A stretch of DNA of 64,000 nucleotides from NCBI GenBank assembly GCA_028698585.1, contig JAQVWG010000005.1:5983-69982 (forward strand), given 5' to 3'. Origin of the DNA: Clostridia bacterium. Its GTDB lineage: Bacteria > Bacillota > Clostridia > Christensenellales > CAG-314. Positions within the stretch are counted from its first letter, which is position 1. Every line of letters begins with the position of its first letter. A model generated the notes under the pieces. That model was not told the origin of the DNA. It was given only the letters and a program-made list of their open reading frames with translations, and ran no database searches. Both the position numbers and the translations under genes were made by a program. Shown here piece after piece: positions 1 through 64,000 of this stretch.

Positions 1-999
1 TTCATCTATAATTATGTGTTTGTATTCAAAACATTTATTACAGTATATTTCAATCAATTTTTCTTTAAGCAGAGAAAAATCAGTGCTGCGAGTTCCGCAC
101 ATTTTACAGGCAAAACCATCAATAGTATAGAATGCAACGTTTTCATAATGATAATTTTCAGATAAAAAATCCTTAAGCTTATTGTTAAAGCATAAAAAAA
201 GCACCTTCTCACCATTTTCTGAATGTCTGCGAGCTTTTTCTAACGCAATCATAGTCTTCCCTGTTCCCGCTACGCCATTAATTACAGCGCTATTTTGATC
301 TTCAAGGTAGTTTAGAATATTAGATTGTTCTTCCAAAAGACGATTAAATGCTTTCCTTCGATTATCTATATCAATAGACATAGAAGGTATAAGATTGAAG
401 CTAGGGCATAATGCATTATCCAATATATACTGGACCTCTCTCTTTGATAAATTAGTTTGCACCCCATTGGGTAAATCTATATCAAATATTGCGTTGATAT
501 CTTTTTGCGGAGAATCCAAAGTTTCCCTCAAAAGGGTTATCCGTTTATCTCCCTCAGCAGGAATTGAGACCGAATTAAACTGCGCTTTACTTATGCTCGG
601 AAACCATACGGCATGTAGAAATTTACAATGTGCTAGAATACTTGTTGCGATATCTGAATTCATTTCTTGTATATAGCTAAACAATTTCCATTTATTATGA
701 TCGGCTTGAGCGTATGGTCCATCTCCATGCATTTTTCTTCCGCTACCGTAATACCACGTTCCATTTCTATATGCAATACCGCTGCCACTCTTAGCCTCTA
801 TACATAAAAGGCCTTTTGTCGCATTAAATATCACGAAATCAGTTTCACTCTCGTATAAAGTATTTGTTACTGTTTTAACTATCTTAAAAGAATGGAAAAC
901 ATAATAATCATCGGGCAGTCTTTTCAAGCTCTCAAACATAATGTCTTCTTGCGACCCAACCTGAATTTCTTTTGGTACATCAGGAAACATTTTTGCCAT
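1..999 (-). CDS. NERD-domain (PD-(D/E)xK-like) nuclease fused to a P-loop SF1-type helicase/ATPase; only the N-terminal 333 codons are in the window (runs off the left edge)
   Basis: Absent from the ORF track because it has no stop in the window. Checked by hand: no TAA/TAG/TGA in this minus frame from 999 to 1. ATG at 999-997 lies 4 nt after the stop of the upstream helicase gene, with an AAGGAG SD inside that gene's last codons. NERD-like core ESETDFVIFNATKGLLCIEAKSG; Walker A INGVAGTGKTMIALEKA. Confidence 0.75.
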   Translation of the reverse strand, partial: MAKMFPDVPKEIQVGSQEDIMFESLKRLPDDYYVFHSFKIVKTVTNTLYESETDFVIFNATKGLLCIEAKSGSGIAYRNGTWYYGSGRKMHGDGPYAQADHNKWKLFSYIQEMNSDIATSILAHCKFLHAVWFPSISKAQFNSVSIPAEGDKRITLLRETLDSPQKDINAIFDIDLPNGVQTNLSKREVQYILDNALCPSFNLIPSMSIDIDNRRKAFNRLLEEQSNILNYLEDQNSAVINGVAGTGKTMIALEKARRHSENGEKVLFLCFNNKLKDFLSENYHYENVAFYTIDGFACKMCGTRSTDFSLLKEKLIEIYCNKCFEYKHIIIDE

Positions 1000-1003
1000 A
1001 GTA

Positions 1004-4000
1004 TTACTCCTTTATAGTGTTTACAAATTCTTCGACATCCATAGCGGAATTTAAACAAAAACATCTATATTCACTTGATGCAGAAAGCATTTGATATTCT
1101 TCATTTTTATCTGTGAAGAATAGTATTATTTTCTTGCGTTTCCACAATAAATCGGCTTGACATATCCTTTCGCCATCAATTCTAATTTGCGAAGCGAAAC
1201 CATCCGGAGAAACGCATGAATCTGTTTCTCTTACTTTATCAATTACTTTGTCAAGAACAGGCAATTCAGATTCTTCAATTTCATCTCTAACGTAATTTAG
1301 CGCTTCTTCTATAGTATGATTTCTTAATGATGTACCTATATCTATAATTCGAACCTCATGTAATACCGTAGCGGCTACTTGATCACCAATGTTTTCCGAT
1401 GTCTCATCCGTAATATCAGCAATGAGCTGTACAGCACCCTGATAATCCGCTAAAAAAGCATGAGCAATCTTATGGTCCAATATGTCATGGAATTTTTGAT
1501 TTTGATAGCTACGCAAGCAATTGTAGCATGAAGTATCGCAGCTACATTCCATATTTCTGAATGCTCTATGCAAAACATTTTGCAGGTTTTTGCCATTTTC
1601 ATCCAATAGTCGACGAACATGTCCTGCCCCGCCGGCTACAGCATCATAAAGAATTAAGGAGTAATTCAAGTCTATGTCTGCGTTGATATACTTTAAGCAT
1701 CCGTTGATATCCGACCTTTCAATATCCATTTCGTCAGATAAAGCATTCAAAACCGCATACATAACGGAAATCATTGTATTATAATCGCAATGTGAATTCA
1801 TAAAATCCATTTGAACTACATCTGTACTGAATAAATGATTAAGTACATTTTTATTTAAATTGTTGCAACCGCAAACTTTTCCTTTGGCGCTCTTATGCTT
1901 CTTTTTGGGCGTAATATAGAGTTGTCCGGACTGCATTCCTTTCATGGCTTCCTTGTCTAGTTTTCCATTTTCATCTCTGATTTTATCTAGAATACCATAT
2001 GAAAATCCGCACCACGGGCAAACGTAAAACAGAGTTTTTGATGTAACCATTATTTTATCGTTTTCTGTAGAGCGCAATATTATTTCTCTATCGCCGACCA
2101 AATACTTATGCTTATTTATCGTTTTACCGTTTCCGATATAAGAATCGTCATTTTTATATATACGATCCGGTTTGCGCATAGGAACTTCATCTTCGCGGCC
2201 GTCAGAAATAAAACCTGCCCTTGGTTCTATTGCTTTGTCCCAATTCGTATATGGCAAATCGGCATTGCAAGCAACGCATGTTTTGCGGGAATTCCTGTCA
2301 ATTTCCGTATCACAGTAATTCCATGTATGACACTTACTGCACTCGCAAACATAAGAATAATAAAAATCTGGTTTACCGTTGCGAATCGACTGTTTTAGAT
2401 ACCTACTAGTATACATTTTATTGTTCGCAACGACCTTTTCTCCTGGTGCATACTCTGATATGGCAAGTTTCAGGTCTCTGGCTAATTGCAATTCCTTTTT
2501 CTTATTATCATCATTATTTACATCTAATTCTACAGTATCAACTGGAAATCCGTATTTAGGCAAAACATTGCCACGTGCAAGAAAATCAATTATTCTTTTA
2601 TCTTTAAACTGTCCCAGTCGATATTTTATCCGACCTGCAGCCGCATAATCTTCATGCGCGACATAAGTAGCTTGTATTTCTTCAAATTCACTAACAGTAT
2701 TGTTATAGTCCTTGATTAGCAAGTTGAAAATGCCTTCGTCTCCAATAAACTTATCTAACCAAGTATAATTACTTATTCCAAACTCGTTATTTAAAGTCGG
2801 GAATGATTTCTTTAGTAAATCACCCAAATCAGCAGGCTTAGTGCGCAGTATATTACAGATTTCATCATAACCGCCTTGGTTTAATATTTTATCCGCACTG
2901 TTTTTGTTAAACAAATCAGGATTTTTCTTAAAGCAATAACTTAATGCTACGGCAAAAATATGTCGCAAAACAACCTTTTCGTTGTCTACTTTAAACAATG
3001 GCGGACATATACTCCCGCTAATCATTCGTCTCGGATCTTTAAAGTAATTGAAATCATGCGAGCTTAGTTTGGCATAAGTCACTGCATATGCTGCCGCGTT
3101 TTTACTTCTGCCGGCACGCCCGGCTCTCTGAGCATAATTTGCAGAAGTTGGCGGTACGTTTCTCAAAAAAACCGTTTCTAATTCACCGACGTCCACTCCC
3201 ATTTCAAACGTAGTGGAGCAAGACAACGCATGAATACGGTTCTTTTCAAAATCTTCTTGATAAAGAAGTCCTTCCTCTCTGCTAAGTTGCGCAGTGTGCT
3301 CTCTAATACATAAAGCCGTCAGTTCGGTTTTCTTATACAAGTCAATATAGTGGTTATTACTATATGCATTTTTGATGTCAACTTCTTCTAGTTCACCATT
3401 GCATCGCAAAATAGGACATTTATCAGCTATGTTTATGGTCGTAATTCTTCCACAGCTCTTGCACTTATACCATTTTATTGATTCATCTCCAAAAACTTTC
3501 ACAACAAAGCATTTCGCAGGCATGTAGTAAAAATTACCATTGCCTTTTTTGGCATGATATTCATTGCGTCTATTGACTATGACATTATCAAAATATTCCT
3601 CAAGAATCTGATTTGCAGTTTTCCCATCAACGCCCAAGCGTTCTATTAATAGTTGCTGCCTGTAATTTTTATACCACGCATCGGCTTTTCCCTCACGATT
3701 GCGTGCTATCCAGCCTGAAAATTCAGGTGATGCACCAGTAGCTTTTATTTTGTATATCGCTTTTTGCCTATATGTATAAAAAATATATTTTCTATCTTCT
3801 TGGTCTATTTCGCTGTCATCTACACCAATGGCACCGAAATATGCGAATGTCATAGCAAGTTCATCCAAAATCGACTTGCATATATTGGGTTGAATGCCAT
3901 ACATCCTACAAAAATAGTCTACCGTTCTTTTATCATTACCTGCATATTTAAACTGTAAAAAGCCCAAGGATGTTAAACTACCGGGGCGACGGCTATTAAC

Positions 4001-6232
4001 CAATTCTGTTAATACCGCTATCCAAGCGTTTTTATTCGATTGAGTTTTTAATTCCGCACGGCTATAATTTGATATTAGCTTTTCCTTGAAGGTTTCTTTG
4101 TTGTAAAAAAGTTTTGATAGTACTTCAACAATATGCTCAGCCGTCCAAGATTCGTCAACCATGTCAGTTCTGTTTTTCTCTATAAGTTGAATGATACCAC
4201 GTCTTCGCAAAAATTCTTTATAGGACTTATCCATATACGAAGCAAAAAACGCAGCTTCACTTCTGCTGTCGGAAAAAGCTAAAAACTGTTTGCCTCCTTC
4301 TCGCTCATATTCGATATCGTCTTCACGCTCAAATACTGTTTTTGAAGGCAACTCCTCAAAAAGCGATGTTGCAATAACAGCGGTAGCAGCCTCATTACCT
4401 AAATAAAACCTATTGTATTTGCCGTTCTGACAATATACACAATTATCCGCATTGTTTTTATATTCCTTAAGAAGGATATAAGGAACTCCGCAATCGCACC
4501 TGGGTTTACCATCATCGAACATTGATATTTTTCCGCATATAGGGCATAGGTAATATTTCTCTATACTACTGTCTTTAGGTAATTTATACTGATTTTCGCC
4601 TTCATCGTCGATTTCTTCCAAATCGTCATATTCTACTTCATCAAAATCCGCATCATCTTCTTTACATATATGAAAATAACGTATTTTTTCATCTCCTTTG
4701 GGATATTGACCGACTTGTTCAATAGCCCCGTCCTTAACCGTACCGACAATTGCTATTTCTCCGCAATTTTTACATAGAGCTAGTTCAAAAACCTTACATT
4801 CGGTTTTGCCGACTGTTTTAGATATTTTTCTTTCTAAATAGATTTCCTTTACGCCATAAAGTGGTGCATATACGCCTTCTAATGCTCTCATAAAAAAATG
4901 ATACCGTGCATCAAGCAATGCTCGATTATTCTTATAGGCCTGTGTGCAGATAAAGATGAAAGCAACAGCATCTCTTATATTAATGTTTAGCATTGAAGCA
5001 AAATCTTTTATATTTGTTGGTTCATGAATGCTATTTCGCATCCTGCGATAAAATGGCGAAGAATAGCATAAGTTATACAAGTTCTCTTCCGTGGCTAATG
5101 ATAAATCATATGGTACGTCGAAATCGGTAAAAACGGACCGAAATTCTTCAGCAGTACAACAATTCACCAATTCCGCAAAAATAGCACTATCTATGGAGCA
5201 CTCTTTTACGCCCGTGAAATCCTCATTGATTCTTTCTCCAAAGACAATACTGCTATTATCAAAGTCCTCTCCGCATAGATTTTCTGCAAATTTTATTATG
5301 TTTCCTTCTGATTTACCTTTTTCGCCAAGGGTGGCGCTCGTAAGAATAAACTGCGCTTTATTTTTTCCGTTTTGTATTCTCGCTTTTAGCCTACGCAGAA
5401 GAAGTGCGGTTTCCATACCAGTTGCGCCGCTATAGATATGAGCCTCGTCCAATACTACAAATTTAAACTTGGAGTTGGAAAAAATCACGTCGTTTTCGGG
5501 GCGCAGTAACATATGTTCAAGCATTGCGTAGTTTGTGCATAAAATATGAGGAGGCCTCTCCCTCATCTGTTCACGTGAAATCCGTTCATTTTCAAGTGAC
5601 GATCTTATCTCTTCGCAATCTTCATTAAAGTGTAAATCATCGTATACGGCTTTTGCATCTTTTTCGGTTTCTTTTGTATCTCCGTTATATACACCGAAGG
5701 TTATACTTGGATAGTACATTAAGATTTCACGCAAGCGCTTCATCTGATCGTTTGCTAGTGCATTCATCGGATATATCAGAATAGCACAAACACCGTCATC
5801 AAGTGAACCTTGTTCTTTTTCTCGTAGTAATTCGTTTATAATCGGAATAAGGAAGCATTCCGTTTTTCCAGAACCGGTGCCTGTCGTAATAACGACGTTT
5901 TTTCCGGCATTGATTTTTTCTATGGCTTTTTCCTGATGTGAGTAAAGTTTGCGGTCTAATGGAAGTTTTCTCTTATGTATTCTATCTGTAGGCTTATTCT
6001 GTTCAATCTCCCTAAATAATGGGGATAATATTTTTCGGTTAATTAAGTCGTTTATAGAAACAGACGGATTGAAAACATCCTTTATATCAACATAAGGACC
6101 TTTTGAAATAGAAAAATGCAACGCTTCCCTAAATTGGTTTTGCAATTCTTCATCCGCAAAATTAAAAGTAGTAGTAATGTAGTCTATGAACTCAGATTTA
6201 ATCTTTTGAGAAACATTGGCTGGGTTAAACAT
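1004..6232 (-). CDS. Giant (1742 aa) SF2 DEAD/DEAH-type helicase with several zinc ribbons and a C-terminal DUF1998/MrfA-type zinc-binding module; DruE-like
   Basis: Helicase motifs TGTGSGKTE (I), VLDEAH (II), TSAT (III), QRAGRAGR (VI). DUF1998 signature CSCDTSCYNCLRSYQNQKFHDILD. The ATG overlaps the stop of the upstream gene (TAATG at 6234-6230). Confidence 0.85.
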   Translation of the reverse strand: MFNPANVSQKIKSEFIDYITTTFNFADEELQNQFREALHFSISKGPYVDIKDVFNPSVSINDLINRKILSPLFREIEQNKPTDRIHKRKLPLDRKLYSHQEKAIEKINAGKNVVITTGTGSGKTECFLIPIINELLREKEQGSLDDGVCAILIYPMNALANDQMKRLREILMYYPSITFGVYNGDTKETEKDAKAVYDDLHFNEDCEEIRSSLENERISREQMRERPPHILCTNYAMLEHMLLRPENDVIFSNSKFKFVVLDEAHIYSGATGMETALLLRRLKARIQNGKNKAQFILTSATLGEKGKSEGNIIKFAENLCGEDFDNSSIVFGERINEDFTGVKECSIDSAIFAELVNCCTAEEFRSVFTDFDVPYDLSLATEENLYNLCYSSPFYRRMRNSIHEPTNIKDFASMLNINIRDAVAFIFICTQAYKNNRALLDARYHFFMRALEGVYAPLYGVKEIYLERKISKTVGKTECKVFELALCKNCGEIAIVGTVKDGAIEQVGQYPKGDEKIRYFHICKEDDADFDEVEYDDLEEIDDEGENQYKLPKDSSIEKYYLCPICGKISMFDDGKPRCDCGVPYILLKEYKNNADNCVYCQNGKYNRFYLGNEAATAVIATSLFEELPSKTVFEREDDIEYEREGGKQFLAFSDSRSEAAFFASYMDKSYKEFLRRRGIIQLIEKNRTDMVDESWTAEHIVEVLSKLFYNKETFKEKLISNYSRAELKTQSNKNAWIAVLTELVNSRRPGSLTSLGFLQFKYAGNDKRTVDYFCRMYGIQPNICKSILDELAMTFAYFGAIGVDDSEIDQEDRKYIFYTYRQKAIYKIKATGASPEFSGWIARNREGKADAWYKNYRQQLLIERLGVDGKTANQILEEYFDNVIVNRRNEYHAKKGNGNFYYMPAKCFVVKVFGDESIKWYKCKSCGRITTINIADKCPILRCNGELEEVDIKNAYSNNHYIDLYKKTELTALCIREHTAQLSREEGLLYQEDFEKNRIHALSCSTTFEMGVDVGELETVFLRNVPPTSANYAQRAGRAGRSKNAAAYAVTYAKLSSHDFNYFKDPRRMISGSICPPLFKVDNEKVVLRHIFAVALSYCFKKNPDLFNKNSADKILNQGGYDEICNILRTKPADLGDLLKKSFPTLNNEFGISNYTWLDKFIGDEGIFNLLIKDYNNTVSEFEEIQATYVAHEDYAAAGRIKYRLGQFKDKRIIDFLARGNVLPKYGFPVDTVELDVNNDDNKKKELQLARDLKLAISEYAPGEKVVANNKMYTSRYLKQSIRNGKPDFYYSYVCECSKCHTWNYCDTEIDRNSRKTCVACNADLPYTNWDKAIEPRAGFISDGREDEVPMRKPDRIYKNDDSYIGNGKTINKHKYLVGDREIILRSTENDKIMVTSKTLFYVCPWCGFSYGILDKIRDENGKLDKEAMKGMQSGQLYITPKKKHKSAKGKVCGCNNLNKNVLNHLFSTDVVQMDFMNSHCDYNTMISVMYAVLNALSDEMDIERSDINGCLKYINADIDLNYSLILYDAVAGGAGHVRRLLDENGKNLQNVLHRAFRNMECSCDTSCYNCLRSYQNQKFHDILDHKIAHAFLADYQGAVQLIADITDETSENIGDQVAATVLHEVRIIDIGTSLRNHTIEEALNYVRDEIEESELPVLDKVIDKVRETDSCVSPDGFASQIRIDGERICQADLLWKRKKIILFFTDKNEEYQMLSASSEYRCFCLNSAMDVEEFVNTIKE

Positions 6233-8928
6233 TATTTGTCCTCCTTATCAAAATAGCAAGAGCTACAAGAAATAATATCTTTAAAGTTTTGAGCTTCGTT
6301 AGTTAATTCTTTACTGACAGTGTTGACGTTCAATAAAGTTATTGGTTCGCTAAGCGCATATATTTTTATTGAATTAATTCCTTTGCGCTCGATTTCAACT
6401 TGCATAGTTTTACGCTTTGGAATATGTAATACTCCCTGATAAACGGGATACAATTCTTCACGCACATAGATTATGTTTTCTATTACATGCCGGTCAAACT
6501 TAATCTTTCCTTTTTCGGTTTTAGTGCTTTTTACAATAATGCTAACGCCGTCGAAGTAGAATTTATCTAAATTGCCAACAATGTAATCCTCATATGTTCG
6601 CAATATTTTAAAATTGGTTTCATAGATTTGATCAGATATAAGGCTTATTCGCAAATTGTAATAACCGTCATGAATATCGTCTGTTTCCAATTTATCTACC
6701 AATCCGCAATTAAACGTGTTAGTTACGTTTTTATCTTCGAACTCTAATGAAAAACGTGCATTGTTGGGGCCAATAAAGCTATTGCCGAAATCTACAGATA
6801 GTATTTTTTCATCGAAGAAAATAAAAGGTTCACCTATCATTTCAGCATCAAAATCAATTTGAGTCAAACAATAATTTTTTTTAGATATTTGTAGTTGTAT
6901 ATTTACTTTAGAAAAGCTTCTGTTCGAAGATATTTGAGTTAGCATCGAACCGAGAAGGAATTTATTATTATCATGTGCGGATTGTTGAAGCTTTTCACCG
7001 CCAATAGTAATATCAATATCAATGTTGCTTTGATTGTCAATCTCAATTATAGAACCGCTATGAATGGATTCATGCCATAAGGGTTTTCGCCTGCATACAG
7101 AAAGCCATTCACCGTCATCGATACGCCAATGCAGATATGAAACTTTTACCATTAAAAGTGCATCTTCTACAGCTACCTTAAATTCATCAATAGAAGCGTC
7201 TACACGAGTTGCCGACAAAATTTCCCCATAATAATTTATTGACAAACTTCCTACGTCGTTATCAAAATAATAATCTTTATCAAAATTTATATGCAATTGT
7301 GGATTTATATAGTAGTTTATTCGATGCAGAGGTTTTTTTAGAGCAGTTATTTCGCTTATAACTAACTTATGAAACCCGATTCCGTTAGCTTGTATGGCAG
7401 AAAGGTCAATAGTAATTTCATTTCCTTCAACTTTTTGAATTAACAAGTTCATGGGCGTAGGTTTTTCATTATGAATGACCACTAATTTGCTGGTATCATA
7501 TTCCACCAATATCATTTTGCAATTGCCGACTTTATAGTAAATGTCATACTCATCCTCGTTCAAAATCATAGTCGAATAAGGAACAGGATTATATCCTAAA
7601 TTAAATCTGGAATTGTGAATTTCTGTATTGAAAAAAACTGTTTTAGATTTGTAAGAAATATAATCGTCTTCAAGAGCATCTAAAACTGCGAAACCTTTTG
7701 GTCCTGAAATATTCCGTATATTGGTATAATCGATTATTTGTAGATTGTATGGATAGAATAGGAAATATTGTCCAGGCTTACAGCTTGATTTAATCTCGCG
7801 AGTTGACTTGAATAAAACATAATCCCTGAAAAGCTTTTCTTTTGAATCGTAGACTTCGATGCCGTCTATTTCCATCGTAATACGGAGGTCAATTTGATCT
7901 TCAAATTCTTCTGCATAAGAAGTTAATGAAATATCGATTTTTTTAATTTTTCTACGAATATCTTTTCCAACAACATTATATTCAAAGTCATCGATAGGAA
8001 TGGAATTGCGATATAGGTGAACTTTTACTTCGCACTTATCTTCATTAAAGATACGGATTTCGGGAATAAACACACATACTTGATTATCTTCATTTAGTTC
8101 GTATCCTGCATATATTTTTGTTAAATCTGTTATGACTTGTTCCTTGCATTGAGAACGTCGACGTCCCTTATTGACGTGTTCTATAGCAAAAAGTTTGGTT
8201 ACTATAGAATTACATATGTCAGAATAATAGTTATTTTCCGCTTGTTGTCCATTGAAATATATACTATCGAATTCCCGAATTGTCCTGTCAATGATTTTAG
8301 CTACCTGCTCGGGACATTGACTACACGCATATTTCATAGCTGCTCGGATAGAGTATGTTTTACCATCAAAGCTCACATCATCATCAAGTGTATTTTCATT
8401 TCCAGCAAACTTACGGGCAAGCATCTTCGCTATTTGTAAATACATATCATTTTGAGGCTGATATGAAAAATCTAAAACATCTTCATCAATGAATAAATCC
8501 CATAGTAACTTAATGAATGCTTCTACCGAAATAGCAGGGGCAAAAGCATTCAGAAGAAATATTTCTCGAAACATTCTTTTCCCACCTTTCGATATAAAGA
8601 TGGTTTTGTTGTATTTCTTTAGAACAACCTCAAATTCATTATAAAACCTAGTAGGACTGATACTGGGGTCATCAAATACCTCACTGAAAATTTTAACCCA
8701 AAACCGTCCCTCATCACCTTCGCCCCATTTTCTAGCCACATTAACGATGGTTACTATTAATAGTTCAATCTGAGAATTTGTGTATGTCTTTGACCAACTT
8801 TGGTTAACACTTTTATAAAAAATTTGACACTCTTGGCACATAGACTTAATTTCGTCTGAATCAAAATAAACATCTCCAATAAAGTCGCTATTTAATGCCT
8901 TAATAATTTTATCTTGAAGTAATGACAT
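6232..8928 (-). CDS. Large (about 898 aa) protein with no recognisable catalytic motif; DruH-like by size and by position upstream of the helicase-DUF1998 gene
   Basis: Long uninterrupted ORF in an AT-rich stretch. Start moved to the Met at 8928 (MSLLQDK...), which has a G-run SD 8-15 nt upstream; the track start 8946 has none. Stop overlaps the next ATG by 1 nt. Confidence 0.7.
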   Translation of the reverse strand: MSLLQDKIIKALNSDFIGDVYFDSDEIKSMCQECQIFYKSVNQSWSKTYTNSQIELLIVTIVNVARKWGEGDEGRFWVKIFSEVFDDPSISPTRFYNEFEVVLKKYNKTIFISKGGKRMFREIFLLNAFAPAISVEAFIKLLWDLFIDEDVLDFSYQPQNDMYLQIAKMLARKFAGNENTLDDDVSFDGKTYSIRAAMKYACSQCPEQVAKIIDRTIREFDSIYFNGQQAENNYYSDICNSIVTKLFAIEHVNKGRRRSQCKEQVITDLTKIYAGYELNEDNQVCVFIPEIRIFNEDKCEVKVHLYRNSIPIDDFEYNVVGKDIRRKIKKIDISLTSYAEEFEDQIDLRITMEIDGIEVYDSKEKLFRDYVLFKSTREIKSSCKPGQYFLFYPYNLQIIDYTNIRNISGPKGFAVLDALEDDYISYKSKTVFFNTEIHNSRFNLGYNPVPYSTMILNEDEYDIYYKVGNCKMILVEYDTSKLVVIHNEKPTPMNLLIQKVEGNEITIDLSAIQANGIGFHKLVISEITALKKPLHRINYYINPQLHINFDKDYYFDNDVGSLSINYYGEILSATRVDASIDEFKVAVEDALLMVKVSYLHWRIDDGEWLSVCRRKPLWHESIHSGSIIEIDNQSNIDIDITIGGEKLQQSAHDNNKFLLGSMLTQISSNRSFSKVNIQLQISKKNYCLTQIDFDAEMIGEPFIFFDEKILSVDFGNSFIGPNNARFSLEFEDKNVTNTFNCGLVDKLETDDIHDGYYNLRISLISDQIYETNFKILRTYEDYIVGNLDKFYFDGVSIIVKSTKTEKGKIKFDRHVIENIIYVREELYPVYQGVLHIPKRKTMQVEIERKGINSIKIYALSEPITLLNVNTVSKELTNEAQNFKDIISCSSCYFDKEDK

Positions 8929-8982
8929 TCTAAATTCCCCCCCCATTGAGCAATTAGCGCATAAGATTTTAATGTTTCATAT

Positions 8983-10194
8983 TTATAGATAATATCCCAA
9001 TAAAAAATCTATTGCATTTATAGTGGTTACCCCGTCGTGGTCTTTTGTGAAAAAATCATCCAAAGTAATAATGTATTTAGGGTAGTTATCTTTGATTTCA
9101 CTAAAAACAGCCAACTCTTGTTTAAGCTTATCATCACTTAAAACGGTTACGGCAACCTGAATGTATTTTAAACTGTCATCATCGCCTTTTACAATAAAAT
9201 CCACTTCCTTGTCATCAACCTTGCCTGTAGCTATTTTATAACGCCTGCGTTTAAGTTCAAAAAACACGAGATTTTCCAGTAGTTGCGAAAGCTCTACGGT
9301 TTTATTGTTAAGAATATAATATTTGAATCCGAAATCGGTAACATAATATTTATTTATCAGTTTCAAATACTCTTTGCCTACAACGTCATAGCGATCCGCC
9401 TTATAAATAAAATAACAATCTTGCAAAGTATCAAAATAACTTGCAACAGTATTGTAGGCAACTCGTGTTCCATTGCTGTTTAGGGTATCGGTGATTTTCT
9501 TTGCTGAGCTAAGGCAGCCGATATTATAAACGATATAGCTCAATATATTTTCAACAATTTGCCTCGTTGCGGCAGAGTTGCGCTTTAAAACATCTTTTTC
9601 AAGTATGGTTTTGTAAACGCCTTGAATATATTCCCTTTGTGCAGACGAGCCGTTGTCAAACATATAAGAGCCGGGCATTGCGCCGTAGGTTATATACTCC
9701 ATAAACAAATCACGTTTATTTTTGTTGCCGTCATTATAGTGGTCGTAATACTCTTTGAAAGAAATAGGCAGTACATTTATTTCTACATAACGTCCGGTTA
9801 AAAAGGTCGCTATTTCGGAAGATAAAAATTTTGCGTTAGAACCGGTCAAATAAACGTCTATATCATCCTTAACAAAAAGACTGTTTACAACTTCTTCAAA
9901 ATTTGCCACTCTTTGTATTTCATCCAAAAATACATAGAGTTTCTTCCCATTACGCTTTGAAATAATATAATTGTATAATGCGTGTTTATCTAAAAACGCT
10001 TCATTTTCCATTTCCTCAAAGTTTATAGAAACAATTTGCGAATCACTGACGCCTTTCTTTTTTAATTCTTTAATATATAAAATAAATATGGTTGACTTTC
10101 CCGCGCGCCTTAACCCGGTCAAAACCTTGATTATTTTCTTATCTTTATAGGTCAACAGCCAATCCACATATTCATTACGTTGTATTAATTGCAT
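8983..10194 (-). CDS. AAA-family ATPase of the AAA_14 + DUF4143 type
   Basis: Walker A LTGLRRAGKST, Walker B LYVFLDEIQ. AGAGGT SD 8 nt upstream of the ATG. First gene of the co-directional block. Confidence 0.8.
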   Translation of the reverse strand: MQLIQRNEYVDWLLTYKDKKIIKVLTGLRRAGKSTIFILYIKELKKKGVSDSQIVSINFEEMENEAFLDKHALYNYIISKRNGKKLYVFLDEIQRVANFEEVVNSLFVKDDIDVYLTGSNAKFLSSEIATFLTGRYVEINVLPISFKEYYDHYNDGNKNKRDLFMEYITYGAMPGSYMFDNGSSAQREYIQGVYKTILEKDVLKRNSAATRQIVENILSYIVYNIGCLSSAKKITDTLNSNGTRVAYNTVASYFDTLQDCYFIYKADRYDVVGKEYLKLINKYYVTDFGFKYYILNNKTVELSQLLENLVFFELKRRRYKIATGKVDDKEVDFIVKGDDDSLKYIQVAVTVLSDDKLKQELAVFSEIKDNYPKYIITLDDFFTKDHDGVTTINAIDFLLGYYL

Positions 10195-10222
10195 TATGTT
10201 ACCTCTTTATTATGCTAATGTT

Positions 10223-10251
10223 ATTATACATCAGTAAAATATAAAAGGCAA
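10223..10251 (-). promoter_or_regulatory. Candidate sigma-A promoter of the defence-type operon
   Basis: Minus strand reads TTGCCT, 17 nt, TATAAT. The -10 ends about 28 nt upstream of the ATG at 10194. Confidence 0.45.
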
Positions 10252-10367
10252 TAGCAAAGTGAAAACTTTTTCAATAAATCAAAAAACTTTTCAAAATTGG
10301 GACAATGGTATCGCAAATATTCAATCGTTAACAATATTCGAATTTCGCACCAACCGCCCCGCCAGTG

Positions 10368-10408
10368 ACAATCGCGTTTGAACTTACGTTTAAACGCGAT
10401 TGTTTTTT
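10368..10408 (+). terminator. Orphan rho-independent terminator-like hairpin
   Basis: Perfect 12-bp stem ACAATCGCGTTT / AAACGCGATTGT with a 12-nt loop, followed by TTTTT on the plus strand only. No plus-strand ORF lies upstream. Confidence 0.4.
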
Positions 10409-10625
10409 ACATATAATAAGTCACGGCGACTGTACATATTAGTAGCGGAGTTGCAGATATAGTGTGCCCGCTAGGCGAACCGTAAATAGAATGCGTTACT
10501 GCTACAATGCTCACCTTTCAAGTGCCATCGGGCTAGCCAGAAAAAAATACACTACAGTGGCATCTCTACGTTATCTGCACGATAATAAGCTAGTTTTCCA
10601 TTCTGCCTTACCCCACATGCTACAG

Positions 10626-12179
10626 CTATTCCTTTTGTGCGGACTCGTCAATATGACTAGCTTCTGTTTCGTCCTTTGACTGCTCTATGCCGTTAGCCCA
10701 CAATTCTTCTTTGTTTTTACCCGTTATCGTCTCGATATTATTAATCATCTCTTGTGGCAACTTGTCAAGATTACCGTCCGTCTTATAAGCGTCTATGCCT
10801 GCAATTACTGAGTCGAAACGCTTCTTGTTGACCTTATTGAAGCAAGCAAACACTAGACATATCAAGCAGAGAGCGATTGGTATTGCAATAAACATCCACT
10901 TGATTCCAAGAACTAAGCCTTCCGTTGCGTACTGATGTGGATCAAAGTCGATTGCAGAGCTCTTAATCATGTTATATGTATCTTTATCGAATCCCAACCC
11001 CTTCAGTCCTATACCCAACACGAGTACGGCTACGCCACTCGCAAACTTGCGTAAAAACGTAGTAACGCCACTATATATACCCTCATGACGTTTGCCGGTT
11101 ACAATTTCGTCTATGTCGTAGATATCCGAAAGCATTGACCATGTTGAGAGATTACCCGCCGAGGAGCCCACCGCGATCAAGACAGAAAAAATGCATAGTA
11201 CCCACAGCTGTGTGTCCGTGTAAACGAAGATGAATAGCAGTGACGTAATAATCCAAAGTGGCAAACCTATAAACAGTGGGAACACTTTGCCCTTCTTTTG
11301 TGCCAGTGCGCCGTTCACCAGCATAAAAATCACTTGAAACACCAACAGTATTCCGACCAATACCTCATAATATTGATATTTTAATATTACCAAATCAACG
11401 TAAAAAACAAATATAGCCAACACCAAATCGACAGCAATTTGGAAACTTAAAAATATTCCCAGAAAATTACAGTATGCTTTATTTTTGAATACCCCGAACC
11501 AATCCCTTAACGTTATTTTTTGCGGAGTCTCCAAGTTGGATTTCTCTTTAGTGCCCAAAAAGACGATTACCCAGGCAAGCGCAAAAAATACGCCTAATAT
11601 CAGTGCCATAATGAGATAGCCGTTCTTTTGTGCCTCGCCGTTAACATTGCCACCTACAAGTTTGATTATTGCGCTCGGAAGCACAGCGCACAATAGCGAA
11701 GACGCACCCGAAATGACCATACGTACCGTCGTAAAGCTCGTCCTCTCATTATAGTCGGACGTTATATCGGATAATATTGCATTATAGGGCACCATAACAA
11801 TTGTGAACGCCGTGCCGAACAACATGTATGCTAGCGTATGATAAATTGCCTTTCCCAGCTCACTCGAAATGCCAAATGAGTAGAAGAGCATCACGAAGGA
11901 AATGAATACTGGCAGTATACCTAATAAGAAGTATAACCTTCTTCTGCCGAATCTCGACCGTGTCTTGTCGGACAGTCTGCCGACAAGCGGATCGGTTACG
12001 GCATCCCATATTTTCCCAATAAAGATTATTACCGTGGCAGTTGCCACAGGTAATCCCTCGACTAGGGTAAGGAAATTCATATATAAGAGACTAAATACCA
12101 AAAATGCACCACCGCCGTACATATCACCGGCGCCGTATGAGAGCTTTGCTTTCAGTTTACCTAATTTAGAGTTGTTCAT
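10626..12179 (-). CDS. Glycoside-pentoside-hexuronide (GPH) family cation symporter (MelB/YicJ/YihO-like)
   Basis: About 12 predicted TM segments. GPH signature DPLVGRLSDKTRSRFGRRR. Start moved to the ATG at 12179 (GAGGA SD 6 nt upstream); the track start is a TTG. Confidence 0.85.
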   Translation of the reverse strand: MNNSKLGKLKAKLSYGAGDMYGGGAFLVFSLLYMNFLTLVEGLPVATATVIIFIGKIWDAVTDPLVGRLSDKTRSRFGRRRLYFLLGILPVFISFVMLFYSFGISSELGKAIYHTLAYMLFGTAFTIVMVPYNAILSDITSDYNERTSFTTVRMVISGASSLLCAVLPSAIIKLVGGNVNGEAQKNGYLIMALILGVFFALAWVIVFLGTKEKSNLETPQKITLRDWFGVFKNKAYCNFLGIFLSFQIAVDLVLAIFVFYVDLVILKYQYYEVLVGILLVFQVIFMLVNGALAQKKGKVFPLFIGLPLWIITSLLFIFVYTDTQLWVLCIFSVLIAVGSSAGNLSTWSMLSDIYDIDEIVTGKRHEGIYSGVTTFLRKFASGVAVLVLGIGLKGLGFDKDTYNMIKSSAIDFDPHQYATEGLVLGIKWMFIAIPIALCLICLVFACFNKVNKKRFDSVIAGIDAYKTDGNLDKLPQEMINNIETITGKNKEELWANGIEQSKDETEASHIDESAQKE

Positions 12180-12203
12180 ATTCAATCCTCGCTTTATTCT
12201 TAT

Positions 12204-12956
12204 TTAATTTGAATCGTAACCCAGATTGTAAGAGATTGCCCGTCCCGCAACTATCATCTTGTCAATGACAGTCTTCAAATGCTCGTTTTTCATCCTTTGT
12301 GCCGTGCCGGAAATACCGAGGCTATATATGCATTTCCCATTACCGTTGAAGATGGGAACCGCTACGCAAACAACGTTGTTACTCACTTCGCGGTTATCGA
12401 CGGCATAACCGCACTTGCGTATTGCTGCTGCCTCATTGCGCATCATATCTGCATTCCTTATCGTATTCTCCGTGTATATATCATAGCTTATCTCAGCCAT
12501 CGTTTTTTCGCGCTCGTCATCTTCCATATAAGCCAAAATACACTTACCTACAGATGAGCAATGTAATGGTTCGACCTTGCCTATCTGTGCGTTTACAACA
12601 ACACGCGAATCAACAAGCATTTGCTCGATGATTATGGCGCAATTATTGGAGAGCACAGCCAAGTGTGTAGATTCTTGCGTCTCTTCAGACAGCTTTTTCA
12701 TATTTATGCGTGCGACGTTTATAACCAGTCTGCTCGAGTAGAAATGACTGGAAAGATTAAGTATTGCGGGACCTATCTTGTATTTATGCGTGTCAGGATT
12801 CTTCTCAACGAAGTTGGACTCCTTCAACGTTTCCATAATACGATAAGCCGTACTCTTATTCACTCCGATTGCCCTTGCAATGTCGGTAACCCTAGCGCTC
12901 ACCCTTGTAGACAGAAACGATAGGGCATCTATACCCTTTTGCAGTGCCTTGCTCAC
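12204..12956 (-). CDS. IclR-family transcriptional regulator
   Basis: N-terminal wHTH VTDIARAIGVNKSTAYRIMETL plus an IclR-type effector domain length. GTG start overlaps the upstream TGA (GTGA). Confidence 0.85.
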   Translation of the reverse strand: MSKALQKGIDALSFLSTRVSARVTDIARAIGVNKSTAYRIMETLKESNFVEKNPDTHKYKIGPAILNLSSHFYSSRLVINVARINMKKLSEETQESTHLAVLSNNCAIIIEQMLVDSRVVVNAQIGKVEPLHCSSVGKCILAYMEDDEREKTMAEISYDIYTENTIRNADMMRNEAAAIRKCGYAVDNREVSNNVVCVAVPIFNGNGKCIYSLGISGTAQRMKNEHLKTVIDKMIVAGRAISYNLGYDSN

Positions 12957-13582
12957 TTAATGAACTCCTTAATAATGTATTGCTGTAGTACTTTGTCTTT
13001 ACACTCACCTAAAATCGCCTGTTTGAATCTTACGCTTTTCATTGCTGTTTCAACCAGTTCTTTATCAATCGTAGATAATATCTCAATGAAACTCTTATGC
13101 GTTGCCTTAGATATTCCCATTAATGTTCTCCTTGACGCCTGCTGACTTGCCTTGCGAGATTCTGGATAGCCCTTTCCAAACTCTGCGCTCATAAGCTTTT
13201 CGAATACATACTCAAGATTGACGTCCCCAGCCCAACCGAAGCCTTTGTTCAGCGCAAGTGAAATACAGTTTCCTCCATTAATCTGACCGAACAAGAATGC
13301 GTCAAGTGGTTCTGTAATAAGTCCGCAAAAAACGTTTGGGTATTGCATTGCCGAAATCAAAAAGCCCTCGCCCGTCCCACAACCACCTATAACAAAGTCC
13401 ACCGCGCCTAGATTAAGCAATATACCAGCCATAAGTCCGGTGTGGATATAGGTAAGCACAGGATAGCCCTCGCCCGTTTCCATTCCTACGTTAAAAATCT
13501 CATTTTCGGTTTTTGCAAGCGCATTTACAATGAATGAATTTTTGTCGCCTGCGGACACCTCACTGATAACCGCAATTTTCAT
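12953..13582 (-). CDS. RpiB/LacA/LacB-family sugar(-phosphate) isomerase, long form
   Basis: Catalytic-Cys motif FVIGGCGTGEGFLISA. ATGA overlap with the transketolase C-subunit gene. Confidence 0.75.
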   Translation of the reverse strand: MKIAVISEVSAGDKNSFIVNALAKTENEIFNVGMETGEGYPVLTYIHTGLMAGILLNLGAVDFVIGGCGTGEGFLISAMQYPNVFCGLITEPLDAFLFGQINGGNCISLALNKGFGWAGDVNLEYVFEKLMSAEFGKGYPESRKASQQASRRTLMGISKATHKSFIEILSTIDKELVETAMKSVRFKQAILGECKDKVLQQYIIKEFIK

Positions 13583-14547
13583 CTGGTTTTCCTCCTAATA
13601 GCTGTTTTTGCACTTATTACTATGTCGTCAGCCGTTAATTTAAGCGTTTTCATTAAGTATTCTTGAGTACCGACCTCACCAAATCGGTCATGAACTCCCA
13701 CTTTTTCGACGGGTACGAGGCAATTCGCCGTGACAATGTTATCCACTGCAGCACCCAAACCCCCAATAATATTATGATTTTCGCAGGTGACGATTGCGCG
13801 ACATCTTTTTGCCGTTTTAACAATCAAAGGTGCGTCAATAGGCTTTATCGTGTGCATGTCGATTACGGTAGCCTCAATATTTTCCTGTCTCAGCTTCTCA
13901 GCAGCGACAAGGGCTTCATATACCATAATACCCGAAGCAATCAAAGCAACGTCGTTCCCAAGGCGCAACACGTTTCCCTTTCCTATCTCAAACAGTGAGT
14001 TTTCGTCATAAATCTTCATAACCTTTTTTCGACATGTCCGAATATAGAAGTTGCCGTAGGTTCTTGCGACATATGGTACAAGTGTACTGAACATTGTGCC
14101 GTCGGCAGGCTCCACAATAGTGTAATTCGGAATGGCGTTTACAAGTGCAATGTCTTCAAACGGCATATGTGTGCCACCGTTTGTTGTCGCCGTAACGCCT
14201 GCGTCACCACCCACAACCTTGATATTCAGTTTCTGGTACCCCGCAGATAGAAACAACTGGTCGTAAGCGCGACGCGTGATAAATGTGCCAAAAGCGTGCA
14301 CGAAGGGTACGAAACCAACCGCCGAGAGTCCTGCAGAAAAACCAACTGCATGTGCTTCCATTATACCACAATTAACGCTTCTATCGGGGAATTGTTCAAA
14401 AAAACGTTTTGTCCCCATTGAATTACGCACATCTACTTCCACAGCAATTATTCTGTCGTCTTGCTCTGCAGAACGAATCAAGGCGTCGCAATAGTAGGCA
14501 CGCATCTCTTTCGTATCAAGACTGATTCTTGAAGCAAGTTTTACCAT
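13579..14547 (-). CDS. Transketolase, C-terminal (pyrimidine-binding) subunit, copy 1
   Basis: Typical split-transketolase B subunit (...NCGIMEAHAVGFSAGLSAVGFVPFVHAFGTF...). Overlaps the N-subunit gene. Confidence 0.9.
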   Translation of the reverse strand: MVKLASRISLDTKEMRAYYCDALIRSAEQDDRIIAVEVDVRNSMGTKRFFEQFPDRSVNCGIMEAHAVGFSAGLSAVGFVPFVHAFGTFITRRAYDQLFLSAGYQKLNIKVVGGDAGVTATTNGGTHMPFEDIALVNAIPNYTIVEPADGTMFSTLVPYVARTYGNFYIRTCRKKVMKIYDENSLFEIGKGNVLRLGNDVALIASGIMVYEALVAAEKLRQENIEATVIDMHTIKPIDAPLIVKTAKRCRAIVTCENHNIIGGLGAAVDNIVTANCLVPVEKVGVHDRFGEVGTQEYLMKTLKLTADDIVISAKTAIRRKTR

Positions 14548-15377
14548 AATGCCTCCTTAACCTTGCGATCGATTTCCGCTCTAGCGGACTCAGCCATCTC
14601 CTCATTTATCACCATATAGTGATTAAAGCCACTTGTTTCGGCAAAATTGCATCCATGTCCTTTCTCGGTATTAAGAATAAGCGCATAAGGTTTTTCCTGA
14701 CGATTTACAGTAAGTGCGTCAAATATCTCTGCGGTGTTGTGTCCATCTACCTCTTGAGTGCAAAAACCGAATGCGGAGAACTTATCAAGTAATGAGAACG
14801 GTTTACAGATATCCTCAGTATAGCCGTCAAGCTGCCGTTTATTATTGTCGACTAGTAGTACGATGTTGTGCATACAGCGATGGGCTATGAACTGCACCGC
14901 TTCCCAATTCTGACCCTCCTGTAGCTCACCATCGCCGACTATGCAGTATACCGTACTCTTAAGTCCTTTAATTTGGTTGGCGTATGCCACACCGCAGGCA
15001 ACTGACAGCCCTTGTCCGAGCGAGCCCGTACTAATATCAATTCCAACGGTTTTGAGCCTGTCGCAATGGCTGGGCAAGGTAGTTCCACCCTGATTTAATG
15101 TTGACATAAGTTCTATATCAAAGAACCCTTTATACGCAAGCGTCGCATATAGCGCAGGTCCACAGTGTCCTTTACTCAAAACAAGCCAATCTCTACATTC
15201 TACATATGGGTTGTGCGGGTCATCTCTCATAACACCGCCATATAGAACAGCAAGTAAGTCGCATATCGACATGCTCCCGCCTATGTGACCATAACCGGCG
15301 GCAGCCATAGCATCGATTGTCAGCTTGCGAATTTCTGCTGCATCGATAATCAATTGTCTGTTTAATTCTTCTTTCAT
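14541..15377 (-). CDS. Transketolase, N-terminal (TPP-binding) subunit, copy 1
   Basis: GHIGGSMS and GDGELQEGQNWEA TPP-binding motifs. ATGA overlap with the upstream gene. Confidence 0.9.
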   Translation of the reverse strand: MKEELNRQLIIDAAEIRKLTIDAMAAAGYGHIGGSMSICDLLAVLYGGVMRDDPHNPYVECRDWLVLSKGHCGPALYATLAYKGFFDIELMSTLNQGGTTLPSHCDRLKTVGIDISTGSLGQGLSVACGVAYANQIKGLKSTVYCIVGDGELQEGQNWEAVQFIAHRCMHNIVLLVDNNKRQLDGYTEDICKPFSLLDKFSAFGFCTQEVDGHNTAEIFDALTVNRQEKPYALILNTEKGHGCNFAETSGFNHYMVINEEMAESARAEIDRKVKEALW

Positions 15378-16567
15378 TTTCCGAACAGCAGTTTAAGAAA
15401 ACCTTTCTTTTTCGGTACTGCCTTATCCTCGTATCTGTCAAGGTAAATAGTTTCGCCCTTATTTGACGACTCAATAGCCGCAAGCGCGAATCTCAGCACC
15501 TCTCTTCCACACTCACCAGATAATATGGGTTCCGCACCATGAAGGACGGCGTCGATAAAGTTGTGCGTACTGTTTATGAAGGAATCCTGCCAATCATTGG
15601 CTTCCACCCAAAACTCCGTGACCTTACCGTCCCTGTACATAATGACCGGAGCAACCTCCGGTAGCAGAGTTGCGGTGCATCTAGTCAGCCACAACACGCC
15701 ACGTGAACCCGTAATTTCCATTCGCTCGTCGCAAGTATAATACTTAGATTCAATATACATTTCACTCGACGACGTTATATCCCATACGCCATATAATTTT
15801 TTATCCGCATATTTCCACATTACAACTGCGGGACAATCCTGCGTAATACCACCCACTACCGTCGTTTCATCTATCCATGCGTTCACCTTTTCTACTGCGC
15901 CGAACAGGTCGTAAAACAGCGAAAACTTGTGATATCCATCGTCAAATATCAGTGGTCCACCACCCGATAACGTATCATTGAGTCGCCACACCCAACTGAG
16001 TGGGTCAACACGCCAACCCGTTTGAGGGAGCTCTTTAGCACTATCGACACCCCTTGCTCTAAGCTTGACGCCGGGAGTATTGATGGAGTTTAACGCAGAG
16101 TTGTTCATTTTGTAACGTATTCCCTGAACCTTGCCGATTTCACCATTTCTAATGAGCTCTTTAAGCTTGATGTAAGGCGGATAGTGCACGAAGTTCTCTG
16201 ACACCTTCAGGATGACGCCGTTTTCCTTCGCGGCGGCAATCATTCTGTCGCACTCTTCAATATTCATTGCCATCGGCTTCTGTACAGCTACATGCTTCTT
16301 CGCTTTGAGCGCTGTAATCGCCATTTCTGCATGCAGATTGTGGGGTACGAGTAACTCAATTCCTACAACGTCCTTGTCATCGAGTAATTCCTCATAACTG
16401 TCATAAACCTTATTGATACCATGTTTATTAGCAAATGCAACGGCGACTGACTTCTTCTTGTCATATACTCCGTAGAGCTCGGCGTCCTCCCTGTCTTTAT
16501 AGCCGGCAACGTGGACCGTTGCAATTCTACCGCAACCTACAAGTACGAATTTTGCTTTGTTATTCAT
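15374..16567 (-). CDS. Gfo/Idh/MocA-family NAD(P)-dependent oxidoreductase
   Basis: N-terminal Rossmann motif FVLVGCGRIA; about 400 aa; GGAGG SD. Confidence 0.85.
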   Translation of the reverse strand: MNNKAKFVLVGCGRIATVHVAGYKDREDAELYGVYDKKKSVAVAFANKHGINKVYDSYEELLDDKDVVGIELLVPHNLHAEMAITALKAKKHVAVQKPMAMNIEECDRMIAAAKENGVILKVSENFVHYPPYIKLKELIRNGEIGKVQGIRYKMNNSALNSINTPGVKLRARGVDSAKELPQTGWRVDPLSWVWRLNDTLSGGGPLIFDDGYHKFSLFYDLFGAVEKVNAWIDETTVVGGITQDCPAVVMWKYADKKLYGVWDITSSSEMYIESKYYTCDERMEITGSRGVLWLTRCTATLLPEVAPVIMYRDGKVTEFWVEANDWQDSFINSTHNFIDAVLHGAEPILSGECGREVLRFALAAIESSNKGETIYLDRYEDKAVPKKKGFLKLLFGK

Positions 16568-16585
16568 CTGCCCCTCCTTTTCTAA

Positions 16586-18088
16586 CTATATAGTACCGTC
16601 CCATGTTGTAATCATTGTAGACTTCTTTTCGTCTTCGTCAAACCATCGTGTCGTAACAACTTTAGCCTCTGTATAGAACTTGTAGCCGTCCTTTCCCAGT
16701 ACATGATTGTCTCCGAAAAAACTCAGCTTGTGACCGTTAAAGGGGAACATGCCGACAGGCACGGGGATTCCGACATTTACACCCACCATGCCACCGTCCG
16801 TGCGACGAACAAACTCGCGTGCGTAATAACCGTTCTGCGTAAAAATTATACTGCCGTTAGCGTACGGGTTAGCATTCATCACGTTGATCCCCTCTCCAAA
16901 CGAATCGACTCTTTTTATGCACAATACAGGTCCGAATATCTCCTCGCGCCCGATACTCATATCCTCGCTAACCTCATCGAAAATTGTAGGTCCAATGTAG
17001 AAGCCGTTTTCGTAATTTTTGACTGCTACATTTCTGCCGTCAAGCACGAGTTTAGCTCCCTCGTTAATGCCTTTTTGAATCCAGTCACGAACAGATTTTT
17101 CCCTTTCGGGAGTGGCAACGGGCCCGAGTTTCGTGTCCACTATATATGCAGGTCCCACTTTTAACGCTTTTGCCTGCGCGACGATCTCAGCAACAAGGTT
17201 ATTTGCGATACTCCTTTCAACTACGACAACCGGCAGTGCCATGCACCTCTCGCCTGCACAGCCAAATGCGGAGTTGATTATACCGGCGGCAACTCTTTTG
17301 ACAGGTGCGTCGGCAAGCACAAGCGCATGATTCTTAGCTTGACACAGTGCCTGAACTCTTTTTCCAGCGGTGGTAGCGGTACCGTACACTTTTAAGCCAA
17401 CTTTCGTACTGCCCACAAAAGTGACGCCCTTAACGTCTGGGTGTGTTATTAGATTTTCGGACTCTGCGTTATCGCAAGTTATGACGTTTATTACGCCGTC
17501 TGGCATGCCTGCTTCTTTATACAGACCAGCGATTTTTAGTGCACTCTGTGGCGTAGGCATTGCCGCTTTCAAAACGATTGTGTTCCCACAAGCCACACAG
17601 ATAGGCGCCATCCACCCAAACGGTATCATTGCGGGAAAATTGAATGGTACAATTCCTACGAATACGCCCAGCGGTTCGCGGTAAGATACGACATCGTATC
17701 CAGAGGATGCATCTGACAAACTTTCGCCCATCATAAGGCTCGGTGCGGCAATAGCCTGCTCCGTTCCCTCCTGTGCCTTCAGCACGTCTCCCCTTGCCTC
17801 CTCTAGGTTCTTACCGTTTTCATATGCGACAAGTTTGGTGAGTTCGTCCATATCGCGTAACAACAGCTCCCGCACTTTATACAGAATCTGCACCCTTTTA
17901 ATCACAGGGGTTGCCGACCAAGCGGGAAATGCTTTTTTTGCATTACTCACGGCAAGCATTACTTCTTCGTGGGTGCAACATGGTACCTTTGCAATAATCT
18001 CTCCCGTTGAGGGATTGTAAGCGTCTGTGTAGATTGCCGTTCTGCTTTCTATATATTCATTGTTGGTAAAAAATCTTAGTTTTTCCAT
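16586..18088 (-). CDS. mmsA: CoA-acylating (methyl)malonate-semialdehyde dehydrogenase family (MmsA/IolA-like)
   Basis: Catalytic Cys context FGCAGERCMA and the family-typical C-terminal FPFNGHKLSFFG. Start set at the Met at 18088 (MEKLRFF...), which does not overlap the upstream gene; the track start is 18112. Confidence 0.8.
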   Translation of the reverse strand: MEKLRFFTNNEYIESRTAIYTDAYNPSTGEIIAKVPCCTHEEVMLAVSNAKKAFPAWSATPVIKRVQILYKVRELLLRDMDELTKLVAYENGKNLEEARGDVLKAQEGTEQAIAAPSLMMGESLSDASSGYDVVSYREPLGVFVGIVPFNFPAMIPFGWMAPICVACGNTIVLKAAMPTPQSALKIAGLYKEAGMPDGVINVITCDNAESENLITHPDVKGVTFVGSTKVGLKVYGTATTAGKRVQALCQAKNHALVLADAPVKRVAAGIINSAFGCAGERCMALPVVVVERSIANNLVAEIVAQAKALKVGPAYIVDTKLGPVATPEREKSVRDWIQKGINEGAKLVLDGRNVAVKNYENGFYIGPTIFDEVSEDMSIGREEIFGPVLCIKRVDSFGEGINVMNANPYANGSIIFTQNGYYAREFVRRTDGGMVGVNVGIPVPVGMFPFNGHKLSFFGDNHVLGKDGYKFYTEAKVVTTRWFDEDEKKSTMITTWDGTI

Positions 18089-18095
18089 TTCCTTT

Positions 18096-19886
18096 CTATA
18101 ATGTCTCCTCATTTATACTTTCAAGATATATTTTGCGCTTTTCCGCCATATATGCTGGGATAGGTACGTCCCACCAACCGAAGGTTTTTCCTCCGGTATA
18201 TGGATACTCACGCGTAACACATACCTCAATAAACGCAGGACGGCAATTATGTACTGCCGACATAAGCGCGGTTTTGAGTTCGTCCTCGGTGTCCACTCTG
18301 TACCCGTCAATGTCAAATGAACGAGCAATTTGGCAAAAATCGGGCGAATATACATTGCCGTCCTTCGTGAAATCATTGCCATAAGCGGCAGATTCGCCAA
18401 GTACGTCCAACTGTAAATCCTTGATAGCCATCCACCCGTTGTTGTTTGCCATAACCACAATCAGCGGAATATTGTACTGCGCCATCGTTGAGAGTTCTTG
18501 CATAATCATCATGAAGTCGCCGTCTCCCATTAGGGAAATCACGGTTCTATCCGGACAGGCAAGTTTGGCACCCATACCTGCAGGCATCGCCCAACCCATT
18601 GTGGAGAAACCACCCGTCGTGAGGTTACAGTAAGGCTGTTTGTATACATACTCCTGGAACAATTGTGCCTGGGTGTTTCCGGACGAAGTGGCAATCACAG
18701 TATCGTCGGGCAGAATCTCGTTCATTATGCCAATAAGTTGTGATATGGTCATTTTATTATGACTAACCTTACGAATGTCCCTTAGATAATCAAACCAACT
18801 TTTTCTCAGCGCCTTAATTTCGTTTACATATTCAATCTTTGGCGTAAACTCTGCCGAGTATTCGATTAACATATCTAGAGCAGATTTTACGTCCGCAATA
18901 ATTCCAACGTTAACTTGATAGTTCTTGCCGATTTCTCCAGCGTCTATATCGACCTGAATTAGTTTTGTGTCAGGGAAATTGAATGCTTTGCCCTTGCGAT
19001 ACGAACAGCACGTCTCATCTGCAAACCTTGTGCCGAGTGCTAATATCACGTCGGCTTGTCTTGCGATTTCCACCCCGATAGCGGTTCCCTTGCTTCCCGT
19101 GTGAAAACAGTATTGGTCGAAGTCTTCGCTCACAGCGCCCTTTGCCGCCAAAGTCGTGATGACCCCTGCTCCCCAAGCTTTTGCAAGCGCAATAATTTGG
19201 TCACTGACCTTTGCCCTGAGTGCACCGCCACCGCACAGTATGACTGGGCGCTTTGCCGTTTTCATGAGCTCAACAGCCTTTCGTATGTATTCGCCGTCTG
19301 CGCTCGGAAGAGACTCTGCACTGTAAGCTTTTGAAACAACTATATCACAATCACAAGCATCAGCCTGAACATCCATCGGTAAAGTTACCACACATGGTCC
19401 GCTTCTGCCGGTCGTCATCTGACTAAATGCACGATGCATTATTTTGGGTAGCTGTCTTACGTTTTCTGCACGCCAGCAGCGCTTAGAAAGAGGTTCTAAT
19501 GCACGAATGATATTACTGTCAGCATAGCGCTCTATCTCCTGTAAGACACCCACTCCCTTCATATGTGTGTGAGTGTCACCGCACAGTTGCAAAAACGCGG
19601 TACTGTCGGCGTATGCAGTGCCTAGACCGATTGTCGTATTAAGTGTGCCGGGTCCGATTGAAGAAAAGGTGACAAGCGGTTTTCCGCTCATTCGATAGTA
19701 GCCGTCTGCGATTGCTGTCGCTGCTTGTTCATGCTTGACCTGTATGTATTTAATGTTTCCTTTCTCCTCTTCTTTTCTTAATGCGTCGAAAAAGCAAAGG
19801 ATACCGTGTCCTGGAATGCCCAACACATATGGAACCTTTTCTTCGACCAGTTGCTTTACTACAATTTCCCCACCTGTAAGTTTCAT
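18096..19886 (-). CDS. Thiamine-diphosphate-dependent enzyme of the acetolactate synthase/IolD/Xsc/glyoxylate carboligase superfamily (596 aa)
   Basis: TPP motif GDGDFMMIMQELSTMAQYNIPLIVVMANNNGW and the three-domain length. The subfamily cannot be resolved by eye. Confidence 0.85.
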   Translation of the reverse strand: MKLTGGEIVVKQLVEEKVPYVLGIPGHGILCFFDALRKEEEKGNIKYIQVKHEQAATAIADGYYRMSGKPLVTFSSIGPGTLNTTIGLGTAYADSTAFLQLCGDTHTHMKGVGVLQEIERYADSNIIRALEPLSKRCWRAENVRQLPKIMHRAFSQMTTGRSGPCVVTLPMDVQADACDCDIVVSKAYSAESLPSADGEYIRKAVELMKTAKRPVILCGGGALRAKVSDQIIALAKAWGAGVITTLAAKGAVSEDFDQYCFHTGSKGTAIGVEIARQADVILALGTRFADETCCSYRKGKAFNFPDTKLIQVDIDAGEIGKNYQVNVGIIADVKSALDMLIEYSAEFTPKIEYVNEIKALRKSWFDYLRDIRKVSHNKMTISQLIGIMNEILPDDTVIATSSGNTQAQLFQEYVYKQPYCNLTTGGFSTMGWAMPAGMGAKLACPDRTVISLMGDGDFMMIMQELSTMAQYNIPLIVVMANNNGWMAIKDLQLDVLGESAAYGNDFTKDGNVYSPDFCQIARSFDIDGYRVDTEDELKTALMSAVHNCRPAFIEVCVTREYPYTGGKTFGWWDVPIPAYMAEKRKIYLESINEETL

Positions 19887-19927
19887 AAACGCCCTCCGGG
19901 TTTGTTTTAGTTCTCTTTATATTTTTT

Positions 19928-19955
19928 ATTCTAGCATATAAAACTAATATTTCAA
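19928..19955 (-). promoter_or_regulatory. Candidate promoter of the eight-gene catabolic operon
   Basis: Minus strand reads TTGAAA, 16 nt, TGcTAGAAT (extended -10), about 40 nt upstream of the ATG at 19886. Confidence 0.4.
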
Positions 19956-20480
19956 CAAAAAAACGAAAATTTGTTGCATAGCGTGAAACAGATTTACAAA
20001 TTGTCATACGCATTGCACTTGTTGCCTGTTTAATTATGTAATTTATTGCTTTATAATTGAACTGTCTAATATAACTAAGGAGCAATCATTACGCTATTAG
20101 GCAATTCATTCGAGTGCACGTTCAATGTTGTGATTTATGAGCTTATGACAGTAGAATAGTTAATATAATATCTCAAGTTTAGCGTTTCTCACATTATCAC
20201 ACATGCGTAAGGTGCTTATATGTGCAATAGAATTACCCTAAGATTGTATAACTTTCTTTATTATAAGCGTTCACAGCGCAGCTCAACATACATCTTAGGT
20301 ATACCCCAAGTAAGGTCAAAACCGAATAAGCATACTCGAACCGAGTTCTTCGTTTATTGATATAATCCCAATTTAAGGTTCATATATTAAACTTGTTCCG
20401 TGTGTAGAAATAGAATACATTCTGGGCTATAATTAAGCGCATATTGATTACGCTTATAGATATGTGATTAATCGCATTTA

Positions 20481-20900
20481 GTGTTGTACGAGCGTTTATG
20501 CTATGTGGTATTCCCACATTTCATTCGTTAGATATAGGTTTATCCTAGTGGTGACAAAAAACATATATAATAAGCAACGTATACTTATATCCACATTAAC
20601 GCGTTGCATACATAGCTATGGTGTTGTACGAGCGTTTATGCTATGTGGTATTCCCACATTTCATTCGTTAGATATAGGTTTATCCTAGTGGTGACAAAAA
20701 ACATATATAATAAGCAACGTATACTTATATCCACATTAACGCGTTGCATACATAGCTATGGTGTTGTACGAGCGTTTATGCTATGTGGTATTCCTGCATG
20801 TTATCCGTTAAATATGTGTTATTATTAACAGTGACAAAATAACCGTATACGAAATAAGCAACGAATAATTATCAACACAGTTAATAAATGCCTCTGCCCG
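20481..20900. repeat. 140-bp tandem direct repeat: two identical copies plus one degenerate third copy
   Basis: 20481-20620 and 20621-20760 are identical base for base. The third unit matches for its first 34 nt (20761-20794) and then continues at roughly two-thirds identity with conserved islands (gtgacaaaa, ataagcaacg). Confidence 0.9.
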
Positions 20901-21132
20901 TATGTATATATGTATATATTAATGCTGTGCGTTCAGTATGTCACTCATTAATCGTAGTATTGCGCAGTCGCTTGATATCGTAGTTATGTTATGTATTACA
21001 TTCTATTGTTATTACCGAGCGCTAATGGCATATACTGGTTACCTCCATTATACTAACGCCATTATCCTTAAGATGGTTTATGGTAATGATGTAGTACGTT
21101 ATTAACATTACACAATAATGTTAATTGCATGA

Positions 21133-21162
21133 TTGCTAACGACGGACATATTGTGGTATAAT
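21133..21162 (+). promoter_or_regulatory. Candidate promoter with extended -10, only 9 nt upstream of the ATG (possible leaderless mRNA)
   Basis: TTGCTA (21133-21138), 18 nt, TGgTATAAT (21154-21162). The ORF-track TTG start coincides with the -35 box. No SD before the ATG at 21172. Confidence 0.4.
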
Positions 21163-21171
21163 GATGTTAAA

Positions 21172-22185
21172 ATGAAGTTCAATACAGATTATAAGTCTAA
21201 AGAATACTATGATGGTATATATGCCACCATTGACGAGCAGAATGCTTCCCATAAGTTGTTTATGGAAGCCGTTTCGTTATACGTGGCAAAGAAGCGAAAA
21301 GAAGCGCTTGAACTGTTCATACAGTCTGCTAACCTCGGGCATCGGGAGGCTTTCCTATATATTGGCATCATGTACGTAATGGGCATATATCTGCCTAAAG
21401 ACATTAAGACAGGATTAGAGTATATTAAGCACTCTGCAAGGCAGTATTCTCCGTATGCTTGCGTGGAGTTGACATTACTATATGATGATGGCTATACTGC
21501 CATATCTGTAGATGAGGCTAGACACTTCTTAGAATTGCTGTCTAATTTCGACGAGAGCAATGAGGAACTAGGCGGATTATTCGTTCCCTATGCGCGCAAA
21601 AGGCTACTAGAAGGGTTCGATAAGACTCCCTATCAATTAGCAGAAGAGGATGTTGAGCAGGGTAATATCGATGCTCTCTTCTCCCTATACACCATGTATA
21701 AGAACAATGACCAGAATGATATTGCCCTTAACTACTTGAAACTGGCGTATGATAATAAGCAAAAAGACGCATTGTTGCTAGTCGCTAAACAGATGATGAA
21801 AAAATCTAATGCAGATACTGGGACTATCAATAGGCTGGTTAGGATGGCAGTCAAGAGGGGCAACGGCGAGGCTATGATGATAATGGGGCAGAATGCATAT
21901 GACACGGCTATGAAGCAAGCAGAACGTGCAGTGGGCAGTCAGAAGATAGCATTGCAGGAAAAAGCCGTTAAGAGCAGACTAAAGTGGTTTCTAATGGCGG
22001 GGGGAACGGATTATAAGCCAGTAATGAAAATACTCGCTGATGAGTTCTTCGACATGGCTACTAGTGATAATAATAAGGACTCGTATAGAAAAGCGTACGA
22101 ATGGTATCTGCGTGGGTATCGTAACGGAGATAAAGCATGTCTTGAACGACTGGCTTATTGTTGTCTAAATGGTATTGGTACATAA
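21172..22185 (+). CDS. Sel1-like (SLR/TPR-type) repeat protein
   Basis: Repeated Sel1-type units (e.g. ...GHREAFLYIGIMYVMGIYLPKDIKTGLEYIKHSA...). First in-frame ATG. Confidence 0.7.
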   Translation: MKFNTDYKSKEYYDGIYATIDEQNASHKLFMEAVSLYVAKKRKEALELFIQSANLGHREAFLYIGIMYVMGIYLPKDIKTGLEYIKHSARQYSPYACVELTLLYDDGYTAISVDEARHFLELLSNFDESNEELGGLFVPYARKRLLEGFDKTPYQLAEEDVEQGNIDALFSLYTMYKNNDQNDIALNYLKLAYDNKQKDALLLVAKQMMKKSNADTGTINRLVRMAVKRGNGEAMMIMGQNAYDTAMKQAERAVGSQKIALQEKAVKSRLKWFLMAGGTDYKPVMKILADEFFDMATSDNNKDSYRKAYEWYLRGYRNGDKACLERLAYCCLNGIGT

Positions 22186-22420
22186 CAGGAATTGAAACAA
22201 GCCCAGATATACTACGTTCTGTCTGCTAACTCACACTCTATTGATGGCGAAATATAGGTTCATTAGTTACAGGCTGGTACCAATTATGAGGGCAACATTA
22301 TTGTTCTTCAACCACACTTGTTGTTATATACAGAGTATAAACGATTAATCAGGGATAATTGATGTGTTCTATTGTGCCACAGTTGTACTTGCTATTCGCA
22401 CATCAAATAACAGAATAAAT

Positions 22421-22455
22421 AAGAACAGACATTAATTAAATCGATGTCTGTTCTT
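22421..22455. terminator. Bidirectional hairpin terminator between convergent genes
   Basis: 12-bp perfect stem AAGAACAGACAT / ATGTCTGTTCTT with an 11-nt loop and T-rich flanks on both strands. Confidence 0.6.
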
Positions 22456-22502
22456 CGTTACTGTTCGCACACTACGTGCCTTATCTATATGTTGGTCTGT
22501 TA

Positions 22503-23693
22503 TTACTTCATCATTTGGCTTGCTAGCATTTGACACAGATGACATGCGCCACTAAACCCAACCAATGGTTTATCGTATGGGCTAATCATCTTATATGATT
22601 GAATTGGGTTATCTATCTGTAATCTATCATCTCTGCCCAGTATTCTCAATACTGGGTCACTGCTCAGTATAACTCCATTAAACTCTCTATTAGAATCGAT
22701 GTAGTTGTCATAGGTGCAATAAGGAATGTTGCTATCTGGTAAATCGCAGTACGCCTCGGCTTGAGCGTTCAACTCATTAACCAAGAACTCATTTATGCCA
22801 TAAGCTACATCGTATTTAGCATATATACTGATTTTGCTTCCCTGAAACTTAACTATATTGCGCATTTGAGCAAATATGTTAGTGTATCTCTTCTCCTCGC
22901 TTCTTAAGAACTCATCATTCGCTTTAACATTCAACCTCTTGCGCAAGTCCTCAATGGCGTTTACTGTGCCCTCGAACCCGTATGGGCGAAAATAGAAGTA
23001 GGGCATATTATACTCTTGTTTCAGGTATTCTGCAGTCTTGGTAGCCTCCTTGCTAGTGACTAGATTGTATCTAGCGCGTGTTATTGACGCAAAATCGTCA
23101 AGGCTGTTCTCTTCATTATATACGAAATTGACTTTTTGCCCCAGTGCGTTTTCCATAATGCGAATAATCTCTGCTGTGTCAGGCTTATAGTTGAACTCAT
23201 TTGCAAAATTGCCCAGAATGTTATAGGTGTTAGTCTTCCTCTTAGATTGTTTACAAAAAGTCTGGATAAGTTGTGCGCATGCCACACAGTTACCTTGATA
23301 ATAGTCCTCTGCAAGTCCTACATCGAAGGAGATAATGGGTTTATTAAACTTAGCCGTTAAATCACGCGATACGCCCTTGAGGTCGAATCCTATAACGCTC
23401 GCTATTGCTGAGGGCATAATGAATATTGCGTCGAAATTGTATTCACTGATTAATTCCTCGACAGCCTGATATAATTTCTTGGTACTACCGAGCACGATGT
23501 CTGTTTCACTGATGTGCGTCATGAATGACTTAATGGGGGTGTCCTGACTGGTCAAGCGAGGAATATATCCGTAGTTATATAATCCGTGTCCCATTGTGCT
23601 GTAATCTATTACTGCACAGTTCTTGAGATTGATTAAGTTTTCGAATACCGCCATTCTGGAAGTAATGGGGGATACGTACTTTTCTATCGGCAT
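22503..23693 (-). CDS. Nitrogenase component-1-type oxidoreductase family protein, K/N/B-like subunit (396 aa)
   Basis: Size and layout fit the Oxidored_nitro family and it follows the D-like gene by 1 nt. Start moved to the Met at 23693 (MPIEKYV...), which has a GGAGG SD. Only one conserved-position Cys (LKNCAVID). Confidence 0.65.
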   Translation of the reverse strand: MPIEKYVSPITSRMAVFENLINLKNCAVIDYSTMGHGLYNYGYIPRLTSQDTPIKSFMTHISETDIVLGSTKKLYQAVEELISEYNFDAIFIMPSAIASVIGFDLKGVSRDLTAKFNKPIISFDVGLAEDYYQGNCVACAQLIQTFCKQSKRKTNTYNILGNFANEFNYKPDTAEIIRIMENALGQKVNFVYNEENSLDDFASITRARYNLVTSKEATKTAEYLKQEYNMPYFYFRPYGFEGTVNAIEDLRKRLNVKANDEFLRSEEKRYTNIFAQMRNIVKFQGSKISIYAKYDVAYGINEFLVNELNAQAEAYCDLPDSNIPYCTYDNYIDSNREFNGVILSSDPVLRILGRDDRLQIDNPIQSYKMISPYDKPLVGFSGACHLCQMLASQMMK

Positions 23694-23694
23694 A

Positions 23695-24807
23695 TTACTT
23701 ATTACCTCCGTTGTTGATGATATTGAGTATCTCGGTGCATAATCTAGCAGTCCTTTGACAACCGTATAGTTGCGATAATGCATAATCTAACTTGGACAGG
23801 TCTAATGCGAAGTCATACTTATATGTGTGGTTGCTTATTTGTTCAAGAGTGCTGGAATAACTGTTTACAATAGTTATTTCGTCTTGAACTGACGTTATTT
23901 GGTCATAACTGTTACTGTTAAAGTCATCTACGATCAGTAGCGAAGTTTTAATGCCCAGATTACTCAAAAACTTGGCTACCTCTACTCCCCAGCGACTCTT
24001 GACGGCAACGGATAGTTTGTTACATGCAAGTTGGTCTTCATAATGCTTGACTGTGTCACATATGGTAGTATCTATCCCTAGTTGTTCATAGTATGCACGA
24101 TATTCAGCGCTCGTCTTGATATCTGTAAAGTCGTAGAAACGGCGATTGTTCCTTTCACAAAACTCGCTAACGCCCTTAAGATATTTTTTCTTGAGGACTA
24201 CTTGGTCAGAATAACATAACATATTAGATAACTTGTCAAGTGATAATTTGTCGCCCAGACGTTCACCTTGTAGAGGCATATCTACATCTAATGTTGTCCA
24301 TAGGGCCAGTCCATTCTTGATAGATTTTTTGGGTAACCTCTTGGCCAACAGAGAGTAGAAGTCATAGACACTGTCGCTGGGAGAAAACCCTATGAAATGG
24401 GGGACTGCCAGTAGGTAAACTCTATCAGAGCCATCCAGTCCGGACAGATAACTAGCGATATCTAGATTGGCAATGTTGGGTATACACGTAACGAGCACGA
24501 GTAGACTATCATCGTTATCAGCAAGCATTGACGTCACGCACTGGCGAATGGATTTCTCACAACCGAACACAAGGTCATTATCCAGTAAACGATAGGAGTA
24601 GTGCTTGCTACGATTGCCGAACGTGATTAGCTTGCTATAGAATGCACATTCGCCTATACCAACGACGAGAGTGTTCAGGTCGTCGAACATCTGCGCTTCT
24701 TCTAGCATATAGTCCATTGGACAATGGTTACCTATGTCCATAGCATAACTGCACAGAATGGCTTCTTTTTTGAGTTTTTTGGAATTGTATGTTTTAACAA
24801 TTTTCAT
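23695..24807 (-). CDS. Nitrogenase component-1-type oxidoreductase family protein, D/E/N(BchN)-like subunit (370 aa)
   Basis: Three cysteines spaced like cluster ligands (NHCPMD, GIGECAF, LVTCIPN). Start moved to the Met at 24807 (MKIVKTY...), just after the NifH-like stop. Confidence 0.65.
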   Translation of the reverse strand: MKIVKTYNSKKLKKEAILCSYAMDIGNHCPMDYMLEEAQMFDDLNTLVVGIGECAFYSKLITFGNRSKHYSYRLLDNDLVFGCEKSIRQCVTSMLADNDDSLLVLVTCIPNIANLDIASYLSGLDGSDRVYLLAVPHFIGFSPSDSVYDFYSLLAKRLPKKSIKNGLALWTTLDVDMPLQGERLGDKLSLDKLSNMLCYSDQVVLKKKYLKGVSEFCERNNRRFYDFTDIKTSAEYRAYYEQLGIDTTICDTVKHYEDQLACNKLSVAVKSRWGVEVAKFLSNLGIKTSLLIVDDFNSNSYDQITSVQDEITIVNSYSSTLEQISNHTYKYDFALDLSKLDYALSQLYGCQRTARLCTEILNIINNGGNK

Positions 24808-24811
24808 TTGC

Positions 24812-25549
24812 CTACACCAGTTGCTTGGCAAGTTGCATATACTTAGCCGTTAGTTCGCTATCGGGATAAGCATCAACGACTGTCTTGTGCTGATTCTCTG
24901 CAAGTTGAACCAATCCGCTTCGTGGTATGCAGTATGCAATCTTGCTCTGCATCTCATCACACGCCTTCTGTGTCAGTTGTTTCTCGTTCTCGACATTCTT
25001 CTCATTTAGAATTAACCCCTTAAGCATAGCATAGCCGTATTTGCCGAAGTTCTTGACTGCGTTGGCAATATTGGTTGCTGCGTACAGCGACATCATTTCG
25101 CCTGAGGTTACAATATATACTTCATCTGCAAACCCGTTCCTAATAGGCATGGCAAAACCACCGCACACCACATCGCCCAGTACATCATAGAGTATAAAAT
25201 CAGGCTTATATACATCGTACGCATCTAGTTCTTGTAGTTGTTCGAATGCTACAATTATTCCCCTGCCTGCACAACCGGTGCCCGGGACGGGCCCACCTGC
25301 CTCAATACATATAACTCCATTATATGTAACCTTAACAATGTCGTCAAGAGTAAAGTTCTCCTTGTCCCTCATAGCATCCAACACGGTTGGTATTCGTTGT
25401 CCGTCATTGTGGTTGACGGTTGAGTCTGATTTAGGGTCACAACCTATCTGCATTACTCGGTAACCCATTCTGGTCAATGCTGAGGCTATGTTGGCTACAG
25501 TGGTTGATTTACCTATTCCACCTTTTCCATAAAACGCTATTTTTTTCAC
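24812..25549 (-). CDS. NifH/BchL/CfbC-family ATP-dependent [4Fe-4S] reductase component (245 aa)
   Basis: P-loop GKGGIGKST, switch I CDPKSDST, cluster cysteines in GCAGRG and [11 protein letters not shown] start 6 nt after an AAGGAG SD. Confidence 0.9.
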
Positions 25550-25552
25550 GAC

Positions 25553-26400
25553 TTACTCCTTAATATCTCTAATCAGATCATATGTTACACATGTGTACTT
25601 GCCTGTATGCTCTTCTTTGATTATTTTTGCATCTATGTTGAAGCATTCACGCAGTATATCGTTAGTCATTACCTCTTCTGGACCACCGTACTTGACAACA
25701 TGTCCATCCTTCATGGCTAATAGATAGTCGGAAAACCTAGAAGCGAGGTTCAAGTCGTGCAGAACCATTACTATGGTGCAATTCTGCTCTCTATTGAGGT
25801 CGGCAAGTAATTCGAGCACTTCAACCTGATGTGCTAAGTCCAGATATGTGGTGGGTTCGTCAAGTAGAATTGTACCTGTCTGCTGTGCCAGCGCCATAGC
25901 AATCCATACCTTCTGTCTCTGTCCACCCGAAAGACTACCTATCTCTCTATCTGCAAACTGCTCAAGGTGAGTTACCTGTAATGCCCACGATATGACCATC
26001 TTGTCCTCTGGACTCAGTCTGCCGAATCCTTTTTGATAAGGGAAACGGCCATAAGCCACCAGTTCTTCCACAGTGAGGCCAGATGGTGCAGTGGGGGTCT
26101 GGGGAAGGATAGCCAATAACTTGGCTATATCTTTAGTTGACAACTCCTTCATATCAGTGTCATTGATTAGAACGGTTCCGCCCTTAGCCTTAAGTAGACG
26201 ACTAATGGTTTTCAATACTGTAGATTTACCACAGCCGTTAGGTCCTATGATAGAAGTTATTTTGCCCTTATTCAATACGATATTAAGGTCGGGCACTACT
26301 ATGAAGTTATTTTGCCCTTATTCAATACGATATTAAGGTCGGGCACTACTATATGGTCTTGATAACCAATTTTTAGATTTTGTGTTGTAATGCTATTCAT
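25553..26400 (-). pseudogene. FepC/FecE-type ABC importer ATPase, reading frame broken by a 50-bp tandem duplication
   Basis: The ATG at 26400 (GGAG SD) gives MNSITTQNLKIGYQDHIVVPDLNIVLNKGKITS and then TAG at 26301-26299. The remainder (Walker A GPNGCGKST, LSGGQRQKV, ILLDEPT) is readable only from GTG 26296. Deleting one 50-bp copy restores a 265-aa ORF (798 nt). Confidence 0.75.
26253..26352. repeat. Perfect 50-bp tandem duplication (2 copies) inside the ATPase gene
   Basis: 26253-26302 equals 26303-26352 base for base. The flanking bases differ, so the unit is exactly 50 bp, which is not a multiple of 3. Confidence 0.95.
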
Positions 26401-26407
26401 AATTCTC

Positions 26408-35063: not shown

Positions 35064-36425
35064 TTATTTGACAAACATTTTGATTATTCTTGTGTTATTA
35101 TGATCGGCATATCTAAATGGTAAATCCATTTTGCCCAGTCTCTGCACTATGCTCTTGTGGTGAGTGAACAAGTCATAACTAGCCTTGCCGTGATAACTGC
35201 CCATGCCGGATTGTCCCACTCCACCGAATGGCAGATATGGGGAGGACACATGTATTAAACTGTCGTTTACACAACCGCCACCGAACGGCACAGTACTGAT
35301 TACCTGCCTAATATGGGTCTTGTCATTACTATAGATATACAGTGCAAGTGGGTGAGTGTTCACATCTATTATATTGTAGATATCGTCAAAGTTGTCGAAT
35401 GTGATTATGGGTAGGATTGGGCCGAATATTTCTTCGCTCATACATTTGTCGTCAAGCGTTACATTGTCTAGTAGGGTAGGTTGTATTTTGAGCGCTGTGC
35501 TGTCGCATAGGCCACCATACACCACTTTACTGGCGTCTATCATTCTGTTCAACCTATCGAAGTGTTTAGCATTAACTATCTTGCCATAATTAGCGTTATC
35601 TAATGCGTTATCGCCATAGAAATGATTAATGTAGCCTTTCATTGACTCAATCAACCTATCCTTAACACCGCTATGAACAAGGCAGTAATCAGGCGCAACG
35701 CAAGTCTGTCCAGCGTTAATAAGTTTACCGAACATTATGCTCTTGGCTGATAAATCGATGTCTGCGCTACTATCAACTATACAAGGACTCTTGCCACCCA
35801 GCTCTAGAGTAACGGGAGTCAAGTATTGAACGGCTTTTTGCATAACCAGTTTGCCGACGTCTTTGCCACCGGTAAAGAATATATAGTCCCACTTACAGTC
35901 CAGTAACTGCGCATTGACATCTCTGCCACCGGTGGTTACTGCCACATAGTCGGGGGAGAAGCACGCAGTTAATAGTTGCCTTATTACATTACTCGTTGCA
36001 GGAGAGTAGTTGCTGGGCTTAATAACGGCAGTGTTGCCGGCAGATAATACACCCACCAACGGACAAAGCGTGAGCATCACAGGATAATTCCACGGACTCA
36101 TAATCAGTACTCGCCCGTATGGTTCGGGAACGATATAACTTCTGGCTGTCATATATAACGGCGTGGGTACTCTCTTGACCTTAACCCACCGAGATAAATG
36201 CTTAAGTGAATAGTTAATCTCGCTAATTACTAGCCCTATCTCCGTCATATAACTGTCCTTGGCACTCTTGCCTAAATCTGTATATAATGCATTACACAAT
36301 TCTGTTTCCCGTGCTAGCACCTCTTGTTTAAGCCTTAATAATGCTTGCTTGCGCCAAGAGATACTACGAGTAACGCCACTATTGAATAGTTTTGTCTGCA
36401 TATCGATAATTGACTGATAATCCAT
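35064..36425 (-). CDS. Class 3-type NAD(P)+ aldehyde dehydrogenase
   Basis: ELGGKSP and the catalytic Cys in NAGQTCVAPDY; 453 aa. Confidence 0.9.
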   Translation of the reverse strand: MDYQSIIDMQTKLFNSGVTRSISWRKQALLRLKQEVLARETELCNALYTDLGKSAKDSYMTEIGLVISEINYSLKHLSRWVKVKRVPTPLYMTARSYIVPEPYGRVLIMSPWNYPVMLTLCPLVGVLSAGNTAVIKPSNYSPATSNVIRQLLTACFSPDYVAVTTGGRDVNAQLLDCKWDYIFFTGGKDVGKLVMQKAVQYLTPVTLELGGKSPCIVDSSADIDLSAKSIMFGKLINAGQTCVAPDYCLVHSGVKDRLIESMKGYINHFYGDNALDNANYGKIVNAKHFDRLNRMIDASKVVYGGLCDSTALKIQPTLLDNVTLDDKCMSEEIFGPILPIITFDNFDDIYNIIDVNTHPLALYIYSNDKTHIRQVISTVPFGGGCVNDSLIHVSSPYLPFGGVGQSGMGSYHGKASYDLFTHHKSIVQRLGKMDLPFRYADHNNTRIIKMFVK

Positions 36426-36558
36426 ATATTATCTCCTTGTTCAATCTATATCTGTTTATTGTATCATACTAACGATATTTGTCAACATAGAATTAGGCAA
36501 CACCTATGCTAAGTATTGCCTTATACGTCTTGATTGTTGGTTAATAATCAGTTAGTGG

Positions 36559-37098
36559 TTACTTGTATAAATCGTCCTTAAGTACGCCTATGTAGGGTAA
36601 ACCACGATATTTTTCGGCATAATCTAGGCCGTACCCAACAACAAACTCATCTGGTATCTCAAATCCTAGGTAGTCTATAATTATAGATACACTTCTGCGA
36701 GAGGGCTTGGACAACAGAGAGGCTATGCTGACACTCTGTGCACCACGAGTGTATAACAACTGCTGTACGTATTTCATCGTAATGCCCGTATCAATTATAT
36801 CCTCTACCAGAATGATGTGTTTTCCGTTGACCGAAGTGCCAATATCCTTAAGAAAACGCACTTCACCGCTACTGCGCATACCCATGCCGTATGTAGATAT
36901 ATCTATGAAGTCCACCATAACTCCTAAGTCAATCTGTCTTATGAGGTCGGCAAAGAACAGATAGCACCCTTTAAGCACGCCCACCATTAGTACCTCTTTA
37001 CCCTTGAAGTCCTTAGTAATCTGCTGTCCTATCTGTTTAACTCTCTCTTGTATCTGTGTTTCCGTAAGTAAAATCTTCTTTACATCATCGCAAGGCAT
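36559..37098 (-). CDS. hpt: Hypoxanthine-guanine phosphoribosyltransferase
   Basis: PRPP-binding motif ILVEDIIDTGIT; conserved position directly after tilS. Confidence 0.9.
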   Translation of the reverse strand: MPCDDVKKILLTETQIQERVKQIGQQITKDFKGKEVLMVGVLKGCYLFFADLIRQIDLGVMVDFIDISTYGMGMRSSGEVRFLKDIGTSVNGKHIILVEDIIDTGITMKYVQQLLYTRGAQSVSIASLLSKPSRRSVSIIIDYLGFEIPDEFVVGYGLDYAEKYRGLPYIGVLKDDLYK

Positions 37099-37101
37099 AC
37101 T

Positions 37102-38385
37102 CTACTCCTTCTTGTCTAGTGTCAACTTATATATATCGCTATTATTATCCGTCCTAATGCTGTCGCTTATCTCTACACCAACTATTGCCAGTATGTCCTG
37201 TCCGTGTGCTAGCAGTATCAGTTGATCACGCATATTAACTGGTATCTTCTTGTCAATCAAGTAATCCTTAAGTTTCTTGGTGCCACCACCGAACTTGGTG
37301 AACATATCTCCCTCGCGCCTAGTGCGAAAACAACTATCGCTAGGTACCTTAGCTATGTCGAACTGATGTCCAGTGCCCTGCTTGGATACAGCTATTATGC
37401 TGTTGCCAACCGCAACCTTGCCTATCCCGAATGCGACGCTATCACAATATAGTATTGCTTCTTGGCGCTTTTCGATAGTTACATCGTCATAGCCCCGTGT
37501 GGCAGTTAAACCGAATGGTAAATCTATGCTTTTGCTCACTTGCTTATTGGCAAGGCCAATTATATCCTCAATATGTTTAGCCTCTATATCTACGCAGTAC
37601 CCTAGTTGTTGGAACATATCGAACAGGATTCGAGTGGATAATGAGCGAGCAAGTGTTAATAGTTTGACATCGAATGTAACGCCACCAGGAAAGAAAGTGG
37701 GCGGATTATTGACATAGATTACGCCTATTATGTTACGGAACATTTCCTCATCCTCGCCTAGGTGTCTGCCGAACTTGGCAATATTATCTAGTGCGTTAGG
37801 ATTGACTTGAGTAAGGATTGGTAGTACCTGATGTCTGACGTAGTTACGCTTATATGACGTGTCGTCATTAGTATAATCGTGCGCATAGGGTACATTGTTA
37901 TCTTGTGCATATTGTTCGATATCCTGTCTAGAAGTGAGTAATAGCGGTCGATATATATCATCTGCATAATAACTCATGCCCACACCACCTTTAACTCCAC
38001 TCCCACGCAGTATGTGCATAAGTATGGTTTCTACTTGGTCGTTCTTGTTGTGTGCAAGGCACAACACTCTACCCCCTGCGAATTGTCGTAAAACATTCCT
38101 GCGCAGTATTCTGGCAGAAGTCTCTAAACTGAGTTTATTATCTCTTGCATGCGTAGGCACGTCAACTGTCAGTATAGTGCAGTCAACGCACAGTTTATCG
38201 CAATACTGCTTGACTAAATTGCAGTCGTGTAATGCATTGTCCCGTATTAGGTGATTGACCGTCGCTACGCAGAATGTACCCTCGTATTGCTTGGCGAACA
38301 AGTCCAGCATAACCATAGAATCTACACCACCTGACACTGCTAGTACCACGCTCTGCTTGTTGAGTTGACCATAATCCATTTCCAT
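37102..38385 (-). CDS. tilS: tRNA(Ile)-lysidine synthetase
   Basis: PP-loop LAVSGGVDSMVM. Start moved to the ATG at 38385 (MEMDYGQ...); the track TTG start lies in a -35-like box. Confidence 0.85.
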   Translation of the reverse strand: MEMDYGQLNKQSVVLAVSGGVDSMVMLDLFAKQYEGTFCVATVNHLIRDNALHDCNLVKQYCDKLCVDCTILTVDVPTHARDNKLSLETSARILRRNVLRQFAGGRVLCLAHNKNDQVETILMHILRGSGVKGGVGMSYYADDIYRPLLLTSRQDIEQYAQDNNVPYAHDYTNDDTSYKRNYVRHQVLPILTQVNPNALDNIAKFGRHLGEDEEMFRNIIGVIYVNNPPTFFPGGVTFDVKLLTLARSLSTRILFDMFQQLGYCVDIEAKHIEDIIGLANKQVSKSIDLPFGLTATRGYDDVTIEKRQEAILYCDSVAFGIGKVAVGNSIIAVSKQGTGHQFDIAKVPSDSCFRTRREGDMFTKFGGGTKKLKDYLIDKKIPVNMRDQLILLAHGQDILAIVGVEISDSIRTDNNSDIYKLTLDKKE

Positions 38386-38394
38386 ATTAGCGAC

Positions 38395-38424
38395 AGTATA
38401 ACACAGCGCATAAGTTTTTGACAA
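38395..38424 (-). promoter_or_regulatory. Candidate tilS promoter placed 9 nt from the ATG (possible leaderless mRNA)
   Basis: Minus strand reads TTGTCA (38424-38419), 18 nt, TATACT (38400-38395), 9 nt, ATG (38385). No SD. Confidence 0.4.
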
Positions 38425-38489
38425 TTATTTTGTTCTAAACTCTGCTTAATGCCTATTAAATGGCAGATAAATCCTAACGAAAACACCAA

Positions 38490-38654
38490 TCAACTCATAA
38501 GTTGCAGTTGTTCTCCACAGTTTTGACAGATATAATCTTTTTCGCCACAACACTTGGTACATACAGTGTTGCGACAGTTAGGGCATATTGCCGAATATTC
38601 GGTCAGTAAATGCTCCTTACATACTGAACACCTCTTAATCTCTTGTTTGTTCAT
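38490..38654 (-). CDS. 54-aa zinc-ribbon mini-protein with four CxxC pairs
   Basis: MNKQEIKRCSVCKEHLLTEYSAICPNCRNTVCTKCCGEKDYICQNCGEQLQLMS. Strong GGGAGGTG SD 6 nt upstream of the ATG at 38654. Confidence 0.55.
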   Translation of the reverse strand: MNKQEIKRCSVCKEHLLTEYSAICPNCRNTVCTKCCGEKDYICQNCGEQLQLMS

Positions 38655-39285
38655 AATTATCACCTCCCTTAATCTCTCGTTTTGCAATAGATATCAGTTC
38701 TTGATGTGTTATCTATGTATAATAGTTGAAGTGTTCTTTAGTATCACAACAATCCCACGATAGTATCTACGCATTATTACTATATGGCGTTATTTAATAC
38801 GCAATCAGTCTAAGGAATAGTCGCTAGTGGCATTATCTCAGCGTAGATTCTGTTTACGAGCTGGTGCTGTTGGCACTTGCACAACATACAATCTGTGTAA
38901 ATCATCTCGTTATCACTACTCAACGCATCATATCAATACTTATTTAGCGCACCAATGCTCTCGTATGCACAATTAACGTGAATACATATACTGTTGATGC
39001 CTGATAACCGTATGTTCGGTCTGTAGATTCCCGTGTATTACTTCTTATGAGCTTATGTGTAATATAGTTTTGCCTATAGTGCCCCTAGGTGCAAATTAAC
39101 TTGAATACCGTTGTTCTTCCGCGCTAACAACTTAACATACTGTTCAATGCTATTATTGACCAATGACTCAACAATATGTGGTTAATTGCGTAAATTATTC
39201 CTTTTTTATTTACAAATAACAGTTGTTGATGTAAAATTATTGACAATAGAATGATTAACATTATAGATACAGTAGAGGTGTTGTT

Positions 39286-40377
39286 ATGAAATTAGGAGTC
39301 GTAGGACTACCAAATGTTGGCAAAAGCACGTTATTCAATGCAATCACGCAAGCAGGTGCAGAGTGCGCCAATTACCCTTTCTGCACAATCGAAGCCAATG
39401 TCGGTGTGGTGGCCGTACCTGATTATCGACTAGACCGGCTTGCCAGCCTATATGATAGCAAGAAGGTCACACCTGCAGTAATCAAGTTCGTGGATATAGC
39501 AGGACTGGTTAAGGGTGCGAGTAAGGGTGAAGGTCTAGGCAACAAATTCCTCTCCCACATAAGGGAAGTAGACGCCATTGTACACGTTGTTAGATGTTTT
39601 ATTGACAGCAACGTTGCCCATGTCAATGAGAAGGTCGACCCAGCTAATGATATGGAGACAATCAATCTGGAATTAATTTTTGCAGACATTGACACCGTAA
39701 TGGCGCGCTTAGATAAGGCAAGGAATATGATTAAGACGGGAGAGAAAAAATACTATCAGCAAGTTAAGGTGTGTGAGAGTATTATGTCCCATCTTGAACA
39801 AGGTCAACCTGTGCGCACTATGACTATTGATAAGGACGATAGAGAGTTCGTTGACAGTATGTGGTTATTAACCGCTAAACCCATGATGTACGTTGCCAAT
39901 ATTAGCGAAGATATGCTGGGCAAAAGTGAAAGTAGTTTAGTCAAGGCAGTGCGCATTCAAGCACAGAAGGAGAACACACAATATATCGTATTGTGCGCTA
40001 AGGTAGAGGAGGAATTAACTCACCTTAATGCCGAAGAAAAAACGTTTTTTTGCGAGAGTTATGGCATAACTAGAAGTGGCTTAGACCTCTTGGTCGAGAA
40101 AGGATATGCCCTTCTGGGGCTCATATCTTACCTCACAGCCGGCGAAAAGGAGACTAGGGCTTGGACTATACTGCAAGGAACACGCGCTCCACAGGCCGCA
40201 GGGAAGATTCATACAGACTTCGAAAAAGGTTTTATCCGAGCCGAAGTTGTCCCCTACGAAACGCTTATGGAATACCGTGGATATAACAACGCCAAGGAGC
40301 AGGGTAAAGTGCGTAGCGAGGGTAAAGACTACGTAATCAAAGACGGTGATGTGGTGTTGTTCAGGTTCAATGTATAA
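39286..40377 (+). CDS. ychF: Ribosome-binding ATPase YchF/Ola1
   Basis: MKLGVVGLPNVGKSTLFNAIT... with a C-terminal TGS-like domain; GAGGTG SD. Confidence 0.95.
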   Translation: MKLGVVGLPNVGKSTLFNAITQAGAECANYPFCTIEANVGVVAVPDYRLDRLASLYDSKKVTPAVIKFVDIAGLVKGASKGEGLGNKFLSHIREVDAIVHVVRCFIDSNVAHVNEKVDPANDMETINLELIFADIDTVMARLDKARNMIKTGEKKYYQQVKVCESIMSHLEQGQPVRTMTIDKDDREFVDSMWLLTAKPMMYVANISEDMLGKSESSLVKAVRIQAQKENTQYIVLCAKVEEELTHLNAEEKTFFCESYGITRSGLDLLVEKGYALLGLISYLTAGEKETRAWTILQGTRAPQAAGKIHTDFEKGFIRAEVVPYETLMEYRGYNNAKEQGKVRSEGKDYVIKDGDVVLFRFNV

Positions 40378-40504
40378 CTGCGATTTATTATCCCTGTTTA
40401 GCGTGATATAGGCTGGCAACATGGAGTCTGTACACAGTTGAGAATGTAGTTATGATAGCGTTAGTGTGCTAATCAATCAATTATCTCCTAATATTCAGTA
40501 ATAA

Positions 40505-40534
40505 CCCTGCTTGTGTATATGAGCAGGGATTTTT
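40505..40534 (+). terminator. Rho-independent terminator downstream of ychF
   Basis: CCCTGCT / AGCAGGG stem with a 10-nt loop, followed by ATTTTT. Confidence 0.65.
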
Positions 40535-40981
40535 CATTATCGCTTAACGCTTATACAACTGTAACTTACATAGGCTTTTGAGTTATTATTTGTGATGTTA
40601 CTAGACTACTCAATCGAGGTAGTTACTTATGCATTCATAACACACCGATATCGAGTGCCAAATGAGTCCTGAACATATTAATACCAATCAATCTCGACCT
40701 GCTTAATAATAGCTAAATATACGTATTCGAGTTGGCTAGACTACTATAGAGAGACTATTATTTATGCATTCAAAACCAGCACTTATTACAGTAAAAAGGA
40801 AACCGCATTGTAATATAAGTTAATTGTCAATATAATTCCTCTATAATTATTCTATAATATGGCATTATGGATTAGTTTGATTATTAGATTGAGGTTGTTA
40901 TTCCCAGTATTCATAATGCACAGATACTGGGGCCAAAAAAACAAATATCTTTTTTTTCTTTTCATTTTACGACAGTTGGTA

Positions 40982-40987
40982 TATAAT
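40982..40987 (+). promoter_or_regulatory. Consensus -10 box 7 nt upstream of the MBL-fold gene ATG (possible leaderless mRNA)
   Basis: TATAAT at 40982-40987, then gtagaat, then ATG at 40995. No SD. No convincing -35. Confidence 0.3.
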
Positions 40988-40994
40988 GTAGAAT

Positions 40995-41753
40995 ATGAAA
41001 ATATGCACCCTGTATTCTGGTAGTAGTGGCAATGTAGCATTGCTCAAGGCTGATAACTGTAACATACTGATAGATTGTGGAGTGGGATATCGTTCCACAG
41101 TAAGCGCACTCAATAGTAAGGGAATTAATCCTAGGAGTATTGACGCAATTTTTATTACCCATGCGCATGGCGACCATATCAATGGTATATATAATTACGT
41201 ACACTTCAATCCCACTGTCAACATATTCGTACATAACGAGGGGTATAATGAGTTCAAATCAAGGACGGGTTGCCACGCTGATACATTCAACAGTGCATTC
41301 GACTATAAGGGATTACAGGTTGACTTCTGCCAGTGTTATCACGATGTGGATTATTGTAACGGTTATTCATTCAGTCAAAACGGTCAGCGTATATGCTATG
41401 TAACCGATACGGGTTGCTATGATGATGCTATGGTGGAGTTCATTAAGGGAACCAACGTGTTAGTATTAGAGAGCAATCACGACAAGAATATGTTGATATC
41501 GGGTATCTATTCACCCATGCTCAAGAGAAGGATTCTTTCGGTATGCGGACACCTGTCTAACGACCAAGCAGGCGAACTGATGAGTAAGACCTTAAACGGT
41601 AACACTAAATCAGTAATACTTGCCCATCTATCCGAGAATAATAATTTACCTTCAATTGCTTTGAAGAGCGCTCGCAAAGTGATAGATGATATGGGGCTGA
41701 CTGTCAATCTAGTGGTAGCAACACAGAGCGCGCCTAGTATAGAGGTTGATTGA
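40995..41753 (+). CDS. MBL-fold metallo-hydrolase (WalJ/YycJ-like)
   Basis: MKICTLYSGSSGNVALL... and the metal-binding motif THAHGDH. Confidence 0.85.
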   Translation: MKICTLYSGSSGNVALLKADNCNILIDCGVGYRSTVSALNSKGINPRSIDAIFITHAHGDHINGIYNYVHFNPTVNIFVHNEGYNEFKSRTGCHADTFNSAFDYKGLQVDFCQCYHDVDYCNGYSFSQNGQRICYVTDTGCYDDAMVEFIKGTNVLVLESNHDKNMLISGIYSPMLKRRILSVCGHLSNDQAGELMSKTLNGNTKSVILAHLSENNNLPSIALKSARKVIDDMGLTVNLVVATQSAPSIEVD

Positions 41754-41754
41754 T

Positions 41755-42762
41755 ATGATTAAGAGTCGTAAGTATTTAACGCCCAATGATGTATTCATAC
41801 TGTTTCCCATTGTGGTAGCAGTGTTTATTCTCGTGCAAGTAGTATGTCTGTTTGCTTCCACCGTGTTGGAGACATTACTGCCATTGCCTGCCAATATGAG
41901 TACACAGTGGACAATCATGCTGAGCACTCTGTCCATTGGATTGACTGTCATTGTGTATGCTCTAGTACGCAGAATAGACTTAGTTACTATTACAGGAGTC
42001 AGCCGAGCGCCTAAATGGAGTCAATTGGCCTGTATGGCGCTGATACTGCTAGGTGTGCTTGCCATAGGCATACCTTTATCTAACATGTTTTCTAGGTGGC
42101 TCAACATTGACAGCCGAGGACTGAACATTCCTGTTGGCGAAGTATTGAGCGCGGGTGATGTAATGTTCCTACTCGTTGGAGTATGTATATTGCCTGCATT
42201 GTGTGAGGAATTATTCATGCGTGGAGTCATAGCCATTGGTCTTGCACGGTTCGGCAAAATTAAGGCGTCTATTATCTGTGGCATATTATTCATGCTATTT
42301 CACATGAATGCACTCCAAACGGTACATCAAACATTCTTCGGTGTAATACTCGCCTACATTATGTTATCCGGTGGCAATATATGGGTATGCGTAATCATGC
42401 ACTTTACCAACAATTTCCTCTCTCTCGCATTGAGCTCTCTGATGCCACTACAGTTGCAGGAGATACTTTTCGCTAATATGTGGTATGTATCAGTCATTTT
42501 TGGTATCATTATTGTCATAGTTGGCATTATACTGTACAAGCGAGTTGTAGGGCAGGACGCATATGATAAGGACAGCGAATTGACGCTACTTAACAATCAA
42601 ACTGATTATAATCAAGCCATTTATAATGTTGATAATGGCGCCTGCGACACGCAAGCAATCCAAGTCCAACCGTTAGAGAAGATTAATATAGTTGCCATAA
42701 TATTCTTTGCGCTGTCAGTCGTGCTCTGCGCTGTCTTATGGATATCATCACTAATGACATGA
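41755..42762 (+). CDS. CPBP-family intramembrane glutamic endopeptidase (CAAX/Abi type)
   Basis: Motifs EELFMRG, FHM and HFTNN in a polytopic protein. Start moved to the ATG at 41755 (GAGGT SD). Confidence 0.8.
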   Translation: MIKSRKYLTPNDVFILFPIVVAVFILVQVVCLFASTVLETLLPLPANMSTQWTIMLSTLSIGLTVIVYALVRRIDLVTITGVSRAPKWSQLACMALILLGVLAIGIPLSNMFSRWLNIDSRGLNIPVGEVLSAGDVMFLLVGVCILPALCEELFMRGVIAIGLARFGKIKASIICGILFMLFHMNALQTVHQTFFGVILAYIMLSGGNIWVCVIMHFTNNFLSLALSSLMPLQLQEILFANMWYVSVIFGIIIVIVGIILYKRVVGQDAYDKDSELTLLNNQTDYNQAIYNVDNGACDTQAIQVQPLEKINIVAIIFFALSVVLCAVLWISSLMT

Positions 42763-43202
42763 AAATTAATATAGTTAGCGTTGGCAGAATTAAAGAACAG
42801 TATTATTTATCTGCCATAGAAGAGTACATTAAACGATTATCTGCCTATTGCGTGGTGGAACAGACTGTTATTACCGAGATGACATGTGATAACAATCTGT
42901 ACAAGGAAGGGCAGAAATTGTTACCCAAACTTAATGGATATGTAATAGTACTGGATAGATTGGGAACTCAATTAGATAGCATTGAGTTGGCACAGCGAAT
43001 TGACAAAATTGGGCTAAGTAATTCAACAATAACTGTAGTAATAGGCTCAACTGACGGCCTTGACGACAATGTCAAGAAACGGGCAGACTTGCTGTTATCC
43101 TTTTCGCCCATGACTCTGCCACATTCTCTAGCCAAGGTGGTTTTGGCCGAACAATTATACAGAGCATATACTATAATCAATAATGGCAAGTATCACCACT
43201 AG
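42759..43202 (+). CDS. rlmH: 23S rRNA (pseudouridine1915-N3)-methyltransferase
   Basis: MKINIVSVGRIKEQYYLSAIEEYIKRL... SPOUT-type; ATGA overlap with the upstream stop. Confidence 0.85.
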   Translation: MKINIVSVGRIKEQYYLSAIEEYIKRLSAYCVVEQTVITEMTCDNNLYKEGQKLLPKLNGYVIVLDRLGTQLDSIELAQRIDKIGLSNSTITVVIGSTDGLDDNVKKRADLLLSFSPMTLPHSLAKVVLAEQLYRAYTIINNGKYHH

Positions 43203-43338
43203 ATAACGTGACACATTAGACTATATAAGCGTAACTATAACCAATCGTTATAATTATTATGATTATGCTGATTATTACGAGAAAGGACACTATAATTAAG
43301 CAATCTCTAATAAGAGTTGCAGAAACTAACGGACGATT

Positions 43339-45003
43339 ATGAAAAACAATTACACGCCTAAATCTCTATTTACCGACACCGACATAGGTCAACTACCCTT
43401 CGATAAGCAGGTGGTTAAGAGCCACAGAACTAAGGGTGTTACAGTAGAGTATATTTACTTTACAGGTAGGAAATGTGAGGACGGCATTAGCATTATCTAC
43501 GGTGTTATCGCCTATCAGAAACTCAATCAACCTGCCATTATATTCATAGGGGAGATAGGCAAACGGATTGATGAGGACAACCTAATATATTGGGCAAGGC
43601 AGGGATACACAACCATTTGCATAGACTATGCGGGCGACATGGGACAAGGTGCGCACACAATATATCCCGACTCTATATTCTACGCTAACCTCAACCAAGC
43701 AGGTAGATACCTGCGCTACGTAGATTATGATGCCAAGAGAACTACATGGTACGAGTACGACTATAATACCCTGCGTGCTATAAGTTTACTTGAGAAAGAA
43801 TACGGAGCAGATAAGATAGTATTATGTTCTCAAGGTGGTAAGGCTAGTAAAGTGGCCGTTCACACGCTGGCATTTAACAGTAACATCTGTTCTGGTGCCA
43901 TAGCATTCGGAAACGTGTGGGAGGAGTACAACGGCAACAGGCGAGAGATAGACGGTATGACTGCATCTCAATTAACGGACAGCATCGAGAAAATGGAGGA
44001 GGAGGAAAGGTGGTTAGCAGGCATTTGCACGCAGACCTACCTAGTAGACGTTCATCAGCCTGTCTTCTTAATAACCGGCGCTAACAGTACCAAAACTAAT
44101 ATGCTAGACAACCGTGCAGGTATGTCAAGATGTCCCAACAGATACAGTCGTAGTTGGTTTGTACCCAATTTAATTGACAATATTGTGGATGAAGTGAGGA
44201 AGAATCTTCAAGAATGGTTCCAACTGACTATGCATTCCAGACCCGTTCCTCCAGAGCCTAAGGTCAGTATCAAGCGCAAAGAGGGCAGAATAACTGCAGT
44301 AGCACAGGGCAGTGTAGATAATACGTCCATTAGTTATGCATTGTCGCTAGACGATAAGAAGGGCAAGTACTGGATAACACCAGCATTAGATACCGAAGAG
44401 GACTGTGTCAAGACGGACATAGTAGTGTATGATAGTAACGCAACACTGACTATATTCGCCAACACCACTAATAATGGATTCACCTGTTCGAGCGAGCCGT
44501 TGTCAATCAAGCTCGGCAATTACAGCAATTTAGTCGAACAGAAGTTACCTAAACTGTTATATGCCAATACACAGGACATCACACAGTTTATGCCGATAGT
44601 AATAGACAATAATCAGGTATATACTGTCGACCAAACACTCAAAATAAAGAAGGGAGCATTTAACATTAAGGGTTGTGCAGGCCGAAACATTGCTACATTC
44701 GCACTAGGGCAGTATGCATTCGATACGATTAAGGACTGCTCGCTGTCGATGGATATCTATTCTGCCCAACCGCAAGATATAGAGATATCTTATGTTGTCA
44801 ACTGGGGGGAGAGCAATCAAGAGATATTTACTAAGACAGTCAACCTTGTAGGAGGACAACTCTGGCAAAAAATAATATTGCAACCCAGAGAGTTCAAGAC
44901 TAAGATAGGCAAAGTTGGTGATGTGCAATCATCAAGTAATATATCCGTGCTTATTATCAATGCGCCCCAAGAAGTGTGCATTAATAACGTAATATTTGTC
45001 TAG
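43339..45003 (+). CDS. Hypothetical 554-aa protein; the N-terminal part may be an alpha/beta-hydrolase fold
   Basis: Long ORF with a codon style like its neighbours. Only weak esterase-like hints (IIFIGEIG..., LCSQGG). No firm motif. Confidence 0.55.
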   Translation: MKNNYTPKSLFTDTDIGQLPFDKQVVKSHRTKGVTVEYIYFTGRKCEDGISIIYGVIAYQKLNQPAIIFIGEIGKRIDEDNLIYWARQGYTTICIDYAGDMGQGAHTIYPDSIFYANLNQAGRYLRYVDYDAKRTTWYEYDYNTLRAISLLEKEYGADKIVLCSQGGKASKVAVHTLAFNSNICSGAIAFGNVWEEYNGNRREIDGMTASQLTDSIEKMEEEERWLAGICTQTYLVDVHQPVFLITGANSTKTNMLDNRAGMSRCPNRYSRSWFVPNLIDNIVDEVRKNLQEWFQLTMHSRPVPPEPKVSIKRKEGRITAVAQGSVDNTSISYALSLDDKKGKYWITPALDTEEDCVKTDIVVYDSNATLTIFANTTNNGFTCSSEPLSIKLGNYSNLVEQKLPKLLYANTQDITQFMPIVIDNNQVYTVDQTLKIKKGAFNIKGCAGRNIATFALGQYAFDTIKDCSLSMDIYSAQPQDIEISYVVNWGESNQEIFTKTVNLVGGQLWQKIILQPREFKTKIGKVGDVQSSSNISVLIINAPQEVCINNVIFV

Positions 45004-45017
45004 GCGGTAAGTGTACT

Positions 45018-45587
45018 ATGTCAGACAACACATTGACGAATAATAGCAGCAATATGCTTGATCAAGAAGAGCAGGATAAGAGGGCACGAAGAAGTAACAT
45101 TATTTTCCTGTGCGTTTCCGTTGTTATATTCTTAATCATTATAGGGCTGAGATTGTTCGTAATCTATCCCATAGAGATAGTAGAATCCAGTATGATGCCC
45201 ACCTACGAATCGGGACAATTGGTGCTTGTCAGCAAGCTGTCTAAGCCCGATAGAGGCGATGTTGTTATTGTTCAAGATAAGGACGGTGATATACTGCTAA
45301 TCAAGAGAGTGGTAGCAATAGAGGGAGATAGCATACTGCTTGTTATAAGAGAGGATAATTTATACTATCTTAAGATAACTACTTCATCTGGACAAGTTAT
45401 CTACGAACAATATGACAACTATCAAGTAGTGGGCATAGAATATAACTTGGGCAATCTATCAACTGATTGCGCTTACGAGGTCCATGGGCTGTATTTGTTG
45501 GGAGACAATCGCAACAACTCTATTGATAGCAGAGTTAAGGGTGACTTCGACTGGCAGTCAGTTAAGGGCGTAGTATTGACCAAATAG
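45018..45587 (+). CDS. lepB: Signal peptidase I
   Basis: Catalytic Ser box SSMMPT, KRVVAIEGD and GDNRNNSIDSR. Confidence 0.85.
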   Translation: MSDNTLTNNSSNMLDQEEQDKRARRSNIIFLCVSVVIFLIIIGLRLFVIYPIEIVESSMMPTYESGQLVLVSKLSKPDRGDVVIVQDKDGDILLIKRVVAIEGDSILLVIREDNLYYLKITTSSGQVIYEQYDNYQVVGIEYNLGNLSTDCAYEVHGLYLLGDNRNNSIDSRVKGDFDWQSVKGVVLTK

Positions 45588-45654
45588 ATTGCATAAACTC
45601 ACACACTGTGATAATATATAGTCAACTAATATAAACATAAGGAAGTATATGAAT

Positions 45655-46725
45655 ATGTCATTAAGGAATCAAATGTGGCAAGTAATCGAATGGGAGGACA
45701 GTAGCAGTGATACTATTGTCTATCGCTATCCCCACCTAGGCAAGGAGATAATGAAAGGTTCTTCTTTAACCGTTAGACCATCACAGGTAGCATTGTTCGT
45801 TGCCAACGGTCAGGTTGCAGATGTTTTCCAGCCGGGTAAATATAAGTTGGATACCGATAACCTACCAATATTAACAGAGATAACCAACCTATTCTACAGA
45901 GAGCACAAGTCACGCTTTCAGACCGAAATCTATTTCGTCAATACCAAGCAGTTCGTCAATCAGAAGTGGGGCACTCCTTCACCGCTGATTATTAATGATC
46001 CGGAGTTCAAGTTCATACGCATTGGCGCGAGAGGTACATATGGATTCAAGGTGGTCGACGCCAAAGCATTCATGCAAGAGCTATTCGGCACCAAGAGCTC
46101 ATTCACCGTAGCTGATGTAAGCGAGTTCTTGCGCAGTAAACTTGTCTCGGTAGTAACAGACACTATCGCAGAGAACAAGGTATCTGCACTTCAAATCTAC
46201 GCCAACCTAGGCGAGTTCGGAGAAATGTGCCAAGATAAGGAACAAGAACAATTAAGAACACTAGGGCTAGAGATTACCAACTTCATTATTGAGAGCATCT
46301 CACTGCCCAAGGCAGTCGAAGATGCAATAGATGAGAGAGCTAGCCTCGGTATCCTATCAGATAAGATGGGCACATACACGCAGAAGAAGGCAGCAGACGC
46401 TATCGGTGATGCAGCACGCAACACCGGAACGGTAGGCACGTTTATGGGTATAGGCGTAGGGCAACAGATGGGCAACACTATGGGTAATGCTATGGGTGGT
46501 ACCATGGGTACAATTAATCAGGCAGTTGATGATGACAAGGCACCTAGTAAGGACGAGAGAAGTAAGTTTTGTCCAGAGTGTGGGTGTAAAGTTAATGCTG
46601 ACGCCAAGTTCTGCCCGCAGTGCGGTAATAAGTTCGATGTTGCTAATAATGTGTGTCCCAAGTGTGGTGCGACCGTGTCCAAGGGCCAGAAGTTCTGCCC
46701 ACAGTGTGGAAATCAGCTTAAATAA
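45655..46725 (+). CDS. SPFH/Band-7-like domain protein with a C-terminal double zinc ribbon
   Basis: N-terminus WQVIEWEDSSSDTIVYRYP...; C-terminus has CPECG, CPQCG, CPKCG and CPQCG. AAGGAAG SD favours the second ATG (45655) over 45649. Confidence 0.7.
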   Translation: MSLRNQMWQVIEWEDSSSDTIVYRYPHLGKEIMKGSSLTVRPSQVALFVANGQVADVFQPGKYKLDTDNLPILTEITNLFYREHKSRFQTEIYFVNTKQFVNQKWGTPSPLIINDPEFKFIRIGARGTYGFKVVDAKAFMQELFGTKSSFTVADVSEFLRSKLVSVVTDTIAENKVSALQIYANLGEFGEMCQDKEQEQLRTLGLEITNFIIESISLPKAVEDAIDERASLGILSDKMGTYTQKKAADAIGDAARNTGTVGTFMGIGVGQQMGNTMGNAMGGTMGTINQAVDDDKAPSKDERSKFCPECGCKVNADAKFCPQCGNKFDVANNVCPKCGATVSKGQKFCPQCGNQLK

Positions 46726-46747
46726 CAATATAATAAGGAGATAAACT

Positions 46748-46939
46748 ATGATAACCAAAGATATGAAAATAATCGAAGTGCTCGATACCAATCGTAAGAC
46801 CGCAGTAGTATTTATGTCATATAATATGGGTTGCGTGGGTTGTATGGCAGCACGTGGCGAGACAGTAGAAGAAGCCGCTCAAGCACACGGTGTAGACGTA
46901 GATGAATTAGTTGCTAAACTCAACGAAGCCTGCAATTAG
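46748..46939 (+). CDS. DUF1858-domain small protein
   Basis: MITKDMKIIEVLD...GCVGCMAARGETVEEAAQAHGVD pattern; AAGGAG SD. Confidence 0.7.
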   Translation: MITKDMKIIEVLDTNRKTAVVFMSYNMGCVGCMAARGETVEEAAQAHGVDVDELVAKLNEACN

Positions 46940-46983
46940 TAATACTATAATTGCACATTCGTTGTGCATTAGTTTCTTGCAAT

Positions 46984-47017
46984 TAAGACTACTCAAGATT
47001 TGAGTAGTCTTATTTTT
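46984..47017 (+). terminator. Strong rho-independent terminator
   Basis: 13-bp perfect stem TAAGACTACTCAA / TTGAGTAGTCTTA followed by TTTTT. Confidence 0.8.
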
Positions 47018-47185
47018 GCACATCTACTCATCCTAACTGCCTGTATGATTACTAATGCATTGTAATAAATGTTAATCGACAGATTTTATGCTTGATGAGG
47101 GTCAATATAGCCCTATTATTTGGCAAAAGAGTGGACAAAGACCAGTTCATGTGGTATTTTATTGTAACAAGGAGAGTTATTACAC

Positions 47186-47728
47186 GTGGGGATTAAACTA
47201 GTTGACGTTCTATTCTTCATATTAAGTCTAATAATCGTACTATTGACTGCTTGGTTGCCAGTTTTTGTACAGTCTTTCCTTGGTAAATACATAGATGATA
47301 CTGCGTTCAAGAAGAAGAGGATAACCAGAGGTAAAGTATTCTTGCGTCCACTCAATAATTTACCACAAGAGATGTATGGTATTATATATCCTATGTATTA
47401 CATGCAGAAGGGTGGCCATTATCTAGCAGTGATTGATGCTATTATAGTTATCACCGTACTCATTGTGAGAGGTCTTAAGGAAGGTAGCCTTATCATGATA
47501 TTAGTGTTGACTATACTGTGGGTTACTCAGACCATAATCAATATCGTCATCGTTCTAGTAACCGTGAGGGTATCTTCAGAGCGAGTGGCTATGCGCCGCG
47601 CAGATATAGCCAAACGGAGAGAGGAGAGCGCTCAACAAAGAAAGGAGAAGTTAGAGCTAATTAAGAGAACTAGACGAGAGATTAAGGCGAGGGAGATTGC
47701 TAAACGCACCACAAGAGAGGGCAAGTGA
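47186..47728 (+). CDS. Membrane protein with a Lys/Arg/Glu-rich C-terminal tail, function unknown
   Basis: GTG start 10 nt after AAGGAG; about four hydrophobic segments; charged tail RREESAQQRKEKLELIKRTRREIKAREIAKR. Confidence 0.5.
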   Translation: MGIKLVDVLFFILSLIIVLLTAWLPVFVQSFLGKYIDDTAFKKKRITRGKVFLRPLNNLPQEMYGIIYPMYYMQKGGHYLAVIDAIIVITVLIVRGLKEGSLIMILVLTILWVTQTIINIVIVLVTVRVSSERVAMRRADIAKRREESAQQRKEKLELIKRTRREIKAREIAKRTTREGK

Positions 47729-47809
47729 TTGAACTGTTATGTCCCTAAGACTGTTAAGACAATCAGTTTAATGTATATACCCAAGAGAGCATCAAGAGGA
47801 TACAATTTA

Positions 47810-49606
47810 ATGAATTACGAATCAAAAGAAACACTGGCAACAAGGCGCAAGAGTTGGTCCTACGTAAAGGACTTCATACCATACTATAATCCATACAAGG
47901 CACTGCTATTCTTCGATCTGTTCTTCAGTTTAGTAGCTGCCGGCGTAGATTTAATATTTCCTATATTCGTCACCAAGATTATGGACAGTGCAGAGCTGAC
48001 AGGATATCTAATGATTACTACTGCACTTAAGTACGCAATTATACTGGTAGCACTAAGGATAGTAGAGATTTGCTGTCGATTTTTTATATCTAAGTATGGC
48101 CATATTATGGGTGTCAAGATAGAGAGTGACCTGCGTTCTAATATGTTCAGGCACTTACAGAGATTATCTAATAGTTTCTATGACAATCAGAAGGTCGGCT
48201 CGTTGATGTCTCGTATAACGACAGACCTGTTCGAGATAACGGAGTTTAGCCACCACTGTCCAGAAACGCTGTTGATAGCAGGAACAAGAATAATAGGCAT
48301 ATTTATTGTTCTGATTACAGTTAATGCACCTATGACTCTATGCTTCTTTGTACTTATACCCATTATGGCTTGGTTGGTCGTCAACTTCAATAATAAATGG
48401 GATAATAACTATCAAGAGAATAGAGTCAACATGGCTAATATTAATGCTCAAGTCGAGGACACGTTGGCAGGCATAAGAGTGGTCAAGTCATTCGCCAACG
48501 AGGAATTAGAGCAGAGCAAGTTCGAGAAGGGCAATCAAGCATTCGTCAAGAGTAAGTCGCAGACATATCACTATATGGGTACGTTTGTCGGTAGCATAAG
48601 GGCAATGGACGCCATAATGTATATATCTATCATTATACTCGGTGCGTTGTTCAAGATAAGTGCAGTGGAGTTCGTAATGTATCTATTGTACGCTGCCAGT
48701 CTGCTCAATTCTTTGGTATCATTCGCAGACTACTCTGAACAGTTTCAGAAGGGTATCACGGCATTCGCCAGATACCAACAGATAATAGACACCCCAATAG
48801 AGCTGGCAGATAAGGTAGATGCACAGGATATTGGTCAAGTCGAGGGCAATATTGAGTTTGACAATGTAACATTTGCATATAAGGGCACAGACCGTAACGT
48901 GCTTAATAACTTGAGTTTCAGCGTAAATAAAGGGCAGACTGTTGCAATAGTCGGGCCATCCGGTGGGGGCAAGACCACAATAGCCAATCTTATACCTCGA
49001 TTCTATGACTGTACAGGTGGCAGGGTGATGATTGATGGTAAGGATGTTAAGGACGTCAAAGTCAGCCAACTGCGACAGAATATCGGTGTAGTAGCGCAAG
49101 ATGTGTATCTGTTCTGGGGTACAGTTGCCGATAATATTGAGTATGGCAGAGTGGGAGCAAGCAGAGAGGAGATAATTCAGGCTGCCAAGATGGCAGGCGT
49201 TGACGACTTCATTCAGTCCTTACCTAATGGATACGACAGCTATGTAGGTGAACGAGGAATTAAGCTCTCTGGTGGGCAGAAACAACGAGTCAGTATAGCA
49301 AGAGTATTTCTTAAGAATCCACCCATACTTATCCTAGACGAAGCCACGAGTTCGCTTGATAACGAGAGTGAGGTCAAGATACAGCGTTCCCTAGACCAAC
49401 TGGCAATGGGCAGAACAAGTATAGTCATAGCACACAGATTGTCTACTATAAGGAATGCCGACAATATAATAGTACTGACAGACAAGGGTATCGTGGAAAC
49501 AGGCACGCACGACCAGTTAATTAAGAATAATGGATTATACAAGAAGTTATACGACCTATCCCAAAGGACGGAGAGTCTAACGCAATTTAGAGATAACAAG
49601 CAATAA
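47810..49606 (+). CDS. ABC exporter, fused permease-ATPase (MsbA/type I exporter family)
   Basis: GPSGGGKTT, LSGGQKQRVSIAR, ILILDEATS. Start moved to the Met at 47810 (AGAGGA SD). Confidence 0.9.
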   Translation: MNYESKETLATRRKSWSYVKDFIPYYNPYKALLFFDLFFSLVAAGVDLIFPIFVTKIMDSAELTGYLMITTALKYAIILVALRIVEICCRFFISKYGHIMGVKIESDLRSNMFRHLQRLSNSFYDNQKVGSLMSRITTDLFEITEFSHHCPETLLIAGTRIIGIFIVLITVNAPMTLCFFVLIPIMAWLVVNFNNKWDNNYQENRVNMANINAQVEDTLAGIRVVKSFANEELEQSKFEKGNQAFVKSKSQTYHYMGTFVGSIRAMDAIMYISIIILGALFKISAVEFVMYLLYAASLLNSLVSFADYSEQFQKGITAFARYQQIIDTPIELADKVDAQDIGQVEGNIEFDNVTFAYKGTDRNVLNNLSFSVNKGQTVAIVGPSGGGKTTIANLIPRFYDCTGGRVMIDGKDVKDVKVSQLRQNIGVVAQDVYLFWGTVADNIEYGRVGASREEIIQAAKMAGVDDFIQSLPNGYDSYVGERGIKLSGGQKQRVSIARVFLKNPPILILDEATSSLDNESEVKIQRSLDQLAMGRTSIVIAHRLSTIRNADNIIVLTDKGIVETGTHDQLIKNNGLYKKLYDLSQRTESLTQFRDNKQ

Positions 49607-49619
49607 CAGGAGGATATCA

Positions 49620-50423
49620 ATGGACACACTTAGCATAGCACGAGATATAAGGAGATTGACACTTAAATGTATCAATAGTATAGGCTCGGGACACGTAGGG
49701 GGATGTCTATCCATTGTAGATTTTTTAGCTGTATTGTATGCTAAACACTTCAATTTTGATAGCACCAATCCCAGAATGCAGGGCAGAGACAGAATAGTGC
49801 TGAGCAAAGGACACGCAGGACCTGCGCTTTATGCCACACTGTGCCATTTTGGGTATTTTCCAGAGCAACAGTTACTTACTCTCAATAGACTGGGCACTGC
49901 TCTTCCCAGCCATACCAATGCCAATTTGACACCCGGTGTAGATATGACTGCTGGCAGTCTAGGACAGGGTATAAGTGGTGGAGTAGGACTGGCGCTAGGT
50001 AGTAAAATGTCCAATGACAATGCTCGAATATATATAATAGTTGGCGACGGCGAATGTCAAGAAGGGCAAGTATGGGAAGCAGCATTGACAGCGTCTAATA
50101 AGGGACTAGATAATCTATGCGTATTCGTAGACAATAATCGCATGCAGATAGACGATTATACAGATAACGTAAGTAAGGTAGAGGACCTAGACGCCAAATG
50201 GTCGGCATTTGGATTCCACACCATAAGGATAGATGGTCACAATCACGAACAATTAGATAATGCGCTTAATATGGCAAAGACAGTCAAAGGCATACCGACA
50301 GCGATTATAGGTAATACTGTTAAGGGTAAGGGTGTCAGCATATTCGAACAAATGGGCGTATCTAACCACTCTGTATCTGTTAGTGACGAGCAACTTGAAA
50401 AGGCGCTAGCCGAGTTGGTATAG
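49620..50423 (+). CDS. Transketolase, N-terminal subunit, copy 2
   Basis: GHVGGCLS and GDGECQEGQVWEA; AGGAGG SD. Confidence 0.9.
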   Translation: MDTLSIARDIRRLTLKCINSIGSGHVGGCLSIVDFLAVLYAKHFNFDSTNPRMQGRDRIVLSKGHAGPALYATLCHFGYFPEQQLLTLNRLGTALPSHTNANLTPGVDMTAGSLGQGISGGVGLALGSKMSNDNARIYIIVGDGECQEGQVWEAALTASNKGLDNLCVFVDNNRMQIDDYTDNVSKVEDLDAKWSAFGFHTIRIDGHNHEQLDNALNMAKTVKGIPTAIIGNTVKGKGVSIFEQMGVSNHSVSVSDEQLEKALAELV

Positions 50424-50436
50424 GAGGGTTACTGTT

Positions 50437-51360
50437 ATGGAAATGAGAAAAGCATACTCCGTCACTATGGCAGAGTTAATGAAACAGAATGATAAGATTG
50501 TTATACTGGATGCAGACCTTGCTAAGGCATGCGCAACTACGACACTACACGCACAATTCCCCAATCGAAGTTATGACCTAGGTATATGCGAGCAGAATAT
50601 GATGAGTGTAGCTGTTGGTCTATCATATTATGGATATATACCGTTCGTCCATTCATTCGCACCGTTTGCCGTGCGCAGAGCGTATGACCAGATAGCAATG
50701 GGTGTGGCATACGGCAGGGCTAACGTCAAGATTGTTGGTACAGACCCTGGAATATGCGCCACGTTGAACGGTGGTACACACATGTCATTCGAGGACGTGT
50801 CGGCAATGAGGGCAATACCTAACATGCTCATATATGAGCCCACCGATTGTAATCAACTAATTAAGGCACTACCACAAATAGTCGCACACGAGGGTGCTTG
50901 TTATATAAGAATGACTCGTAAGGATGATTTATCCGTATTCGGTCAAGACTACATTTTCGACCTATATAAGGCAGACATTGTACGAGAGGGTAATGATTTA
51001 ACAATGATTGTATGTGGAATTAACACGCCTGATTGTGTTACAGCCTGTCAACAACTGGCGCAAGAAGGAGTGAGTGTAGATTTAATTAGCGTGCACACAG
51101 TTAAGCCACTTGACAACAAGACAATAATAGACAGTGCAACCAAGACAGGCAGAGTTCTTGTGGTAGAGAATAGCAACTACAAGGGTGGATTATATGGTGC
51201 GGTATGCGAATGTCTGGCAATAAACCACCCCACCTATTGTGACCATATATCTAGTGAGGATAAGTTAGGCGAAGTGGGCAATCTTGACGAATTAAAATCG
51301 TTTTATTCTATGACTGTTAAGGATATTATTGACAAGAGTAAACGACTAATACAGAAATAA
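50437..51360 (+). CDS. Transketolase, C-terminal subunit, copy 2
   Basis: ...DLGICEQNMMSVAVGLSYYGYIPFVHSFAPF...; GGAGGG SD. Confidence 0.9.
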   Translation: MEMRKAYSVTMAELMKQNDKIVILDADLAKACATTTLHAQFPNRSYDLGICEQNMMSVAVGLSYYGYIPFVHSFAPFAVRRAYDQIAMGVAYGRANVKIVGTDPGICATLNGGTHMSFEDVSAMRAIPNMLIYEPTDCNQLIKALPQIVAHEGACYIRMTRKDDLSVFGQDYIFDLYKADIVREGNDLTMIVCGINTPDCVTACQQLAQEGVSVDLISVHTVKPLDNKTIIDSATKTGRVLVVENSNYKGGLYGAVCECLAINHPTYCDHISSEDKLGEVGNLDELKSFYSMTVKDIIDKSKRLIQK

Positions 51361-51394
51361 TTATTATTAACATACCCATAAGGAGGTAACAGAG

Positions 51395-51808
51395 ATGTTG
51401 TGTTTAGTCAGCGGGGGCAACAATGACGGTCTTGTATTGACCATACTTATCCTAATTGCAGTAGTAATATTACTAGTGGGCATATTGGTATATAAGTTAA
51501 GGAAACACAAGGACCCACGCAAGAATCTCGACATTCAACAACCAGAGTTCGTCAACCCACAACTCAATAAGGACAACGAAATGTTCATTTCTCTTGTGCG
51601 TAACGTTACATATAATGTCGGCGAGGATAAGGATAGTCCAATTAAGCCCGGCAGTTATATTGTGCGTAGCAGTAGGGGGAAAGAGAGTTTCAACATACGC
51701 TACAATGGACTGGTGAGCGAGTTTATTAACAACCAGAAAATTGTGTTAGGTAATGGCGACAGCCTGTGCTGTGTGTCCGATACGTTAGTGCTGATTGCAG
51801 ATTTATAG
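51395..51808 (+). CDS. Single-pass membrane protein, function unknown
   Basis: AAGGAGG SD and one TM helix (LVLTILILIAVVILLVGILVY). Confidence 0.5.
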   Translation: MLCLVSGGNNDGLVLTILILIAVVILLVGILVYKLRKHKDPRKNLDIQQPEFVNPQLNKDNEMFISLVRNVTYNVGEDKDSPIKPGSYIVRSSRGKESFNIRYNGLVSEFINNQKIVLGNGDSLCCVSDTLVLIADL

Positions 51809-51826
51809 TAACCGTCTGGTATATAT

Positions 51827-52492
51827 ATGCAAAGAGACTACAACGGCTGGGAAGATATTTTTTTGCCACAATTTGAGCAACCATATTTTGCTCAACTTAA
51901 GGCTTTTCTTGTAGATGAGTATAATAATTATGCAGTTTATCCAGATAAGAAACTACTGTTTAACGCATTCGACACTACTGCGAGAGATGATGTAAGGGTA
52001 GTTATTCTGGGACAGGATCCATATGCCAACCCTGGACAGGCTATGGGATTGGCATTCTCTGTGCCAACGGGCGTTAGACCGCCACCCAGCCTCATCAACA
52101 TATTAACAGAAGTCAAGACCGATACTGGATATGCCAGCATAATAAAGGACGGCAATCTTACCCCATGGGCTAACCAAGGAGTGCTATTACTCAATAGCGT
52201 TATGTCAGTTAGGGCGGGACAGAGCGCATCTCATGCTAACCATGGATGGGAAACATTTACAGATAGTGTAATCAATGGGCTGGCAATGGGGGATAGACCT
52301 CTGGTATTCATGCTGTGGGGCAACTATGCGCAGGGTAAGAAGAAGTTCATCACCTGTTCTCCTACGCCTCACTTAATACTGACTGCACCTCACCCCAGTC
52401 CATTATCAAGTTATCAAGGCTTTTTTGGGTGTAAGCATTTCAGCAAGGCCAATACTTTTCTATCCAACTTCAACAGAGAAATCAACTGGTAA
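51827..52492 (+). CDS. ung: Uracil-DNA glycosylase (family 1)
   Basis: Motifs GQDPY and HPSPLS. Confidence 0.9.
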   Translation: MQRDYNGWEDIFLPQFEQPYFAQLKAFLVDEYNNYAVYPDKKLLFNAFDTTARDDVRVVILGQDPYANPGQAMGLAFSVPTGVRPPPSLINILTEVKTDTGYASIIKDGNLTPWANQGVLLLNSVMSVRAGQSASHANHGWETFTDSVINGLAMGDRPLVFMLWGNYAQGKKKFITCSPTPHLILTAPHPSPLSSYQGFFGCKHFSKANTFLSNFNREINW

Positions 52493-52901
52493 TTCTAATA
52501 ATAAATAGAGAGCTAGTTTAGTCATACAGTATATTGCTACATAATACTTGACGTAGTAGACAAGTATGAAGAGAGCAGTTATTGATATACTTAGTTTCTA
52601 TCCAGTTATAAGCATTTTGACAGTATCAAGCTACTCAACTATGAGTGTTCAGAGTTGTATGAGCAACTGCCCAGACACAAACTACCTAAAGGTTATCATA
52701 GAATTATCGCTGTTAGTACAACAGAATGGTTATTGTGTCATTATGACAGTTTAGCACAACGTTGGCAAATACTTAATCAATAGCGAAGAAGTTATATATC
52801 AAGATATGAGACACCAGTCAATAGGGGAGCTAGTTAAGACAGAGTGAGTAACGATATCGCAAAGTTTTTGTATTGTTACAGCAAAAAAGGGGGGAAAACG
52901 G

Positions 52902-52930
52902 TTGCTAAAAAACCCTTCTTTTGATATAAT
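52902..52930 (+). promoter_or_regulatory. Candidate rpsF operon promoter
   Basis: TTGCTA, 17 nt, TGaTATAAT (extended -10), about 75 nt upstream of rpsF. Confidence 0.55.
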
Positions 52931-53005
52931 ATCTAGGCTTTAAGCAACAAGACCTTGCTCTTAACTAGATTAAGGGCCGACTAATAAGACCAGGAGGTAA
53001 TAGTA

Positions 53006-53287
53006 ATGAACAATTATGAGTTATTATTCATTATGGACAGCACTCTAACTGATGAAGCCAAGGAGGCAATAATAGCCAAGTTTAGCGCAATAGTAACAGA
53101 TGCCAACGGCACTATTGATACTATTGACAGATGGGGAGTTAAGAAACTCGCTTACCCAATCGCGCGCAAGAACGACGGATACTACTGCTTATTTAATTTC
53201 ACAGCAGATTCTACTGTCCCAGCAGAGATTGAGAGAGTAATGAATATCACAGACACAATAATACGTTTTATCGTTATTAAGAAGTAG
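53006..53287 (+). CDS. rpsF: 30S ribosomal protein S6
   Basis: MNNYELLFIMDSTL...; conserved rpsF-ssb-rpsR order; AGGAGG SD. Confidence 0.95.
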   Translation: MNNYELLFIMDSTLTDEAKEAIIAKFSAIVTDANGTIDTIDRWGVKKLAYPIARKNDGYYCLFNFTADSTVPAEIERVMNITDTIIRFIVIKK

Positions 53288-53317
53288 TACGCCGTAGCGC
53301 ACATTAAGGGAGAGAAG

Positions 53318-53704
53318 ATGAACAAAGCATTTTTAATCGGTAGATTGACAGCCGACCCCGAATTATCTAACACTAGCAATGGTACTCCTGTTTGTCGTTT
53401 TAGACTTGCCGTTAATAGGGCATACAAGACTGCTGACGGTATAGATGCAGACTATATCAACATTATAGTGTGGCGTGGGCAAGCACAGAGTTGCTCTACA
53501 TATCTTAAGAAAGGTAGTCAGTGTTGTGTTGTTGGTTCAATTCAAACTCGTACATACGAGAAAGAAGGTCAAACAAGATATGTAACAGAGATAAATGCCG
53601 AGAATGTTGAGTTTCTGGGCAGACCCAGTGGCAATGGTAGTGCACCAAGCGGTGGCATAGACACCCTTGATCCAATTGATGACGATAGTCAACTGCCATT
53701 CTAA
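53318..53704 (+). CDS. ssb: Single-stranded DNA-binding protein
   Basis: OB-fold N-terminus MNKAFLIGRLTADPEL and an acidic tail ending DDSQLPF. Confidence 0.95.
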   Translation: MNKAFLIGRLTADPELSNTSNGTPVCRFRLAVNRAYKTADGIDADYINIIVWRGQAQSCSTYLKKGSQCCVVGSIQTRTYEKEGQTRYVTEINAENVEFLGRPSGNGSAPSGGIDTLDPIDDDSQLPF

Positions 53705-53727
53705 TAATTATTAAAGGAGATTGAGAA

Positions 53728-53976
53728 ATGGAAGATAAATTAGTGGCTAAGAAGCCCATAAAGAGACCTGCTCGCCGAAAGGTATGTAGTTTTTGCGTGG
53801 ACAAAGTCGAGAGTATTGACTATAAAGACATTGCAAAACTGAGAAAATACGTCACAGAAAAAGGCAAGATTATTCCTCGCAGAATGAGTGGTGTATGCAG
53901 TAAACATCAGAGAGAATTGACACTTGCTATCAAGAGAGCAAGACAAATAGCATTACTGCCCTATGTAGGAGACTAG
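53728..53976 (+). CDS. rpsR: 30S ribosomal protein S18
   Basis: ...[37 protein letters not shown]... Confidence 0.95.
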
Positions 53977-54017
53977 TAGTTCCCCTGACAGTTTATTAAC
54001 TATATAGTAAATGATAA

Positions 54018-54058
54018 ATAGCCGAAGTTGTTATTACAACTTTGGCTATTATTATATT
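54018..54058. terminator. Terminator after rpsR, probably also serving the convergent ger operon
   Basis: 14-bp stem ATAGCCGAAGTTGT / ACAACTTTGGCTAT (one G-U pair) with a 4-nt loop and U-rich flanks. Confidence 0.65.
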
Positions 54059-54129
54059 CATATTGATTATACTAATGTCGTTAATGTTATATTGAGGCAA
54101 GCTGATACTTAATCATTTACAGTTAGTAA

Positions 54130-55296
54130 CTATCTAGTTACTTCTACTTGAACGTCCAGAGTAACGTCCTCGAACACGCTGTTGGGGTGGTTAATTACGT
54201 AGTCCAGCCACTCTGAACCATATTTCTGATACAACATATTGGATATTTCCAGATAATCACACTTAAGTTGTTGGCTAAACTGATATGTCTTGTTAATTTG
54301 TTCTGTAACCCTATCCCGTGTATTGACTAGCACGCTATTGTCAATGGGCAGAGTGGATTTATTGATAAACTTGAACAGTTTGCCTGTTTCGTCCGTGTTG
54401 GTTCTATCAATGCGCAGATTACACTTAATTGTAAATGTAATGGACTGTCCTTGCCACTCGACATCTTTATTAAGGCGTTTAGTAAATATACCTACAGACG
54501 CTTTAGGGGGAAATACACTTCCACCTTGTTCATCGTTCACTATATAAGAGTGGAATGTTTTATCGGTAACTAATCCGAATCCGTGATACTCATCACCGCT
54601 TACCGTCCCTGCATACATATAATCGGTAAATACTGCAATGGATTTACAGTCAAAGTACCCTTGTGTGTGTTTGGTCTTGTCATCGTTTATCTGTTGGTCT
54701 GGCGTAAATGTAACAACGCTTAAGTATCCGCTCATAGATGGATTGTCGTGTTGTTTACTGATAAACTTGATTAAGGTGCTCTTAGGGATAGAAGTGCGTT
54801 GTTGACTGCCCTGAATTAATTGTGACAGCGCAAATGATGGGCTTGGGGTAACCGCAGTTGTGGCTGAAATGGCTTGACACGCATTACCATCAAAGCAGGC
54901 GATTACAGTGTTATCCTTGAATGCTACGGAATGGGTAAATAGAGAAAGTGGTAAGTTCATCTGCTGGTACTTATAGATACTTTCGCCCAACAATACAACG
55001 CAACACTGTCCTAGGGAGGGCAACTGTCCTGTCTTAACATGAATGTCTTCTAGCGCATCAGTTATGGTTTCGCCCACGCCGGAGATAACTATGGTAGTTG
55101 ATGTGCCGGGGGTATCGCTAGAGGATTCTGCAGACAGCACTTCACACATAACGACATATTGATTGTCCACGTAGTCTATACCCATGCCGACAATTATTGC
55201 TCGTTTAGATATTGGCACAACAAGGAAAGATGATGATATTAATGCCAACACTGTACCCACTATTAGAATGATACCGATTCGTTTCAATGCGCTCAT
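54130..55296 (-). CDS. Spore germination receptor C subunit (Ger(x)C family)
   Basis: Third gene of a GerA-type operon; ATGA overlap with the B subunit gene; ...AIIVGMGIDYVDNQYVVMCEVL... is typical of Ger(x)C. Confidence 0.75.
   Translation of the reverse strand: MSALKRIGIILIVGTVLALISSSFLVVPISKRAIIVGMGIDYVDNQYVVMCEVLSAESSSDTPGTSTTIVISGVGETITDALEDIHVKTGQLPSLGQCCVVLLGESIYKYQQMNLPLSLFTHSVAFKDNTVIACFDGNACQAISATTAVTPSPSFALSQLIQGSQQRTSIPKSTLIKFISKQHDNPSMSGYLSVVTFTPDQQINDDKTKHTQGYFDCKSIAVFTDYMYAGTVSGDEYHGFGLVTDKTFHSYIVNDEQGGSVFPPKASVGIFTKRLNKDVEWQGQSITFTIKCNLRIDRTNTDETGKLFKFINKSTLPIDNSVLVNTRDRVTEQINKTYQFSQQLKCDYLEISNMLYQKYGSEWLDYVINHPNSVFEDVTLDVQVEVTR

Positions 55297-64000: not shown

Follow-up and report, generated by a model that had tools for sequence, protein, structure and literature searches.

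Druantia type III-A of E. coli consists of DruH, built from an N-domain and Ig-like domains, and DruE, a 3'-5' helicase whose substrates are ssDNA or 3' overhangs (10.64898/2026.05.12.722862; 10.64898/2026.05.13.724758; PMC13192584). In several 2026 preprints, DruE is described as engaging ssDNA, and DruH, with its Ig domains, as a binder or sensor of ssDNA. The initial annotation of the locus presented here, in which Druantia III was said to lack a known mechanism, is outdated in this respect. Data from the Wahl laboratory are reported to show that III-A DruE can dispense with its PLD domains. A further variant, Druantia III-B, with a compact DruE and a 'DruH', has been described by Bell et al. 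2025 (PMC12458937) and in a Wahl-lab preprint (10.64898/2026.05.13.724758), and ARMADA II has, as an added component, a UvrD/GajB-like helicase with a fused effector domain (PMC12458937). Here, we analyse a gene block at the start of a 64,000-nucleotide stretch of DNA from a Clostridia bacterium (the window), which most likely encodes a Druantia III-related system for defence against phages, a role assigned from homology and genomic context.

Organisation of the locus

The four minus-strand ORFs of the initial annotation were all present in our ORF check: an AAA_14/DUF4143 ATPase (8983-10194, 403 aa), a large protein in the position of DruH (hereafter the partner; 6232-8928 or 6232-8946, depending on the start), a compact DruE-like SF2 helicase of the YprA family (1004-6232, 1742 aa) and the N-terminal 333 aa of a NERD-SF1 helicase (1-999), whose frame is open at the window edge. 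Pfam confirmed the domain calls made earlier for the ATPase, the large helicase and the NERD-helicase, and likewise found the 904-aa protein to be without a domain. All of the described junctions could be read directly in the sequence. At 6232, the partner and DruE genes overlap in a TAATG stop/start, with AAGGAGG ahead of it; the DruE stop (1004-1006) is followed by the NERD-helicase ATG at 999, with AAGGAG lying within druE; and a gap of 54 nt without a terminator separates the partner gene from the ATPase gene, which lies upstream on the same strand. For the partner, the earlier start at 8946 (904 aa) is possible, while the ATG at 8928 (898 aa) is likelier from the sequence, having a GGGGGGG Shine-Dalgarno and agreeing with the public gene call (P0001) and the N-termini of homologues.

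The promoter-like TTGCCT-17-TATAAT (10223-10251, minus strand), 29 nt upstream of the ATPase ATG, was the top-scoring site of our promoter scan, with 10/12 matches. Its sequence and position were as previously proposed, but promoter-like hexamer pairs were no more numerous than in shuffles (44 found, 42.8 expected), with no enrichment in the AT-rich region, so that only its position makes the promoter plausible. Between the block and an MFS transporter gene lies a terminator-like hairpin with a 17-bp stem (10367-10404, strand not assigned), whose T-run is present on the plus strand only; it probably insulates or terminates transcription at the edge of the island. The block was said to be more AT-rich than the flanking catabolic operon, which is borne out both by overall GC (35.0% at positions 1-10250 vs 41.5% elsewhere in the window) and by GC3 (28-34% in the block vs 42-49% in the adjacent catabolic genes).

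A compact DruE helicase

The 1742-aa protein matched the PADLOC models DruE1 (7.1e-169) and DruE3 (4e-160), and Pfam assigned DEAD, Helicase_C and MZB (formerly DUF1998), giving a layout of DEAH core, Helicase_C and MZB/DUF1998 zinc module, with no PLD nuclease domain detected by Pfam. Among PDB sequences, it matched a 2108-aa chain of 9tu7 titled DEAD/DEAH box helicase (1.4e-77), presumed to be E. coli DruE from the neighbouring DruH entry 9tud, as well as MrfA/YprA (6znp, 3.5e-19). In eight related loci, the product of the middle gene is 49-53% identical to it. By these matches it is a compact defence helicase of the DruE (YprA) family, in line with the Druantia-III-like helicase with DUF1998 proposed initially. 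A grouping with MrfA was not borne out, and identity with an MrfA/YprA-type repair helicase was rejected (~560 bits for DruE models vs 71 bits for MrfA).

After the MZB CxxC motif, the helicase carries an extra C-terminal tail of ~150-168 aa (1004-1510, minus strand). We compared tail lengths between 10 unsplit DruEs accompanied by a NERD-helicase and those of three two-gene loci: the tail measured 144-168 aa in all of the former (10/10) and 30-35 aa in all of the latter (3/3), none of which (0/3) had the extra ~150-aa domain. The tail had no Pfam match and no invariant acidic residue, and its single-sequence AF2 model was unusable (pLDDT 41). The two-gene relatives without a NERD-helicase (L013, L021, L024) suggest that the pair may suffice alone.

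The partner protein

No Pfam, PADLOC or NCBIfam match to the 904-aa protein was obtained even at E <= 10. PADLOC DruH models gave zero matches to it and none to the 37 sampled members of its superfamily, although E. coli DruH, used as a control, matched 10 DruH models, and hhalign of the partner-family profile against E. coli DruH returned E = 0.33. Identification of the partner as DruH by sequence was rejected on these grounds; what stands of the suggested DruH + DruE pair is a coupled, domain-less protein of ~900 aa before DruE, without the DruH sequence similarity. An AF2 model of the partner (mean pLDDT 81) begins with a helical domain (~1-250) and continues as a chain of approximately six or seven Ig/FN3-like beta-sandwich domains, and Foldseek with this model recovered generic Ig/FN3 chains only, at low TM-scores. 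The predicted shape of the partner resembles that published for DruH, and since sequence similarity to DruH is not detectable, a DruH role is assigned to the partner by analogy.

Close relatives of the partner form 24 clusters among 5.8e9 proteins, and its superfamily comprises 394 representatives among 1.84e9 proteins. Sequence comparison places the partner in a superfamily of partners of compact DruE helicases, including the DruE partner on a C. butyricum plasmid (hhalign, 90% probability, E = 1.7e-6). The partner evolves fastest of the three proteins: its mean identity across loci is 36%, whereas DruE reaches 53% and the NERD-helicase 50%. Within the partner, the first 130 aa are conserved and the Ig region in the centre is hypervariable, the middle of the protein being the most variable part (25% identity). 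Some relatives (P0113 family, at least 35 clusters) carry the 900-aa module as a fusion with a UvrD helicase, and these loci still end in a NERD-helicase.

The NERD-SF1 helicase

The part of the NERD-helicase beyond the window was recovered from a public contig with the same sequence (L001:15234-16949), yielding a full protein of 571 aa. Pfam detected NERD (2.8e-9) and ResIII/AAA_19, with UvrD_C_2 in the full protein and its homologues. PADLOC RTasNERD-Hel matched over the full length (8.9e-68), and Nhi matched the helicase core only (3e-8). In 11 homologues, the D...ExK triad of the nuclease and the motifs Walker A GxAGTGKT, IDE[GA]QD, NCRNT and YVGxSRA are invariant. The protein is a NERD nuclease of the PD-(D/E)xK type fused to an SF1/UvrD-like helicase.

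The coupling of this gene to the pair, noted initially in the window, is conserved elsewhere in the same order: the NERD-helicase is the next gene after DruE, at 1-21 nt, in 14/14 loci that reach far enough downstream. The trio occurs in window/L001, L002-L005, L008, L009/L010, L011/L012, L026, L027, L029 and the distant L019 and L025. Pairwise identities of the three proteins over 10 loci are strongly correlated (r = 0.96-0.98). By its constant position, its correlated divergence and its co-occurrence with the DruE tail, the NERD-SF1 helicase is a true third component of the DruE operon, a combination of DruE-partner pair and NERD nuclease-helicase that we did not find described in the literature searched.

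The upstream ATPase

The ATPase matched the full PADLOC model PDC-S01 (1.7e-136) and Pfam AAA_14 (2.9e-32) and DUF4143 (1.7e-11), the latter listed among PD-(D/E)XK families (PMC3424549). An AAA_14/DUF4143 gene lies directly upstream in 4/8 lineages (window, L002, L005/L028/L031, L029/L030), and an AlbA_2/HATPase_c_4/HTH protein takes its place in one lineage. No such gene is directly upstream in L008, L011, L027 or the distant trios L019 and L025, and in L009 the ATPase is 7 kb away, past a Gabija system. The upstream copies are <=32% identical or unalignable, where DruE is ~50% identical, and by sequence they are mutually non-orthologous. Hence, while the trio co-occurs elsewhere, the ATPase as a fourth gene does so inconsistently, and the four-gene unit proposed initially is not supported: the ATPase is a facultative upstream neighbour, a candidate single-gene system (PDC-S01) in PADLOC, and not a core member. 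Here, it is probably co-transcribed with the trio, yet a separate, exchangeable defence-island gene.

Proposed function and alternatives

We consider it probable that partner, compact DruE and NERD-SF1 helicase form the core of the locus, a three-gene operon of the Druantia lineage that defends against phages and was horizontally acquired by this gut Clostridia bacterium. The genes around related loci are defence genes (Gabija, SIR2, PLD/DpnI, type I R-M, McrBC-like). By analogy with the 2026 work on type III-A, DruE would load on ssDNA or 3'-tailed phage replication/recombination intermediates and unwind them 3' to 5'. Sensing or regulation would fall to the Ig-chain partner, whose conserved first 130 aa may form the DruE interface and whose hypervariable central Ig region may serve in recognition. 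The NERD-SF1 helicase, probably recruited via the extra C-terminal domain of DruE, would provide in trans the DNA cleavage that III-A DruE has in cis as PLD domains; the need for a supplied nuclease is weakened by the reported dispensability of those domains.

The operon might instead hold two independent systems, a two-gene compact Druantia and a standalone Nhi-like NERD-helicase, as the two-gene loci of the same superfamily (L013, L021/L022, L024) would allow. Standalone NERD/SF1 proteins such as Nhi are reported to defend alone (Bari et al. 2022). The NERD-helicase family also joins unrelated systems, PADLOC RTasNERD-Hel having come from UG34 reverse-transcriptase loci (PMC9226505). We regard this explanation as doubtful, because the NERD-helicase stays next to DruE in every informative locus across 24-56% sequence divergence, diverges in step with partner and DruE, co-occurs with the DruE tail domain (10/10 vs 0/3) and is kept in the rearranged four-gene variant.

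An obligate four-gene system, with the ATPase as functional subunit or dedicated regulator, would account for the terminator-free 54-nt gap, for the sole well-placed promoter-like site lying upstream of the ATPase and for the recurrence of AAA_14/DUF4143 at this position in half of the lineages; replacement by another NTPase/HTH protein (AlbA_2-HATPase_c_4-HTH) in one further lineage hints at an exchangeable regulatory slot. Such a system is unlikely given the loci without an adjacent ATPase, the 7-kb displacement in L009, the divergence of the copies relative to DruE and the PADLOC assignment of the family as a candidate single-gene system. A DNA-repair module with a housekeeping role, of the MrfA/YprA type, would fit the YprA core and MZB common to DruE here and MrfA, and the toxicity of Druantia III-A after mitomycin C, which points to an overlap with repair substrates. 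It is nonetheless highly improbable, as DruE models fit best by far, an exonuclease partner like MrfB is missing, the family is rare and patchily distributed (24 clusters), and the context is that of a defence island with atypical GC. The three-gene defence operon is our preferred explanation.

Comparison with known systems

TALON (Chloroflexota; ARMADA-like YprA helicase, NERD nuclease, TPR-CSD and TBP) likewise has both a YprA-family helicase and a NERD nuclease; however, TPR-CSD and TBP genes are absent here, NERD is fused to a helicase, the YprA-family helicase is DruE-like rather than ARMADA-like with an RNase H domain, and the host belongs to another phylum. Nhi and the UG34-associated RTasNERD-Hel have the architecture of our third gene, in which a nuclease domain precedes an SF1 helicase. 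The sequence match spans the full length for RTasNERD-Hel and the helicase core only for Nhi, but here the gene is an obligate-looking third member of a DruE operon and neither a single-gene system nor a reverse-transcriptase partner. ARMADA type II (ArmA-D) is similarly a YprA-family helicase system ending in a UvrD/GajB-like SF1 helicase with an N-terminal effector domain, and the helicases show 32% identity over their first 250 aa. The effector in ArmD is RelE-like, whereas here it is NERD; our locus also lacks a BrxHII-like helicase and a PglX-like methyltransferase, and ArmC has Vsr-type nuclease domains.

Druantia III-A (PDB 9tud and 9tu7) has the same order of partner then DruE with a stop/start overlap, a common helicase core and MZB in the presumed E. 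coli DruE chain, and a DruH layout matched by the predicted N-domain and Ig-like chain of our partner. It differs in that the partner here has no sequence similarity to DruH, DruE is ~360 aa shorter and without PLD domains, and a NERD-helicase gene is added. With Druantia III-B (reference protein GIH50614.1), the locus shares a compact DruE without PLD domains and one large domain-less partner gene directly upstream that overlaps DruE; the partner falls in the same superfamily as those of the sampled two-gene loci L013, L021 and L024, which may correspond to III-B. Those two-gene loci are without the extra ~150-aa C-terminal DruE domain present here, and what sets our locus apart from III-B is its conserved third gene, the NERD-SF1 helicase.

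Organization of the gene block

The minus strand of window positions 1-10251 carries four consecutive open reading frames at the coordinates assigned by the initial annotation, encoding an AAA_14/DUF4143 ATPase (8983-10194, 403 aa), a partner protein (6232-8946, 904 aa, or 898 aa from an ATG at 8928), the helicase DruE (1004-6232, 1742 aa) and a NERD-SF1 helicase, hereafter NERD-helicase (1-999, 333 aa, open at the window edge). The last three genes are referred to below as the trio. Both junctions that had been described within the trio were confirmed: AAGGAGG precedes a TAATG overlap at 6232 between the partner gene and druE, and the druE stop codon at 1004-1006 is followed by an ATG at 999, with the AAGGAG Shine-Dalgarno sequence of the NERD-helicase gene lying within druE. 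For the partner gene, two alternative starts had been proposed, and the ATG at 8928 (898 aa), which has a GGGGGGG ribosome-binding site and agrees with the public gene call and with homologue N-termini, appears more likely than 8946 (904 aa). The proposed promoter, TTGCCT-17-TATAAT, is present at 10251-10223, but promoter-like hexamer pairs are no commoner in this AT-rich block (44 found) than in shuffled sequence (42.8), so it is position, not hexamer content, that argues for a promoter here.

The AT-richness of the block relative to the flanking catabolic operon is evident both in overall GC content (35.0% versus 41.5% in the remainder of the window) and in GC3 (28-34% versus 42-49% in the neighbouring sugar-catabolism genes). 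GC content is low again, at 33.7%, in 20001-21000, where GC skew changes sign; this segment lies at the distal end of the catabolic operon. The sole Rfam family detected across the whole window at the gathering threshold is a cobalamin riboswitch on the plus strand at 58162-58372 (RF00174, 88.9 bits). We recovered the missing part of the NERD-helicase gene from L001, a public contig of identical sequence, giving a full protein of 571 aa; this contig ends 36 nt past the NERD-helicase stop and shows no far boundary of the island.

The large helicase is a DruE homologue

The 1742-aa SF2 helicase matches the PADLOC models DruE1 (7.1e-169), DruE3 (4e-160), DruE2 (about 1e-120) and DruE4 (2.4e-102) and contains the Pfam domains DEAD, Helicase_C and MZB (the former DUF1998), bearing out its identification as DruE, the large YprA-family helicase with DUF1998/MZB that marks Druantia of any type. 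Its best solved relative is a 2108-aa chain of entry 9tu7 (1.4e-77), titled 'DEAD/DEAH box helicase' and presumed to be E. coli DruE on account of the adjacent entry 9tud, which is E. coli DruH. Pfam YjiV_N, in precomputed annotations, weakly matches the window DruE and its homologues.

MrfA/YprA repair helicases, which the initial annotation had weighed against its own reading, are short (~750 aa), usually have an MrfB exonuclease partner and occur in a housekeeping context. The window protein does match MrfA/YprA (6znp, 3.5e-19), but far more weakly than it matches the presumed E. coli DruE, and its length of 1742 aa, the defence-island setting and the absence of an exonuclease partner all speak against a repair role, which we consider very unlikely.

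The partner protein differs from DruH in sequence and may resemble it in architecture

As had been noted, the partner has no annotated domain: no Pfam, PADLOC or NCBIfam match was obtained even at E <= 10. The further proposal that it is DruH is not upheld at the sequence level. While E. coli DruH (L016, strain ATCC 8739, our reference) matches at least 10 PADLOC DruH models with E from 0 to 2e-20, none of 37 superfamily members, comprising the window protein and 36 increasingly distant relatives, matches any of them. Profile-profile comparison of the family with E. coli DruH using hhalign gave no alignment (E = 0.33), and a family profile search of PDB sequences did not find the DruH entry 9tud.

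Modelled with AlphaFold2 from 24 sequences (mean pLDDT 81), the partner begins with a helical domain spanning residues 1-250, after which come some six or seven beta-sandwich domains. Foldseek searches of PDB and BFVD with this model returned generic Ig/FN3 chains, including titin, contactin, complement MG domains, S-layer proteins and phage tail proteins, at TM-scores of about 0.1 and with no specific relative; the low scores are attributed to the flexibility of such chains. Entry 9tud, which may or may not be in the fold library, was not among the 50 matches listed. In the model, the predicted architecture appears to resemble that of DruH, for which cryo-EM revealed an N-terminal globular domain, Ig-like subdomains and a C-terminal domain (10.64898/2026.05.12.722862). 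DruH is assigned to the YjiT family, which belongs to the immigration control region of E. coli (PMC13192584); one group reports that ATP competes with ssDNA for binding to it (10.64898/2026.05.12.722862), and another proposes it as a phage sensor (PMC13192584). The partner and DruH families may be remote homologues or convergent solutions.

The partner evolves faster than the proteins encoded beside it, with a mean pairwise identity of 36% compared to 53% for DruE and 50% for the NERD-helicase, and DruH has likewise been reported to evolve faster than DruE (PMC13192584). Conservation is highest in residues 1-130 (55% identity to the window protein) and lowest in residues 441-610 (25%). An Ig-type chain could also be read as a surface adhesin; this reading was rejected, since the N-terminus has neither a signal peptide nor a hydrophobic segment and the gene is translationally coupled to that of a helicase.

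A NERD-helicase is the conserved third gene of the system

The product of the last gene fuses a NERD nuclease to an SF1/UvrD-like helicase and shows a full-length match (8.9e-68) to RTasNERD-Hel of PADLOC. Its match to the PADLOC Nhi model (3.3e-8) is confined to the helicase core (residues 225-441), and identification as Nhi was rejected. The RTasNERD-Hel model stems from a NERD-helicase cluster adjoining UG34 reverse transcriptases (PMC9226505), indicating that this module serves more than one kind of system. A D...ExK triad, Walker A, IDE[GA]QD, NCRNT and YVGxSRA are invariant in 11 NERD-helicase homologues, so both nuclease and helicase activities are predicted to be intact.

The close partner family is rare, comprising 24 clusters among 5.8 billion proteins, all of 878-926 aa and none with a Pfam domain, from human-gut Clostridia MAGs (Oscillospiraceae, Christensenellaceae, Candidatus Scatosoma). 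The trio occurs in the same order in loci L002-L005, L008, L009/L010, L011/L012, L026, L027 and L029. As far as this gene is concerned, the co-occurrence expected in the initial annotation holds, the NERD-helicase being retained with the partner and DruE in 14/14 loci with enough downstream sequence, in each case immediately after druE at a distance of 1-21 nt. Identity matrices of the three proteins across 10 loci are closely correlated (r = 0.96-0.98, Spearman 0.91-0.92). Part of r comes from common organismal descent, but the correlation does show the three genes moving as a unit. Together with the conservation of the gene and with the domain fusion and DruE tail described below, it leads us to take the NERD-helicase for a component of the system rather than a mere neighbour. 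A tblastn search of plasmids with the partner and P0047, and a scan of viral contigs for the trio, gave no match, and there is thus no evidence of phages or plasmids carrying it.

An exhaustive profile search widened the partner superfamily to 394 representatives at E <= 1e-3, and the genomic contexts sampled from these fall into three groups. Distant trios are found in L019 (a partner with an N-terminal RNA-polymerase alpha-CTD extension, a 1728-aa DruE and a 574-aa NERD-helicase) and L025 (982, 1785 and 595 aa). In a four-gene variant (L017/L018), the partner module is C-terminally fused to a UvrD helicase (about 1600 aa) and DruE is split into a divergent core of 1065 aa and an MZB protein of 614 aa, with a NERD-helicase still ending the operon; this partner-UvrD fusion, seen in at least 35 clusters, offers independent evidence that the lineage works with an SF1 motor. 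Two-gene loci without the NERD-helicase make up the third group, represented by L021/L022 (914 + 1610 aa), L024 (1309 + 1615 aa) and the C. butyricum plasmid pNPD4_2 (1069 + 1559 aa), whose partner aligns with the family profile at 90% probability (E = 1.7e-6, 623 columns).

Three further loci deserve description. In L009 (2674-22715) the trio sits inside a dense defence island that includes AAA_14/DUF4143, Gabija (GajA/GajB-like), Macro-domain, ADP-ribosylglycohydrolase, PLD/DpnI_C and SIR2_2 genes. A human-gut contig (L033, 1137-3095) joins the first ~114 partner residues almost directly to the last ~300 DruE residues, followed by a NERD-helicase, and looks like an internally deleted trio remnant or a misassembly. 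On a Pseudanabaena plasmid (L014, 3364-18920), 898-aa and 310-aa hypothetical proteins lie upstream of a 2082-aa DruE, with a convergent 1896-aa second DEAD/DEAH helicase and a 3'-5' exonuclease downstream; this 898-aa protein is unrelated to the window partner family (hhalign E = 0.23).

The DruE C-terminal tail accompanies the NERD-helicase

The window DruE has no PLDc match in Pfam, and thus no PLD domain, and 168 residues follow the last CxxC of its zinc module, compared to 412 in E. coli DruE. This C-terminal tail measures 144-168 residues in 10/10 unsplit DruEs that precede a NERD-helicase, versus 30-35 residues in 3/3 two-gene loci. The tail has no Pfam match at E <= 10 in seven homologues and no invariant acidic residue, so it is not an obvious active nuclease, and we propose that it acts as an adaptor to the NERD-helicase. 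A single-sequence AF2 model of the tail was unusable (pLDDT 41). Alignment to E. coli ArmC with hhalign reached the extreme C-terminus of that protein and was non-significant (E = 0.14); that the tail is an inactivated Vsr-like domain is a guess.

The upstream ATPase is probably facultative

The ATPase matches the PADLOC model PDC-S01 (PDLC04787) at 1.7e-136, with residues 1-400 aligned to model positions 6-408 of 412, placing it by sequence in this candidate single-gene defence family; DUF4143 is catalogued as a PD-(D/E)XK family (PMC3424549). It is probably co-transcribed with the trio, given the 54-nt gap to the partner gene, in which no terminator was found. The proposal of a four-gene unit that includes the ATPase fared less well, because only 4/8 informative lineages have an AAA_14/DUF4143 gene immediately upstream in the same orientation (the window, L002, L005/L028/L031 and L029/L030, the last including a member, L027, in which it is not directly upstream), and its copies share 32% identity at best, some pairs being unalignable, compared to about 50% for the matching DruEs. 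In the L004/L007 lineage, an AlbA_2 (Schlafen-like)-HATPase_c_4-HTH protein (8582-9931) replaces it, and nothing comparable lies upstream in the other 3/8 lineages. The nearest AAA_14/DUF4143 gene in L009 is 7 kb away, past the Gabija system, and the distant trios L019 and L025 have none upstream.

We read the ATPase as a facultative, exchangeable defence-island gene. An obligate role seems very doubtful to us, and an accessory or regulatory one somewhat less so; we keep the latter in view because an NTPase-type gene recurs in the upstream slot more than we would expect by chance. WYL-domain regulators occur near the system in L008, L017 and L014 and, with the AlbA_2 protein of L004/L007, suggest that the position of a regulator is variable.

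A proposed mechanism and its implications

Type III-A DruE engages ssDNA or 3'-tailed intermediates and unwinds 3' to 5' (10.64898/2026.05.12.722862; 10.64898/2026.05.13.724758; PMC13192584). By analogy, the window DruE would load on ssDNA or on 3'-tailed replication or recombination intermediates and unwind them 3' to 5', and the Ig-chain partner would sense or regulate. Our own additions to this scheme are that the NERD-SF1 helicase would cut DNA in trans, replacing the in-cis cleavage of III-A DruE, and that it would be recruited through the DruE tail. Addition of an SF1 helicase effector has a precedent in ArmD, the RelE-GajB-like helicase with which ARMADA II ends (PMC12458937). According to one group, the PLD nuclease domains of III-A DruE are dispensable (10.64898/2026.05.13.724758), so a nuclease may not be strictly required for Druantia-type clearance.

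A bolder and, in our estimate, unlikely version makes the trio a two-motor machine, in which SF2 DruE (3'-5') and an SF1-NERD protein docked via the DruE tail would together degrade phage DNA processively, in the manner of RecBCD/AddAB, with the Ig-chain sensor as gate. Were it true, the UvrD-sensor fusions and the swap of PLD in cis for NERD-helicase in trans would show a Druantia lineage whose effector is rebuilt time and again from exchangeable modules of motor and nuclease.

Druantia is among the commonest anti-phage systems, and the type III mechanism is only now emerging, in E. coli. The trio offers a natural experiment in which the in-cis nuclease of III-A is missing and a separate, co-diverging NERD-helicase and an extra DruE domain are present instead. 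It is experimentally tractable and gives a handle on how DruE unwinding leads to phage clearance, the nuclease being a separately removable or mutable gene; on Ig-rich partners, as a second family in the DruH position with no sequence relation to DruH; and on the recruitment of SF1 helicase effectors by YprA-family systems, in parallel to ArmD. With it, a gut Firmicute joins a system whose study has drawn almost wholly on Proteobacteria and Mycobacteria.

Comparison with known systems

On the sequence of its helicase, we assign the system to the Druantia lineage. The accessory proteins of Druantia are DruA-D in type I and DruM/F/G in type II. In type IV they are DruF/L (PMC8565338). As neither the partner nor its neighbours have a PADLOC match to any of these, the system is not of type I, II or IV. 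ARMADA II operons are defined by encoding a BrxHII-like helicase together with a PglX-like methyltransferase (PMC12458937), both absent from the window and related loci. TALON is defined by genes for TPR-CSD and TBP and by a helicase that ends in an RNase H-like region (PMC12458937); Pfam shows none of these domains in the operon, so it is neither. Full-text literature searches combining NERD with Druantia yielded the description of TALON and mentions without relevance, but no earlier account of the trio, which Bell et al. 2025 may nevertheless include unnoticed in their 'Druantia III-like' branch.

Within type III, no homologue of DruH (YjiT family) recognizable by sequence lies beside DruE, and the two C-terminal PLD domains of III-A are absent from DruE. 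The closest known form, set beside our system by its published description, is the compact III-B, which consists of a DruE without PLD and one partner (PMC12458937; 10.64898/2026.05.13.724758). The two-gene loci that we sampled fit this description and may belong to III-B. The window system shares with III-B the compact DruE and the partner, and adds to them the DruE tail and a third gene that, conserved in 14/14 loci, takes it beyond the two-gene form.
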